Source: an uncultured Alphaproteobacteria bacterium (lineage in GTDB: Bacteria; Pseudomonadota; Alphaproteobacteria; Rhizobiales; Afifellaceae). From it: DNA of 64,000 nucleotides. Location: contig CAWJVZ010000004.1 of NCBI GenBank assembly GCA_963846475.1, forward strand, positions 1,917,453 to 1,981,452, read 5' to 3'. Made by a program: the position numbers and the translations under genes. The notes below the pieces were generated by a model. It was not told where the DNA came from. It ran no database searches and was given only the letters and a program-made list of their open reading frames with translations. Of this stretch, positions 1 through 64,000 are shown in pieces. Each line of letters begins with the position of its first letter. Within the stretch, counting starts at the first letter, position 1.

Positions 1-290
1 CCGACGAGGTGGGCGACCCTCAGAAACTCGACATGTGGCTGGACGTGAACGGCCAGCGCATGCAGACCGGCAACACGCGCACGATGGTCTTTTCGGTCGC
101 CAAGCTGATCGCCTACGCGTCGGGCAAGATGGTGCTGGAGCCGGGCGACATCATCACGACGGGCACGCCGCCGGGCGTCGGCATGGGCAAGAAGCCGCCG
201 GTGTTCTTGAAGCCGGGCGACGTCATGGAGCTCGGCGTCGAAAAGCTCGGCAAGCAGCGGCAGCGCGTCGTGGCGTTCGGCGGGACCTGA
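1..290 (+). CDS. fumarylacetoacetate hydrolase (FAH) family protein, C-terminal part (5' end outside window)
   Basis: ORF 9..290. The translation ...MVFSVAKLIAYASGKMVLEPGDIITTGTPPGVGMG...PGDVMELGVEKLG is a typical FAH-family C-terminus, and the frame is open to the window edge. Confidence 0.75.
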   Translation, partial: DEVGDPQKLDMWLDVNGQRMQTGNTRTMVFSVAKLIAYASGKMVLEPGDIITTGTPPGVGMGKKPPVFLKPGDVMELGVEKLGKQRQRVVAFGGT

Positions 291-309
291 GCTTTCTGCA
301 CGGTCTGAC

Positions 310-1239
310 CTAGCCCGGCGGCGGCCCCATGGCCTTGCGTTGCCGGGCGCGCTCGAGGCCGAGCCGGCGTTCGCGGAATATGATGAAGATGCCGGCGGCG
401 ATGACGATCGCGCCGCCGAAGATCACGCTGGACGTCGGCACCTCACGAAACAGCAGATAGCCGAAGGCGAGGCCCCACAGCATCGATACGTATTCGAACG
501 AGGCCACTGTCGCAGCGGGCGCGTGGCGGTAGGCGGAGGTCATCAGGATCTGCCCAACGCCGCCGAGGAGCCCCATGAGGACGAGGATGGCGGCGTCCCA
601 GCCGCTTGGCACGGCCCAGCCGAAGGGGAGCGATACGGCGAGCGACAGAATGGACGAGCTCAGCGCGAAGTAGAAGACGATCGTGCCGGTCGATTCCGTG
701 TGCGTCATCGAGCGGATGAAGATCGCCGCGAAGGCGGAGAACAGCGCGCTGGCGAGCGCCAGCATGGCGCCGAGCAGCGCCGCGTCGCCGATCGTCCCGC
801 CGCTCAGCACGGTGAAGCGCGGCCACAAGATGATGACGATGCCGACGAAGCCGATCGCCACCGCGCTCCAGCGGAACAGCCGCACCCTTTCGTGCAGGAG
901 GAGCGCGGCAAGCACGACGATGATCAGCGGCGAGGCGTAGCCGATGGTCATCGCTTCCGGCAGCGGCAGCAAGGCCAGCGACATGAAGTTGAAGGTCATG
1001 CTGAACAGGCCGACCAGACCGCGGCTGAAGTGCGTCCACGGCCGCCTCGTCCGCAGCGCTTCGGGGAACTGGCCCTGCCACACCAGCATGACGACGATCG
1101 GGATGAGCGCGAAGAAGGAACGGCAGAAGACGATCTCGCCCGGCGGGATGCGGTCCGCGACCGCCTTCACGCAGACCAGCATGAGCGTGAACACGAATGT
1201 CGAGGCGATCTTCAGCGCGATGCCGCGGCCGGGATTCAT
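310..1239 (-). CDS. DMT (EamA-like) family transporter
   Basis: Last 309 codons of the 606-aa ORF 310..2130, starting at Met (cat at 1237-1239) MNPGRGIALKIASTFVFTLMLVCVK... About ten hydrophobic segments form two EamA-like halves. The upstream part of the long ORF is an out-of-frame overlap of the next gene. Confidence 0.85.
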   Translation of the reverse strand: MNPGRGIALKIASTFVFTLMLVCVKAVADRIPPGEIVFCRSFFALIPIVVMLVWQGQFPEALRTRRPWTHFSRGLVGLFSMTFNFMSLALLPLPEAMTIGYASPLIIVVLAALLLHERVRLFRWSAVAIGFVGIVIILWPRFTVLSGGTIGDAALLGAMLALASALFSAFAAIFIRSMTHTESTGTIVFYFALSSSILSLAVSLPFGWAVPSGWDAAILVLMGLLGGVGQILMTSAYRHAPAATVASFEYVSMLWGLAFGYLLFREVPTSSVIFGGAIVIAAGIFIIFRERRLGLERARQRKAMGPPPG

Positions 1240-1301
1240 AGCCGCCGCGCCTATCACGCGCCCGGACGGCTCGCCAGCGCGGCGAGGCGAATCTTCCCCG
1301 G

Positions 1302-2105
1302 TCAGTCCGGCGAGACGGTGCGGTAGCGCGCCTCCGCCAGGCTGTAGAGGCCGAAGGCGACCAGCCCGAGCGCGATCGCCAGCAAAATGAGCCAGCCGGA
1401 GTCCTGGCCCTGCACGGCTTGCAGCGCCTCGGCGAGACCGGGCCGTTCCTCGACGTCGTAGGCGAGGCCGCCGCGGACGACGAGGCCGCCGATGACGAGG
1501 AATACGATGCCGCGGGCGATCAGGCCGAAACGGCTGAGCGGTCGCAGCCAGCTCATCACGTCCTCGCCGCAGCGGAAGTATTTTTCGAAGCCGGCTCGGA
1601 CGCCCTTGACGATGTGGGCGATGCCGACGGCGAAGAGGATCGCCGCGACGCCGTAGACGAGCAGCCAGCCGACGCCGGCCTCGTGGATCGCCGCGAGCCA
1701 GCCGCCGGTCGGATCGCCGCCGCCGCCCGAGCCGCCCTCCTCCGAGGCGCTCCGCGATCCCGTCGCGATCGCCGCGGCAAGCAGCGCCAACGCGGCGTAG
1801 CTGAGCCCGCCGAGTGCAAGGCCGGCGCGGATCGCGACGCCCTTGGCCTCGCTGCCGTGATGATCGGTGTCGCGGATCGCCTGGACGAGGCGCCAGATGC
1901 AGAAGGCGGCGAGCCCGAGCGCGACCAGCCAGACCAGGATGGTGCCGAAGGGCTGCCGCAATAGCGCCTCCAGCGCGCCTGCGGTGCCTTTCGCCTGCGA
2001 CCGGCCGAAGGCGGCGAGCACGGCGAAGAAGCCGATGACGAGGTAGACGAGGCCGCGCGCCGCATAGCCGGTCCTGGCCAGGCCTTCGATCCACGCGCGC
2101 ATCAA
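1302..2105 (-). CDS. DUF1206 domain-containing membrane protein
   Basis: 267-aa ORF. ARGLVYLVIGFFAV..., AIRAGLALGGLSYAALA... and IARGIVFLVIGGLVV... are repeated DUF1206-type TM hairpins. Confidence 0.75.
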   Translation of the reverse strand: MMRAWIEGLARTGYAARGLVYLVIGFFAVLAAFGRSQAKGTAGALEALLRQPFGTILVWLVALGLAAFCIWRLVQAIRDTDHHGSEAKGVAIRAGLALGGLSYAALALLAAAIATGSRSASEEGGSGGGGDPTGGWLAAIHEAGVGWLLVYGVAAILFAVGIAHIVKGVRAGFEKYFRCGEDVMSWLRPLSRFGLIARGIVFLVIGGLVVRGGLAYDVEERPGLAEALQAVQGQDSGWLILLAIALGLVAFGLYSLAEARYRTVSPD

Positions 2106-2186
2106 GACTCCGTCGGCGGCAAGCCTGCATAAGACGGTCTCGCGCCGTACGGTTCCATCGGCGGCGACCGGGGCGTCTGCAACGCG

Positions 2187-3074
2187 TTATCTCTGCCGCA
2201 GCACCCTTCCGGCGACCGCGTCGAGTTTTTCCAGCAGCGCCGGGTCGCGCTTTTCCGGCGCCGTCATGACGGCGAAATCGAGCGCCCGGTCGGAGCCGAT
2301 CGGACAGGGCTCATGCTGGCGCGGAAAATCGCCGGCAAGGCGGGCGAGGAGGCGCTGCACGCGCTCGCGGTTCTCCGCCATGACTCTTAACACCGACTGC
2401 ACGTCGACCTGGCCGTGCTCCTCGTGCCAGCAATCGTAGTCGGTGACCATGGCGATTGTGGCGTAGCAAATCTCCGCCTCGCGGGCGAGCTTTGCCTCCG
2501 GCATGTTGGTCATGCCGATCACGTCGCAGCCCCAGGCGCGGTAGAGCCGGCTTTCGGCGAGCGTGGAGAATTGCGGGCCTTCCATGACGATGTAGGTGCC
2601 GCCGCGGCGGCAAGGAATGCCCTCCGCCCCGCCGGCGGCGGCGATCCGGTCGACGAGGAGCGGGCTGACCGGGTGCGCCATGGAGACATGCGCGGTGACG
2701 CCGGCGCCGAAAAAGCTCTTTTGGCGCGCAAAAGTGCGGTCGATGAACTGGTCGACCAGCACGAAGGCGCCGGGCGCCAGGTCTTCGCGGAGCGAGCCGA
2801 CGGCGGAGACGGAGACGAGGTCGGTCACCCCGGCGCGCTTCAGCGCGTCGATGTTGGCGCGGTAGTCGATATGGCTCGGCGACAGGCGATGCCCCCTCCC
2901 GTGGCGCGGCAGGAAGCGGAGCGGCAGGCCGTCAAGCTCGGCGAAGAGGATTTCGTCCGACGCCTCGCCCCAGGGGCTCTCGATTAGCCGCCATTCCGGC
3001 TTCTCCAGACCGGGCAGGTCGTAGAGCCCGGAGCCACCGACAATGCCCAGAACTGCCTGCACGGCGGCCGCCAC
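2187..3074 (-). CDS. mtnP: S-methyl-5'-thioadenosine phosphorylase
   Basis: LGIVGGSGLYDLPG...FLPRHGRGHRLSPSHIDYRANIDALK...GMTNMPEAKLAREAEICYATIAMVTDYDCW are PNP/MTAP family motifs. The start is uncertain: GTG at 3074 or 3059 is likelier than the ATG at 3137. Confidence 0.85.
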   Translation of the reverse strand: MAAAVQAVLGIVGGSGLYDLPGLEKPEWRLIESPWGEASDEILFAELDGLPLRFLPRHGRGHRLSPSHIDYRANIDALKRAGVTDLVSVSAVGSLREDLAPGAFVLVDQFIDRTFARQKSFFGAGVTAHVSMAHPVSPLLVDRIAAAGGAEGIPCRRGGTYIVMEGPQFSTLAESRLYRAWGCDVIGMTNMPEAKLAREAEICYATIAMVTDYDCWHEEHGQVDVQSVLRVMAENRERVQRLLARLAGDFPRQHEPCPIGSDRALDFAVMTAPEKRDPALLEKLDAVAGRVLRQR

Positions 3075-3167
3075 CTGTCCGAAAATTGCGCAACAACGGT
3101 AGCGGCGACAGGCGCGCGCGCCAAGCCCGGCGCGCACGCGGTGAAATCAACACCCGGGCGGCGGCAC

Positions 3168-4163
3168 TCAGCGGCAGATTGCCGTCGACCCTCCGACGCC
3201 GTTCGCCGCAAGCAGGGCCTGCGCCTTCGCGTCAATGCGGGCCGCGTCGCCATTGGAGAGCCCGGGCAGGGAGGACGCGGAGCCGGGAAACACCACGTAG
3301 TCGGCCTCCTCGAGCTTCAGCCGGACCGTGTCGCGGTAGTTCGCCGGTATCGCCGACTGTCCCCTGAGCTGCATGGCGAGCAGGACGGTTCCCTCGCCGA
3401 TCCTCTTCGGATTCGTGTCGCCGACGATGGCCCCGTGCCAGGCGTTTCCGCCCGCCGCGCGAACCGCCGCCACGTCGTGGTGGCGCACGCCCGCGGCCGC
3501 CATCCTGTCGTCGAGAGGCAGGACGATGGCCGGAATGCGAAGCGCGTCGACCCAGCGCGCCGGGTCGCACACGCCCTTCGAAGAATCAATCGGCCGGGCG
3601 GTCTGCGAAACGTAGAAGCCGTCCTTCTCGCAGGGCTTGCCCTTATTCTTGCCGGCGACCTCAGTGCCGGGAATGAGCGCGATGGCATAGAAGTCGACGT
3701 AGTTCTCGCCCGGCTTCAGCCATCCGAAATCGCGGATGCGCTCGAACTCGGGAATGAGCCTGCTGCACTGGGAGGCGCTGAAGACGAGCGCGTTCGAGGC
3801 GCTCCGGATGTTGACGCCATTGCAGATCGTGTTCAGCGCCGAACGCGTATTGAGGCGGCCGCCGTCGAAATTGCCAAGATCATCCGCCTTGTACGACTCC
3901 AGTGCGCCGTCCGTGTTAACGTCGACGTCGGCGCGGAAGCTGACGATACCGCTCGGGGCGCGGAAGACCGCAACACCTTCATACGTGCCGATTTTCGTGC
4001 AGCTCGCCGCCACCGTCTCGACCGGCTCGCCCGGATTTGACGGCGCTATCGCGTTTGTGCCCGGCGCGGGCTGCGCGCCTCCGGTGGCAGAATTGTCCGC
4101 GGCCGAACAACCGGCCAGGACGATAAGAGTCACGGCCGCCGCGAAGATGCGCGCGTTCAGCAT
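3168..4163 (-). CDS. secreted lipoprotein of unknown function (possibly GH75/chitosanase-like)
   Basis: Lipobox signal MLNARIFAAAVTLIVLAGCSA. The motifs DVDVNTDG and ...AIVGDTNPKRIGEGTV... resemble GH75-type proteins from memory. The family call is tentative; the ORF itself is solid. Confidence 0.6.
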   Translation of the reverse strand: MLNARIFAAAVTLIVLAGCSAADNSATGGAQPAPGTNAIAPSNPGEPVETVAASCTKIGTYEGVAVFRAPSGIVSFRADVDVNTDGALESYKADDLGNFDGGRLNTRSALNTICNGVNIRSASNALVFSASQCSRLIPEFERIRDFGWLKPGENYVDFYAIALIPGTEVAGKNKGKPCEKDGFYVSQTARPIDSSKGVCDPARWVDALRIPAIVLPLDDRMAAAGVRHHDVAAVRAAGGNAWHGAIVGDTNPKRIGEGTVLLAMQLRGQSAIPANYRDTVRLKLEEADYVVFPGSASSLPGLSNGDAARIDAKAQALLAANGVGGSTAICR

Positions 4164-4344
4164 GTCCTGCCTCCCTTCCGTTCCGATCGCCGACGGCCGG
4201 CGCGACGATCGCGCCGTGTGGCATGATCGTCACAGGGTTGATTAGGGCCAGCAAAACATTCCCCGGTCAAGGTAGGGGTCATGAAATGGGAGGACGCGGG
4301 GTGCTTTCCGCCGTAGCTACGTTCCAGCTAAGCGCGCAAACGAG

Positions 4345-5253
4345 CTAAGCTGCGCCCTCGCCCGGCGAATAGGCCCAGACTTTCTTCTTCGCGTAATAGA
4401 CGAGCCCGGCCAGCAGGATCAGGAACACCATGACGGTGAGCCCCATCGCCTTGCGGTCGGTCATGTGCGGCTCGGCCGCCCACATCAGGAACGCGGTGAC
4501 GTCCTTGGCATATTGATCGACCGTCTCCGGCACGTCGTTGACCTCCGTCTCGTCCTCGTTCTGCGCATAGGTGACCTGGCCGTCGGAGAGCGGCGGCGGC
4601 ATGGCGAGCGACGGGCCGGAGATGAAATGCGGGTTGTAATACTGCCCCTCGGCCACTTCGACGCCGGCCGGCGGCTCCTCGTAGCCGGTCAGCAGCGAGT
4701 AGATGTAGTCCGGCCCGAGCTCCTGGTGGTACTGCGTAAAAACGTCGAACACGAAGGTCGGAAAGCCGCGCTCCACCGCCCGCGCCTTGGCCATCAGCGA
4801 CAAATCTGGGGGATAGGCGCCGCCGTTGGAAGCGCGCGCTGCCTGCTCGTTGGCATAGGGCGGCGGGAAATAGTCCGAGGCGCGGCCCGGCCGCTCGAAC
4901 ATTTCGCCTGACGCGTCGGGACCGTCGGCGATCTGGTACTCCGCGGCAAGCGCCGCGACCTCTTCCTCGGAAAAGTGCGGGCCGCTTTCGGAGGCGAGGT
5001 TGCGGAACGCCACCATGCTCAGCGAATGGCAGCCGGCACAGACGTCCCGGTAGATGTGGAAGCCGCGCTGCAGCTGCTGCGGGTCGAATTTTCCGAACGG
5101 CCCGGCAAACGACCAGTCGACGTGATGCGGGTGCTCCAGCGGGTAGTGCGGCGTCTCGCCTTCCTGGGCAGTCGCCGGGAGGGCGGCGGCGCCAAGCGCA
5201 AACGCCGTCAGCGCGGCGGCGGCAAAGCGGAGCATTCTGTGCTGCATCGGCAT
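4345..5253 (-). CDS. petC: cytochrome c1
   Basis: Signal peptide, CAGCHS heme-binding motif, PPDLSLMAKAR motif and a C-terminal TM anchor. Last gene of the petABC operon. Confidence 0.93.
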   Translation of the reverse strand: MPMQHRMLRFAAAALTAFALGAAALPATAQEGETPHYPLEHPHHVDWSFAGPFGKFDPQQLQRGFHIYRDVCAGCHSLSMVAFRNLASESGPHFSEEEVAALAAEYQIADGPDASGEMFERPGRASDYFPPPYANEQAARASNGGAYPPDLSLMAKARAVERGFPTFVFDVFTQYHQELGPDYIYSLLTGYEEPPAGVEVAEGQYYNPHFISGPSLAMPPPLSDGQVTYAQNEDETEVNDVPETVDQYAKDVTAFLMWAAEPHMTDRKAMGLTVMVFLILLAGLVYYAKKKVWAYSPGEGAA

Positions 5254-5260
5254 GTTCCGC

Positions 5261-6541
5261 TCAGCCCCTCGATTCGGGCGCCGCGGCGCTGCCGGCCGGA
5301 CGCCCCGCGCCGCCCGTGCTCGCCAGCACTGCGTCGGCGATGGAGGCCGGCCGCGGCTTCGGCGTCTCGAACAGGCCGAGAAGCGGCATGATGACCAAAA
5401 AATGCAGGAAATAGTAGGTGGTCAGCACGCGCGCCGCGATGACGTAGCCGCCCTCGGGGGGCTGCGAGCCGAGATAGCCGAGCCCGATCGCGACCACCAC
5501 GAAGATCCAGAAGAACTGCTTGTAGAGCGGCCGGTAGGCGGCCGAGCGCACCTTCGACGTATCGAGCCACGGCACCAGGAACAGCACGGCGATGGACCCG
5601 AACATGGCAATGACGCCGCCGAGCTTCGACGGGATCGCCCGCAGGATGGCGTAGAACGGCAGCAGGTACCATTCCGGCACGATATGCGCCGGCGTCACCA
5701 AAGGGTTCGCCTTGATGGAGTTGTCGGGATGGCCGAGATAGTTCGGCATGTAGAAGAGGAACCAGGCGAAGACCAGCAGGAAGACCACCAGCGCGAATGC
5801 GTCCTTGATCGTCGCATGCGGAGTGAACGGCACCACGTCCTGCTTCGACTTCACCTCAAGGCCGGTCGGATTGGTCTGGCCGGCGATGTGCAGCGCCCAG
5901 ACATGCAGGATGACCACGCCGGCGATGATGAAGGGCAAGAGATAGTGTAGCGAGAAGAAGCGGTTGAGGGTCGGATCGCCGACCGCGAAGCCGCCCCACA
6001 GCCAGGTGGTGATCGCCTCGCCGACCAGCGGAATCGCCGAGAACAGATTGGTGATGACGGTGGCGCCCCAGAAACTCATCTGACCCCAGGGCAGCACGTA
6101 GCCCATGAAGGCCGTCGCCATCATCAGGAGCAGGATCAGCACGCCGAGGATCCACAGCACCTCGCGCGGCGCCTTGTAGGATCCGTAATAGAGGCCGCGG
6201 AAGGTGTGGATGTAGGCGGCGAGGAAGAACATCGACGCGCCCACCGCGTGGAGGTAGCGCAGCAGCCAGCCGTAATTCACGTCGCGCATGATGTGCTCGA
6301 CGGATTCGAACGCCATGTCGGCATCGGCCACGTAGTGCATGGCGAGAACGATGCCGGTGACGATCTGCACCGCCAGCATGAAGCTCAGGATGCCGCCAAA
6401 CGTGTACCAGTAGTTCAAATTGCGCGGGATCGGATAGGCGACAAAGCTGTCGTAGAGGAGGCGCGTGAACGGCAGGCGCTCGTCGAACCAGCGCCCGACC
6501 TTCGACCTCGGCGCGTAGCGGGGGAAATAATCGTGCTGCAT
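5261..6541 (-). CDS. petB: cytochrome b
   Basis: 426 aa. Contains [44 protein letters not shown] and other cytochrome b signatures. Confidence 0.95.
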
Positions 6542-6563
6542 GGGGTTGCGGTCTCGCTGGGGC

Positions 6564-7193
6564 TCAGCCGATGCGAATCGTCGTGTCGTCGGAGAAGGCG
6601 AAGGGCGGTATCAGCATGTTCTCCGGCGCCGGGCCGCGGCGAATGCGCCCCGCCGTATCGTAGGCGGAGCCGTGGCAGGGGCAGAACCAGCCGCCGAACT
6701 CGCCCTGCTGGCCGAGCGGCACGCAACCGAGATGCGTGCAGACGCCGACCATGATGAGCCACGCCTCCTTCTCGGGGGCGGCGCGGTTCTCGTCGGTCGC
6801 CGGCGCATCCGGGTCGAGATTGGCATTGCGCGCCACTTGATCCTTGAGCTGGTCGATGTCGACTTCCCGGGCCGCGGCGATTTCGGCTTCGGTGCGGTTG
6901 CGGATGAACACCGGCTTGCCGCGCCACATGACGGTGATCGCCTGGCCCGGCTCGATCGCGGCGACGTCGACCTCGATGGAGGCGAGGGCCAGGGCCGAGG
7001 CGTCCGGGTTCATCTGGTCGATGAACGGCCACAAGGTGGCGGCGAGGCCCACCGTGGCGAACGCGCCGGTAGAAATCAGCAGGAAATCGCGCCGGGTGAT
7101 GTCCATCCCGGCCTCATGCGGCTCGATGCGTTTGGCTGCCGGGCTGGCGGTGATGGGATGGGTCGTCGTCTCAGCCAAAGCATGCCCTCGCAT
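6564..7193 (-). CDS. petA: ubiquinol-cytochrome c reductase iron-sulfur (Rieske) subunit
   Basis: Tat-like TRRDFLL motif and Rieske boxes CTHLGCVP and CPCHGSAYD. The start could instead be the internal Met at 7106. Confidence 0.92.
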
Positions 7194-7403
7194 TCGAGCG
7201 GCGCACCTGGACGCCGCATCTCGGCCGGCGGGGCTGAACAGGAGGTGGCCGCTGACACCGCCTCGGACGGCCTTCCCGCCGCCCGCCTTTTGTCAAAGTC
7301 GGATAAGAGTGTCCAGTCGAGCCGCCGCGGACACGGCAACATGTCGCAACGTGCGCCGGCCCTCTAGGACTTTTCGCTGAGGCGGGCGCCGCGCGCTCCC
7401 GTA

Positions 7404-9281
<1,878 letters not shown>

Positions 9282-9350
9282 CGATCCTGCTCCGGGCCTT
9301 GTCCCGCGGGGCAGAAGCGGGCGGCAAGCGAAAACTCTTCCGGCAATCTA

Positions 9351-9809
9351 ATGATCGACTGCGCGCTTTTCGAGCCCGATATTCCGCAGAATGCCGGGGC
9401 GATCCTCCGCCTCGGCGCCTGCTTCGGCGTCACCGTGCACATCGTCCATCCCTGCGGCTTTGTGCTGAGCGACCGCAATTTCCGCCGCGCCGGCATGGAC
9501 TACCTCGACCGCGCCGTGCTGGTGGGGCACGCCGACTGGCCGAGCTTTGAGGCCTGGCGGCAGCAGTCCGGGCGGCGCCTTGTAGCGCTGACGACGCGCG
9601 GCGACGCCGCGTTGCACGAATTCGCCTTCCGGACCGACGACGTCCTCCTCCTCGGCCGCGAATCCGCCGGCCTGCCGGAGGCCGTCAAGTCGGCCGCCGA
9701 CGCGGCATTGCGCATCGCGATCCGGCCCGGCAACCGTTCGCTCAACGTCGCCGCCGCCGCGTCGATCGGCCTCTACGAGGCGCTCCGGCAGACGAGCCAG
9801 CTCCCGTGA
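9351..9809 (+). CDS. trmL: tRNA (cytidine/uridine-2'-O-)-methyltransferase TrmL (SpoU family)
   Basis: 152 aa. LFEPDIPQNAGAILRLGACFG...LLLGRESAGLP...IPIRPGNRSLNVAAAASIGLYEA is the SpoU/TrmL pattern. Confidence 0.88.
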   Translation: MIDCALFEPDIPQNAGAILRLGACFGVTVHIVHPCGFVLSDRNFRRAGMDYLDRAVLVGHADWPSFEAWRQQSGRRLVALTTRGDAALHEFAFRTDDVLLLGRESAGLPEAVKSAADAALRIAIRPGNRSLNVAAAASIGLYEALRQTSQLP

Positions 9810-9890
9810 GTCGGCCGGCTCTCCCGGGAGCCCTGATGTGGCGTTCCCCTGGCAAAGCGCCTAAACCGCCTGCTGCGCACGCCACAAAAA

Positions 9891-11438
9891 ATGCCGATGC
9901 CGCCACCCTTCTGGGCCAAGCCAAAAGTCGTCGCCCTCGTCATCCTCGCCTATCTGGCCAGCCATTTCGCGCTCCGCATGGCCATGTGGCCGACGCTCGG
10001 CATCGACGATGCGGAGCAGGCGCTGTTCGCCCAGGAATTTTCGTGGAGCTACCGTTTCCGCGCCCCGCCGCTCTTCACCTGGCTGCTCCTGGCGCTGGGC
10101 AGGGTCATCGGCGTCGAGATCGTGGCGATCGGCCTGATCCGCTACGCCCTCCTCGCCGCCACCTTCGGCGTCGTCTATCTCACCGCCCGCCGCCTGATCG
10201 CCGATCCGCGCCTGGCGGCGCTCAGCGTCTATTCCTTCGCGGCGATCTATATCTTTGCCTATTACAGCCACCACGACCTCACCCATACCACGGCGCTGTC
10301 GGCCATGCTCGCCGCCGCATGGTACGTGTTCGTGCGGCTCGCCGCCGCCCCGGCGCCCGGCTGGTATCTTGGGCTCGGCGCCGCCTTCGGGCTGGGGCTC
10401 CTCGCCAAGTGGAACTTTGCGATGTTCGCCGCGGCGCTGCCGCTCGCCTGCCTTTTGCACCCCCGCTTCCGGCACCTCGTCCTGACGTGGAAGATCGTGC
10501 CGGCGGCGCTCGTCACGGCGCTCGTCGTCCTGCCGACCATCATCGCCGCCATCGAAGCCGGACCCGCCCCGGGCGACGATCTCCGCTCGGTGGTCGGCGA
10601 CGAAGCCGGCTTCTCGTTCCGGCAGATGGCGGAAGGAACTCTCCAGCTCTTGAAGGCCGCCGTCGTCTATCCCCAGCCGCTCCTGGTGCTGGTCGTGCTG
10701 GTGCTCGGTCTGCCGCTTTGGCGCGGCCTCCGCGCCCGCGATCCGGACCCGCCGGCCGGCGCCGACCGCCTCGATGCCGCTTTGATAGGTCTGACCATGG
10801 CGACCTCGCTGGCGCTGCACTGGGCGCTCGTCCCGCTGCTCGGGGCGAGCGAATTCAGCGAGCGCCTGATGCAGCCGGCGTTGTTCATCCTGCCGCTCTG
10901 GCTGTTCATGCTGATCGAGCGCGGCCGGCCCTCGGCGCGCGCGGTAAACCTCTTCGCCCTTATCCTGGCGCTCCTCGCCCTCGGCACCTTCGCGGCACGC
11001 GCCGCGATCTATCTCCGCGGTGCCGACCATTGCGGCAGCTGCCGCGCCATGGCGCCGTTCCATGCGCTTGCGGAGGATTTGCAAGCGGCCGGCTTCTCAG
11101 GCCGCGGCACGATCCTCTCCGAGGGCCTGCACATCGGCGGCAACATGCGGGTGCTCTTCCCGCAGGCGCGCATCGTCGATGCGGATTTTCCGCTCGCCGA
11201 ATGGCCTGCCCCGCAGGGCGAGGCGCAGTGCCTGCTTCTCTGGCAGGAACGCGACGATCCGGCGGCGACCCGGCGCAGCTCGGAGCAGCTGCAGACCTAT
11301 CTGGCGCAGGCGCTCGACGGCGACTCCGCCGCGCCGCATCGGGCCGGCACGGCGTCGGCAAGAATGTTTCGGTCGGCGAAGCGGGAATACAGGCTGGGCT
11401 TCCGGCTTTATGATGGGCCGAACGGAGACTGCCGATGA
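9891..11438 (+). CDS. glycosyltransferase family 39 (ArnT/PMT-like) membrane protein
   Basis: 515 aa and polytopic. The N-terminus, GIDDAEQALFAQEFSWSYRFRAPPLFTWLL, is typical of GT39/PMT_2. Its stop overlaps the start of the next gene. Confidence 0.8.
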   Translation: MPMPPPFWAKPKVVALVILAYLASHFALRMAMWPTLGIDDAEQALFAQEFSWSYRFRAPPLFTWLLLALGRVIGVEIVAIGLIRYALLAATFGVVYLTARRLIADPRLAALSVYSFAAIYIFAYYSHHDLTHTTALSAMLAAAWYVFVRLAAAPAPGWYLGLGAAFGLGLLAKWNFAMFAAALPLACLLHPRFRHLVLTWKIVPAALVTALVVLPTIIAAIEAGPAPGDDLRSVVGDEAGFSFRQMAEGTLQLLKAAVVYPQPLLVLVVLVLGLPLWRGLRARDPDPPAGADRLDAALIGLTMATSLALHWALVPLLGASEFSERLMQPALFILPLWLFMLIERGRPSARAVNLFALILALLALGTFAARAAIYLRGADHCGSCRAMAPFHALAEDLQAAGFSGRGTILSEGLHIGGNMRVLFPQARIVDADFPLAEWPAPQGEAQCLLLWQERDDPAATRRSSEQLQTYLAQALDGDSAAPHRAGTASARMFRSAKREYRLGFRLYDGPNGDCR

Positions 11439-12463
11439 ACGACCTGATCGCCGCCGGGAAGACTGCCAGCCTCGCCGCGCCTGTTGCCGGCGAGCTGCCT
11501 TCGCCTTCCCGGCAAACGATCAGCGTCGTCGTGCCGGTGAGGGACGAGGAGGCGTCCCTGCCGATCTTGGTGGAGCGCGTTGCCGCGGTCGCGGCGCGGA
11601 GCGGGCTGGCGCTTGCCGAGATCATCCTCGTCGACGACGGCAGCAGCGACGGCACCTGGCCGGCGATGCAGGCCCTCGCGGCCTCCCACGGTCAGGTTCG
11701 CGCAGTCCGGCTGCGGCGCAATTTCGGTAAAGCGGCGGCGCTGATGGTCGGCATCGGCGTTGCGTCCGGCGACATCGTCGTCACGATGGACGGCGACCTG
11801 CAGGACGACCCGGAAGAAATGCCGCGCTTCATCGCCATGATCGAAGCGGGCAACGACCTCGTCTCCGGCTGGAAGCAGGAACGCAACGACCCGCTCTCCA
11901 AAACCATTCCGTCCTGGCTCTTCAACCGAGTCACCGCCTGGATGAGCGGGATAAAGCTGCACGACTTCAATTGCGGCTACAAAGCCTATCGCCGCGAGAT
12001 CTTTGACACCGTCCAGCTCTATGGCGAGCTGCACCGCTACGCCCCGGTGCTTGCCCACGCGCTCGGCTACCGCATCGCGGAAATTCCCGTTCGGCACCAC
12101 CCCCGGATTTTCGGCCGCTCCAAGTATGGGTTCCGGCGCTACCTCCGCGGCTTCCTCGACCTCCTCACCGTGCTGATGATCACCCGCTTCGCCTACCGGC
12201 CGAGCCACGTTTTCGGCGGCATCGGCACGCTGCTCATCCTGGTCGGCACGCTGATCCTCGCCTATCTCGCCGGCCTGAAACTCTTCACCGGAGCCGACAT
12301 CGGCGGCCGGCCGCTGCTGATGTTCGGCATTCTTCTGGACGTCATCGGCGTGCAGCTCCTCCTCTTCGGCCTCCTGGCGGAGCTGATCGTCAGCCGCTCG
12401 CCGCGGCTGGTGCGCTTCGACCAGCTGATCGCCGAGAAAATCGGCGGTGCGGCGGAAAGATGA
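11435..12463 (+). CDS. glycosyltransferase family 2 (polyprenyl-phosphate sugar synthase, ArnC/GtrB-like)
   Basis: ISVVVPVRDEE...ILVDDGSSDGT...NFGKAAAL...VVTMDGDLQDDPEE, plus two C-terminal TM helices. ATGA overlaps with both neighbours. Confidence 0.88.
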   Translation: MNDLIAAGKTASLAAPVAGELPSPSRQTISVVVPVRDEEASLPILVERVAAVAARSGLALAEIILVDDGSSDGTWPAMQALAASHGQVRAVRLRRNFGKAAALMVGIGVASGDIVVTMDGDLQDDPEEMPRFIAMIEAGNDLVSGWKQERNDPLSKTIPSWLFNRVTAWMSGIKLHDFNCGYKAYRREIFDTVQLYGELHRYAPVLAHALGYRIAEIPVRHHPRIFGRSKYGFRRYLRGFLDLLTVLMITRFAYRPSHVFGGIGTLLILVGTLILAYLAGLKLFTGADIGGRPLLMFGILLDVIGVQLLLFGLLAELIVSRSPRLVRFDQLIAEKIGGAAER

Positions 12464-13395
12464 TCGGCCGCGCTCTCTCCCTTGCTCTCGCCGCCTTGCT
12501 GACCGCGGCGGCGCTCTGGTACCTGATCGAGCCCGGCACGTTTTCGCAGCTGCGGCTCGCTTTGGCGCGCGCGGATTGGTGGACGCTGGCCTTGGCGATG
12601 GCGCTCAGCGCCGCGGTGCAATGGCTGCGCGCCTGGCGATTTGGCATCATGACCAGCGGCGACCTGGCGTTTCCCAATGCGGGCGTCGTGCGCATCGCCT
12701 TCCAGCTCAATTTCTTCAATTTCGTGCTGCCGTTCAGGCTCGGCGAGCTGAGCTATCCCGTGCTGATGCGCCGCGCCTACGGGCAGCCGTTTCTCGACGC
12801 CGCCGGCGTGCTGCTCCTCGCCCGGCTCTTCGACCTCTGCACGGTCGGAGCGATCCTGCTCGGCACCGCGGCCTGGCTCGGCCTGGCCGGCGCGGGCTTT
12901 ACTGCCCTCCTCCTGGCGCTTGCGGCTGCGGCGCTCGCGCTGCTTCCGGCCATTCTGGTGCTGGCCGCCAATGCCGCCGGGCCGGCGATATCGCGCCTGC
13001 CTCTCGCGGGCGGTTTCGCCGGCCCGCTTGCCGCCTCGTCCGCCGCCCTTCGCACCCGCCCGGCTCGGCTGGCCGCCATCGGCCTTAGCTTCGCCGTCTG
13101 GCTCACCTTCGGCGTGCTGGCCGTCCTGACCGCCAACGCCGTGGTGGACGGCATTTCGCCCGCGGTCGCGCTCCTCGGCGCGTCGGCCGGCAATCTCGCC
13201 TTCGCCCTGCCGATCAACGGCATCGCCGGGCTCGGGCCGTCGCAGGCGGCCTGGGCGGCCGCTCTGAGCCAGGCCGGCGTGCCGTGGTCGGACGCCGTCA
13301 TCAGCGCGCTGGCGCTTTACGCCGTCGTGCTGACGAGTGCGCTCCTGTTCGGCGGCATCGCCATGATCGGCCGCCGCCAGCCTAGTCACGCCTGA
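12460..13395 (+). CDS. flippase-like (lysylphosphatidylglycerol-synthase TM region / UPF0104) membrane protein
   Basis: 311 aa and polytopic. Third gene of the translationally coupled GT39-GT2 operon. Confidence 0.7.
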
Positions 13396-13450
13396 GCCGG
13401 GGCGCGTCGCTGGATTCTCCGCTCCCCGCCCGCTAAGCCTCGCGGCAACC

Positions 13451-14362
13451 ATGAACATTTCCGAGAAGCCCGGTCCCGATTTGCTCCTCGCCGAACGGCA
13501 GGCCCGCGCCGCCGCCTGGTTCTCTGAGCTCCGCGACCGGATCTGCGCCGCGCTGGAAACGCTGGAGGACGCTCTGCCTGCCGGCCTTTCCTTCGCCCAG
13601 CAGCCGCCGGGCCGCTTCGTGCGCACGCAATGGCAGCGCACCGACCATACCGGCGCCCCGGGCGGCGGCGGCATCATGTCGGTCATGCACGGCCGGGTCT
13701 TCGAAAAAGTCGGCGTCCACGTCTCCACCGTCCTGGGCGAGTTCGCCCCGGAATTCCGCGCCCAGATCCCCGGCGCGCTGGAGGATCCGCGTTTCTGGGC
13801 CTCCGGCGTCTCGCTGATCGCCCACCCGCAGAACCCGCACGTGCCGGCCGCGCACATGAACACGCGCATGGTGGTGACCAGCAAAAGCTGGTTCGGCGGC
13901 GGCGGCGATCTCACCCCCGTCTTGGACCGCCGGCGCAGCCAGGACGATCCCGACGCGCTCGCCTTCCACGCCGCCATGCGGGCCGCCTGCGCGCCGCACC
14001 CGCATGTCGACTATGCCCGCTACAAAGCCTGGTGCGACGAATATTTTTGGCTAAAACACCGGGGCGAGCCGCGCGGCATCGGCGGCATCTTTTACGATTA
14101 TCTCGACAGCGGCGACTGGGACGCCGATTTCGCCTTCACCCGGGACATCGGTCGCGCTTTCGAAAAAGTTTATCCGGAGCTGGTGCGCCGCAACTTCGGG
14201 GCGCTCTGGAGCGAGGCCAACCGCGAGGAACAGCTCGTCCGCCGCGGCCGTTATGTCGAGTTCAATCTCCTCTACGACCGCGGCACCGTCTTCGGGCTGA
14301 AGACCGGCGGGCATGTCGAGGCGATTCTCTCGTCACTGCCGCCGCTGGCGAAATGGCCGTAA
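13451..14362 (+). CDS. hemF: oxygen-dependent coproporphyrinogen III oxidase
   Basis: [24 protein letters not shown]...[13 protein letters not shown]...GGGGDLTP...[15 protein letters not shown]...[15 protein letters not shown] are HemF signatures. Confidence 0.93.
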
Positions 14363-14378
14363 AACCTGGGAGCGCTCT

Positions 14379-15107
14379 ATGCACCGCCGAACTGTCGCTT
14401 TGCTCCTTGCCGCCGGAATTGTTCTGCCGTTCGGAGCGGCAGCACAGGATATTGAAATTCCGGAGGCGATCTATCCGGCCTTGCCCAGGCAGGCTGCGTC
14501 GGCCGATGGTTTCGTGCCGGCGGGATGGGCGTTGGAATCGCAGGTCTCGGGCGATCTCAACCGCGACGGCGTCGCCGACCTCGCGCTCGTCCTGCACGAG
14601 CGGAATCCGCAAAATATCGTCCCGAACGAAAATGGGCTGGGCGAAAATCCGCTGGACACCAATCCGCGCATCCTGGCGGTCGCATTCGGCGACCGATCGG
14701 GCGGCTATGTTCTGGCGCTGGAGAACCACACGCTCATTCCGCGGCGCGAGGTGCCGACCCTCGAAGATCCTCTGTCGGAAGGCGGCATCGCCATCGAGGG
14801 CGGCACGCTCCGCGTGAGCCTGGGCTTCTTTGCCAGCGCCGGCTCGTGGGGGACGTCGACGACGACCTACACCTTTCGCCACCAGAACGGCCGCTTCGAG
14901 CTGATCGGCTTCGATCGCGACGAGACGCAACGCAATACCGGCGAGACCAGCGGCACGAGCATCAACTATTCGACCGGCGAATCGAAACTCACCAGCGGCA
15001 AAATCGAGAGCGACGAAGAGACGGTGCGATCGGCAACTTTGCCGTCACGTGAGCCGATCACCATCGAGGAGGTCGGCGACGGCATCGAATTCGAGCCCGC
15101 GACCTGA
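14379..15107 (+). CDS. secreted hypothetical protein with FG-GAP-like motif
   Basis: Start at Met 14379 (MHRRTVALLLAAGIVLPFGAAAQD signal peptide). DLNRDGVADLALVL resembles an FG-GAP/VCBS calcium-binding loop. Confidence 0.65.
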   Translation: MHRRTVALLLAAGIVLPFGAAAQDIEIPEAIYPALPRQAASADGFVPAGWALESQVSGDLNRDGVADLALVLHERNPQNIVPNENGLGENPLDTNPRILAVAFGDRSGGYVLALENHTLIPRREVPTLEDPLSEGGIAIEGGTLRVSLGFFASAGSWGTSTTTYTFRHQNGRFELIGFDRDETQRNTGETSGTSINYSTGESKLTSGKIESDEETVRSATLPSREPITIEEVGDGIEFEPAT

Positions 15108-15136
15108 CCGCCGTCGCAATCGAAAGCTGGCGCACC

Positions 15137-15307
15137 TCACCGCTTGCCTTTGTATTCGTCCGGCAGGAATTGCGTGTGATCCCGGCCACGCTGGTCCTGC
15201 TGCCGCATCGTGTCCTCGTAAGCTTTCCGGGCCTCCGCTGAGACGGCGACACGCTTCACCGGAGCTTTCTTCCGGCGGTCCTTAACCGGCCCAAACGTCC
15301 CTGCCAT
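15137..15307 (-). CDS. small basic hypothetical protein (56 aa)
   Basis: Internal Met of the 88-aa ORF 15137..15403 (MAGTFGPVKDRRKKAPVKR...). No recognised family and only a weak RBS. Confidence 0.35.
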   Translation of the reverse strand: MAGTFGPVKDRRKKAPVKRVAVSAEARKAYEDTMRQQDQRGRDHTQFLPDEYKGKR

Positions 15308-15432
15308 GCCTGTCCGCCCTGATGCTTTCCCCACGCATATAGCGGCGCAGATCGGATCGCGATAGCGGCTTAACCGGTCCGATTCATTCGAGACCCGAAG
15401 CAAGCTCCGGACCGGCTCACGTTCAGCGGATC

Positions 15433-16651
15433 CTATCCGCGAAGGAGCTCTTCTCGATTGAGAACAAACCCGCTGTCGATCCAGCGCTCCTCCAGCTGCT
15501 TGAGTTTATGCCCCACTTCCGGGCCGGGTGCGATGCCGACCGCCACGATGTCTTTGCCGCTCAGTGGAAATGTCGGCCGCTGCCAAGCCTCGGCAAAGCG
15601 GATCAGGCGGCGCAGTTTCTCCGCCGCCTCGGCGTGGCCGGCGTCGCGCTCGCGCGCCAGAGCGTGCCTGAGCCGGTCGAGCACGCCGGAGGGCTCCGCC
15701 CGATAGAGCGCCTTGGCGAGGTCCTGCTCCGACCAGGCCGGGTCGGGCTCCGGCGCGTCGGCCCAGGCGAGGAGCCGCGCCATTTCGGCCTTCGACAGCC
15801 GCAGCCGCGTGCTCAAACCGTCGATGCGCGCCCGGTGCGGCGGCAGGATCGCCTGCAGCCGCAGCAGCGGGTCCGGCGCAAGGCCCTCGGTCCGCTCCGC
15901 CGCGACGAGGCGGTGGATGGCGTCGATGCCCCAGCTTTCCGGCAGCGCCTTGTGCAGGATTTCCGTCGTGCGCATCCACAGCATAGCCCGCGTCGGGTCG
16001 GGCGCGGCGAAGAGCCGCTTCAGCTCCGCCCAGACCCGCTCCGCCGACAGCGTGGCGACGCCGGCCTTCAGCCGCGCGCAGGCTTTCAGGCCCTCAGGGT
16101 CCGGCCGCCCCGTGCCGTACCAGGCGAAGAACCGGAAAAAGCGGAGGATGCGGAGATAATCCTCGCGGATGCGATCCTCCGCATCGCCGATGAAGCGGAC
16201 GCGGCCCGCCTTGAGGTCGCCGATCCCGCCGAGCGGGTCGAAAATCTCGCCCTTGGCGTCGCAATAGAGCGCGTTCATCGTGAAATCGCGGCGCGCGGCG
16301 TCCTCCGTCCAATCGTCGGTGAATTTCACCAATGCGCGGCGCCCGTCGGTCTCCACGTCGCGGCGAAGCGTCGTCACCTCGAAGGGGCGGCCATCGGCGA
16401 TCACCGTGACGGTGCCATGCGCGATGCCGGTCGGCGCGGTCTTCAGCCCGGCGGCTTCGCTCGCGCGCGATCACTTCGGCCGGCGCAAACACGGTGGCGA
16501 GGTCGGCGTCGGTCACTTTCCGCCCGAGCAGCGCGTCGCGCACCGCCCCGCCGACGATCCGCGTCGCGCCCCTCCCGCCGTCGAGCGCGGCGAGGACGGC
16601 CCGCATGTCGGGCTCCTTCAGCAAGGCCCAGTCGCGAAGCGACGGCTTCAC
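15433..16651 (-). pseudogene. cca: CCA tRNA nucleotidyltransferase, frameshifted (pseudogene or indel error)
   Basis: The N-terminal part (RIVGGAVRDALLGRKVTDADLATVFAPAEVIAR) lies in the frame of ORF 16094..16900. The rest (GIAHGTVTVIADGRPFEVTTLRRDVETDGR...) is ORF 15433..16404. The junction is at the cgcgcgcg run near 16462-16469. A GTG start overlaps the NUDIX stop (GTGA). Confidence 0.75.
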
Positions 16652-17300
16652 CGGACCGTCTCGGCCGTCTCGGCATAGAGCCGCTCGTAGAGGATGCGCA
16701 CGATGCCGGCGGTGATCCCCCAGATGTGCCGGTCCTCGGTACGGCATCTCGAAGAAGCTGCGCGTCGCGCCCTGCCACACGCGGCTGCCCATGCGGTGGT
16801 TGTCGGGATCCATGAGGAAGGAGAGCGGCACCTCGAAAGCGTCGGCCACCTCCGCCGGATTGAGTTTCAGGCGAAAGCCCGGCCGGACGATGGCGATCAC
16901 CGGGCGCCACGTGGTAGCCGGAGCCGGTCAGGTAATCGGGCCCGAGGCAGAGCGTCTCGACGAATTTCGGGTCGAGCCCGATCTCCTCCTCGGCCTCGCG
17001 AAGCGCCGCCTGCTTCCGGGCCCAGCGTCCTCCGGATCGATGCGGCCGCCGGGAAAGGCGATCTGCCCGGCATGCGAGCGGAGCCCGCTGGTCCGCTCGG
17101 TGAACAGCAGGGTCGCCTCGGGCTCGGCGATGCACCACCGGGATGAGCACCGCCGCCGGCCGCCGCTCCATCGTCACAAAAATGTCGGCGATGTCCGGGT
17201 TGAAGGAATGGTCGCCGCCGGCGGCGCCGCGGTCGGGCGACAGCCTTTCGGCGACGCGGCGGCGGAAATCCTCCGCCGAATAGGGGATGGGCTCAGCCAA
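16648..17300 (-). pseudogene. NUDIX hydrolase (CoA pyrophosphatase-like), several frameshifts
   Basis: Family-typical pieces are spread over three frames: MAEPIPYSAEDFRRRV...AAVLIPVV; REAEEEIGLDPKFVETLCLGPDYLTGSGYHV; IAIVRPGFRLKLNPAEVADAFEVPLSFLMDP; the tail ends ...LYAETAETVR. Confidence 0.7.
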
Positions 17301-17860
17301 GGGCAGGTCCGGGAAAGGCGAAGAAGATGCCGCCCGACCAGAGCCCCGGCGCGCCGTCCTTCTCGTCGGCGATCGCCGACGAGGTCCTGCGCCAGCGAGC
17401 GCGTCGCCAGCGCCTCCAGTCCGCCGCGCACGCGGAGATACGGCTTCAGCCCGCCCGTCGCCGGCTCGGTGGCGAAGCGGATCGGATGCTCCGGCCCGGC
17501 GCGCAACAATGTCGCCGACATTGGTGCGGAAGGTGAGCTGGCGAGTTCGCCCTCGCCCTCGCCGCGCGCATCTCGACGGCCAGGAACGGCGCGTCCTCGA
17601 CCGCGATCCCGACCTTCTCCACCGGCGTCACGAGAACGTGACGAGCCGTCCGGCTCGCGCCGCAGGATCGAGGCGAAGAGCCGCACCAGGGCGTCGCGGC
17701 CGATCGGGCTGCCGCGGTAGAGCCAGGTGCCGTCGGCGGCGATCCGCATGTCGATCTCGCCGCAATAGGGCGGGTTCCAGCGCTCCACCGGCCGCGGCTT
17801 GGCCGGCTCGCCCGCCTGTGCGACAAGCCCGGCCAGCCCCGCCGGCAGTCCCGCCGGCAC
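17293..17860 (-). pseudogene. DUF1285 domain protein, several frameshifts
   Basis: Pieces sit in different frames: ERWNPPYCGEIDMRIAADGTWLYRGSPIGRDALVRLFASILRREPDG, VLVTPVEKVGIAVEDAPFLAVEM, HPIRFATEPATGGLKPYLRVRGGLEALATRSL, and the tail ...LWSGGIFFAFPGPALG. Confidence 0.7.
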
Positions 17861-17989
17861 CTCCGGCCTCGTTCGCCTCGATTTTCATCGCTGACCCGCC
17901 GCGTGCTTCGATTCACATTATCGCCCGACGGATGACACAGATCACCTGACGGAATTTCTGTATCCGCTTTCAGTTACGGATCCCGCCGC

Positions 17990-18998
<1,009 letters not shown>

Positions 18999-19001
18999 CC
19001 G

Positions 19002-19941
19002 ATGGCCAAACCCGCTCCGGCCGGCAGGCGCTGAGCCGCAGCCGCGTCGAGACGGCGCGGAGCGCTTGCCGCGCGCCTGCCGGACCTGCTCGTCGCGGCG
19101 CGCCGCATCGCCGCCAACGTGCTGCTCGGCCTGCACGGGCGGCGCCATCCCGGCCCGGGCGAAACGTTCTGGCAGTTCCGCTCCTACGTCGCGGGCGAGC
19201 CGGCGCGGCAGATCGACTGGCGCCGCTCGGCGCGCGACCACCACCTCTATGTGCGCGAGCGCGAATGGGAGGCCTCGCAGACCGTCTGGCTGTGGGCGGA
19301 CCTGTCCGCCTCCATGGATTTCAGCTCGCGGCTTTCCACGACGACCAAGCTCGACCGCGCCATCATCCTCATGCTGGCGCTGGCCGAGATGCTCGGCCGC
19401 GGCGGCGAGCGCGTCGGCATGCCGGGACTTGCCGAGCCGCGCATCGGCCGCGACGCCGCCGACCGCCTCGCCGAAGTGCTGGCGCGCGCCGATGTCACGG
19501 CGGACTGGCCGAGCCTCGACCGCGTCGGCCGCTTCTCCGACGTGGTGATGCTGAGCGACTTCCTCGTCGGCCCCGACGTCCTGCAGCGACCGCCTGCGCT
19601 CGCTCGCCGGCCGCGGCGCCAATCTGCACCTGCTGCAGGTGTTCGACCCGGCGGAAGAAGCTTTTCCCTATGAAGGCCGGCTGGAGTTCCGCGATCCGGA
19701 ATCCGGCGAGACCTGGCTGACCGAGCGCGCCGGCGGCTTGCGCGCCGATTACCGGGCGCGGCTGGAGGCGCATCGCGAGCTGATCCGCAGCTTCGCGCGC
19801 TCGGCCGGCTTCTCCTTCGGCGTCCACCACACCGACCGGCCCGCCGCCGAGGGCCTGCTGTTCCTGCAGGCGCGGCTGTCGGGATCGCCGGTCAACGCCG
19901 TCTATGGCGGCGCGGCGCAATGGGAGCGCCCGGCGGCATGA
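19002..19941 (+). pseudogene. DUF58 domain protein (MoxR partner), frameshifted
   Basis: [35 protein letters not shown]... is in ORF 19119.., and the C-terminal part MFDPAEEAFPYEGRLEFRDPESGE... is in ORF 19639..19941. Confidence 0.7.
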
Positions 19942-22745
19942 TCGGCGCGCTCGGCTTCCTCTCGCCGTGGATGCTGGTGGCGCTCGCCGCGCTGCCGCTG
20001 ATCTGGCTGATCCTGCGGCTCACGCCGCCGCGCCCGCGGCTGGTTGACTTCCCGCCGACCCGCATCCTGCTCGGGCTGGAGGACCGCGACCGCACGCCGG
20101 CGCGCACGCCCTGGTGGCTGACGCTGATCCGCCTGGCGCTGGTCGCGCTGATCATCGGCGCGCTGGCCGAGCCGATCCTGCGCCCGGATCTGCGGCTGAC
20201 CACCGGCAGCGAGCCGCTCCTCGTCGTCCTCGACAACGGCTGGGATACTGCGCCCGATTTCGCCGACCGCATCGCCGCGGCCGAGACGGCGATGGCCGAA
20301 GCTGCCCGCGACGGCCGGCCGGTCTCGCTGGTCGCGACCGCCGAGCCCCGCGCGGAAAGCCTGGCGGCGGAGAACGCCGACGCCGCGCTGCGCCGGCTCG
20401 CCGCGATCGTGCCGCGCCCCTATCTCCCCGACCGCGACGCGCTGGCGGCGCGGCTCAACGAAGCGTTTCGCCGAGCGCTCGGTGGAAGTGCTCTGGCTCG
20501 CCGGCGCGCTCGACGGCGGCGACGCCGCGTCCCTCGCGGCCGCCGCTCAACCGCATCGCGGCGCGCGGCACCATCATGCAGTCGGCGCGCCCGCTGACGG
20601 TGCTGCGGCCGCCGGAGAACGGCGCCGAACGCCGTGCGCGTGCCGGTCACCCGGCTGGGCGGCAGCGGGCGACGTCGGCGGTGGCCGGCTTCGACCAGGA
20701 GGGCCGGCGCATCGTCGAGGGCGCCGCCGCCATCGGCGGCAACGGCCGCGGCATCGCCGAGATCGCGCTGCCCGCCGAGATCCGCAATTCGCTGGCGCGC
20801 TTCGCGGTCGCCGGCGAGGACAGCGCCGGCGCGGTGCAGCTCCTCGACGGGCGCTGGCAGCGGAAGTCGGTCGGCCTCATCGTCGGCGAGAGCGCCGGCG
20901 GGTCGCAGCCGCTGCTCGAGCCGCTCACCTATGTCGAGCGGGCGCTCGCGCCGACGGCCGATCTCCTCCGCTCCGACGCCGCCGAGCACGAGCGAGGCGG
21001 TGACCGCGCTGATCCGACCGCGGCGCCTCGATCATCGTGCTGACCGAGACCGGGACGCTGCCGCCCGACACCACCGCAGGCGCTTGGTCGAATGGGTGGA
21101 GGCCGGCGGCACGCTGCTTCGCTTCGCCAGCCCGAACCTCGCCGCCACCACCGTCGACGAGCTGCTGCCGGTGCGGCTCAGGCAAGGCGAGCGGGCGCTC
21201 GGCGGCTCGCTCTCCTGGGAGGAGCCGCAGCCGATCGGCGAGTTTCCCGCCGACGGCCCGTTCGCCCGCATCGCGGTGCCGCCGGACGTGCGCGGTGAAC
21301 CGGCAGGTGCTCGCCGACCCCGATGCGCTTGCGCGACGCGGAGGTCTGGGCCGAGCTCCGCGACGGCACGCCGCTGGTGACCGTCGCGCATGCGCGGCAA
21401 CGGCCGCATCGTGCTCTTCCACGTCACCGCCGATCCGCGCTGGTCGAACCTGCCGCTCTCCGGCGCGTTCGTGGAGATGCTGAACGCGATCGTCGACAGT
21501 TGCCGGCATGGTAGCGCGGCCCGCCGGGGAGACCGCCGAGGCGGCCGAAGCCGCCGCGCCGTGGCGCCCCGTCGAGGTGCTCGACGGCTACGGCGACCTC
21601 GGGCCGCCCGAGCCGGGCGCCACGCTCGTCGCCGATCATCGAGGACGCCAGCCCGAGCGCCGAGACGCCGCCCGGCATCTACGACCGCGACGGCACCGTC
21701 TTCGCCCTGAACACCGTCGCCGCCGGCGCCGTGCTGGAGCCGCTGGTGCCGCAAGCTCCATCGGCTGGCAGGGCCGCAGCGCCGCGCTGGAGCCGCGCCC
21801 CGCCACGCCGATCTGGCCGTGGCTCCTCGCCGCCGCCGCGTTGCTCGCCGTCCTCGACGGCCTTGCCGTGCTGGCGCTTTCCGGCCGCCTGTCGCGCCGC
21901 TTCGCCCGCGCCGCGGCGCTGGCGCTCGCCTTCGCGCTGGCAATACCCGGCCTCGACCCTGCGTCGCGCCCAGGACAGCGAGATCGCCGACATGGAGAAG
22001 GCGCTCGCCGCGACGACCAAGACGCAGCTCGCCTATGTCGTCACCGGCAATGCCGAGCTCGACGAGACGAGCCGCGCCGGGCTCGAGGGCCTCTCCATGT
22101 ATCTCGCCGACCGGACGGCCCTGGAGCCGGGCGAGCCGGCGCCGGTCGACGTCGCCGCCGACGAGCTCGCCTTCTACGCACTGATCTACTGGCCGATCGA
22201 CCCCGACCAGCCGGTCCCTCGGCGGAGACCATGGCCAAGCGTCGACACCTTTTTGAAGAACGGCGGCACCATCCTCTTCGACACCCGCGACGCCGGCGGG
22301 TTCTCCGGGTCCGATTTCGGCGGCAACACGCCGGAAAACCAGAAACTCCGCGACATCCTCGCCTTCGTCGACGTGCCGCCGCTCGAGCCGGTGCCGCCCG
22401 ACCACGTGCTCACCAAGGCCTTCTATCTGCTGTCGAATTTTCCCGGCCGCTGGGAAAATTCCGACCTCTGGGTGGAGAGCCTGAGCGACGCGCCGGAGGA
22501 TCCCGAGCCGGCCGGCGCGCGGCGGCGACGGGGTGTCGCCGATCCTCATCACCGGCAACGATCTTGCCTCCGCCTGGGCGGTCGACAGCGACGGGCTCTG
22601 GCTCTACCCGACCGTTCCCGCCGATCCGCGCCAGCGCGACCTCGCCTTCCGCTCCGGCGTCAACATCGTCATGTATGCGCTGACCGGCAACTACAAGGCC
22701 GACCAGGTGCACGTGCCGGCGCTGCTTGAGAGGCTCGGCCAATGA
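19938..22745 (+). pseudogene. BatA-like N-terminal double-TM / DUF4159 C-terminal membrane protein, many frameshifts
   Basis: The N-terminus MIGALGFLSPWMLVALAALPLIWLILRLTPPRP and the C-terminus SPILITGNDLASAWAVD...GVNIVMYALTGNYKADQVH are recognisable. The 2.8 kb between them is readable only by hopping across overlapping ORF fragments in all three frames. Confidence 0.65.
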
Positions 22746-24828
22746 GCGCAAGCATGACCGGCTCGCACCTCGCCTTCGAGCCGATCCTGCCGTGGCCGCT
22801 GATCGCCGGGCTCGCCGGCCTGCTCGTCGTCGTCCTGGCGCTGCTCGCCTGGCAGCGCGTGCGCGGCGTCTGGTGGCGGGCGCTCGCCTCCGCGCTGATC
22901 GTGCTGGCGCTCACCAATCCGGTGCTGCAGCGCGAGGAGCGCGAGGGCCTGCCCGGCATCGTCGCGCTGGTCGTCGACGAGAGCGCCAGCCAGCGCCTCG
23001 GCGACCGCGCCGCGCAGACCGAGGCTGCGGTCGCCGCCCTGAAGGAGCGGCTGCAGGCGCTGGGCAACTTCGAGATCCGCGAGGTGCATGCCGCCGACCG
23101 GCCGGACGGCGACGGCACGGCGCTTGTTCTCCGAGCTGACCGGCCTCGTCGACGACGTGCCGCCCGAGCAGATGGCCGGCGCGATTTTCATCACCGACGG
23201 CATCGTCGCCGACGTGCCGGAGGATGCCGCCGTCGCTCGGCTTCAATGCGCCGCTGCATGCGCTGATCACCGGCGAAGAAGGCGAGCACGACCGCCGCAT
23301 CGTGCTCGACCGCGCGCCGCGCTTCGCCATCCTCGACGAGCCGCAGAGCCTCGACTTTCGCGTGCTCGACCCCGACCTCGCGCCCGGCGAGCAGGTGACC
23401 GTGCATCTCCGGATCGACGGCACCGAGGTCGCCACCGACCGCGTCGCCGTCGGCGAGAACCACACCATCGACGCTGCCGCTGCAGCATGGCGGCCGCACC
23501 ATCGTGGAGCTGGAGGTCGAGGCGGCGGCGGACGAGCTGGCGCTGGAGAACAATGTCGGCGTCGCCGAGATGGACGTGGTGCGCGAGCATCTCCGCGTGC
23601 TCTTCGTCTCCGGCGAGCCGCATGCCGGCGAGCGCACCTGGCGGAACGTGCTGAAATCCGACGCCGCCGTCGACCTCGTCCACTTCACCATCCTGCGTCC
23701 GCCGGAAAAGCAGGACGGCACGCCGATCAACGAGCTGTCGCTGATCGCCTTCCCGACCCGCGAACTGTTCGAGGAGAAGATCGAGGAATTCGACCTCATC
23801 ATCTTCGACCGCTACCAGAGCCGCGGCGTGCTGCCGATCATCTATTACGACAACCTGGCCAATTACGTGCGGAACGGCGGCGCCGTGCTGGTCGCCGCCG
23901 GCCCCGACTACGCTGCCGGCGGCAGCCTCTACCGCACGCCGCTCGGGCCGGTCCTGCCGGCCGTGCCGACCGGCGAGATCGTCGAAGAGCCCTACCGCGC
24001 GGCGATCAGCCTGGTCGGCACGCGCCATCCCGTCACCCGCGATCTGCCGGGCATCGAAGTCGACCCCGCCCGCCTGGAGCCCCTGGTTCCGCCTGGTGGA
24101 GGCAGACGCTATCGCCGGCGACGTCGCCATGACCGGCCCCGGCGACCGGCCGCTCCTCGTCCTGTCGCGCGAGGGCGACGGCCGCGTCGCCATGCTGCTC
24201 TCCGACCATGCCTGGCTGTGGGCGCGCGGCTATGACGGCGGCGGCCCGCACGCCGCGCTGCTGCGCCGCCTGCTGCACTGGCTGATGCGCGAGCCGGAGC
24301 TGGAGGAGGAGGCGCTGACCGCCCATGCGGAGGGCAAGAACCTCGTGGTGGAGCGCCAGACGCCTGGCGGACACGATGCCGGAGGTCTCGCTCAGCGATC
24401 CCGCCGGCAATCCCGAGCCGCTGACGCTGAGCGAGGCCGAGCCGGGCCTGTGGCGCGGCGTCGTGGAGGATGCGGCGCTCGGCCTGCACCGGGCGGAGGA
24501 CGGCGCCCTCACGGTGCTCGCCCATATCGGCCCGGCCAACCCGGCAGAATTCCAGGACGTGATCTCCACGACCGAGCGGCTCGCCCCGATCGCCGAGGCG
24601 ACCGGCGGCTCGGTTCGCCGCATCGGCGATGGCGCCGGCATCTCGCTGCCGCGCATTTCCGCCGTCTCGTCCCGCGCCCCCGCCTCCGGGCGCGACTGGC
24701 TCGGCCTCCGCCGCTCCGAAGCGACGGTGCTGAAAAGCGTCGACCAGCTGCCGCTTTTCGGCGGCCTTCTCGGCCTCGCCTTGCTGGTCGGCGCCTTCGC
24801 GGCGCTGTGGTACCGCGAGGCGCGTTAA
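22742..24828 (+). pseudogene. large membrane protein of the MoxR/DUF58 operon, many frameshifts
   Basis: Start is an ATGA overlap at 22742 (MSASMTGSHLAFEPILPWPLIAGLAGLLVV...). Continuation pieces are ORFs 23504.. and 24325..24828 (ends ...LLVGAFAALWYREAR), in different frames. Confidence 0.6.
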
Positions 24829-25148
24829 GCGGCGAACCCCGCCCGGCTGCCCTTCAAGCACGCTACGGCCTCTGCTGCCCTGAAGCGCTTGGTTGCGCCT
24901 GCGATCTGGCGACCTCTCTAAGTAGATCATCCCTAAGCTGTGATCATCCATTAAATTAGCTCCTGAAGTTGTTCTCAAAAACTCCAGAATAATCGACCAC
25001 CGCAACTTCCGCGCTATCTGCCCCAACGGCAGTTGAACAGCATTCACGCCGTCAAACGCCAACAAAATTCTTGTTATCGTCACCTTTTTGCTGTTGCTTG
25101 ATTCTATCAAATCGCACGCAGTGACAGCTCGCACGCCGTGAGAGCCCG

Positions 25149-25403
25149 ATGGCTGGTGAGGACAAAGCTCGCGAATCCCGCCTCAGGAAAATGGCCGCTC
25201 GTCAGGGTTTGGTTCTTGCCAAGTCGCGCCACCAACCTCCTGACGGCGACAGCGCCGGAGGCTACATGCTTTTCGACAGTGCCAGCCGCGCGGTTGCGGT
25301 GTTCGGCGCGACCTCCGGCCGCGGACCGTTGGACGTCAGCGGCAAGGGCTATCAAGCCACGCTTGATGAGATCGAAGCCTACCTCCGCCGGGGCGACAAC
25401 TAG
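25149..25403 (+). CDS. small conserved hypothetical protein (84 aa)
   Basis: SRLRKMAARQGLVLAKSRHQPPDGDSAGGYMLFD...ATLDEIEAYL. The pattern resembles small proteins I recall as widespread in Alphaproteobacteria and Actinobacteria. Function unknown. Confidence 0.6.
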   Translation: MAGEDKARESRLRKMAARQGLVLAKSRHQPPDGDSAGGYMLFDSASRAVAVFGATSGRGPLDVSGKGYQATLDEIEAYLRRGDN

Positions 25404-25478
25404 CCCGTAGCGGTGCCGGCGACGGTGCTTCGCCCGAACATGCCGAACAAACCGTCCGAGGATGGCTGCTCTTAATCG

Positions 25479-25525
25479 GTTCGGCGCACGTTCGTCCTAG
25501 AGCATGGCATGTTCGGGCGATGTTC
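25479..25525. promoter_or_regulatory. two perfect GTTC-N7-GTTC motifs (alphaproteobacterial LexA/SOS-box pattern)
   Basis: GTTCggcgcacGTTC at 25479-25493 and GTTCgggcgatGTTC at 25511-25525. An inverted GAACatgccGAAC lies at about 25436-25448. Confidence 0.5.
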
Positions 25526-34163: not shown

Positions 34164-35431
34164 ATGAGGAAAATGCTTTTCGCCATGACGGCCGCTTCGG
34201 CCCTGGTGGCGCTTGCCGGGCTCGCCCGGGCGCAGGATTGCGAAATCAAGGTCGGCGTCGTCATGGAGCTGACCGGGCCGGCCGGCGAATACGGCCAGGC
34301 CGGCGCGAAATCGGTCGAGATGGCGTTCCGCGACATCAACGACGCCGGCGGCGTCAACGGCTGCAAGCTCGTCACCGACACGCGCGACTCGCAGAGCCAG
34401 GGCAATGTCGCGGTCGACGCGGCGACGCAACTCGTTCAGGTCGGGAAAGTGCCGGTGATCATCGGCGGCATCATCTCGTCGGTGTCGATCCCGATCCTCA
34501 CCTCGGTGACGGCCCCGGCCGGCGTGGTGCAGGTGTCGCCCGCCTCATCGTCGCCGACGCTGACCGCGCTCGGCCGCGACGGCAAGACCAACGGCGTGTT
34601 CTTCCGCACCATCACGTCGGATGCCCTGCAGGGAACGTCGCCGCCGCGAAATACGCGCTCGATCAGGGCCTGAAGAAGCTCTCGATCATCCACGTCAACA
34701 ACGATTTCGGCGTGAACATGGTCAAGGAGTTCTCCAACGCCTACAAGGCGCTCGGCGGCGAGATCGTCTCGGTGACGCCCTATAACGAGAAGCAGGCGAG
34801 CTATCAGGCCGAAGTGACCGCCGCGCTGGAGGGCGGCCCCGAGGCGCTCTACCTCATCTGCTACCCCGTCGACGGCGCCACCATCGCGCGCGCAGTGGAT
34901 CTCGCAGGGCGGTCCGCAGAAATTCCTGCTGAACGACGGCATGAACAGCGCCGATTTCATCGCCAGCGTCGGCGCGGAATATCTGAACGACGCCTTCGGC
35001 ACCTCGTCGGGCACCAACCCGACCGCCGTCGACCGAATATTTCAACGCGAACTACAAGGCCTTTTCCGGCCTCGAGCCGAGCAATCCGGCCGCCGACCGC
35101 TCCTACGACGCCGGCGCGATCGTCGGCCTTGCCATCGCGCAGGCGGGCTCGGCCGAGCCTGCCGCGATCAAGGACGCGATCCGCAAAGTGCTCGACCCGA
35201 ACGGCGACGGTGATCCACGCCGGCAAGGACGAGTTCGCCAAGGCGCTGCAGCTCATCAAGGAGGGCAAGCCGATCAAGCTATGAGGGCGTCATCGGCCCG
35301 GTCCAGTTCGACGAGTACGGCGACATCACCGGCCCCTTCCGGCTGTGGCGCATCCAGAACGGCGAGATCACCACGGTGGCGAGATGTCGACGGCCGACGT
35401 CGACGCGATCAAGGAGGAGATCGCCCAGTAA
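34164..35431 (+). pseudogene. LivJ-like (branched-chain amino acid type) ABC substrate-binding protein, several frameshifts
   Basis: The signal peptide and N-terminal domain (MRKMLFAMTAASALVALAGLARAQDCEIKVGVVMELTGPAGEYG...) are in ORF 33879..34673. The continuation AAAKYALDQGLKKLSIIHVNNDFGVNMVKEF... is in a second frame. Later pieces (MNSADFIASVGAEYLNDAFGTS...; ...AIKDAIRKVLDPNGD...; the tail ...DVDAIKEEIAQ) are in other frames. Confidence 0.7.
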
Positions 35432-35454
35432 GGCGGGCCTCCGGCTTTCTCTGA

Positions 35455-35480
35455 GGGCGCCCCTTGCGGCGCCCGTTTCC
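35455..35480 (+). terminator. rho-independent terminator-like hairpin
   Basis: gggcgcc-ccttgc-ggcgccc followed by gtttcc, directly after the LivJ-like gene. Confidence 0.5.
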
Positions 35481-35489
35481 TGAGAAAGA

Positions 35490-36987
35490 GTGGACATGCC
35501 GGTGACCGCACCTGAGCGCATCGAGCTGGCGCCCGGCCTGGAGATCAGCCGCATCGTCACCGGCCTGTGGCAGGTCGCCGACATGGAGCGCGACGGGCGC
35601 ACGCTCGATCTCGACGCGGCCGCCGCCGACATGGCGCGCTATGCCGAAGCGGGCTTCGACACCTTCGACATGGCCGACCACTACGGCAGCGCCGAAGACA
35701 TAGCCGGCCGTTTCAACCGGCTCGTTGCCGCCGGCCGGGTGAAGACGATCGGCAGCGCCGGCCCGGGCGCCTTCACCAAATGGTGCCCTACTCCGGGCGA
35801 GATGGACGCCGCCACGGTTCGCGCCGCTGTCGAGCGCAGCCTCCGCCGCATGCAGACCCCGAAGATCGACCTCCTGCAGCTGCATTGGTGGATGTTCGAG
35901 CATCCGGCCTATCTCGACGCGATGCGCGAGCTCGCTTCGCTCCAGGCCGAAGGTCTGATCCGCCATCTCGGCGTCACGAATTTCGACACCGATCACCTGC
36001 GGGTCCTGGTCAGGCAGGGCATTTCGCATCGCCTCCAACCAGGTCTCCTTCTCGCTGCTCGACCGCCGCGCGGCGGAGGAGATGACGCGCATTCTGCCTG
36101 GCTGAACGGCATAAAGCTCCTCGCCTACGGCACGCTCGCCGGCGGCCTTCTCGGCGAGAAATGGCTCGGAAAGCCGGAGCCTGCCGCTGCCGACATCGCC
36201 GATTGGAGCATGCAGAAATACAAGCGCTTCGTCGACCGGATCGGCGGCTGGGAAGTTCTGCAGGACCTGCTTCTGGCGCTCCAGACCGTTGCCCGCAAGC
36301 ACGGAGTCTCCATCGCCAACGTGGCGGCGCGGTGGGTGCTCGATCAGCCCGCGGTCGGCGCGATCATCATCGGCGCGCGGCTCGGCGAGCGCGAGCACCG
36401 CGCCGACAATCTCAGAATTTTCGCTTTCGAGTTCGACGAGGACGACCGCGCGGTGATCGACGCCGCACTGGCCAAAACCACGCGCATTCCCGGCGATTGC
36501 GGCCAGGAATATCGCCGCCCGCCTTACCTGACCGCCTCAGGCGATCTCAGCCATCACCTCCAGTCGTTCCCGAGCGTCTTCCAAGCGACGCCGCTGCCCG
36601 GCCGCCCGGAGCGGCTGCAGAATCGACAGCGGCAGCGTCTGGGAAGGCATCGCCGGCTACAGCCGCGCCGTCCGCATTGGCAAGCGCATCCTGGTCAGCG
36701 GCACGACGGCCACGCACGGCAGCGGCGAGGTGGTCTGCCGCGGCGATCCGCACGGACAGGCGGTCTATATCCTCGACAAGATCTCGGCGAGCATCCAGGC
36801 GCTGGGCGGCGCGCTCGACGACGTCGTGCGCACCCGTATTTATCTCCGTGATGCCGGCCAGTGGGAGCCCGTCGCCCGGGTCCACGGCCGCTACTTCGCA
36901 AATACCCGGCCCACGAACACGCTGGTGGAAGCCAATCTCGTCGGTGACTACGACGTGGAGATCGAGGCGGAGGCGCTGCTGGGCTGA
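35490..36987 (+). pseudogene. aldo/keto reductase apparently fused to a RidA/YjgF-like domain, three frameshifts
   Basis: AKR motifs are present (FDMADHYGSAEDI..., LLQLHWW..., GVTNFD). The segment IASNQVSFSLLDRRAAEEMTR is readable only in an alternative frame between about 36020 and 36100. The RidA-like part (IDSGSVWEGIAGYSRAVRIGKRILVSGTTATHG...TLVEANLVGDYDVEIEAEALLG) is in a third frame ending at 36987. No stop separates the two parts in the AKR frame. Confidence 0.6.
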
Positions 36988-37131
36988 GCGGCTGCGGCGG
37001 GGCTCGCACTCTGAAATTACCCGAGTTTTGCGAAGCGATTCTGCCCGATCGAATCCGCCGCGGTCCGGCGGAGGGGAACTTGACACGAGGGCCACGGGAA
37101 CTGACACGTCCGCAGGGCAGCGGGGCATTCG

Positions 37132-37893
37132 ATGATCCTTGAGGATCGGGTCGCAATCGTCACCGGCGGCGGCTCCGGCATCGGCCGCGCCGGTGCGGAG
37201 ATCATGGCGCGAGAAGGCGCGATCGTGGTGATCGCCGACCGCGACGCGAACGCTGGCGAGGACTCGGCCCGCCGCATCGTGCTCGGAGGAGAGCGATCTC
37301 TGGCGGTCCAGACGGATGTCGGCGACGACGAGGCGCTCGAGCGGCTGGTTGACCGGACGATCGCAGCGTTCGGCCGGATCGACATCCTGCACAGCCATGC
37401 GGGAATTCAGGTCGAAGGACCGTTGGAGCAGGTCGAGCCCGCCGGAATGGATGCCTCGTGGCGGATCAACGTCCGCGCCCACTTCATGCTCGCCCGCCTC
37501 GTGATGCCGACCATGCGCGCACAGGGCGGCGGCTCCATCATCGTGACGGCGTCCAATTCGGGGATCTTCTATGACCGCGAGATGATCGCCTACGCCACTT
37601 CGAAGCATGCGGCGGTCGCAATGGTGAAGCAGATCGCCATCGATTACGGAAAGCACAATATTCGCGTGAATGCGCTCTGCCCCGGCTGGGTGGACACGCC
37701 CTTCAATGACGCTTTCACGCGGCAGATGGGCGGCCGCGAGGCGCTGCTGCGCTATATTGAAGACAAGATCCCGATGGGCCGCTTCGCCAGCGCCGAGGAA
37801 ATCGCCGAGGCCATCCTGTTTCTCGCGTCCGGCCGCTCCTCGTTCATGACCGGCCATGCCCTCGTGGTCGACGGCGGCGAATGCATCGCATGA
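37132..37893 (+). CDS. SDR family oxidoreductase
   Basis: TGGGSGIGRA glycine motif, NSG, YATSKHAAVAMVK (YxxxK), PGWVDTP. Confidence 0.9.
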   Translation: MILEDRVAIVTGGGSGIGRAGAEIMAREGAIVVIADRDANAGEDSARRIVLGGERSLAVQTDVGDDEALERLVDRTIAAFGRIDILHSHAGIQVEGPLEQVEPAGMDASWRINVRAHFMLARLVMPTMRAQGGGSIIVTASNSGIFYDREMIAYATSKHAAVAMVKQIAIDYGKHNIRVNALCPGWVDTPFNDAFTRQMGGREALLRYIEDKIPMGRFASAEEIAEAILFLASGRSSFMTGHALVVDGGECIA

Positions 37894-37906
37894 CGTTCTT
37901 CGCGCG

Positions 37907-38917
37907 ATGAATCTCGTTTCGCTGCACGATCTTCACGAATATCGACGCCGCATCCCGACGACGGACCTTTATTTCCTCAACCCGGTGCGGCATCTTCGGC
38001 GTCACGACAAGCGCGCGGCCCAGCTGCCGCGCCTAAAGGCGATTGCCCCTAACGTCTTCACCATCGGCAGGACCGCCATCGTCAGCCGCTACGGTTCGCC
38101 GCGCGATGTCCAGCGGCTGCGGGCAATCGAAGTTCGCCAGATCGTTTATATCGCTGACGACGATTTCGAAGCGGGAGCTGCCGATCCGAACCTGCCGCCC
38201 GCCTACCGGGCCAAGCTTGCGGCGTTCGCAAGAAATGCCTGGCCGGCGCTGCATAAAGCGGCCGATGTCGTCATCGTCCCCAGTCCGGCGCTGGCCGCGA
38301 TCTACGGTGCCAAGGCGCGCATCATGCATCCAGCGTGGCCCATGTCACCGGCATCGACCGACCACTTCGCGCGGCCGCGGCGCATCGACATCGTGCATAT
38401 CGGAACCGGCTCGCACCGTGCCGATCTTGCTCCGATCGCCGGCGACCTCGTCGACGTTCTCAACACCCATCCGCATGCGCGGTTGACGGTTTTCGCCGGC
38501 GCGGACGCTCCCGAGGAACTGCGGCGTCACTCACAGGTGAGATCCCGCCGGCCGATGCCGTGGTGGCGTTACAAGCACGTTCTGCCGTGGCTCCGCTTCC
38601 ACCTCGCGCTGTATCCGCTGCAGGCAGGCCGGTTCAACGAAGCGCGATCCTCCAACAAGCTATTCGAGCAGGCGATTACCGGCGCCGCTGCGTTGATGTC
38701 GCCTGTTCCGGCGCTACGCGACGCAGCCGGCCCAAAACTTGCCGATCTGTTCGTCGACCGTGAGCCGCGCCAATGGCGCGCCCGCATCGAGAGCGACTTG
38801 GCGGACCTGGGTGCCGCACGCGAGCGCGCCGAGCGGACGCGTGCGCATATTATTTCCATGGATGCCATTGGCCAAGCTGCGGCCCAATGGCTTGATATCC
38901 TTAATGCGGACACATAG
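37907..38917 (+). CDS. hypothetical protein, possibly glycosyltransferase-like (polysaccharide cluster)
   Basis: Met at 37907 (MNLVSLHDLHEYRRRIP...). The C-terminal part ...NEARSSNKLFEQAITGAAALMS... resembles a GT-B C-terminal domain. The function call is weak. Confidence 0.5.
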   Translation: MNLVSLHDLHEYRRRIPTTDLYFLNPVRHLRRHDKRAAQLPRLKAIAPNVFTIGRTAIVSRYGSPRDVQRLRAIEVRQIVYIADDDFEAGAADPNLPPAYRAKLAAFARNAWPALHKAADVVIVPSPALAAIYGAKARIMHPAWPMSPASTDHFARPRRIDIVHIGTGSHRADLAPIAGDLVDVLNTHPHARLTVFAGADAPEELRRHSQVRSRRPMPWWRYKHVLPWLRFHLALYPLQAGRFNEARSSNKLFEQAITGAAALMSPVPALRDAAGPKLADLFVDREPRQWRARIESDLADLGAARERAERTRAHIISMDAIGQAAAQWLDILNADT

Positions 38918-38998
38918 AAGCGGCCAAGACGCGGGAAGGCTTCTTCCATCGTGCTGATGGCCGAGCGTCGCGTCTTCATTTCTCCAAGGCAGGCATTA

Positions 38999-40078
38999 AT
39001 GCGCATTCTAGTCACGGGCGGGGCAGGCTTTATCGGCAGCGCTGTCGTGCGCCGGCTGATCGGACAGACGGAGCACGTCGTCCTAAACGTGGACAAGCTG
39101 ACCTATGCCGCCTCGCAGGACTCGCTCGCTGCGGTTGCCGGCCATCCGCGCTACGGCTTTCGCAACCTCGACATCTGCGATCAGGCTGCGCTCGCCAAAG
39201 CTTTTCGGGACTTTCGCCCCGACGCAGTGATGCATCTTGCCGCCGAGAGCCACGTGGACCGCTCCATCGAAGGGCCCGAGGCTTTCGTTCACACCAACGT
39301 CGTCGGCACGACGCGTCTTCTGGAGGCGGCGCGTTGCTGGTTTTCCGAGCTTGGGGCGGATGCACGGCAAAAGTTCCGCTTCCACCACATCTCCACCGAT
39401 GAGGTGTTCGGCGCTCTGGGGCCAGACGATGAGCCCTTCTCCGAGACCACTCCCTACGATCCCCGCTCGCCCTATTCGGCAAGCAAGGCCGCCTCGGACC
39501 ACCTGGTGCGCGCCTGGTGGCACACATTCGGCCTGCCGGTGATTGTCACCAACTGCACCAACAATTACGGGCCGTACCATTTCCCCGAGAAACTTATTCC
39601 CCTCGTCATCATCAAGGCGCTGAGGGGCGAGAAGCTGCCGGTCTACGGAAAAGGCGAAAACGTCCGCGACTGGCTCTACGTCGAGGACCACGCGGAAGCG
39701 CTCGTCGCTGTGGTGGAGCGCGGAAGGCCCGGCCGTACCTACCTTATCGGCGGGGGGGCGGAGAAGAAGAACATCGAGGTGGTGAGGATGATCGCCGACC
39801 TTGTCGACGAGCAGGCGAAGCCGCTCGCCTCCGGGCGGCCTCGCCGCGAACTGATCGACTTCGTGGCCGACCGGCCGGGGCATGATTTCCGCTATGCCAT
39901 GGACATTTCGGCCATCGAGCGCGATCTCGGCTGGCAGCCGTCGCGGACCTTCGATGAGGGCCTTCGAGAGACCGTCGGCTGGTTCCTGGCGAATGAAGCC
40001 TGGTGGCGGCCACTGATCGAACGGTACAGGGGCGAGCGGCTCGGCGCCACACCCCAGCCGCAGCGCGCGAGGGTATGA
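38999..40078 (+). CDS. rfbB: dTDP-glucose 4,6-dehydratase
   Basis: [15 protein letters not shown]..., [48 protein letters not shown]. Confidence 0.93.
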
Positions 40079-40082
40079 TTGC

Positions 40083-40979
40083 ATGCGCGTGCTTGTCTTC
40101 GGGTCGACCGGGCAAGTCGCGCGGGAGCTTGGCCGGGCAGATTGGGAAAGCGGCACCGTAGTCTGCCGTCTCGACCGGGCCGCGGCGGATTTCGCCCGCC
40201 CCGGAAGTCTCGGACCGCTCGTTGACGCGCATGCGCCTGACGCCGTGATCATCGCCGCCGCGTATACGGCGGTCGACCAGGCGGAGGGTGAGGAGGACCT
40301 CGCCGCCCGCGTCAACGCCGCGGCTCCCGGCGTAATCGCCGCCGCTGCGGCACGGCATGACATTCCGGTGCTCCATGTCTCCACGGACTACGTTTTCGAC
40401 GGCACTAAGGACGGTCCATATACGGAGTCGGACGAGGTCCGCCCGCTGGGCGCCTACGGTCGGACCAAGCTCGCTGGCGAGGAGCGGGTGCGAGCGGCCA
40501 ATCACCGTCACCTGATCCTGAGGACCTCGTGGGTCTACAGTGCGCATGGAGCGAATTTCGTTCGCACGATGCTGCGGCTGGCGGCTACTCGCGCGGAGGT
40601 CGGCGTCGTCGTCGACCAACGTGGCTGCCCGACCGCAGCTGGCGACATTGCCGATGCGCTCGCCCGGCTCGTTCCGCAGATGCTCGATCCCGCTGCGCCG
40701 TCCGGCACCTATCACCTCGCCGGAGCCTCGGAAACGACCTGGCACGGCTTTGCCGAGGCGATTTTTGTCGAGCTCTCCGCGCGCGGGCTGCCGCGGCCTC
40801 GCAACAATCCGATTCGCACCAGCGATTATCCGACCGCGGCGCGCCGGCCCTTGAACAGCCGGCTCTCCAGCGACAGGATAGCCGCCGAATTCGGCGTGCG
40901 GCTGCCCGGTTTTGAGGCATCCCTGCCGGCGGTGTTGGACGAGCTCTTAGGCCCGGCCGAAGCGAAGGGCGCCGCATGA
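40083..40979 (+). CDS. rfbD: dTDP-4-dehydrorhamnose reductase
   Basis: [16 protein letters not shown]..., [41 protein letters not shown]. Confidence 0.9.
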
Positions 40980-41848
40980 AGGGCATCGTTCTGGCCGGCG
41001 GCTCCGGCACCCGCCTGCATCCGATCACGCGGGCGGTGAACAAGCAGCTGCTGCCCGTCTATGACAAGCCAATGGTCTATTATCCCATTTCGGTGCTGAT
41101 GCTCGCTGGCATCGTGGAGATCCTGATCATCACCACGCCGGAGGACGTCGATCTCTACCGGAAGCTTTTCGGCGACGGTTCCCGCCTCGGCATCAAATTC
41201 GCTTATGCCGTGCAGCCGGACCCGGGCGGGCTCGCACAGGCTTTCATAATCGGCCGCGATTTCGTCGGCAACGACGCGGTAACGCTGGTGCTCGGTGACA
41301 ACATCTTTTTTGGGCACTCGCTCACCGAAATTCTGCGCCAGGCGACCGCCCGCCAGAAGGGCGCCACCGTCTTCGCCTATGAAGTGCGGGATCCGGAGCG
41401 CTACGGGGTCGTCAGCTTCGATGCGGACGGGCGCGTCGTCGGCCTGGAGGAAAAGCCCCAAGCACCTAAAAGCGACTGGGCGGTGACTGGTCTCTACGTG
41501 TACGACAACCGAGTAGTCGACGTTGCTGCCCAGCTGAAGCCGTCGCCGCGCGGCGAGCTCGAGATAACCGACGTGAACAGGGCTTATCTCGATTGGGGCG
41601 AGCTGTATGTCGAGCGGCTAGGGCGCGGCTTCGCTTGGCTCGATACCGGCACATGCGACAGCCTGATGGAGGCGGGCGAATTCGTCCGCACCATCCAGCA
41701 CCGCCAGGCGCTGCCGATCGCCTGCCTGGAAGAAATCGCCTTCCGGCAGGGCTGGATCGATCACGGTCAGCTGAGAAGGCTCGCCGCCGAACTCGCCAAG
41801 ACCCGTTACGGATCATACCTGACCACGCTGGCGAAGGCTGAAGCCTAG
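40976..41848 (+). CDS. rfbA: glucose-1-phosphate thymidylyltransferase
   Basis: [46 protein letters not shown]..., [24 protein letters not shown] overlap with rfbD. Confidence 0.94.
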
Positions 41849-41911
41849 CCTCGGCGCCAATGCGAAGTTCGAACTCGGGTTTCCACAGTCCGGCCGATAG
41901 ACTAAACGATC

Positions 41912-42619
41912 TTGGACTTGATCGCGGAGTGCATGAATGATCGTCGATTGGGACCGGGGCGCCGGGGAGTGAGCGACGAGCGTCAACCGCTCCGCCGGGA
42001 CTCTGACGAGCAGAAGGAGAATGCTGCTGCCATTGCGGAGATAGACGGCAAGCTGGCCAGGGTGCGCGAGCACATCGCTTTGCAAAATGCCGCGGCGAAA
42101 ACCGAGAGGCGGAGGTACCTGGCCGAGATAAAAGCTCTGCGGGATGAAATCGCCGGCCTCAAGGCCGGGCCACGCGTGCCGCTGCCAGGGCCGTTCCGGC
42201 GAGGCCTCGAAAGGTGGCGCGAAAAGCGGCGGATCCGCAACGAACTAAGAGAGTTGCGCAGAAGCGGTTTGTTCGATGCCGCTTGGTATACGGCCCGCTA
42301 CCGCGATGTCGGTCGATCCGGTATGGACCCGCTCTATCACTATCTGCGGTACGGAGGCTTTGACGGCCGCGATCCAAATCCGGACTTCAATTCCGACTGG
42401 TACTCCCGGACCTATTTGACGATAGTCGGCGGGCGCGTGAATCCGCTTCTCGACTACGTCCGCACGGGTTCCAAGTCGGGTCGCAATCCGAGCCCCTTCT
42501 TCCGCACTTGCTGGTACGTCGGCTTCCAGGCCGCAGAGAAATCCGAGCTCGGCCCGCTCTCGCATTTTCAGCGGCTCGGTCGCGGCGAAGGCCGCGAACC
42601 CATTCCGCTGCGCCCCTGA
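41912..42619 (+). CDS. hypothetical protein with coiled-coil N-terminus and three tandem ~30-aa repeats
   Basis: 235 aa. The repeats are DPLYHYLRYGGFDGRDPNPDFNSDWY, NPLLDYVRTGSKSGRNPSPFFRTCWY and GPLSHFQRLGRGEGREP. GC is lower than in the flanks. Confidence 0.55.
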   Translation: MDLIAECMNDRRLGPGRRGVSDERQPLRRDSDEQKENAAAIAEIDGKLARVREHIALQNAAAKTERRRYLAEIKALRDEIAGLKAGPRVPLPGPFRRGLERWREKRRIRNELRELRRSGLFDAAWYTARYRDVGRSGMDPLYHYLRYGGFDGRDPNPDFNSDWYSRTYLTIVGGRVNPLLDYVRTGSKSGRNPSPFFRTCWYVGFQAAEKSELGPLSHFQRLGRGEGREPIPLRP

Positions 42620-42787
42620 ACATCGAGGCGCAAGGTGCTGCGCGATCTGCTTCGACAAGTCCGCCGGAGGCGGCGAGACCCCGTCTCGGGAGAAGGCGTA
42701 CCGGGCGCGACGCAAGTCCGGCTTGGACGAAGCGCTGAGCCGCGTTCTGCTGCGCCGGGTGGGCGCTTCATAACCACGCTTGAGCGC

Positions 42788-43963
42788 ATGGCAGGGCGCC
42801 GGCCGGCTATCGTCGTGCCGATCCACAACGCGCCGGCCGAGGTGAACGCCTGCATAACGGCGCTGCTAAAGCACACGCCGGGCGAATGCCGGATCATCCT
42901 GCTGGAAGACGCCAGCCTCGATCCGCTTGTTGACGAGGTGCTGGCCAAATACCAGGATCGTCCCAGCATCGAGGTCCACCGTAACGAGTGCAATCTCGGT
43001 TTCACCCGGAGCGTCAATCGCGGGATCGAGATCGCCGGCGGCTCCGACGTGGTGCTTTTGAACTCCGACACAGAGGTGACGCCGCGCTGGCTGGAGAATT
43101 TGCGGCTGGCGGCATATTCGGGGGCGCGTGTCGCGACGGTCACGCCGCTCTCCAACAATGCCGGTGCCTTTTCCGCTCCGGTTCCCGGCAAGGACAATCC
43201 GCTGCCGGACTGGCTCGCCTTCGAAAATTACGCGAGGCTGATCACGCAAGTGTCGGAGCGAACTTACCCCTCGGTCCCGACCGGCAGCGGATTTTGCATG
43301 TATATACGACGCGATTGCATCGACCGGATCGGCTGCTTCGACGCAGAGGCCTTTCCGCGGGGATATGGGGAAGAAAACGATTTCTGCATGCGCGCGGCAC
43401 GCGACGGGTGGACGCATGTCATCGACGACGCGACGCTCATCTACCACGTGCGGTCCGCCAGCTTCGGCGATGCCCGTAACGATCTATTGCGGGCGGGGCG
43501 AGCGGTGCTCGACCGGCGCTACCCGGATTATACAGGCCTCGTCCGGCGGTTTGAAAAGAACCCGGAACTTCAACAAGTTAGGCAGAGGATCGGGGCGGCA
43601 CTGGCGGTCGATCCGGCCTCGCGGCGCGCCGTGAGGCCACGGATTTTGACAGTCGCGAGCGCCGCGCCCGACCCGCAAAGCTTGCCAGGCTGGGAGCCGC
43701 TTTCGATGGCCTATCGGCAGGGCTTCATTGAGCTTTTTGTGTGGGGCGACGCCGGGGAAGCGCCGCGACTCGTGGACCGCGCCGCCTTGGCGCCTGGTCC
43801 GGAGGCAATAATGGCAGGGCCCAACAGCGGTGTGGCAGGCATCCTCGCAGACTGGCTCGTGTATTATGCTATTGAAAGAACTCAGGTTTCCGATGCCGAC
43901 CCGCACGCTCATAGCTTGCGCGCCGTCTGCGAAAAGCTGAATATCCCGGTCGAGCCGGCCTAG
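42788..43963 (+). CDS. glycosyltransferase family 2
   Basis: Met at 42788. IVVPIHNAPAEVNACITALLKHT...IILLEDASLDP...NLGFTRSVNRG...VVLLNSDTEV...GFCMYIRRDC...EENDFCMRA. Confidence 0.85.
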   Translation: MAGRRPAIVVPIHNAPAEVNACITALLKHTPGECRIILLEDASLDPLVDEVLAKYQDRPSIEVHRNECNLGFTRSVNRGIEIAGGSDVVLLNSDTEVTPRWLENLRLAAYSGARVATVTPLSNNAGAFSAPVPGKDNPLPDWLAFENYARLITQVSERTYPSVPTGSGFCMYIRRDCIDRIGCFDAEAFPRGYGEENDFCMRAARDGWTHVIDDATLIYHVRSASFGDARNDLLRAGRAVLDRRYPDYTGLVRRFEKNPELQQVRQRIGAALAVDPASRRAVRPRILTVASAAPDPQSLPGWEPLSMAYRQGFIELFVWGDAGEAPRLVDRAALAPGPEAIMAGPNSGVAGILADWLVYYAIERTQVSDADPHAHSLRAVCEKLNIPVEPA

Positions 43964-43977
43964 GCCGGGCCGTTCGC

Positions 43978-45846
43978 GTGTCCCCGATCATGCTGCCTTA
44001 TTCCCAGGCCCTGCGCAGATTTGGCCGCTTCTTCCGCATGCCTCCGGGCATCACGGCGAGGCGCGAGTTCGAACGACAAGGACGTGATTATCTGCAGGTT
44101 TCTCAACAGCTTACGGAGAGCCCGCCACCCGTTGTGGCGATCGTTTGCCGGACGGCGGAGGGGCTGGAGGGGCGACTTGAGGCTATTTCGCGGCATGCAA
44201 TCGTGCCCTGCGAGCTGGTCCTCCTCGCGTCTCGAAGCTCCGGGGCTAAGCTGCGGATCTCGCTGGAGAAATTCGCAGGAGCGGCGAATGCCCGGGTGAT
44301 CTGGACGGACGGCCCGATAGAAACGCTCCGGGACGTCCTGGCTGCGCGCGCGGTGCTCGCACCCGGTGCCGACGCGGTCGTGCTCGGCAGCATGGCGCAC
44401 GCAGGCCCGCGCTGGCTGCAAAAACTGCGGCTGGCAGCCTATTCAGGCGAGGAAGCTCAGGAGGTCAGCCGGATCGACGAGCATTCCTGCGTGTACGTCA
44501 GGCACGACCAAATCGCTCGCTCGACCGCTTCTTCGCCGGCAAACCTGCCGATCAGCGCGACCAAAGCGCGATTAGCGGACGAACAACGGACGCGCGCGCT
44601 GTTCGTCGTCTCGACGCAGACCGGCGGCACGCCGCAGACCAATCAGGATCTGATGGGGGCGCTCGCCGGCCGCACCGATTGCTACCTGCTGCGTTGCGAC
44701 TCCAAGGGGGTGTCGCTGCTCCGCTGGACCGGCGAGGCGCCAGAACTCCTCCACCACGTTCGCTTGCCGAAGCGGCTGGAACCGTTCCCGCATGTCGACG
44801 AGAGCTACGACCGGGTGGTCGCCGGCTGGCTCGCCGAATACCAGTTCGACATCGTCCATATCCGCCACCTGGTCTGGCACAGCCTGTCCCTGCCGCGGCT
44901 CGCCAAGGCCTTCGGTATCCCGGTGGTCTTCTCCTTCCACGATTTCTATACGGTCTGCCCGACCATCCGGCTGACCGACGAGAACGACGTCTTCTGCGGC
45001 GGCACCTGCACCGCCACGACGGGCCAGTGCAAGCATGAGCTGTGGAAGACCAAAAAATTTCCGCCGCTGAAGAACGCCGCCGTCCACCGCTGGCGGGAGG
45101 CGATGGCGCCGATGCTCGCCGCCTGCGATGCCTTCGTGACGACCTCGCCGAGCACGCGCGACCTCATCCAGCGTTTTTTTCCGGTCACCCGGCAGAAGCC
45201 TTTCCCGATCATCGGGCACGGCAGGGATTTCGAGAAATTCGAGCGGGTCGGGCGCTTCCCGAAGGCGGGCGAGAAGGTGCGGGTTCTGGTCCCCGGCAAC
45301 ATCTCTGCCACCAAGGGGGCGCGGATCCTCGAAAAGCTGCAGGCGCTGAACGGCGACGGCCGCTTCGAATTCCACCTGATCGGCCAATATGCCGCCGCGC
45401 TGAAGGGCACGCCCAACCTGGTTTTCCACGGGCCTTACGACCGCAGGAATTTCGGCGAGCGGGTGACAAGAATCGCGCCGCATTTCGGCGTCGTCCTGTC
45501 GATCTGGCCGGAGACGTTCTGCCACACGCTGACGGAGATGTGGGCTTCCGGGCTGCCGGTCGCCGGCTTCGACCTCGGGGCGGTCGGCGAACGCATCCGC
45601 CGGCACGGCGGCGGCTGGCTGATCAGCCCGGTGACGGCCGAGGCGGCCTTCTCGGCACTGCAGGCGATCGTCTCGGACCGCGCCGCCTTCGAGCAAAGGC
45701 TCGCCGAGGTCGCCGCGTGGCAGGAGGGTCCCGGAGCTGCGGAAAACTGCGCCTGGATGGCCGATGCCTACGACGAGCTCTATCGGTCCTTGCTGAGCGG
45801 CCCGGTGATTGCGAGCCCGCCGGCCCTGGCCGCGGGCGCGATCTGA
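43978..45846 (+). CDS. two-domain glycosyltransferase (C-terminal GT4/GT-B-like)
   Basis: 622 aa. The central and C-terminal part, LFVVSTQTGGTPQTNQDLM...IPVVFSFHDFYTVCP...VPGNISATKGARIL...WPETFCHTLTEMWASGLPV, is GT-B-like. Confidence 0.7.
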   Translation: MSPIMLPYSQALRRFGRFFRMPPGITARREFERQGRDYLQVSQQLTESPPPVVAIVCRTAEGLEGRLEAISRHAIVPCELVLLASRSSGAKLRISLEKFAGAANARVIWTDGPIETLRDVLAARAVLAPGADAVVLGSMAHAGPRWLQKLRLAAYSGEEAQEVSRIDEHSCVYVRHDQIARSTASSPANLPISATKARLADEQRTRALFVVSTQTGGTPQTNQDLMGALAGRTDCYLLRCDSKGVSLLRWTGEAPELLHHVRLPKRLEPFPHVDESYDRVVAGWLAEYQFDIVHIRHLVWHSLSLPRLAKAFGIPVVFSFHDFYTVCPTIRLTDENDVFCGGTCTATTGQCKHELWKTKKFPPLKNAAVHRWREAMAPMLAACDAFVTTSPSTRDLIQRFFPVTRQKPFPIIGHGRDFEKFERVGRFPKAGEKVRVLVPGNISATKGARILEKLQALNGDGRFEFHLIGQYAAALKGTPNLVFHGPYDRRNFGERVTRIAPHFGVVLSIWPETFCHTLTEMWASGLPVAGFDLGAVGERIRRHGGGWLISPVTAEAAFSALQAIVSDRAAFEQRLAEVAAWQEGPGAAENCAWMADAYDELYRSLLSGPVIASPPALAAGAI

Positions 45847-45859
45847 CGTAAGAGGTTGT

Positions 45860-45880
45860 CCTTCTCCCGTGGGGAGAAGG
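45860..45880. repeat. REP-like palindrome (ccttctccc-gtg-gggagaagg)
   Basis: Perfect 9-bp stem, sited in the gap between the convergent genes. Confidence 0.7.
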
Positions 45881-45953
45881 TGCCCGCGGAGCGGGCGGGC
45901 GTGCGGCGGTGGCCGGTGCGCGCGTTTTCAGGCAGCGGTAGTGTTTCAGATAA

Positions 45954-46919
45954 TCACAGGCGCCGTACGCCCTCACCCGTCGCTTGCGGCGACACCCTCT
46001 CCCCACGGGAGAGGGGATCCTCGCGCAAGGCCCTCAGCGCCTGGCCGAGCGCCTGATGGGCGGGGAGGCCGGTTCGCTCCATCTCGCCGGCGAGCCAGCC
46101 GACATGCACCAGGCGGATTTCGATGGGAATGCTGTGCAGCCCGACGGCCTGGGCGATGGCGGTGCGGTGCTTGCCGCCGAGATGGCGGACGAGCTCGCCG
46201 CCGGCGCCGATCGCCACGCCGATATCGCGCTCGGATCCCTCGAATTTCGGCGGCCGCACGTCGCGGTGGCGGAACCAGCGTTTTCGAAAACTGCGGAACT
46301 CGCGGCGCGGCACGATGCCGTGCTTGCGCATGCTGCGGATGAGGTCGACGCAATAGCGGAAGTAGGCGTCTACCTCGGCCGGGCCGGCGAGCGGCACGCC
46401 GTAGCGCCTGGCCGGGCGGCCGCGCCCGGCCGCCGCCAGCAGCTCCCCGTAGGCCCGGGTTTTGGTGAAATCGAGGTCGGCGGCGACCAGCTCGCTCACC
46501 TCCCGATGCACCGGCGAGCGGGCGAGCGGCCGCACCGCCTTGCTCCAGTCGCCGGTGTCGAGGAACGAGGTGCCGATCCAGTGCGGCCCGCGCTCGTCGC
46601 GGACGAAATCGCTGAGGCGGGCCGTGAGGCGGGCGGGATCGATGTTGAAATTGAGCGCCCGCCCAAAATACCAGCGGGCGTGGTCGGGCAGCACCAGGAC
46701 ATCGTCAGATCCGTCCAGGAGCCGCTCTACCGCCTTATCGAAAATTCTCGGAAACAGCAGCCGGGAGCCGAGGAGGGGGGTGGCGACGCCGGAGAGGCGC
46801 CGCGCGTACAAATCCGGCCGCCGCGGCCGCTCGCGCGGCGACACCCGCACATAGCGCGGGCCCGAATCGCTTGATGTCGGCAGAGGCTGATCCATTCCGT
46901 TCGTTTCGTGCTGAACCAA
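45954..46919 (-). CDS. hypothetical protein
   Basis: 321-aa ORF with normal high GC3 and no family recognised. The last ~20 codons are encoded by the REP-like element, so the true stop or C-terminus is uncertain. Confidence 0.5.
   Translation of the reverse strand: MVQHETNGMDQPLPTSSDSGPRYVRVSPRERPRRPDLYARRLSGVATPLLGSRLLFPRIFDKAVERLLDGSDDVLVLPDHARWYFGRALNFNIDPARLTARLSDFVRDERGPHWIGTSFLDTGDWSKAVRPLARSPVHREVSELVAADLDFTKTRAYGELLAAAGRGRPARRYGVPLAGPAEVDAYFRYCVDLIRSMRKHGIVPRREFRSFRKRWFRHRDVRPPKFEGSERDIGVAIGAGGELVRHLGGKHRTAIAQAVGLHSIPIEIRLVHVGWLAGEMERTGLPAHQALGQALRALREDPLSRGERVSPQATGEGVRRL
45995..46015. repeat. REP-like palindrome (ccctctccc-cac-gggagaggg), second copy
   Basis: Perfect 9-bp stem, the same motif class as 45860-45880 about 135 nt away. 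It lies inside the 3' end of ORF 45954..46919. Confidence 0.7.
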
Positions 46920-47093
46920 GGCGGCGAATTTGCGAAGGGCGCGGGGCCGGCAGGCCGGCAGAGTTCACCCGGGCCGGCGCGGTCGCGCCGAACGCTTCTG
47001 CATGATGGGCCATCAGCCCGCAAGGCGGTTCTCAGGCTGTGCAACACGCTGCGGATGTAGGGGCGATCACAGCCCAAACTTGGACGAGTCTTC

Positions 47094-47525
47094 TCAAAGG
47101 TGCTGAATCTCGACATCCCCCCACTTCTCTTTGAGGTATTCGGCGACAAGACGCCGGTGGCAGTGATGCGGTTTGTCTTCACTACAAAGCAGGCAACCTC
47201 CATCTAGCCGCGAACGATCAATAGCTTCGATTTTGCGCTGCGCCATCAACTCAAGAAACTTCTCGGCGTACGTTGACCAACTGCCATTCGATTTCTTGTA
47301 CTCGTCCAGCATGCCCTGCGTCGGTGCGAGTGCCGGAATATGCTCGTATCCAGCGTTACAAATTGCTTTCATAAAGAATCTAAGGTCGTCCTTTTTGGCG
47401 AAGCCCGCCAGCTGCGAGACGTTGTTTAGGCGCACGTCGATCACCTTGTTGACGTTGGCTTTCGAGAGGCGGGAGAAGAACCCCTCCGCGGATGTTTTGG
47501 TGAAGCCGATGGTGAAGAGCTTCAT
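47094..47525 (-). CDS. DUF488 domain-containing protein (short paralogue)
   Basis: 143 aa. MKLFTIGFTKTSAEGFFSRLSKANVNKVIDVRLNN...CLLCSEDKPHHCHRRLVAEYL is a DUF488 pattern. 4-nt overlap with the upstream gene; low GC. Confidence 0.8.
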   Translation of the reverse strand: MKLFTIGFTKTSAEGFFSRLSKANVNKVIDVRLNNVSQLAGFAKKDDLRFFMKAICNAGYEHIPALAPTQGMLDEYKKSNGSWSTYAEKFLELMAQRKIEAIDRSRLDGGCLLCSEDKPHHCHRRLVAEYLKEKWGDVEIQHL

Positions 47526-48163
47526 TCTGCAGCCCCGGAAACCCTGAGAGGCATAATGCCATTGGAAGTGACGGTGTCGGGCGCTTGTTCCCGATAGGCT
47601 ATGTGTTCGCCCTGACGAGCATATGCGTCTTCAATCACAACTTCTTCAGGGCGGAACATGTCTGAACTAGGGATTTTGAGCATGGCGACGAGGCGTTTCA
47701 GCGCATCCTCGTGCTCTTCAAGCCGACCATCGCCGAGAATATGTTTCACGGCCACGCCTTCTTCCTTCAAGCGGCGGGAGACGAGAATTGTCCGGTGGCA
47801 ATCCAAGGGTTCCTTTTCCGCGCACATCAGAGCAACACGATGGGCAACGGCTCCGATTTTGACGCGCTCAATGCCTTGCTTGAACAAGTCTGTTTGTGCC
47901 AAGAGCCCATACTGCACCTGGCCATTCCGGTAGCACCTTCTGTCTTCCGAGCGTGCGCCCAGTTCCTTTCCGAGGAACACGTATTTCACGCCCGCGGATG
48001 CGAGAGCCTTTCTGAGCGGCTCACGATTGAACTGCGGGTTCATCCGGCTGTAGGGCTTCGATCTGACATCACAGACCGCCGTGATCGAATGTAACCGCAG
48101 CAGCTCGAGGAAGCGTTCAATCGAGTTGGTGGAGTGACCAACTGTGTAAACGGCTTCTGACAT
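47522..48163 (-). CDS. DUF488 domain-containing protein (long paralogue)
   Basis: Met at 48163. VYTVGHSTNSIERFLELLRLHSITAVCDVRSKPYSRMNPQFNREPLRKALASAGVKYVFLGKELG...ALMCAEKEPLDCHR. It has a ~50-aa C-terminal extension. Confidence 0.82.
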   Translation of the reverse strand: MSEAVYTVGHSTNSIERFLELLRLHSITAVCDVRSKPYSRMNPQFNREPLRKALASAGVKYVFLGKELGARSEDRRCYRNGQVQYGLLAQTDLFKQGIERVKIGAVAHRVALMCAEKEPLDCHRTILVSRRLKEEGVAVKHILGDGRLEEHEDALKRLVAMLKIPSSDMFRPEEVVIEDAYARQGEHIAYREQAPDTVTSNGIMPLRVSGAAE

Positions 48164-48165
48164 GG

Positions 48166-48870
48166 TCAGGCCGCCCTCTCGGGCGTTATGACTGCAGCGA
48201 CCAGTTTGGTGGAGAATCCGTTGATTACCTCGGGAAGGCTGACACACAGACGCGAAGCGTCAACGTGGTAGGTTCCGTTATCGCCAGCAAAATACTTCTC
48301 TTCGACCCACGGGTCTGTAACAACGAAATTGTAGCGGTCGCCGTTAAAACTGAAGTTGGCGCGGACCCGTCGCCGGTCGGGTCCAGCGTACTGCGTTTCC
48401 ATCCCGACCACGAGGTCCAATCGGGTCGGCGAAATGAGCAGGAGCGATCCCAGCTGGCTGACGGCGGTCGCCTCCGATACCTTGTCGTGCAATCCATGGT
48501 AACTGGAAGCTTCGTTTGGCCAAAGTGAGCCCGCGACTGTGTCGGTTGCCGCGGCAATTTGCTGCCACGTTGCACGGCCAACCTTTTCCCAATAGTGATC
48601 CGCCCGGATTTGATGGTTTTCCTGATGGTGCGCATTTGGCCGCGGAGCTTGCATCGGGACAGTCACGATGTCCAGGACATCCGCCAAAGTCCCATTTTTA
48701 TACTGACGGTCCTCTTCGGATATAGCGTTGCGGTTTGCAGCGTTGATGGGGCGAATCCAGGCACCAGTAACGCCTCTCGAGACCTCCTTTCCCGCGAAGC
48801 AGCGCCCATCGGGGCGGCGGGAATTGGCAAGGCATAGGATTGTCTTCGCGTAGGGCTCCGGATCTGTCAT
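48166..48870 (-). CDS. hypothetical protein, possibly OB-fold (dual-OB-like); first gene of the DUF488 operon
   Basis: Preferred start is Met 48870 (MTDPEPYAKTILCLANSRRPDGRCFAGKEV...). The stop lies 2 nt before the next start. The OB-like assignment is from memory of similar N-termini and is unverified. Confidence 0.6.
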   Translation of the reverse strand: MTDPEPYAKTILCLANSRRPDGRCFAGKEVSRGVTGAWIRPINAANRNAISEEDRQYKNGTLADVLDIVTVPMQAPRPNAHHQENHQIRADHYWEKVGRATWQQIAAATDTVAGSLWPNEASSYHGLHDKVSEATAVSQLGSLLLISPTRLDLVVGMETQYAGPDRRRVRANFSFNGDRYNFVVTDPWVEEKYFAGDNGTYHVDASRLCVSLPEVINGFSTKLVAAVITPERAA

Positions 48871-49010
48871 GGCCCCAGAAATAGGCAATTGGGGAGTAAG
48901 ATGGAAGGCGCAATGTTGGCGTGCCTGAACCCCGGCGATTTCGGGAGGAATCGTCATTGTGCGCCGGACCATCACCGAGCTATGCGCCGCGACTAAGGCG
49001 AGACCCGCGT

Positions 49011-49886
49011 ATGACCGATCCACGGCGCCACCACTACGTGCCGCAGTTTCACCAGCGGCGCTTCGCAGACACCCATGGCCGTCTCTGGGTCTGGGACAAG
49101 GTGTCTGACCGAGTGTTTCAAACCAAGCCCGGGTCCGTCGCCGTGGAAGCTGACTTTTATCGGCTACATGATTTCGAGAAGCTTGGACATGATCCGTTCA
49201 CCATGGAAAGGCAGCTTTCCGAGATGGAGGCGCAGATGTCCCTTATTACGGAGCAATGGCTAGGCTGGCTACGGACCATTGAGCCTGGTCAACCGATCGA
49301 GATTCCTGCGCCGAACCGTGAAATCGTCTCGCAGTTCATAGCTGTCCAGTTCCTGCGAACGGCTGACACACGCGACATCCTAAGCGCCATGCATGAAGCC
49401 GATCATCCCGACAAGCGGTTGTCCAAAGAGGAGCGCACGGGATTGCACACGGAATTAATCTGGGATCTCGCCACCGTCGACCGGATCGCTGGACATATCA
49501 GGGAGGCGATCTGGATTTTTGCAAGGAATGAGACATCAACCCCCTTCCTTACATCCGATAATCCGGTTGCCTTCCGGACGAAGGACAATGCCATGTGGCT
49601 TAAGGTTGGATTCGTGACGGAAGGAAGCTATGCGGTTTATCCGCTAGCACCCGACATCATCATGTTTTGTCACGAGCGCGAATACTGGAAAAAGATTGAT
49701 GCGCTGGATGGCTGCCTCTCGCCTGTTTCGCTGGACGATGAAATGGTCGAAAGCGAGAATTCCGGACAGGTATTTATGGCCAGCCGCTTTGTCATTTCAC
49801 CGGTCGACGACTTCGCATTCGCACGAGAATTCGCAAAGACGATCGGAACGGATACGTACGCAAAACGCGGAGCAGAACTTCAATAA
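49011..49886 (+). CDS. DUF4238 domain-containing protein
   Basis: Met at 49011. The N-terminal HHYVPQFHQRRF is the DUF4238 hallmark. 291 aa, low GC, divergent from the DUF488 operon. Confidence 0.82.
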   Translation: MTDPRRHHYVPQFHQRRFADTHGRLWVWDKVSDRVFQTKPGSVAVEADFYRLHDFEKLGHDPFTMERQLSEMEAQMSLITEQWLGWLRTIEPGQPIEIPAPNREIVSQFIAVQFLRTADTRDILSAMHEADHPDKRLSKEERTGLHTELIWDLATVDRIAGHIREAIWIFARNETSTPFLTSDNPVAFRTKDNAMWLKVGFVTEGSYAVYPLAPDIIMFCHEREYWKKIDALDGCLSPVSLDDEMVESENSGQVFMASRFVISPVDDFAFAREFAKTIGTDTYAKRGAELQ

Positions 49887-49895
49887 AGCCGCTCT

Positions 49896-49960
49896 TCAGC
49901 GCGCCAGGCGCTCGCCGCCGGACAGAAGCATGCCGAGGATCACCGCGCCATAGGTCTCCC
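49896..49960 (-). pseudogene. 3'-terminal remnant of a sugar-ABC permease gene
   Basis: Encodes ...YGAVILGMLLSGGERLAR-stop. Compare the intact permease end ...YGAVIIGMLLLYGRERLSR-stop at 56842-56905; the similarity is also visible at nucleotide level. Confidence 0.6.
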
Positions 49961-49986
49961 TCCACCCAGCCCGCGCATAACGGGAA

Positions 49987-50335
49987 TCATCGAAGCAATA
50001 TCCGGAACGCGGGCAACGCAGGCGCGAAGCACCCCCCAGGTTTAACCCTGCATGGCGCGACGTTCTGCGAGGCCGCGGCGGGAGCCTGGCTCGCCCGGAT
50101 GATGCGGGCGAGAGCTTGCTGGTCGAAGGGCTTCTTGACGCGGCAGAGATCGTGGAGGGCGCCCTCCGGCAGCTCGGCATAGCCGGTGGCCAGAACGACC
50201 GGGAGCCCAGGCCATGTCTGCCTGATGGCGCTGGCGAGCTGCAGGCCGGTCATGCCCGGCATGGCCTGGTCGGTGATGACAAGGTCGACCCGCCGTCCAT
50301 CCATGAGAAGGTCCAGCGCCTGCCGGCAGCGCCTC
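49987..50335 (-). pseudogene. truncated response-regulator receiver domain fragment
   Basis: QALDLLMDGRRVDLVITDQAMPGMTGLQLASAIRQTWPGLPVVLATGYAELPEG...KKPFDQQAL. The N-terminal acidic-pocket strand is lacking, and the fragment abuts the yidB-like stop. Confidence 0.65.
50046..50254. repeat. copy A of a ~210-220 nt duplicated receiver-domain segment
   Basis: Aligns with 52622-52840 in the same orientation, including a 53-nt identical run (cggcagagatcgtggagggcgccctccggcagctcggcatagccggtggccag). Confidence 0.85.
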
Positions 50336-50375
50336 TCCGACCGCCCTTCCCTTCGGCGCCGGCTCGGCAGGATCG

Positions 50376-51002
50376 TCAGAGCCAGCGCGCCTGCTCTTCC
50401 TCGGTCGGCAGGCGGCCTTCCGGCGTGAGCCGGTCCACAGTGTCGGGAAGTTCGCGGCTCAGCTCGGAGAGAACCTCGTCATAAGGTTTGCCCGTCTCCG
50501 CCGAGAGCTCTTCCAGCGTGTCGCGGCCGAGCGCCAGCTCCAGCTGATCGGGGGAGACCGGCTTGTTCTGCCCGGTGCGGACCCACGAGTTCGCCGCCTC
50601 GGCATGGCCGCTCTGCTGCATCTTGGCGATGATTTCGCTCAGCCCGGCGCCGAGGAAGCCGCCGCCCGCCGCGCCGCCGAGCAACCCGCCGAGGCCGCCG
50701 CCGCGCAGGAGATCGCCCAATCCGCCGCCCGACGCACCGGCGCGGCCGGGCTGCTGGCCGCCGAAGATGCCACCGAGAAGGCCGCCTAGCCCGCCGCTAT
50801 CGGGCTCGGCGCCGCGGAAGCCGCCGCCTGCGTCCGGGGCGCCGGAGCCCGGGCCGCTTCGTCCCATCATGTCGGCCAGACGTCCCTTGCCGTGGTAGGT
50901 GCGGTAGGCGAGGAGCGCCATGAGGGCGAGAGTCATGGCGGACGGCCCGCCGCCGCGGCCGCCGCGCCGGCCGCCGCCCAGCATGTTGTCGAGCAAGCCC
51001 AT
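50376..51002 (-). CDS. YidB family (DUF937) protein, Gly-rich
   Basis: MGLLDNMLGG... Gly-rich linker. C-terminus: SWVRTGQNKPVSPDQLELALGRDTLEELSAETGKPYDEVLSELSRELPDTVDRLTPEG. Confidence 0.8.
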   Translation of the reverse strand: MGLLDNMLGGGRRGGRGGGPSAMTLALMALLAYRTYHGKGRLADMMGRSGPGSGAPDAGGGFRGAEPDSGGLGGLLGGIFGGQQPGRAGASGGGLGDLLRGGGLGGLLGGAAGGGFLGAGLSEIIAKMQQSGHAEAANSWVRTGQNKPVSPDQLELALGRDTLEELSAETGKPYDEVLSELSRELPDTVDRLTPEGRLPTEEEQARWL

Positions 51003-51242
51003 GAAGAATCCTCCCGTCGATCCGGGCTACAACCGGAGCGGAGGAAGAAGGTTGCCTGGCGCCCCCGAGACTGGTCGCAATGCCGTCGCGCTGAACAGCC
51101 AAAGCAGGAGTGCAGCACAATACTTGCCATGGCAAGTTTCGGCTGCCTTCACAATAAAATCCGGCTGCCCTTCACAATACGATAGAGCGCCGGAACATAG
51201 CGTCCGCGCAGTCGTTGTGGCGACTTCGAAGGTCGGAACCCT

Positions 51243-52523
51243 ATGATCCGGGACAGTGGAGGAGCGGCGCCTGCCGCCGGGCCTGACGACAAGATCGTGC
51301 CTCTTCTTCAGGAAGAGATGCAGATCGAGAAGCGGCAGGTCGCGACCGGCAAGGTGCGCATCCGCACCATCGTCGACTCTGTCGAGGAGATCGCTGCGGC
51401 GACGCTCAGCGAGGAGCAGGTGAGCGTGACCCGCGTCCCGGTTGGACGGGTGGTTACGGAAGTCCCCGCGGTGCGGACGGAGAACGGCGTCACCATCGTG
51501 CCGGTGCTGGAGGAAGTTCTGGTCGTCGAGAAGCAGCTCGTTCTCCGGGAGGAGCTGCACATCCGCCGCGACGTCACGACCGAAACGGTCGAAATGCCCG
51601 TCACCCTGCGGCGGCAGCGCGCCGTCGTGGAGCGGATCGAGACGCCCGGCCATCCACCCGAAGACGAGGAGTTCTTGAGAATGAGCTATGAAGCAAGCAC
51701 CGGCACGGCCGGCTACGGCAACTCCACCATCACCGCCTTCTTCGACGACCGCAGCGAAGCCGACCGCGCCGTGGAGCGGCTGGTCGCCGCCGGCATTCCG
51801 CGCGGCCAGATCCGGCTCGTCGCCGGCGATGGCGGATCGTCCACGACCGCCGCGCAGGGCAGCACGAGCGGCGGCGGGTTCTGGGAGACGCTCTCCGACC
51901 TCTTCATGCCGGACGAGGACCGCTACACCTACGCCGAGGGGCTCCGCCGCGGCGGCTACCTGGTCAGTGTGACGGCCGGCGCTGCGGATTACGACCGGGC
52001 GCTCGACATCCTGGACGACGAGGGCACGATCGATATCGGCGAGCGCGAGCAGTCGTGGCGGGCGGAAGGCTGGAGCGGCTATTCCGGCGCGAGCGGCTCG
52101 AGCGCCTACGCCGGCAGGACCGGCGACGAAGAGGTCATCCCGGTCGCCGAGGAGGAGCTGCGCGTCGGCAAGCGCGACGTGAGCCACGGACGCGTCCGGG
52201 TGCGCAGCTACGTGGTCGAGACGCCGGTCAGCGAGCAGGTCAACCTCCGCGAGGAGAACGTCACCGTGCAGCGCCGGGCGGTCGACCGGCCGCTCACGGC
52301 GGGCGACCGCCTGTTCGAGGACCGCACCATCGAAGTGGAGGAGCGGGCCGAAGAGGCGGTGGTGGCCAAGGAGGCCCGCGTACGCGAGGAGCTGGTGGTC
52401 AAGAAAGAGGTCGGCGAGCGCACCGAGACGATCTCCGACACGGTGCGCCACACGGAAGTGGACATCGAGGACGAGCGCGGCACGACGCGTACGGGTGTTT
52501 CGCGCGACCGCTCGCGCATCTGA
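51243..52523 (+). CDS. YsnF/AvaK (DUF2382) domain-containing stress-response protein
   Basis: 426 aa with DUF2382-like modules at both ends (VPLLQEEMQIEKRQVATGKVRIR...; IPVAEEELRVGKRDVSHGRVRVRSYVVETPV...EELVVKKEV). Confidence 0.8.
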   Translation: MIRDSGGAAPAAGPDDKIVPLLQEEMQIEKRQVATGKVRIRTIVDSVEEIAAATLSEEQVSVTRVPVGRVVTEVPAVRTENGVTIVPVLEEVLVVEKQLVLREELHIRRDVTTETVEMPVTLRRQRAVVERIETPGHPPEDEEFLRMSYEASTGTAGYGNSTITAFFDDRSEADRAVERLVAAGIPRGQIRLVAGDGGSSTTAAQGSTSGGGFWETLSDLFMPDEDRYTYAEGLRRGGYLVSVTAGAADYDRALDILDDEGTIDIGEREQSWRAEGWSGYSGASGSSAYAGRTGDEEVIPVAEEELRVGKRDVSHGRVRVRSYVVETPVSEQVNLREENVTVQRRAVDRPLTAGDRLFEDRTIEVEERAEEAVVAKEARVREELVVKKEVGERTETISDTVRHTEVDIEDERGTTRTGVSRDRSRI

Positions 52524-52536
52524 GACGAAGCCCCCG

Positions 52537-52570
52537 GGAGGGCGCGGATCGGCCCGCCCTCCTGAGGTTT
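52537..52570. terminator. hairpin between convergent genes (weak terminator candidate)
   Basis: ggagggcg-N10-cgccctcc, followed by tgaggttt. Confidence 0.35.
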
Positions 52571-52617
52571 GACAGATCACGACTAAGCAGCTGCTTGGCT
52601 TAGCTGGCGGCGCTTGC

Positions 52618-53824
52618 CTAGCCCTGCATGGCGCGAAGCGGCACGACGTTCTGCGGGGCCGGGGCGGGGGCTTGGCTGGCCCGGATGATTCGGGCGAGAG
52701 CTTCCTGGTCGAAGGGCTTCTTGACCCGGCAGAGATCGTGGAGGGCGCCCTCCGGCAGCTCGGCATAGCCGGTGGCCAGGACGACCGGCAGTCCGGGCCA
52801 AGCCTGCCGGATGGCGCTCGCCAGCTGCAGGCCGGTCATGGTGATGCGCTGGCGGGCGGAGGCCTCGGTCATAAAATTGACCAGCGGGCGCCCGATCACC
52901 TCCTGTCGCGCATAGCCCAAAAAACTCAGCCAGGCATCGCTGACCTGCTCGATGCGGCCTTCCACGTTGAGCGAATGCAGCGGCAGGGGCGTTTTCCGGT
53001 AGAGGGTGCGAAACCGCTCCTCGCTCTCGCGGAGCGCCTGCGCCTCGCGCCCCCAGCACGGCGAAGCGGCGGTCGAACATTGCCGCGATCAACGCCAGGA
53101 ACAGGATCAGGAAGGTCGTGGCGGCAAGCGCGAGCGCGAGATTGGTCTGGTCCAGCCACGCCTGGGGATGCGCCGCGCGGAGCGGCGAATGCGCGGTGAA
53201 CGTGGCGGCGCGCATCGCCGTGTAGTGCATGCCCGCTATCGCTAGCCCCATCGCACTTGCGGCAACCAGCTTTTGGGCGATCATCGTCGCGCGGAACGAA
53301 AGCCAAAGAGCCGCGGTGGCGGCGGCAATCGCGATGAGGACGGAAACCGCCACGAGCCCGTCGCGATAGGAAAGCTCGGCCGGCATGCGCATCGCCTCCA
53401 TGCCGGTGTAGTGCATGCCGACGATGCCCAGGCCCATCAAGGCGCCGCTCAGCCCCAGCGAAGCCGGCCCGGCGTCGCTGCGGTTGACCACGAAGAAGCC
53501 GACGCCGGCAGCACCGACGGCGAGGAGCAGCGACAGGACGGTCAGCGACGGATCGTAGCTCGCCGGCATCGGCATCTCGAAGGCGAGCATGGCGACGAAG
53601 TGCATGGACCAGATGCCGCCGCCCATCGCAAAGGCGGCCGCGGCGAGCCAGGCATATTTTCCGGGCCCGGCACCGCCTGCACGCACCCGCCCGGCAAGGT
53701 CGAGCGCCGTGTAGGAGGCAACGCACGCGATCAGCATCGAGAGGACGACCAGCCGCGTGTCATGGCTGCCTGAGATGATCATTCCTTCGTCACCCGCGGT
53801 GCTCCTTCGGAACCGCGGGTTCAT
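52618..53824 (-). pseudogene. MHYT-domain sensor fused to a PAS domain and only the C-terminal half of a receiver domain; one frameshift; kinase core absent
   Basis: Three MHYT/MHFV motifs are present (WSMHFVAML, VGMHYTGMEA, AGMHYTAMRA). There is a frameshift near 53040-53060. The PAS piece ALRESEERFRTLYRKTPLPLHSLNVEGRIEQVSDAWLSFLGYARQEVIGRPL... joins directly to ...MTGLQLASAIRQAWPGLPVVLATGYAELPEG. Confidence 0.7.
52622..52840. repeat. copy B of the duplicated receiver-domain segment
   Basis: See copy A (50046-50254). Confidence 0.85.
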
Positions 53825-53965
53825 CTGCGTGCAATATTGGTTAATTAAACGTTAACGGGCATTGCCGATTGCGGCGGCGCGGGAGCGACTCCCCGGCAGT
53901 GCTGTCGATAGCCTGCGGTAAACGGCCGGCTGGCCAGCAGCCTCGTCATCTCCGAAGCTGCGGGG

Positions 53966-55183
53966 ATGAAGAGATATCGCGTCGCGGTGGCCGGCTGCGG
54001 GCCGGCGGGACTATCCGCGGCGCTGCTGCTCCAGCGGAGCGGTCACGACGTCAGCTTGTTCGAGAGGTTCCAGGAGCCGCACCCCGTCGGTTCCGGGCTG
54101 ATGATCCAGCCCACCGGGCTCGCTGTACTGCACGCCATGGGGCTCGACGGAAAAATCCTCGCAGCCGGCTCGCGCATCGACAGGCTGTTCGGCCAGTCGG
54201 CGCTCTCAGGGCGGACGGTGCTCGATGTCCGCTATGCCGCTTTGGGCCGCCGGGAATGTTTTGGGATCGGCATGCATCGCGCCGCGCTTTTCGAGGTCCT
54301 CTATCGGGCCGTCCAGGCGGCGGGAATTCCCATCGCCACCGGCAGGACAATCGTCGCGGCGCCCCCGGCGGCGGGAAGCAGGCGCGACCTTGCCTTCGCC
54401 GACGGCGGCCGCGCCGGTCCGTTCGACCTCGTCGTCGACGCGCTCGGCACCGGGAGCCCGCTGGCTCCCAAGGTGGGTCGGGATCTTGCCTACGGGGCGC
54501 TGTGGGCAAGCCTCGACTGGCCCGCCGGCGCGGGTTTCGAAGCCGCCGCGCTGGAGCAGCGTTATGTCCGGGCGAGCATCATGGCCGGCGTGCTGCCGAT
54601 CGGCCGCGCGCCGGGATCGCCGCAGCCGAAGGCGGCGTTCTTCTGGTCGATCCGCGCCGACAAGGTCGAGGCCTGGCGGAGCGGCGGCCTCCGCCGCTGG
54701 AAGGACGAGGTGCTTGGGGTCTGGCCGGCGACCGCGCCATTCCTGGAGCAGATCGTCTCGCCCGAGCAGCTCACCTACGCGCGCTATGCGCACCGGACGC
54801 TGCCGAGCCCCGCCGCGCCCGGCCTGATCCACATCGGCGATGCCTGGCATTCGACAAGCCCGCAGCTCGGCCAGGGCGCCAACATGGCGCTGCTCGACGC
54901 ATTCGCCCTCGCCAAGGCGCTGCAAGAAGCCGGCGATCCTTCGGCAGCGGCGCGACGCGCCGTGCGGCTGCGCCGCGGGCACGTGCGCCTCTATCAGGGC
55001 ATGAGCGCGCTCTTCACGCCCGTCTACCAGTCCGACAGCCGGGCGCTTCCGTGGCTCCGCGACCGGATCGCCGGCCCGCTCGCCAGGCTCTGGCCGGCGA
55101 CCGCGATCCTCGCCGCCATGGTCAGCGGCCTGATCGGCGGCCCGCTGAAGCGGCTCGGGCTTTACCCGCGGCGCCCTGGGTGA
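53966..55183 (+). CDS. FAD-dependent monooxygenase (UbiH/salicylate hydroxylase-like)
   Basis: VAVAGCGPAGLSAALLL dinucleotide-binding motif. ...IHIGDAWHSTSPQLGQGANMALLDA is an FAD-binding motif. Confidence 0.85.
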   Translation: MKRYRVAVAGCGPAGLSAALLLQRSGHDVSLFERFQEPHPVGSGLMIQPTGLAVLHAMGLDGKILAAGSRIDRLFGQSALSGRTVLDVRYAALGRRECFGIGMHRAALFEVLYRAVQAAGIPIATGRTIVAAPPAAGSRRDLAFADGGRAGPFDLVVDALGTGSPLAPKVGRDLAYGALWASLDWPAGAGFEAAALEQRYVRASIMAGVLPIGRAPGSPQPKAAFFWSIRADKVEAWRSGGLRRWKDEVLGVWPATAPFLEQIVSPEQLTYARYAHRTLPSPAAPGLIHIGDAWHSTSPQLGQGANMALLDAFALAKALQEAGDPSAAARRAVRLRRGHVRLYQGMSALFTPVYQSDSRALPWLRDRIAGPLARLWPATAILAAMVSGLIGGPLKRLGLYPRRPG

Positions 55184-56820
55184 AGCGCGTCCTTGTGCTC
55201 GGCGGCTACGGCGGCTTCGGCGGCCGCATCGCCCGGCGGCTGGCGGCCGAGGGATGGGAGGTGCTGGTCGCCGGGCGCGACCGGCAGCGGGCGGAGCGTT
55301 TCTGTGCCGGGCGGGCGAACCTGCTGCCGCTCCGCCTGGACCGCGACGCGGACCTCGCCGCGCAGCTCTCACGGCATAAACCTTTCGCGGTCGTGGACGC
55401 GGCGGGTCCATTCCAAGGCGCGCCCTACGACGCGCCGCGCGCCTGCATGGCGGCCGGCTGCCATTACCTCGACATCGCCGATGCGCGGGACTTCGTCACC
55501 GGCATCGGCGTCCTCGACGCGGTGGCGAGGGGGGCCGGCATTGCCATCGTCTCCGGCGCGTCCAGCGTGCCGGCGCTGTCGGGCGCCGTCGTCTCCAGCC
55601 TGGCGCAAGGCATGACAATCATCCGCTCGGTCGAGATCGCCATCAGCGCGTCGAGCAAGGCAACTGCCGGCCCGTCGCTGACCAAGGCCATCATCTCCTA
55701 TCTTGGCCGGCCGATCCGCCTCTGGCGGGGGCAGCGCTGGACGGTCCGGCACGGCTGGCAGGAGATGCGGCGCGAAAGTTTTTCCGTCGCCGGCGAAGAA
55801 TCGCTCGAGGGGCGGCTGGTCGGATTGGCCGACGTGCCCGACCTGACGCTCCTGCCTGAGCGCCTGCCGGGCAATCCGGCGGCGACGTTCAGAGCCGGGA
55901 CGGAGCTCGCGCTGCAGAATCGCGCGCTTACCGCCGCGAGCCGGCTGGTGCGCAGGGGATGGATCAAACGCCCGCAGGCGCTCATCCCGGCGGTTCTTTG
56001 GGTGCAGCGGCTTATGGCGCCTCTCGGAACGGCCCGTTCGGGGATGATCGTCCGCATGTTCGGGATCGCGGATGGGCGGGAGGTGGAGCGGCGATGGACG
56101 CTCATCGCCAATCATGGCACCGGGCCGGAAATCCCGGCGCTCGCCGTGCCGATCCTGTTGCGCCGGATATTGGAGGGCACGCTAGGGCCCGGAGCGCGCG
56201 ATGCCGGGACGCTCCTGGCCCTGGAGGACTTCGAGCCGGCCTTCGCGGCCCTCCGCATCCGCCACGAGACGGTCGAAACGGAATTTTCGCCGCCGCTCTA
56301 TGCCCGGGTCCTCGGGTCCCGCTTCGACGAGCTGCCCGCCTCCGTGCGTGCCATGCACGACGTGCTCCGCGATCAGGGCGCGTCGGGCCGCGCCTGGGTC
56401 AGGCGGGGCCGTCATCCTCTGGCCCGGATGCTCGCCGCCCTCATGGGTTTCCCTGCCAAAGGGGAACACGATCTCCACGTCGCCTTTGCCGAGCACGACG
56501 GAGTCGAGACATGGACCCGCACTTTTTCCGGAAAATCGTTCCAAAGCTCGCTTTCGGGATGCGCCGGCGCACTCCACGAGCGCTTCGGTCCCGTGCGGTT
56601 CGGCTTCCGCCTTGAAGCCGACGGGACCGGCCTGAAGATGCATATCGAACGCTGGTGGCTTGGGCCGATCCGGCTGCCGCTCGCGCTAGCGCCCCGCTCG
56701 ATCGCCCGCGAATGGGAGGAGGACGGGCGCTTCCATTTCGACGTGCCCATCTCGCTGCCGGGCTGCGGGCTCGTCGTCCATTATTGCGGCTGGCTGGAGC
56801 GGAATGAGCCGCCACCCTAA
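55180..56820 (+). CDS. saccharopine dehydrogenase-like NAD(P)-binding domain + DUF4166 protein
   Basis: GTG start overlapping the previous stop (GTGA). VLVLGGYGGFGGRIARRL Rossmann motif. The C-terminal part, ...FSPPLYARVLGSRFDELPASVRAMH...RWWLGPIRLP..., is DUF4166-like. Confidence 0.75.
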   Translation: MKRVLVLGGYGGFGGRIARRLAAEGWEVLVAGRDRQRAERFCAGRANLLPLRLDRDADLAAQLSRHKPFAVVDAAGPFQGAPYDAPRACMAAGCHYLDIADARDFVTGIGVLDAVARGAGIAIVSGASSVPALSGAVVSSLAQGMTIIRSVEIAISASSKATAGPSLTKAIISYLGRPIRLWRGQRWTVRHGWQEMRRESFSVAGEESLEGRLVGLADVPDLTLLPERLPGNPAATFRAGTELALQNRALTAASRLVRRGWIKRPQALIPAVLWVQRLMAPLGTARSGMIVRMFGIADGREVERRWTLIANHGTGPEIPALAVPILLRRILEGTLGPGARDAGTLLALEDFEPAFAALRIRHETVETEFSPPLYARVLGSRFDELPASVRAMHDVLRDQGASGRAWVRRGRHPLARMLAALMGFPAKGEHDLHVAFAEHDGVETWTRTFSGKSFQSSLSGCAGALHERFGPVRFGFRLEADGTGLKMHIERWWLGPIRLPLALAPRSIAREWEEDGRFHFDVPISLPGCGLVVHYCGWLERNEPPP

Positions 56821-56841
56821 CCGCGCTTCACGCGCTTCGGC

Positions 56842-57828
56842 TTATCGCGACAGGCGCTCGCGGCCGTAGAGAAGCAGCATGCCGATGATCACCGCGCCGT
56901 AGATCACCTGGCGCCCCGCCTCCTGCATCTGCATGACGGAGAGGATCGACCCCAGAAGGGTGATCAGGATGACGCCCGCGACGGTGCCGAGATAGGAGCC
57001 GCGGCCGCCGAGGATGGAGGTGCCGCCGAGCACGACGGCGGCGATGGAAGGTAGGAGATAGGCGTCGCCCATCGCCTGCGCCGCCTTGCTGGCATAGCCG
57101 GCCAGGAGCACGCCGCCGAAGGCGGCAAGCCCGCCGGAAATGGCGAAGGCGATCATGACGATGCGCTGCGTGCCGACGCCGGACAGGTAGGCGGCGCGCT
57201 CGCGGTTGCCGATGGCGTAGACGGCGCGGCCGAAGGTGGTGCGGGTCAGCAGGAACACGGCGGCGGCGCCGATGACCGCCCAGACGATCAGCGAATTGGG
57301 GATGCCGAGGATGGTGCGCCCGGTGGCGAGGAAGCGCATCGCGTCGGAGGCGGAATCCTGGGGCGAAAAGCCGCCGGTGTAGACGACCATCAGCCCCTGC
57401 GCGACGGCGTTGACGGCGAGCGTGACGATCATCGAGGGAATGCGGAGGTAGGCGACGCCAACGCCGTTGACGAGACCGAGCGCCACCCCGCAGAGCACGC
57501 CGAAGGGGATGGCGAGCGCCTCGCCGAGGCCGCCATAGGCGGTCGCGGCCGCCGCCATCATGCCGCCCACGGCCACCACCCAGGGCACCGAGAGGTCGAT
57601 CTGGCCGAGGAGAATGACGATCATCATGCCGGTGGCGATGACGCCGAGGAAGGAGGCGACCTTCAGCTGCTGCAGCAGGTAATCGGGCGACAGAAAGCTC
57701 GTGGAGTAGAGGCTGCCGAGGAAGAGTAGGAGGACGATGCAGGCGAAGGAGGTGGCGACAGCGGGATCGACGCGGCGGACGAAGGCCGGGAGCCGCATGG
57801 CCGGGCGGCGCGCTTCGTCAGTGCTCAT
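56842..57828 (-). CDS. sugar ABC transporter permease (RbsC/AraH-like)
   Basis: 328 aa and polytopic. ...GQIDLSVPWVVAVGGMMAA... Confidence 0.88.
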   Translation of the reverse strand: MSTDEARRPAMRLPAFVRRVDPAVATSFACIVLLLFLGSLYSTSFLSPDYLLQQLKVASFLGVIATGMMIVILLGQIDLSVPWVVAVGGMMAAAATAYGGLGEALAIPFGVLCGVALGLVNGVGVAYLRIPSMIVTLAVNAVAQGLMVVYTGGFSPQDSASDAMRFLATGRTILGIPNSLIVWAVIGAAAVFLLTRTTFGRAVYAIGNRERAAYLSGVGTQRIVMIAFAISGGLAAFGGVLLAGYASKAAQAMGDAYLLPSIAAVVLGGTSILGGRGSYLGTVAGVILITLLGSILSVMQMQEAGRQVIYGAVIIGMLLLYGRERLSR

Positions 57829-57834
57829 GAAAAC

Positions 57835-58811
57835 TCATCCGAAGAGATCCAGGCGGTTGCGGATGCGCACCAGCGCGAACGAGCCGAGGCAGACGGCGAG
57901 AAGCAGCACCACGCCCTGGAAGAGCGGCTGCCACAGCGGCTCGAAGTCGAAGACGAACAGGAGGTCGCCGATGGTGCGGAAGGCGAAGGCGCCGAAGATG
58001 GCGCCGACCGCACTGCCGATTCCGCCGAACAGCGAGACGCCGCCGAGCACCACCGCCGCTATGGAGAACAGCGTGTAGGTGTTGCCGTTCGCCGCCGAGG
58101 CCTCGCCGGAATAGGTGAAGAAGGTGAGGAAGAGGCCGGCCATGGAGGCGAGCAGGCCGGAGAGCACATAGGCCAAAAATTTCGCCCGGCGGACCGGCAC
58201 GCCCGACATGTAGGCGGCCTGCTCCGACGACCCCACGGCATAGGCGGCGCGCCCGAGCGCCGAGCGGCGCCACGGCACCCAGATCACCAGCACGACGGCT
58301 GACAGCGCGACGAGGCTCGCGGGGATGCCTCCGGGGAGCTTTCCGGTCAGCGCATCGGCGAGCGTGGAATTGACCTCGCCGCCGGGAAAGGGCCGAAGCG
58401 TCAGCGCGATGCCGTAGTAGATGGCGCCTGTGGCAATGGTGGCGACGATGGGCTGCAGCCGCCCGTAGATGACGATCAGCCCGTTCAGCGCGCCGCAAAG
58501 AAGGCCGGCGCCGAGCACGCCGATGACGCCGAGCGTCGTCATCAGCGGGCTGCCGACGACGATCCACGACGCCAGGCAGTTGGCCAAGATGAACACCATG
58601 CCGACGGAGAGGTCGATGCCGGCGGTCAGGACGACGAGGGTCTGCGCCATGGCGACCAGCGCCAGGAGCACGCCCTTGTTCGACGCCGTCTGCACGACAT
58701 TGGAGGTGAAGCCGGCGGGGTGGTTGCTGACATAGATGACGAACATCACGACGAGGATGGCGAAGGCAAGGAGCGTGCCCTTGTGCTCGGCGAGGCGGTA
58801 GCGCCAGTCCC

Positions 58812-58815
<4 letters not shown>
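57835..58815 (-). CDS. sugar ABC transporter permease (RbsC/AraH-like)
   Basis: 326 aa. ...LTAGIDLSVGMVFILANCLA... Confidence 0.88.
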
Positions 58816-60377
<1,562 letters not shown>

Positions 60378-60427
60378 GACAAGCGCCGCGGAGAGCCCCC
60401 GCGGCGCTATCAGGTGCCGCTTTCAGC

Positions 60428-61567
60428 CTACTCTATGTTGGCTTCCGACTGTCCCATGATCTCCTGCGCGGTGAAATTGATGCCGCAGGTCGGGAAGGCA
60501 TTGCCGACGAAGAAATTGTCGGACTGGTCGGGATAGAAATCCTCGCCTTCCTTGAAGCCGGGATCCTCGACGATGGCGAGCGGCAGCTTTACCGACTGCG
60601 GCACCACCTGGCCTTCAAGCGCGGCGATCGCCGTCTTGATGGCGACGGCGACCTGCGCCGGGCCGGTGCCCGCGGACGAGCACTTCAGGCCCTCGGCGGC
60701 ATGCTTTGCGCAGAATTTCCGAAAACCGTTCTCCGTCTCGCCGCCGAACGGCACGAACGGATGGCCGGCGTCGATCATCGCCTGCACGACTCCGGTGTCG
60801 CCGCCTTGCGCGGTGATGCCGTCGAATTTTTTGTGGGTAGCGATGGCGTCGGCGGTGACCTTCTGGGCCGTCGGGTCGTCCCACTTGCCCATCACCTCGA
60901 CGATCTCCCACGGCTTGCCGGTGGCGGTGAGCGTCTCGTGGATGCCGTCGTGGCGGTCGGTGTCGACCGACGTGCCGGCGACGCCGCGCACCTCGAGGAT
61001 CTTGCCGCCCTCCGGAAGGTGCTTGGCGAGCCAGTTGGCCCAGAGCACGCCGAGGCCCTTCTGGTCGACGTTGACGTTGATCGCGTCTTCGGTGTCCAAA
61101 ATGTTGTCGAAGGCGACGAGGATGACGCCGGCTTCCTTGGCGCGCTTGATCACCGGGCCGAAGGCGGTCGGGTTCTGCGCATTGACGATGATCGCGTCAT
61201 AGCCGGAATCGATGAAATTGTTGATGGCCGAAATCTGCGCGGCGACGTCCTCGCCGGTCGAGACGACCTTAAACTCCTCCAGCTTCGCCGCGACTTCCGG
61301 CTGCTCGGCATAGGCCTTCGCCGTCTTGATCATCTGGATGCGCCAGGTGTTGGCGATATAGCCGTTGGCAAGCGCGATCCGGTAGGGCGGCTCCTTGGCC
61401 GGGAACTTGAAGAATTTTGTGTCTGCCGACCACGGCACGAAGCATTCAGGCTCGGCTGCCGGGCCGGGGACGATCTCCGGCTCCGCCCAGGCGGCCTGCG
61501 ACAGCACGCCGAGCACCGATACAGTGGCAAGAAGTTTTATCGCGCCGCGGATTCCAAACCGATTCAT
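60428..61567 (-). CDS. sugar ABC transporter substrate-binding protein
   Basis: Met at 61567 (MNRFGIRGAIKLLATVSVLGVLSQAWA signal peptide). Periplasmic binding protein type I fold pattern. Confidence 0.85.
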   Translation of the reverse strand: MNRFGIRGAIKLLATVSVLGVLSQAAWAEPEIVPGPAAEPECFVPWSADTKFFKFPAKEPPYRIALANGYIANTWRIQMIKTAKAYAEQPEVAAKLEEFKVVSTGEDVAAQISAINNFIDSGYDAIIVNAQNPTAFGPVIKRAKEAGVILVAFDNILDTEDAINVNVDQKGLGVLWANWLAKHLPEGGKILEVRGVAGTSVDTDRHDGIHETLTATGKPWEIVEVMGKWDDPTAQKVTADAIATHKKFDGITAQGGDTGVVQAMIDAGHPFVPFGGETENGFRKFCAKHAAEGLKCSSAGTGPAQVAVAIKTAIAALEGQVVPQSVKLPLAIVEDPGFKEGEDFYPDQSDNFFVGNAFPTCGINFTAQEIMGQSEANIE

Positions 61568-61644
61568 GAATGACCCTCCCTCTGGATGACGGCCCGCTTT
61601 CCTCCGGCGGTCCGGCTTCACGGCCGCGTTCTGCGCGCGGCTGT

Positions 61645-61656
61645 AATGTTAGCATT
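61645..61656. promoter_or_regulatory. imperfect palindrome aatgttagcatt upstream of the sugar ABC operon (LacI-type operator candidate)
   Basis: 10 of 12 positions are self-complementary. It lies about 80 nt upstream of the binding-protein start codon. Confidence 0.25.
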
Positions 61657-61713
61657 TCGAAGGTGTCATACAATCGGACCAACGTCGAGAGGGTCTATCG
61701 TCACGGCCAAGAT

Positions 61714-61798
61714 CCGTAGCCCGCATGAAGCGGAGCAGAATGCTGTGGGTAGGAGCGTCGGAAAACCCGGATTGCGCTTCGCTCCATCCGGGCTACGG
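61714..61798. repeat. REP-like composite palindrome
   Basis: Outer arms are ccgtagcccg / cgggctacgg. The inner hairpin is cccggat-N12-atccggg (61766-61792). Confidence 0.7.
61761..61792 (-). terminator. REP hairpin plus U-tract acting as a minus-strand terminator
   Basis: On the minus strand, CCCGGAT-N12-ATCCGGG is followed by TTTTC. It lies about 50 nt after the small ORF 61840..61980. Confidence 0.5.
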
Positions 61799-61839
61799 CA
61801 TCGCAATCCGGTCCGGACGGCATGCTCACCCCTCAGGCT

Positions 61840-61980
61840 TTAGCGGCAGATGGCCGTCCCGAAGGCGACAAGCGCCTCGACGCTATAGTAGCCGACGCAG
61901 CGGCTCACTTCGGACGTCCTCGGACAGGGCGCCCCATAGGGCTCCAACAGCCATTGCGGAACGCTCTGAAGCTGCATCAT
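61840..61980 (-). CDS. small Cys-containing hypothetical peptide (46 aa)
   Basis: MMQLQSVPQWLLEPYGAPCPRTSEVSRCVGYYSVEALVAFGTAICR. There is a strong SD (aggagga) 8 nt upstream of the ATG. About 38 of 46 codons end in G/C, as in genuine genes here. Confidence 0.5.
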   Translation of the reverse strand: MMQLQSVPQWLLEPYGAPCPRTSEVSRCVGYYSVEALVAFGTAICR

Positions 61981-62120
61981 GGTGCTAATCCTCCTGGCCT
62001 GGCGGCTTCGGCCGGCGAATCCTGCGGGCTCCCGCGCGCGAGCTCTGACGACCGGACCATAGGCCATTCATGTTTCCGGATGTTTTCGTGGCCGGAACAA
62101 AGCGTGGCGGGGTGCGGAAG

Positions 62121-62339
62121 CTATCCCGGCGGAGGCGCCGCCTCTTCGGCGCCCTCCAACGCCACGCCCAGCATGTCGGCGGCGCGGGCGATCGCCCTGC
62201 CGATCAGCTCGCCCGACATGCCGAGGTCGGGATACTTGGCGGCAAGCTCCTTGCCTTTCGCGGTGGTGTCGATCGGCTCGCCGCCGCGGGCGCGCGCCAC
62301 CAGATCGGCGATATCGAGGGAAAGGTTTGCGCTGGACAA
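62121..62339 (-). CDS. small hypothetical protein (72 aa, TTG start)
   Basis: gagga lies 5 nt upstream of the TTG. High GC3; no family recognised. Confidence 0.5.
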   Translation of the reverse strand: MSSANLSLDIADLVARARGGEPIDTTAKGKELAAKYPDLGMSGELIGRAIARAADMLGVALEGAEEAAPPPG

Positions 62340-62429
62340 GAGAATCCTCGGAAACGCTGTGGAGAAGAATGTGCTTGAGGCGTAGGCGGGTCCGGCCGTT
62401 GAACCGAACCGGGCCAGCGGCGGTTCCGG

Positions 62430-63536
62430 CTACACTTCGCCCCACACTTCGCGGGCGATCGTCACGATCAGCCGCAGCTTCTGCCACTGCTCGTCCTCCG
62501 CCAGGATGTTGCCCTCCTCGGTGGAGGCGAAGCCGCATTGCGGGCTCAGGCAGAACTGCTCGATCGGCGCGAACTTCGTCGCCTCGTCGATGCGCCGCTC
62601 GATGGCGTCCTTGTCCTCCAGCGTGCCGCTCTTCGACGTCACCAGGCCGAGCACGACGCGTTTTTTCCCCTTCGGCAGGAAGCGGAGCGGCTCGAACCCG
62701 CCGGCGCGGTCGGTGTCGTATTCCAGGAAATAGCCGTCGTAATCCGTCCCGCCGAGGAGGGTCTCCGCCACCGGCTCGTAGCCGCCCTCGGAAATCCAGG
62801 TGGAGCGGAAGTTGCCGCGGCAGACATGCGTCGTGACGGCCATGTCGTCCGGCCGGCCCTCTATCGCGTGATTGATCATGTCGCTGTAGATATTTGGCAG
62901 CGCGTCGGGATCCTCGCCGCGGTCGCGCACCGACTGGCGCTCCTTCTCCGAGCAGAGATAGGCCCACACCGTGTCGTCGAGCTGCAGGTAGCGGCAGCCG
63001 GCATCGTAGAAGGCGCGGACCGCCTTACGATAGGCCGCCGCGGTGTCGGCATAGAAGGAGTCCATGTCGGGATAGACGTCTTTGTCGATGGCCTGCCGGC
63101 CGCCGCGGAAATGCAGGACGGAAGGGGACGGGATGGTCATCTTCGGCGTGACGTTCGCCACTTCCTTTAGGAAGCGGAAATGGTCGAGCATCGGATGGCC
63201 GTCGAAATCCACCTTGCCGGACACTCTTAGGGTCTGCGCCTTGGTCTCGACGCCCTGGAACTGGATGCCGTGGTCGCTCTCCACCAGGTCGACGCCCTCC
63301 AGCCCGTCCAGAAAATCGAAATGCCACCAGGCGCGGCGGAACTCGCCGTCGGTCGCCGCCTCCAGGCCCACCTCTTCCTGCTTGCGGACGACCTCGCGGA
63401 TGCAACGGTCCTCCACGTCGCGCAGCTCGTCGGCGCCGATCCGCCCGGCCGCGCGGTCGGCGCGCGCCTGCTTCAGCTCCGCCGGGCGGAGCAGGCTGCC
63501 GACCTCGTCGGCGCGGAACGGCGCTCTGGTTGCCAT
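62430..63536 (-). CDS. cobalamin-independent methionine synthase family protein (MetE C-terminal-domain type, 368 aa)
   Basis: Met at 63536 (MATRAPFRADEVGSLLRPAELKQAR...). Also ...TDGEFRRAWWHFDF..., HVCRGNFRSTW, LEYDTDRAGGFEPL, LSPQCGFAST. Confidence 0.85.
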   Translation of the reverse strand: MATRAPFRADEVGSLLRPAELKQARADRAAGRIGADELRDVEDRCIREVVRKQEEVGLEAATDGEFRRAWWHFDFLDGLEGVDLVESDHGIQFQGVETKAQTLRVSGKVDFDGHPMLDHFRFLKEVANVTPKMTIPSPSVLHFRGGRQAIDKDVYPDMDSFYADTAAAYRKAVRAFYDAGCRYLQLDDTVWAYLCSEKERQSVRDRGEDPDALPNIYSDMINHAIEGRPDDMAVTTHVCRGNFRSTWISEGGYEPVAETLLGGTDYDGYFLEYDTDRAGGFEPLRFLPKGKKRVVLGLVTSKSGTLEDKDAIERRIDEATKFAPIEQFCLSPQCGFASTEEGNILAEDEQWQKLRLIVTIAREVWGEV

Positions 63537-63647
63537 CGTCTTCTCCCCGTCGACGCCGGGCTTCTCGGCTTCCGGCTGTTCCTGAAAACGCGCTATCATG
63601 CGTTTCGGGCGATCGCGTCCGCAAGCTCTGAGAAGCTCGGGAGGAAC

Positions 63648-64000
63648 ATGATGAGATCGTTGCTGAGAAGCGCCGTTCTGGCGGCCGCGATGCTGGCGAG
63701 CGGCGCCGTAGCCGCCCAGGAGACAATCAAGATCGGCGTGATCCTGCCGCTGACCGGACCCTTCGCGCCGATCGGCCGGCAGGCGGAGACCGGCATGAAG
63801 CTCTACGTCCAGGAGCACGGCGACACGGTCGCCGGCAAGAAGATCGAGCTGATCGTCGAGGACGATGCCGGCGTCGCCGATAACACCAAGCGGATCGCCC
63901 AGGAGCTGATCGTGCGCCAGGGCGCCAATATCCTGGCGGGCTTCGGGCTGACGCCGCTGGCGCTGGCCACCGCGCCGATCGCCCAGCAGGCCAAGGTGGC
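63648..64000 (+). CDS. LivJ-like ABC substrate-binding protein, N-terminal part (3' end outside window)
   Basis: Not in the ORF track because there is no stop in the window. My own translation is MMRSLLRSAVLAAAMLASGAVAAQETIKIGVILPLTGPFAPIGRQAETGMKLYVQEHGDTVAGKKIELIVEDDAG..., with RBS gggagga upstream. Confidence 0.8.
   Translation, partial: MMRSLLRSAVLAAAMLASGAVAAQETIKIGVILPLTGPFAPIGRQAETGMKLYVQEHGDTVAGKKIELIVEDDAGVADNTKRIAQELIVRQGANILAGFGLTPLALATAPIAQQAKV

What the first reader, a model, noticed from the sequence alone, without database searches (positions are those of the whole stretch)
46950..49890. Low-GC island: a tightly coupled OB-like / DUF488 / DUF488 operon facing a DUF4238 gene, a candidate uncharacterised (defence-like) module
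SEEN: base composition drops sharply. For example, 47341-47400 has 25 G+C of 60, against 45 of 60 in 20041-20100. Three minus-strand genes are packed for translational coupling. They are 48166..48870 (Cys-containing N-terminus KTILCLANSRRPDGRCFAGKE), 47522..48163 (long DUF488, 2-nt gap) and 47094..47525 (short DUF488, 4-nt overlap). A divergent DUF4238 gene (HHYVPQFHQRRF) starts 140 nt away. The right edge abuts gene scars (a permease tail and a receiver fragment). The left edge abuts a REP-rich polysaccharide cluster. KNOWN: all four families are domains of unknown function. INFERENCE: this is an accessory, horizontally acquired, multi-component cassette in a rearrangement hot spot. That is the usual signature of defence or nucleic-acid-targeting systems. 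I recall DUF4238 proteins occurring in defence-island contexts but cannot verify this here. Two divergent DUF488 paralogues in one operon suggest a heteromeric or sensor/effector arrangement.
Basis: partly seen in the sequence, partly recalled or inferred. Interest (0 to 1): 0.72.

Follow-up and report, generated by a model that had tools for sequence, protein, structure and literature searches.

The report
Imported candidate phage-defence gene islet
A 2.8-kb low-GC insert carries a three-gene operon (a double-OB DNA-binding protein and two DUF488 enzymes) already catalogued as the untested phage-defence candidate PDC-M45, next to a DUF4238 gene; it is a real, mobile module, but it is not a new kind of system and its function is still unproven.

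Summary
Window 47094-49886 is the GC minimum of the window (0.555 against 0.681; GC3 0.61-0.67 against 0.81-0.89). It holds three translationally coupled minus-strand genes and a divergent DUF4238 gene.

The trio matches PADLOC PDC-M45A/B/C (E 6e-83, 1e-89, 2e-73) and Pfam DuOB, DUF488 and DUF488-N3a. PDC-M45 is one of 145 untested "guilt-by-embedding" candidates.

The trio is strictly syntenic in about 35 genomes from at least six phyla. It is GC-poor relative to its host in 29 of 32 loci. Its neighbours vary, and they recurrently include type III CBASS with CapH/CapP, restriction genes and integrases. Plasmids carry it; no phage record does.

Both DUF488 paralogues keep the same candidate active site (DxR, CxE, CHR, H). 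DuOB is a confident tandem-OB model with only weak resemblance to HIN-200, RPA and CST.

DUF4238 is a facultative neighbour. The same four-gene block recurs in other contexts, but 34 of 35 representative trios lack it.

My best reading is a horizontally acquired islet of two defence candidates. In this reading DuOB targets nucleic acid and two cysteine-dependent DUF488 enzymes process termini or nucleotide adducts. The identification is firm, the defence role is plausible, and the chemistry is speculative.

The parts
48166..48870 (-). DuOB protein (234 aa), first gene of the operon; PADLOC PDC-M45A. It is a tandem OB-fold, presumed nucleic-acid-binding subunit. Invariant residues include C13, S17, G22, C24, W38, R40, P41, D67, E84, D129 and T185-D186.
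   Evidence: Pfam DuOB 4.1e-59, 200.6 bits against a cut-off of 27. PDC-M45A 6.2e-83. AF2 pLDDT 95.8, two beta-barrel halves. Foldseek best matches are HIN-200, CST, RPA and POT1, all weak. Conservation.
47522..48163 (-). Long DUF488 protein (213 aa); PADLOC PDC-M45B. DUF488 core (residues 1-142) plus a helical C-terminal extension of about 70 aa. Candidate active site: G9-H10-S11, D32-x-R34, C114-x-E116, C122-H123-R124, H141.
   Evidence: Pfam DUF488 9e-26. PDC-M45B 9.6e-90. AF2 pLDDT 82; strand 110-114, loop, helix 123-134. Invariant columns. The start lies 2 nt after the DuOB stop.
47094..47525 (-). Short DUF488 protein (143 aa); PADLOC PDC-M45C, Pfam DUF488-N3a ('active N3 subclade'). Candidate active site: D30-x-R32, C114-x-E116, C122-H123-R124, H142. 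It is the constant DUF488 partner of DuOB, including in the plasmid variants.
   Evidence: Pfam DUF488 2.2e-23 and DUF488-N3a 5.5e-11, 43.3 bits against 27. PDC-M45C 2.1e-73. ATGA overlap with the upstream gene. Orthologues on plasmids at E 1e-51 to 1e-55.
48871..49010 (.). 140-nt divergent intergenic region between DuOB and DUF4238; presumed to hold both promoters (inferred).
   Evidence: Gene coordinates. It is conserved as part of the 78.5% identical block shared with L042. No sigma-70 consensus match and no Rfam match.
49011..49886 (+). DUF4238 protein (291 aa), divergently transcribed. It is a facultative neighbour of the trio and is probably a separate single-gene defence candidate.
   Evidence: Pfam DUF4238 4.7e-32, 111.9 bits against 27. 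Only a weak, partial match to PADLOC DUF4238-Pers (1.1e-4). A family member protects E. coli against T7 (PMC9122126). Co-location with the trio in L006/L041, L042, L044 and L045.
47094..49852 (.). Extent of the mobile four-gene block: DNA homology to metagenomic contig L042/L043 begins and ends here.
   Evidence: blastn gives 78.5% identity over 2,776 nt, window 47094-49852, with no homology beyond. The GC step lies at about 47000-47050 and 49850-49900.

Best explanation
Window 47094-49886 is a horizontally acquired 2.8-kb islet with two adjacent conflict-system candidates.

(1) PDC-M45 is a self-contained three-gene operon whose products work together, probably as a complex. DuOB, a tandem-OB protein, is the nucleic-acid-binding or targeting subunit (ssDNA, DNA ends or a replication intermediate). 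The short (N3a) and long DUF488 proteins are two catalytically competent, cysteine-dependent Rossmannoid enzymes with different substrate pockets. I propose they act in succession on a phosphate or sugar moiety at a nucleic-acid terminus, or on a nucleotide or ADP-ribose-type adduct. This would disable invading DNA or stop an infected cell.

(2) DUF4238 is a separately acting single-gene defence candidate that often travels with this trio.

Shown: identity with PDC-M45; strict synteny and coupling; a fused DuOB::DUF488 lineage; horizontal mobility; recurrent placement beside known defence systems; conservation of the same motif set in both paralogues; a tandem-OB fold.

Inferred: complex formation, DNA binding, the cysteine-based chemistry, the anti-phage outcome, and any cooperation with DUF4238.
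For: Identity: PADLOC PDC-M45A/B/C at 6e-83, 1e-89 and 2e-73; Pfam DuOB, DUF488 and DUF488-N3a above cut-off.

One functional unit:
- The trio is adjacent and co-oriented, mostly with overlapping or abutting genes, in essentially all of 37 genome loci from Alphaproteobacteria, Nitrospirota, Acidobacteriota, Chloroflexota, Desulfobacterota, Actinomycetota and Omnitrophota.
- No other neighbour is conserved.
- Two different 443-aa DuOB::long-DUF488 fusions exist, in L012 and P0246.

Mobility:
- The trio is GC-poorer than its flanks in 29 of 32 loci, by up to 0.18.
- The same four-gene block occurs in three unrelated contexts.
- 15 plasmid records carry DuOB.

Defence association:
- PDC-M45 was defined from cassettes embedded in BREX, DISARM or type I R-M systems (10.1101/2024.01.29.577857).
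- The trio lies directly downstream of capH-capP of a type III CBASS in L014, L016, L027 and Agrobacterium pAt1D1108a.
- L042 has an integrase, Mrr, HsdR and a HATPase_c_3 protein.
- L044 has a Bub-like ubiquitin-like system with HTH and M78 genes.
- L045 has HepT/MNT pairs.
- Type I, IIG and III R-M hits occur among the neighbours.

Enzymes:
- Both paralogues keep G, DxR, S, Y, CxE, P, CHR and H invariant across phyla.
- The AF2 model places C114 at the end of a strand, followed by a loop and a helix that starts at C122-H-R.
- Foldseek's best-probability hits include tetrapyrrole methylases.
- On small plasmids the long DUF488 is replaced by DUF4326 or mSLOG-DUF4326. Published work assigns DUF4326 to the rhodanese-phosphatase superfamily and proposes that it processes ribose-linked phosphates of ADPr derivatives (PMC9503650).

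DuOB: pLDDT 95.8, two OB barrels, and nearest analogues that are tandem-OB DNA binders.

DUF4238: a family member alone gives strong resistance to T7 (PMC9122126).
Against: - No experiment on PDC-M45, DuOB or any DUF488 protein was found in the searchable literature. PADLOC lists it among 145 untested candidates.
- Most of the 35 representative loci have ordinary metabolic or housekeeping neighbours such as PolA, PurA, IlvD, tsf/rpsB and transporters. In this window, outside the four island genes, the PADLOC scan of the other 50 called genes gave only isolated mad3 and mad8 hits.
- Structural matches are weak for both proteins: E >= 2.8e-3 with TM 0.3-0.4 for DuOB, and E >= 0.015 for DUF488. 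DNA binding and the phosphatase-like chemistry are therefore not demonstrated.
- No PTP or rhodanese chain is in the top 50 for DUF488.
- hhalign of DUF488 against one DUF4326 sequence aligns only the KPxxCH motif (probability 1%).
- CapH/CapP in the CBASS-linked loci may regulate only CBASS.
Confidence: 0.55

Rival explanations
1. The trio is a mobile nucleic-acid 'healing' or counter-defence module rather than an immune effector. DuOB would bind damaged or adduct-bearing ssDNA or RNA. The two DUF488/DUF4326-type enzymes would remove phosphate, ADP-ribose or similar adducts placed by toxins or by a host's defences. This would benefit the plasmid or island that carries the trio.
For: - DUF4326, which replaces the long DUF488 on small plasmids, has been proposed to process ribose-linked phosphates of ADPr derivatives.
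- One plasmid version carries an mSLOG nucleotide-sensor domain.
- The module sits among maintenance genes (ParA, CcdAB, Rep) on 10-36 kb plasmids.
- Single loci have RtcB, PolA, Ogt or Prim-Pol as neighbours.
- Most loci lack defence neighbours.
Against: - No ligase, kinase or other repair partner is conserved next to the trio.
- The cassette was found embedded inside BREX, DISARM or type I R-M systems.
- It sits next to CBASS in four loci.
- It is absent from 50,697 phage records and from IMG/VR by pattern scan. Counter-defence genes are common in both places.
Confidence: 0.2
2. The four genes form one obligate system: DUF4238 is a functional component (sensor, effector or regulator) of a four-gene variant of PDC-M45.
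For: - The four-gene block is conserved as a unit in the window, in L042/L043 (78.5% DNA identity ending exactly at the gene block), in Rhodopseudomonas telluris and in L044, each in a different genomic context.
- In L045 a divergent trio has DUF4238 downstream in tandem, so linkage survived rearrangement.
- Several further DUF4238 homologues share a longest-contig length with trio proteins.
- L049 has DUF4238 near a different DUF488 fusion.
Against: - Only 1 of 35 species-representative trio loci has a DUF4238 within 10 kb, even with a family HMM.
- 4 of 7 DUF4238 homologues chosen only for contig length stand alone.
- In L042 the DUF4238 reading frame is broken while the trio is intact.
- A DUF4238 protein works alone in E. 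coli.
Confidence: 0.12
3. The trio is an addiction or abortive-infection-like stability module (toxin plus neutralisers). Its main role is to retain the plasmid or island that carries it, and any phage effect is incidental.
For: It is carried on small non-mobilisable plasmids next to CcdAB, RelE/ParE and partition genes. It lies next to HepT/MNT and PemK pairs in metagenomic loci. It has a compact, tightly coupled operon.
Against: Both DUF488 paralogues look like active enzymes, not an enzyme and an inhibitor. The trio persists in chromosomes with housekeeping neighbours and no mobile-element genes. No size or organisation typical of type II toxin-antitoxin pairs is seen.
Confidence: 0.08
4. 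The genes are ordinary core or housekeeping genes of this lineage whose low GC is incidental.
For: Some homologous loci sit among housekeeping genes such as tsf/rpsB and polA.
Against: The block is the GC and GC3 minimum of the window. The trio has a patchy distribution across unrelated phyla with variable neighbours. The trio's GC stays at 0.42-0.62 in hosts whose GC ranges from 0.35 to 0.75. The same block occurs elsewhere beside an integrase. Degraded genes flank the insert.
Confidence: 0.03

Closest known systems
PADLOC phage-defence candidate PDC-M45 (Payne et al. 2024, bioRxiv 10.1101/2024.01.29.577857)
   Same: All three proteins match the A, B and C models end to end, in the same order and on one strand. 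This is the same system.
   Different: Nothing in the trio differs. PDC-M45 as defined has no DUF4238 partner. It is an untested candidate, so membership says nothing about mechanism.
Plasmid-borne DuOB + DUF488-N3a + DUF4326 (or mSLOG-DUF4326) cassettes of Enterobacteriaceae and Acinetobacter
   Same: They have the same DuOB (Pfam 7e-47, 2e-47), an orthologue of the short DUF488 (E 1e-51 to 1e-55), and the same gene order.
   Different: The long DUF488 is replaced by DUF4326, which shares only the C-x-[CE]-x-P-x-x-C-H motif by eye. hhalign is not significant.
Single-gene DUF4238 defence (Rousset et al. 2022, P2-like prophage hotspot; DefenseFinder 'Rst_DUF4238', name from my own knowledge)
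   Same: It belongs to the same Pfam family (4.7e-32). It is a stand-alone gene in variable accessory DNA.
   Different: It has only a weak, partial match to the PADLOC model built on the validated clade (1.1e-4, residues 4-126). No activity data exist for this clade.
HIN-200 domains of AIM2/IFI16/p202/p204, and RPA/CST/POT1 tandem OB modules
   Same: Each has two consecutive OB barrels in one module of about 200 aa and binds DNA. The HIN proteins are innate-immune DNA sensors. These are the top Foldseek matches.
   Different: There is no sequence similarity (7-11% identity). TM is 0.3-0.37 and E >= 2.8e-3. DuOB has its own invariant CLANSR...C.AG...W.RP signature. This is a resemblance of architecture only.
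Rhodanese / protein-tyrosine-phosphatase superfamily, 'RapZ-C-DUF488-DUF4326 clade' (Burroughs & Aravind 2023, NAR Genom Bioinform 5:lqad029; content recalled from memory because the paper is not held)
   Same: It has a Rossmannoid alpha/beta fold. A conserved Cys sits at the end of a strand, followed by a loop and a helix bearing Arg. Tetrapyrrole methylases, which that paper places in the superfamily, are among the best Foldseek probabilities.
   Different: The loop is C-x7-C-H-R rather than C-x5-R. No PTP, rhodanese or RapZ chain appears in the top 50. No PDB sequence or profile hit was found.

Membership tests
PADLOC PDC-M45 | Three adjacent co-oriented genes matching the PDC-M45A, PDC-M45B and PDC-M45C HMMs | tested here: met
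   E 6.2e-83, 9.6e-90 and 2.1e-73, each covering nearly the whole profile. The genes are contiguous on the minus strand.
PADLOC PDC-M45 | Anti-phage activity | not testable with these tools
   It is listed among 145 untested candidates. No paper mentions PDC-M45.
Pfam DuOB (PF22557) | Score above the gathering cut-off over the full dual-OB profile | tested here: met
   200.6 bits against 27, profile positions 1-210 of 210. The AF2 model shows two beta-barrel halves at pLDDT 95.8.
Pfam DUF488 (PF04343) | Score above the gathering cut-off | tested here: met
   Long form 91.3 bits and short form 83.6 bits, against 22.2.
Pfam DUF488-N3a ('active N3 subclade', PF22751) | Score above the gathering cut-off (27 bits) | tested here: met
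   The short paralogue scores 43.3 bits. The long paralogue does not belong, at 12.9 bits.
Pfam DUF488-N3i ('inactive N3 subclade', PF22752) | Score above cut-off, or loss of the conserved catalytic motif | tested here: not met
   The short paralogue scores 14.8 bits against 27 and the long one has no hit. Both paralogues keep DxR, CxE, CHR and H.
Pfam DUF4238 (PF14022) | Score above the gathering cut-off | tested here: met
   111.9 bits against 27, profile positions 1-277 of 281.
Validated DUF4238 defence system (PADLOC 'DUF4238-Pers' model) | Full-length match to the model of the validated clade | tested here: inconclusive
   E 1.1e-4, 19.8 bits, only residues 4-126 against profile positions 4-117 of 309.
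Rhodanese / PTP superfamily | Rossmannoid fold with a catalytic Cys at a strand end, a phosphate-binding loop and an Arg at the start of the next helix; structural similarity to known members | tested here: inconclusive
   Strand 110-114, loop, helix 123-134, with invariant C114 and C122-H123-R124. Foldseek gives only weak hits, none to PTP, rhodanese or RapZ in the top 50. Tetrapyrrole methylases reach probability 0.93-0.98 at E 0.016-0.09.
HIN-200 / RPA-type tandem OB DNA binders | Significant structural or sequence similarity to HIN or RPA DBD pairs | tested here: not met
   The best match is 5yzw, E 2.8e-3, TM 0.32/0.37, 11% identity. No PDB sequence hit. This is architectural resemblance only.
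Genomic island (horizontally acquired accessory DNA) | Atypical composition, discrete boundaries, and presence of the same block in unrelated contexts | tested here: met
   GC 0.555 against 0.681, about 3.7 sd below the window mean. GC3 is 0.61-0.67 against 0.81-0.89. Homology to L042 ends at 47094 and 49852. The contexts differ in L041, L042 and L044. No integrase, tRNA or flanking direct repeat lies at the window site.

The most novel reading that the evidence does not exclude
DuOB-DUF488-DUF488 may be a real immune system of a mechanistically new type. In this reading a HIN-like tandem-OB subunit recognises phage ssDNA or DNA ends. It then directs two different cysteine-dependent rhodanese/phosphatase-like enzymes (interchangeable with mSLOG-DUF4326) to carry out a two-step terminus or ADP-ribose-type modification of nucleic acid. 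No characterised defence system uses such chemistry. A specific DUF4238 clade would act as a cooperating partner, and the system could be wired to the CapH/CapP DNA-damage switch in some hosts.
Probability: 0.25. Interest if true: 0.75.

Novelty: new member of a known kind. Interest (0 to 1): 0.4.

Why it matters
DUF488 is a very large family. The capped word-index search with one query scored more than 7,700 homologous 90%-identity clusters. The family includes E. coli YeaO. No solved structure was found and no biochemical study of it was found in the searchable literature.

DuOB has about 3,500 clusters at 50% identity and is equally unstudied. PDC-M45 offers a compact, three-gene, plasmid-borne and clonable setting in which the activity of DUF488 and DUF4326 enzymes could be pinned down.

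If the system proves to be defensive, it would add an OB-based DNA sensor coupled to cysteine-dependent phosphatase-like chemistry to bacterial immunity.

Tried and rejected
- Exact-sequence look-up of the window's own DuOB protein gave no genomic context. The cluster look-up gave no names or accessions. The source organism and its sister strains therefore could not be compared.
- I could not read Burroughs & Aravind 2023, which I recall as defining the RapZ-C-DUF488-DUF4326 clade and which I assume introduced DuOB and DUF488-N3a. It is not held by DOI, PMID or my guessed PMC id. Only its citation was confirmed, so what I say about it is from memory.
- PDB sequence and profile searches for all proteins returned nothing useful.
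- The IMG/VR scan and the phage tblastn for DuOB found nothing.
- hhalign of the DUF488 profile against one DUF4326 sequence aligned only a 16-column motif.
- I first took P0122 (308 aa) as a long::short DUF488 fusion. Inspection showed an internal tandem duplication of the long paralogue, probably an assembly artefact, so I dropped it.
- I first read the CapH/CapP pairs upstream of the trio as its own regulators. They lie between the trio and a divergent type III CBASS, so they may belong to CBASS.
- Promoter, terminator, tRNA and Rfam scans of the island gave nothing above background.
- The 'permease tail' scar could not be confirmed.
- Per-locus defence annotation was not possible. The alignment trick returns only family counts, so the fraction of loci with defence neighbours (roughly a quarter to a third) is an estimate.

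Full report
**1. The observation**

The composition drop is real and sharp. GC falls from about 0.70 to 0.52-0.58 between roughly 47000 and 49900. The block 47094-49886 has GC 0.555 against 0.681 for the rest of the window. It is the minimum of all 2.8-kb windows (mean 0.675, sd 0.031). Third-position GC of the four genes is 0.61-0.67, against 0.81-0.89 in the genes on either side.

- 47094-47525, 143 aa
- 47522-48163, 213 aa
- 48166-48870, 234 aa

The junctions are a 4-nt ATGA overlap and a 2-nt gap, TGAccATG. The divergent gene starts at 49011, 140 nt from the DuOB start.

**2. What the genes are**

Pfam assigns four families:
- the 'OB-like' protein to DuOB, the dual OB-containing domain (4.1e-59)
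- both downstream proteins to DUF488
- the short one also to DUF488-N3a, the 'active N3 subclade'
- the divergent gene to DUF4238

NCBIfam has no model for any of the four.

The decisive result is PADLOC. The three operon proteins match PDC-M45A, B and C at 6e-83, 1e-89 and 2e-73, over nearly the full profiles. PDC systems are 145 candidates that Payne et al. derived from cassettes embedded in BREX, DISARM or type I R-M systems. The authors explicitly call them untested. Their supplementary table lists the three-family cassette CAS_00153 as 'PDC-M45'. No paper in the library mentions PDC-M45, and none characterises DUF488 or DuOB. The module is therefore known as a candidate, but nothing is known about how it works.

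**3. Is the trio a unit?**

A scan of 185,579 species-representative genomes with two DuOB peptide patterns returned 37 loci. In essentially all of them a long DUF488 and a short DUF488 follow DuOB directly, usually with overlapping stop and start codons.
- L034, L035 and L040 have the permuted order long-short-DuOB.
- L012 encodes a DuOB::long-DUF488 fusion. An independent 443-aa protein (P0246) has the same architecture, so this fused lineage is real.
- A supposed long::short fusion (P0122) turned out to be an internal duplication, and I discarded it.
- All-against-all comparison of six genes on each side found no other conserved neighbour.

The hosts span Alphaproteobacteria, Nitrospirota, Acidobacteriota, Chloroflexota, Desulfobacterota, Actinomycetota and Omnitrophota. 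A profile search of 1.84 billion representative proteins found 3,488 DuOB clusters at E <= 1e-3. Nearly all are about 230 aa stand-alone proteins.

**4. Mobility**

The trio is GC-poorer than its flanks in 29 of 32 loci, by 0.12-0.18 in high-GC hosts.

The window block is 78.5% identical at the DNA level to metagenomic contig L042/L043 over window 47094-49852, and not beyond. In that contig it lies between a tyrosine integrase with Mrr and a HATPase_c_3 protein with HsdR. Rhodopseudomonas telluris has the same four genes between unrelated genes.

DuOB is on 15 plasmid records. It is on none of 50,697 phage records and was not found in IMG/VR.

At the window site there is no integrase, tRNA or flanking direct repeat. 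The right flank is degraded. It holds a receiver-domain fragment (profile positions 40-84 only) that is a 91% copy of 52640-52840.

**5. Defence context**

In this window the scan of 50 called genes outside the four island genes gave only isolated mad3 and mad8 hits in PADLOC. Here the islet stands alone.

Across the 35 non-redundant representative loci, most immediate neighbours are ordinary genes such as PolA, PurA, IlvD and transporters. A minority are clearly defensive:
- In L014, L016 and L027 (Acidobacteriota) and on Agrobacterium plasmid pAt1D1108a, the layout is the same. A minus-strand type III CBASS (NucC or another effector, TRIP13, HORMA, cyclase) is followed by plus-strand capH-capP, then DuOB and the two DUF488 genes.
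- L044 has a Bub-like ubiquitin-like system with HTH and M78 genes.
- L045 has HepT/MNT pairs.
- Type I, IIG and III restriction genes and PDC-S01 appear among the neighbours.

This fits Payne et al.'s remark that embedding-derived candidates associate with other systems less often than enrichment-derived ones. It supports a defence role but does not prove one.

**6. The proteins**

*DuOB.* The model is very confident (pLDDT 95.8, pTM 0.92) and consists of two beta-barrel halves. The best PDB matches are the tandem-OB HIN-200 domains of p204, IFI16 and p202, then CST, RPA, POT1 and SSB. All are weak: E >= 2.8e-3, TM 0.3-0.37, about 10% identity. This is a resemblance of architecture and not membership. 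Invariant residues cluster on the first three strands (C13-L-A-N-S-R, C24-x-A-G, W38-x-R-P), together with E84-N, D129 and T185-D-P.

*Long DUF488.* The model has pLDDT 82 and shows a three-layer alpha/beta core plus a helical extension. Foldseek finds only generic Rossmannoid matches. Tetrapyrrole methylases are among the highest probabilities. No PDB entry matches by sequence or profile.

*Both DUF488 paralogues.* A joint alignment of 21 long and 18 short orthologues shows that both keep G, D-x-R, S, Y, C-x-E, P, C-H-R and a C-terminal H. Both therefore look like active enzymes whose differences lie in the substrate-facing loops:
- long form: GHS, RS.PYSR..PQFN
- short form: GFTK, RLNN.SQLAGF.K

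In the model, C114 ends a strand, and C122-H-R124 begins the next helix. That geometry recalls the Cys-loop-Arg site of phosphatases and rhodaneses. From memory, Burroughs & Aravind (2023) place DUF488 with RapZ-C and DUF4326 in that superfamily and predict DNA-end processing roles in conflict systems. I could not read the paper and confirmed only that it exists.

**7. A modular variant**

On small Enterobacteriaceae and Acinetobacter plasmids the cassette is DuOB, an orthologue of the short DUF488 (E 1e-51 to 1e-55), and DUF4326 in place of the long DUF488. In Acinetobacter the third protein is mSLOG-DUF4326. Iyer et al. (2022) describe DUF4326 as a rhodanese-phosphatase clade, often fused to SLOG, Macro or NADAR domains. 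They propose that it processes ribose-linked terminal phosphates of ADPr derivatives.

This suggests that DuOB and the N3a enzyme form the constant core, and that the second enzyme is exchangeable. It also points to phosphate or sugar chemistry on nucleotides or nucleic-acid termini. My attempt to show DUF488-DUF4326 homology by hhalign aligned only the K-P-x-x-C-H motif.

**8. DUF4238**

One family member from a P2-like prophage hotspot gives strong resistance to T7 on its own. The window protein matches Pfam strongly but matches the PADLOC model only weakly and partially.

Seen from the trio side, only L006 among the 35 non-redundant representative loci has a DUF4238 within 10 kb, even with a family HMM.

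Seen from the DUF4238 side, I looked up seven homologues (55-75% identity) chosen only for contig length:
- Two are next to a trio: L044 divergent, and L045 in tandem with a divergent DuOB at Pfam E 4.9e-4.
- One is near a different DUF488 fusion (L049).
- Four stand alone.

In L042 the DUF4238 frame is broken while the trio is intact. Several more homologues share a longest-contig length with trio proteins. The linkage is recurrent and more than chance, but it is not obligate. I read DUF4238 as a separate unit that commonly travels with this trio, and I keep 'facultative partner' open.

**9. Verdict**

The islet is a new instance of a catalogued but untested candidate system, together with a DUF4238 gene.
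- Identification and horizontal origin are firm (about 0.95).
- A role in phage or mobile-element conflict is plausible (about 0.55).
- The proposed mechanism is an inference (about 0.25). In it, DuOB targets nucleic acid and two cysteine-dependent DUF488 enzymes process termini or adducts.

The main rival is a mobile repair or counter-defence function.

My analysis adds three things to the catalogue entry: the DUF4238 linkage, the DUF488/DUF4326 swap on clinical plasmids, and the repeated position downstream of CBASS capH-capP. Some of these may already be in the paper I could not read.

Noticed in passing
window 50054-50254 and 52640-52840; genes 49987-50304(-), 52583-53824(-), 52618-52965(-): A 201-nt direct repeat (91% identity) duplicates the C-terminal half of a receiver domain. 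The MHYT sensor gene at 52583-53824 runs into an out-of-frame Arg/Pro-rich tail. A second frame reads from the start of a PAS-like segment straight into the receiver half. This looks like a hybrid sensor kinase with an internal deletion, plus a displaced copy of its 3' end bracketing the YidB-like and DUF2382 genes.
   Followed up: partly
L051 5983-7646 (Citrobacter freundii pCF1807-5); L052 5995-7683 (Acinetobacter pittii pApiAE13b); 15 plasmid records: Small clinical-isolate plasmids carry DuOB, an orthologue of the short DUF488, and DUF4326 in place of the long DUF488. In Acinetobacter the third protein is mSLOG-DUF4326. The cassette sits beside ParA, CcdAB, Rep and RelE/ParE genes.
   Followed up: partly
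L014 5503-11758; L016 5728-11759; L027 2970-7018; L053 459-7845 (Agrobacterium pAt1D1108a): In four loci from two phyla the trio lies directly downstream of, and co-oriented with, the capH-capP pair of a divergent type III CBASS (cyclase, HORMA, TRIP13, NucC or another effector). I could not tell whether CapH/CapP also controls the trio.
   Followed up: partly
L049 8003-10393: About 1.8 kb downstream of a DUF4238 homologue lies a 293-aa protein with an unknown N-terminal domain fused to DUF488. It is followed by a 286-aa protein with no Pfam match whose N-terminus (…ELVCTAGV…FVRLYP…) recalls the DuOB signature. This may be a further OB-plus-DUF488 variant.
   Followed up: partly
L044 786-4060; L053 4013-5574: A small DUF2188 gene accompanies the HTH and M78 regulator pair in two places: next to a Bub-like ubiquitin-like system (BubE, ThiF, Multi_ubiq) in L044 and next to CBASS on the Agrobacterium plasmid. 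In both cases this is beside the trio.
   Followed up: no
L042 3252-4107 (and L043): In the closest relative of the window block, DUF4238 is split into two ORFs (133 and 135 aa) while the trio is intact. It is either a pseudogene or a frameshift error in a long-read metagenome assembly.
   Followed up: no
P0122 (308 aa, homologue of the long DUF488): This protein contains an internal tandem duplication of about 140 residues of the DUF488 core, joined by a short junk linker. It is probably an assembly artefact and could be mistaken for a two-domain fusion.
   Followed up: yes
window 45860-46015: A 40-nt inverted repeat (75% complementary, 76 nt apart) lies between the glycosyltransferase gene and the 321-aa ORF with no Pfam match.
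   Followed up: no
window, genes outside 47000-49900 (not located individually): Two window proteins match PADLOC mad3 (best 8.9e-36) and one matches mad8 (1e-14). These are probably generic domain matches and not a MADS system, but I did not identify which genes they are.
   Followed up: no
window 47094-47525 and 47522-48163 against PHROGs: The DUF488 domains match two phage protein families of unknown function, as the C-terminal or middle part of longer (313-346 aa) proteins: phrog_2450 at 2.5e-14 and phrog_14939 at 1.7e-10. DUF488 is therefore present in phages even though DuOB was not found there.
   Followed up: no
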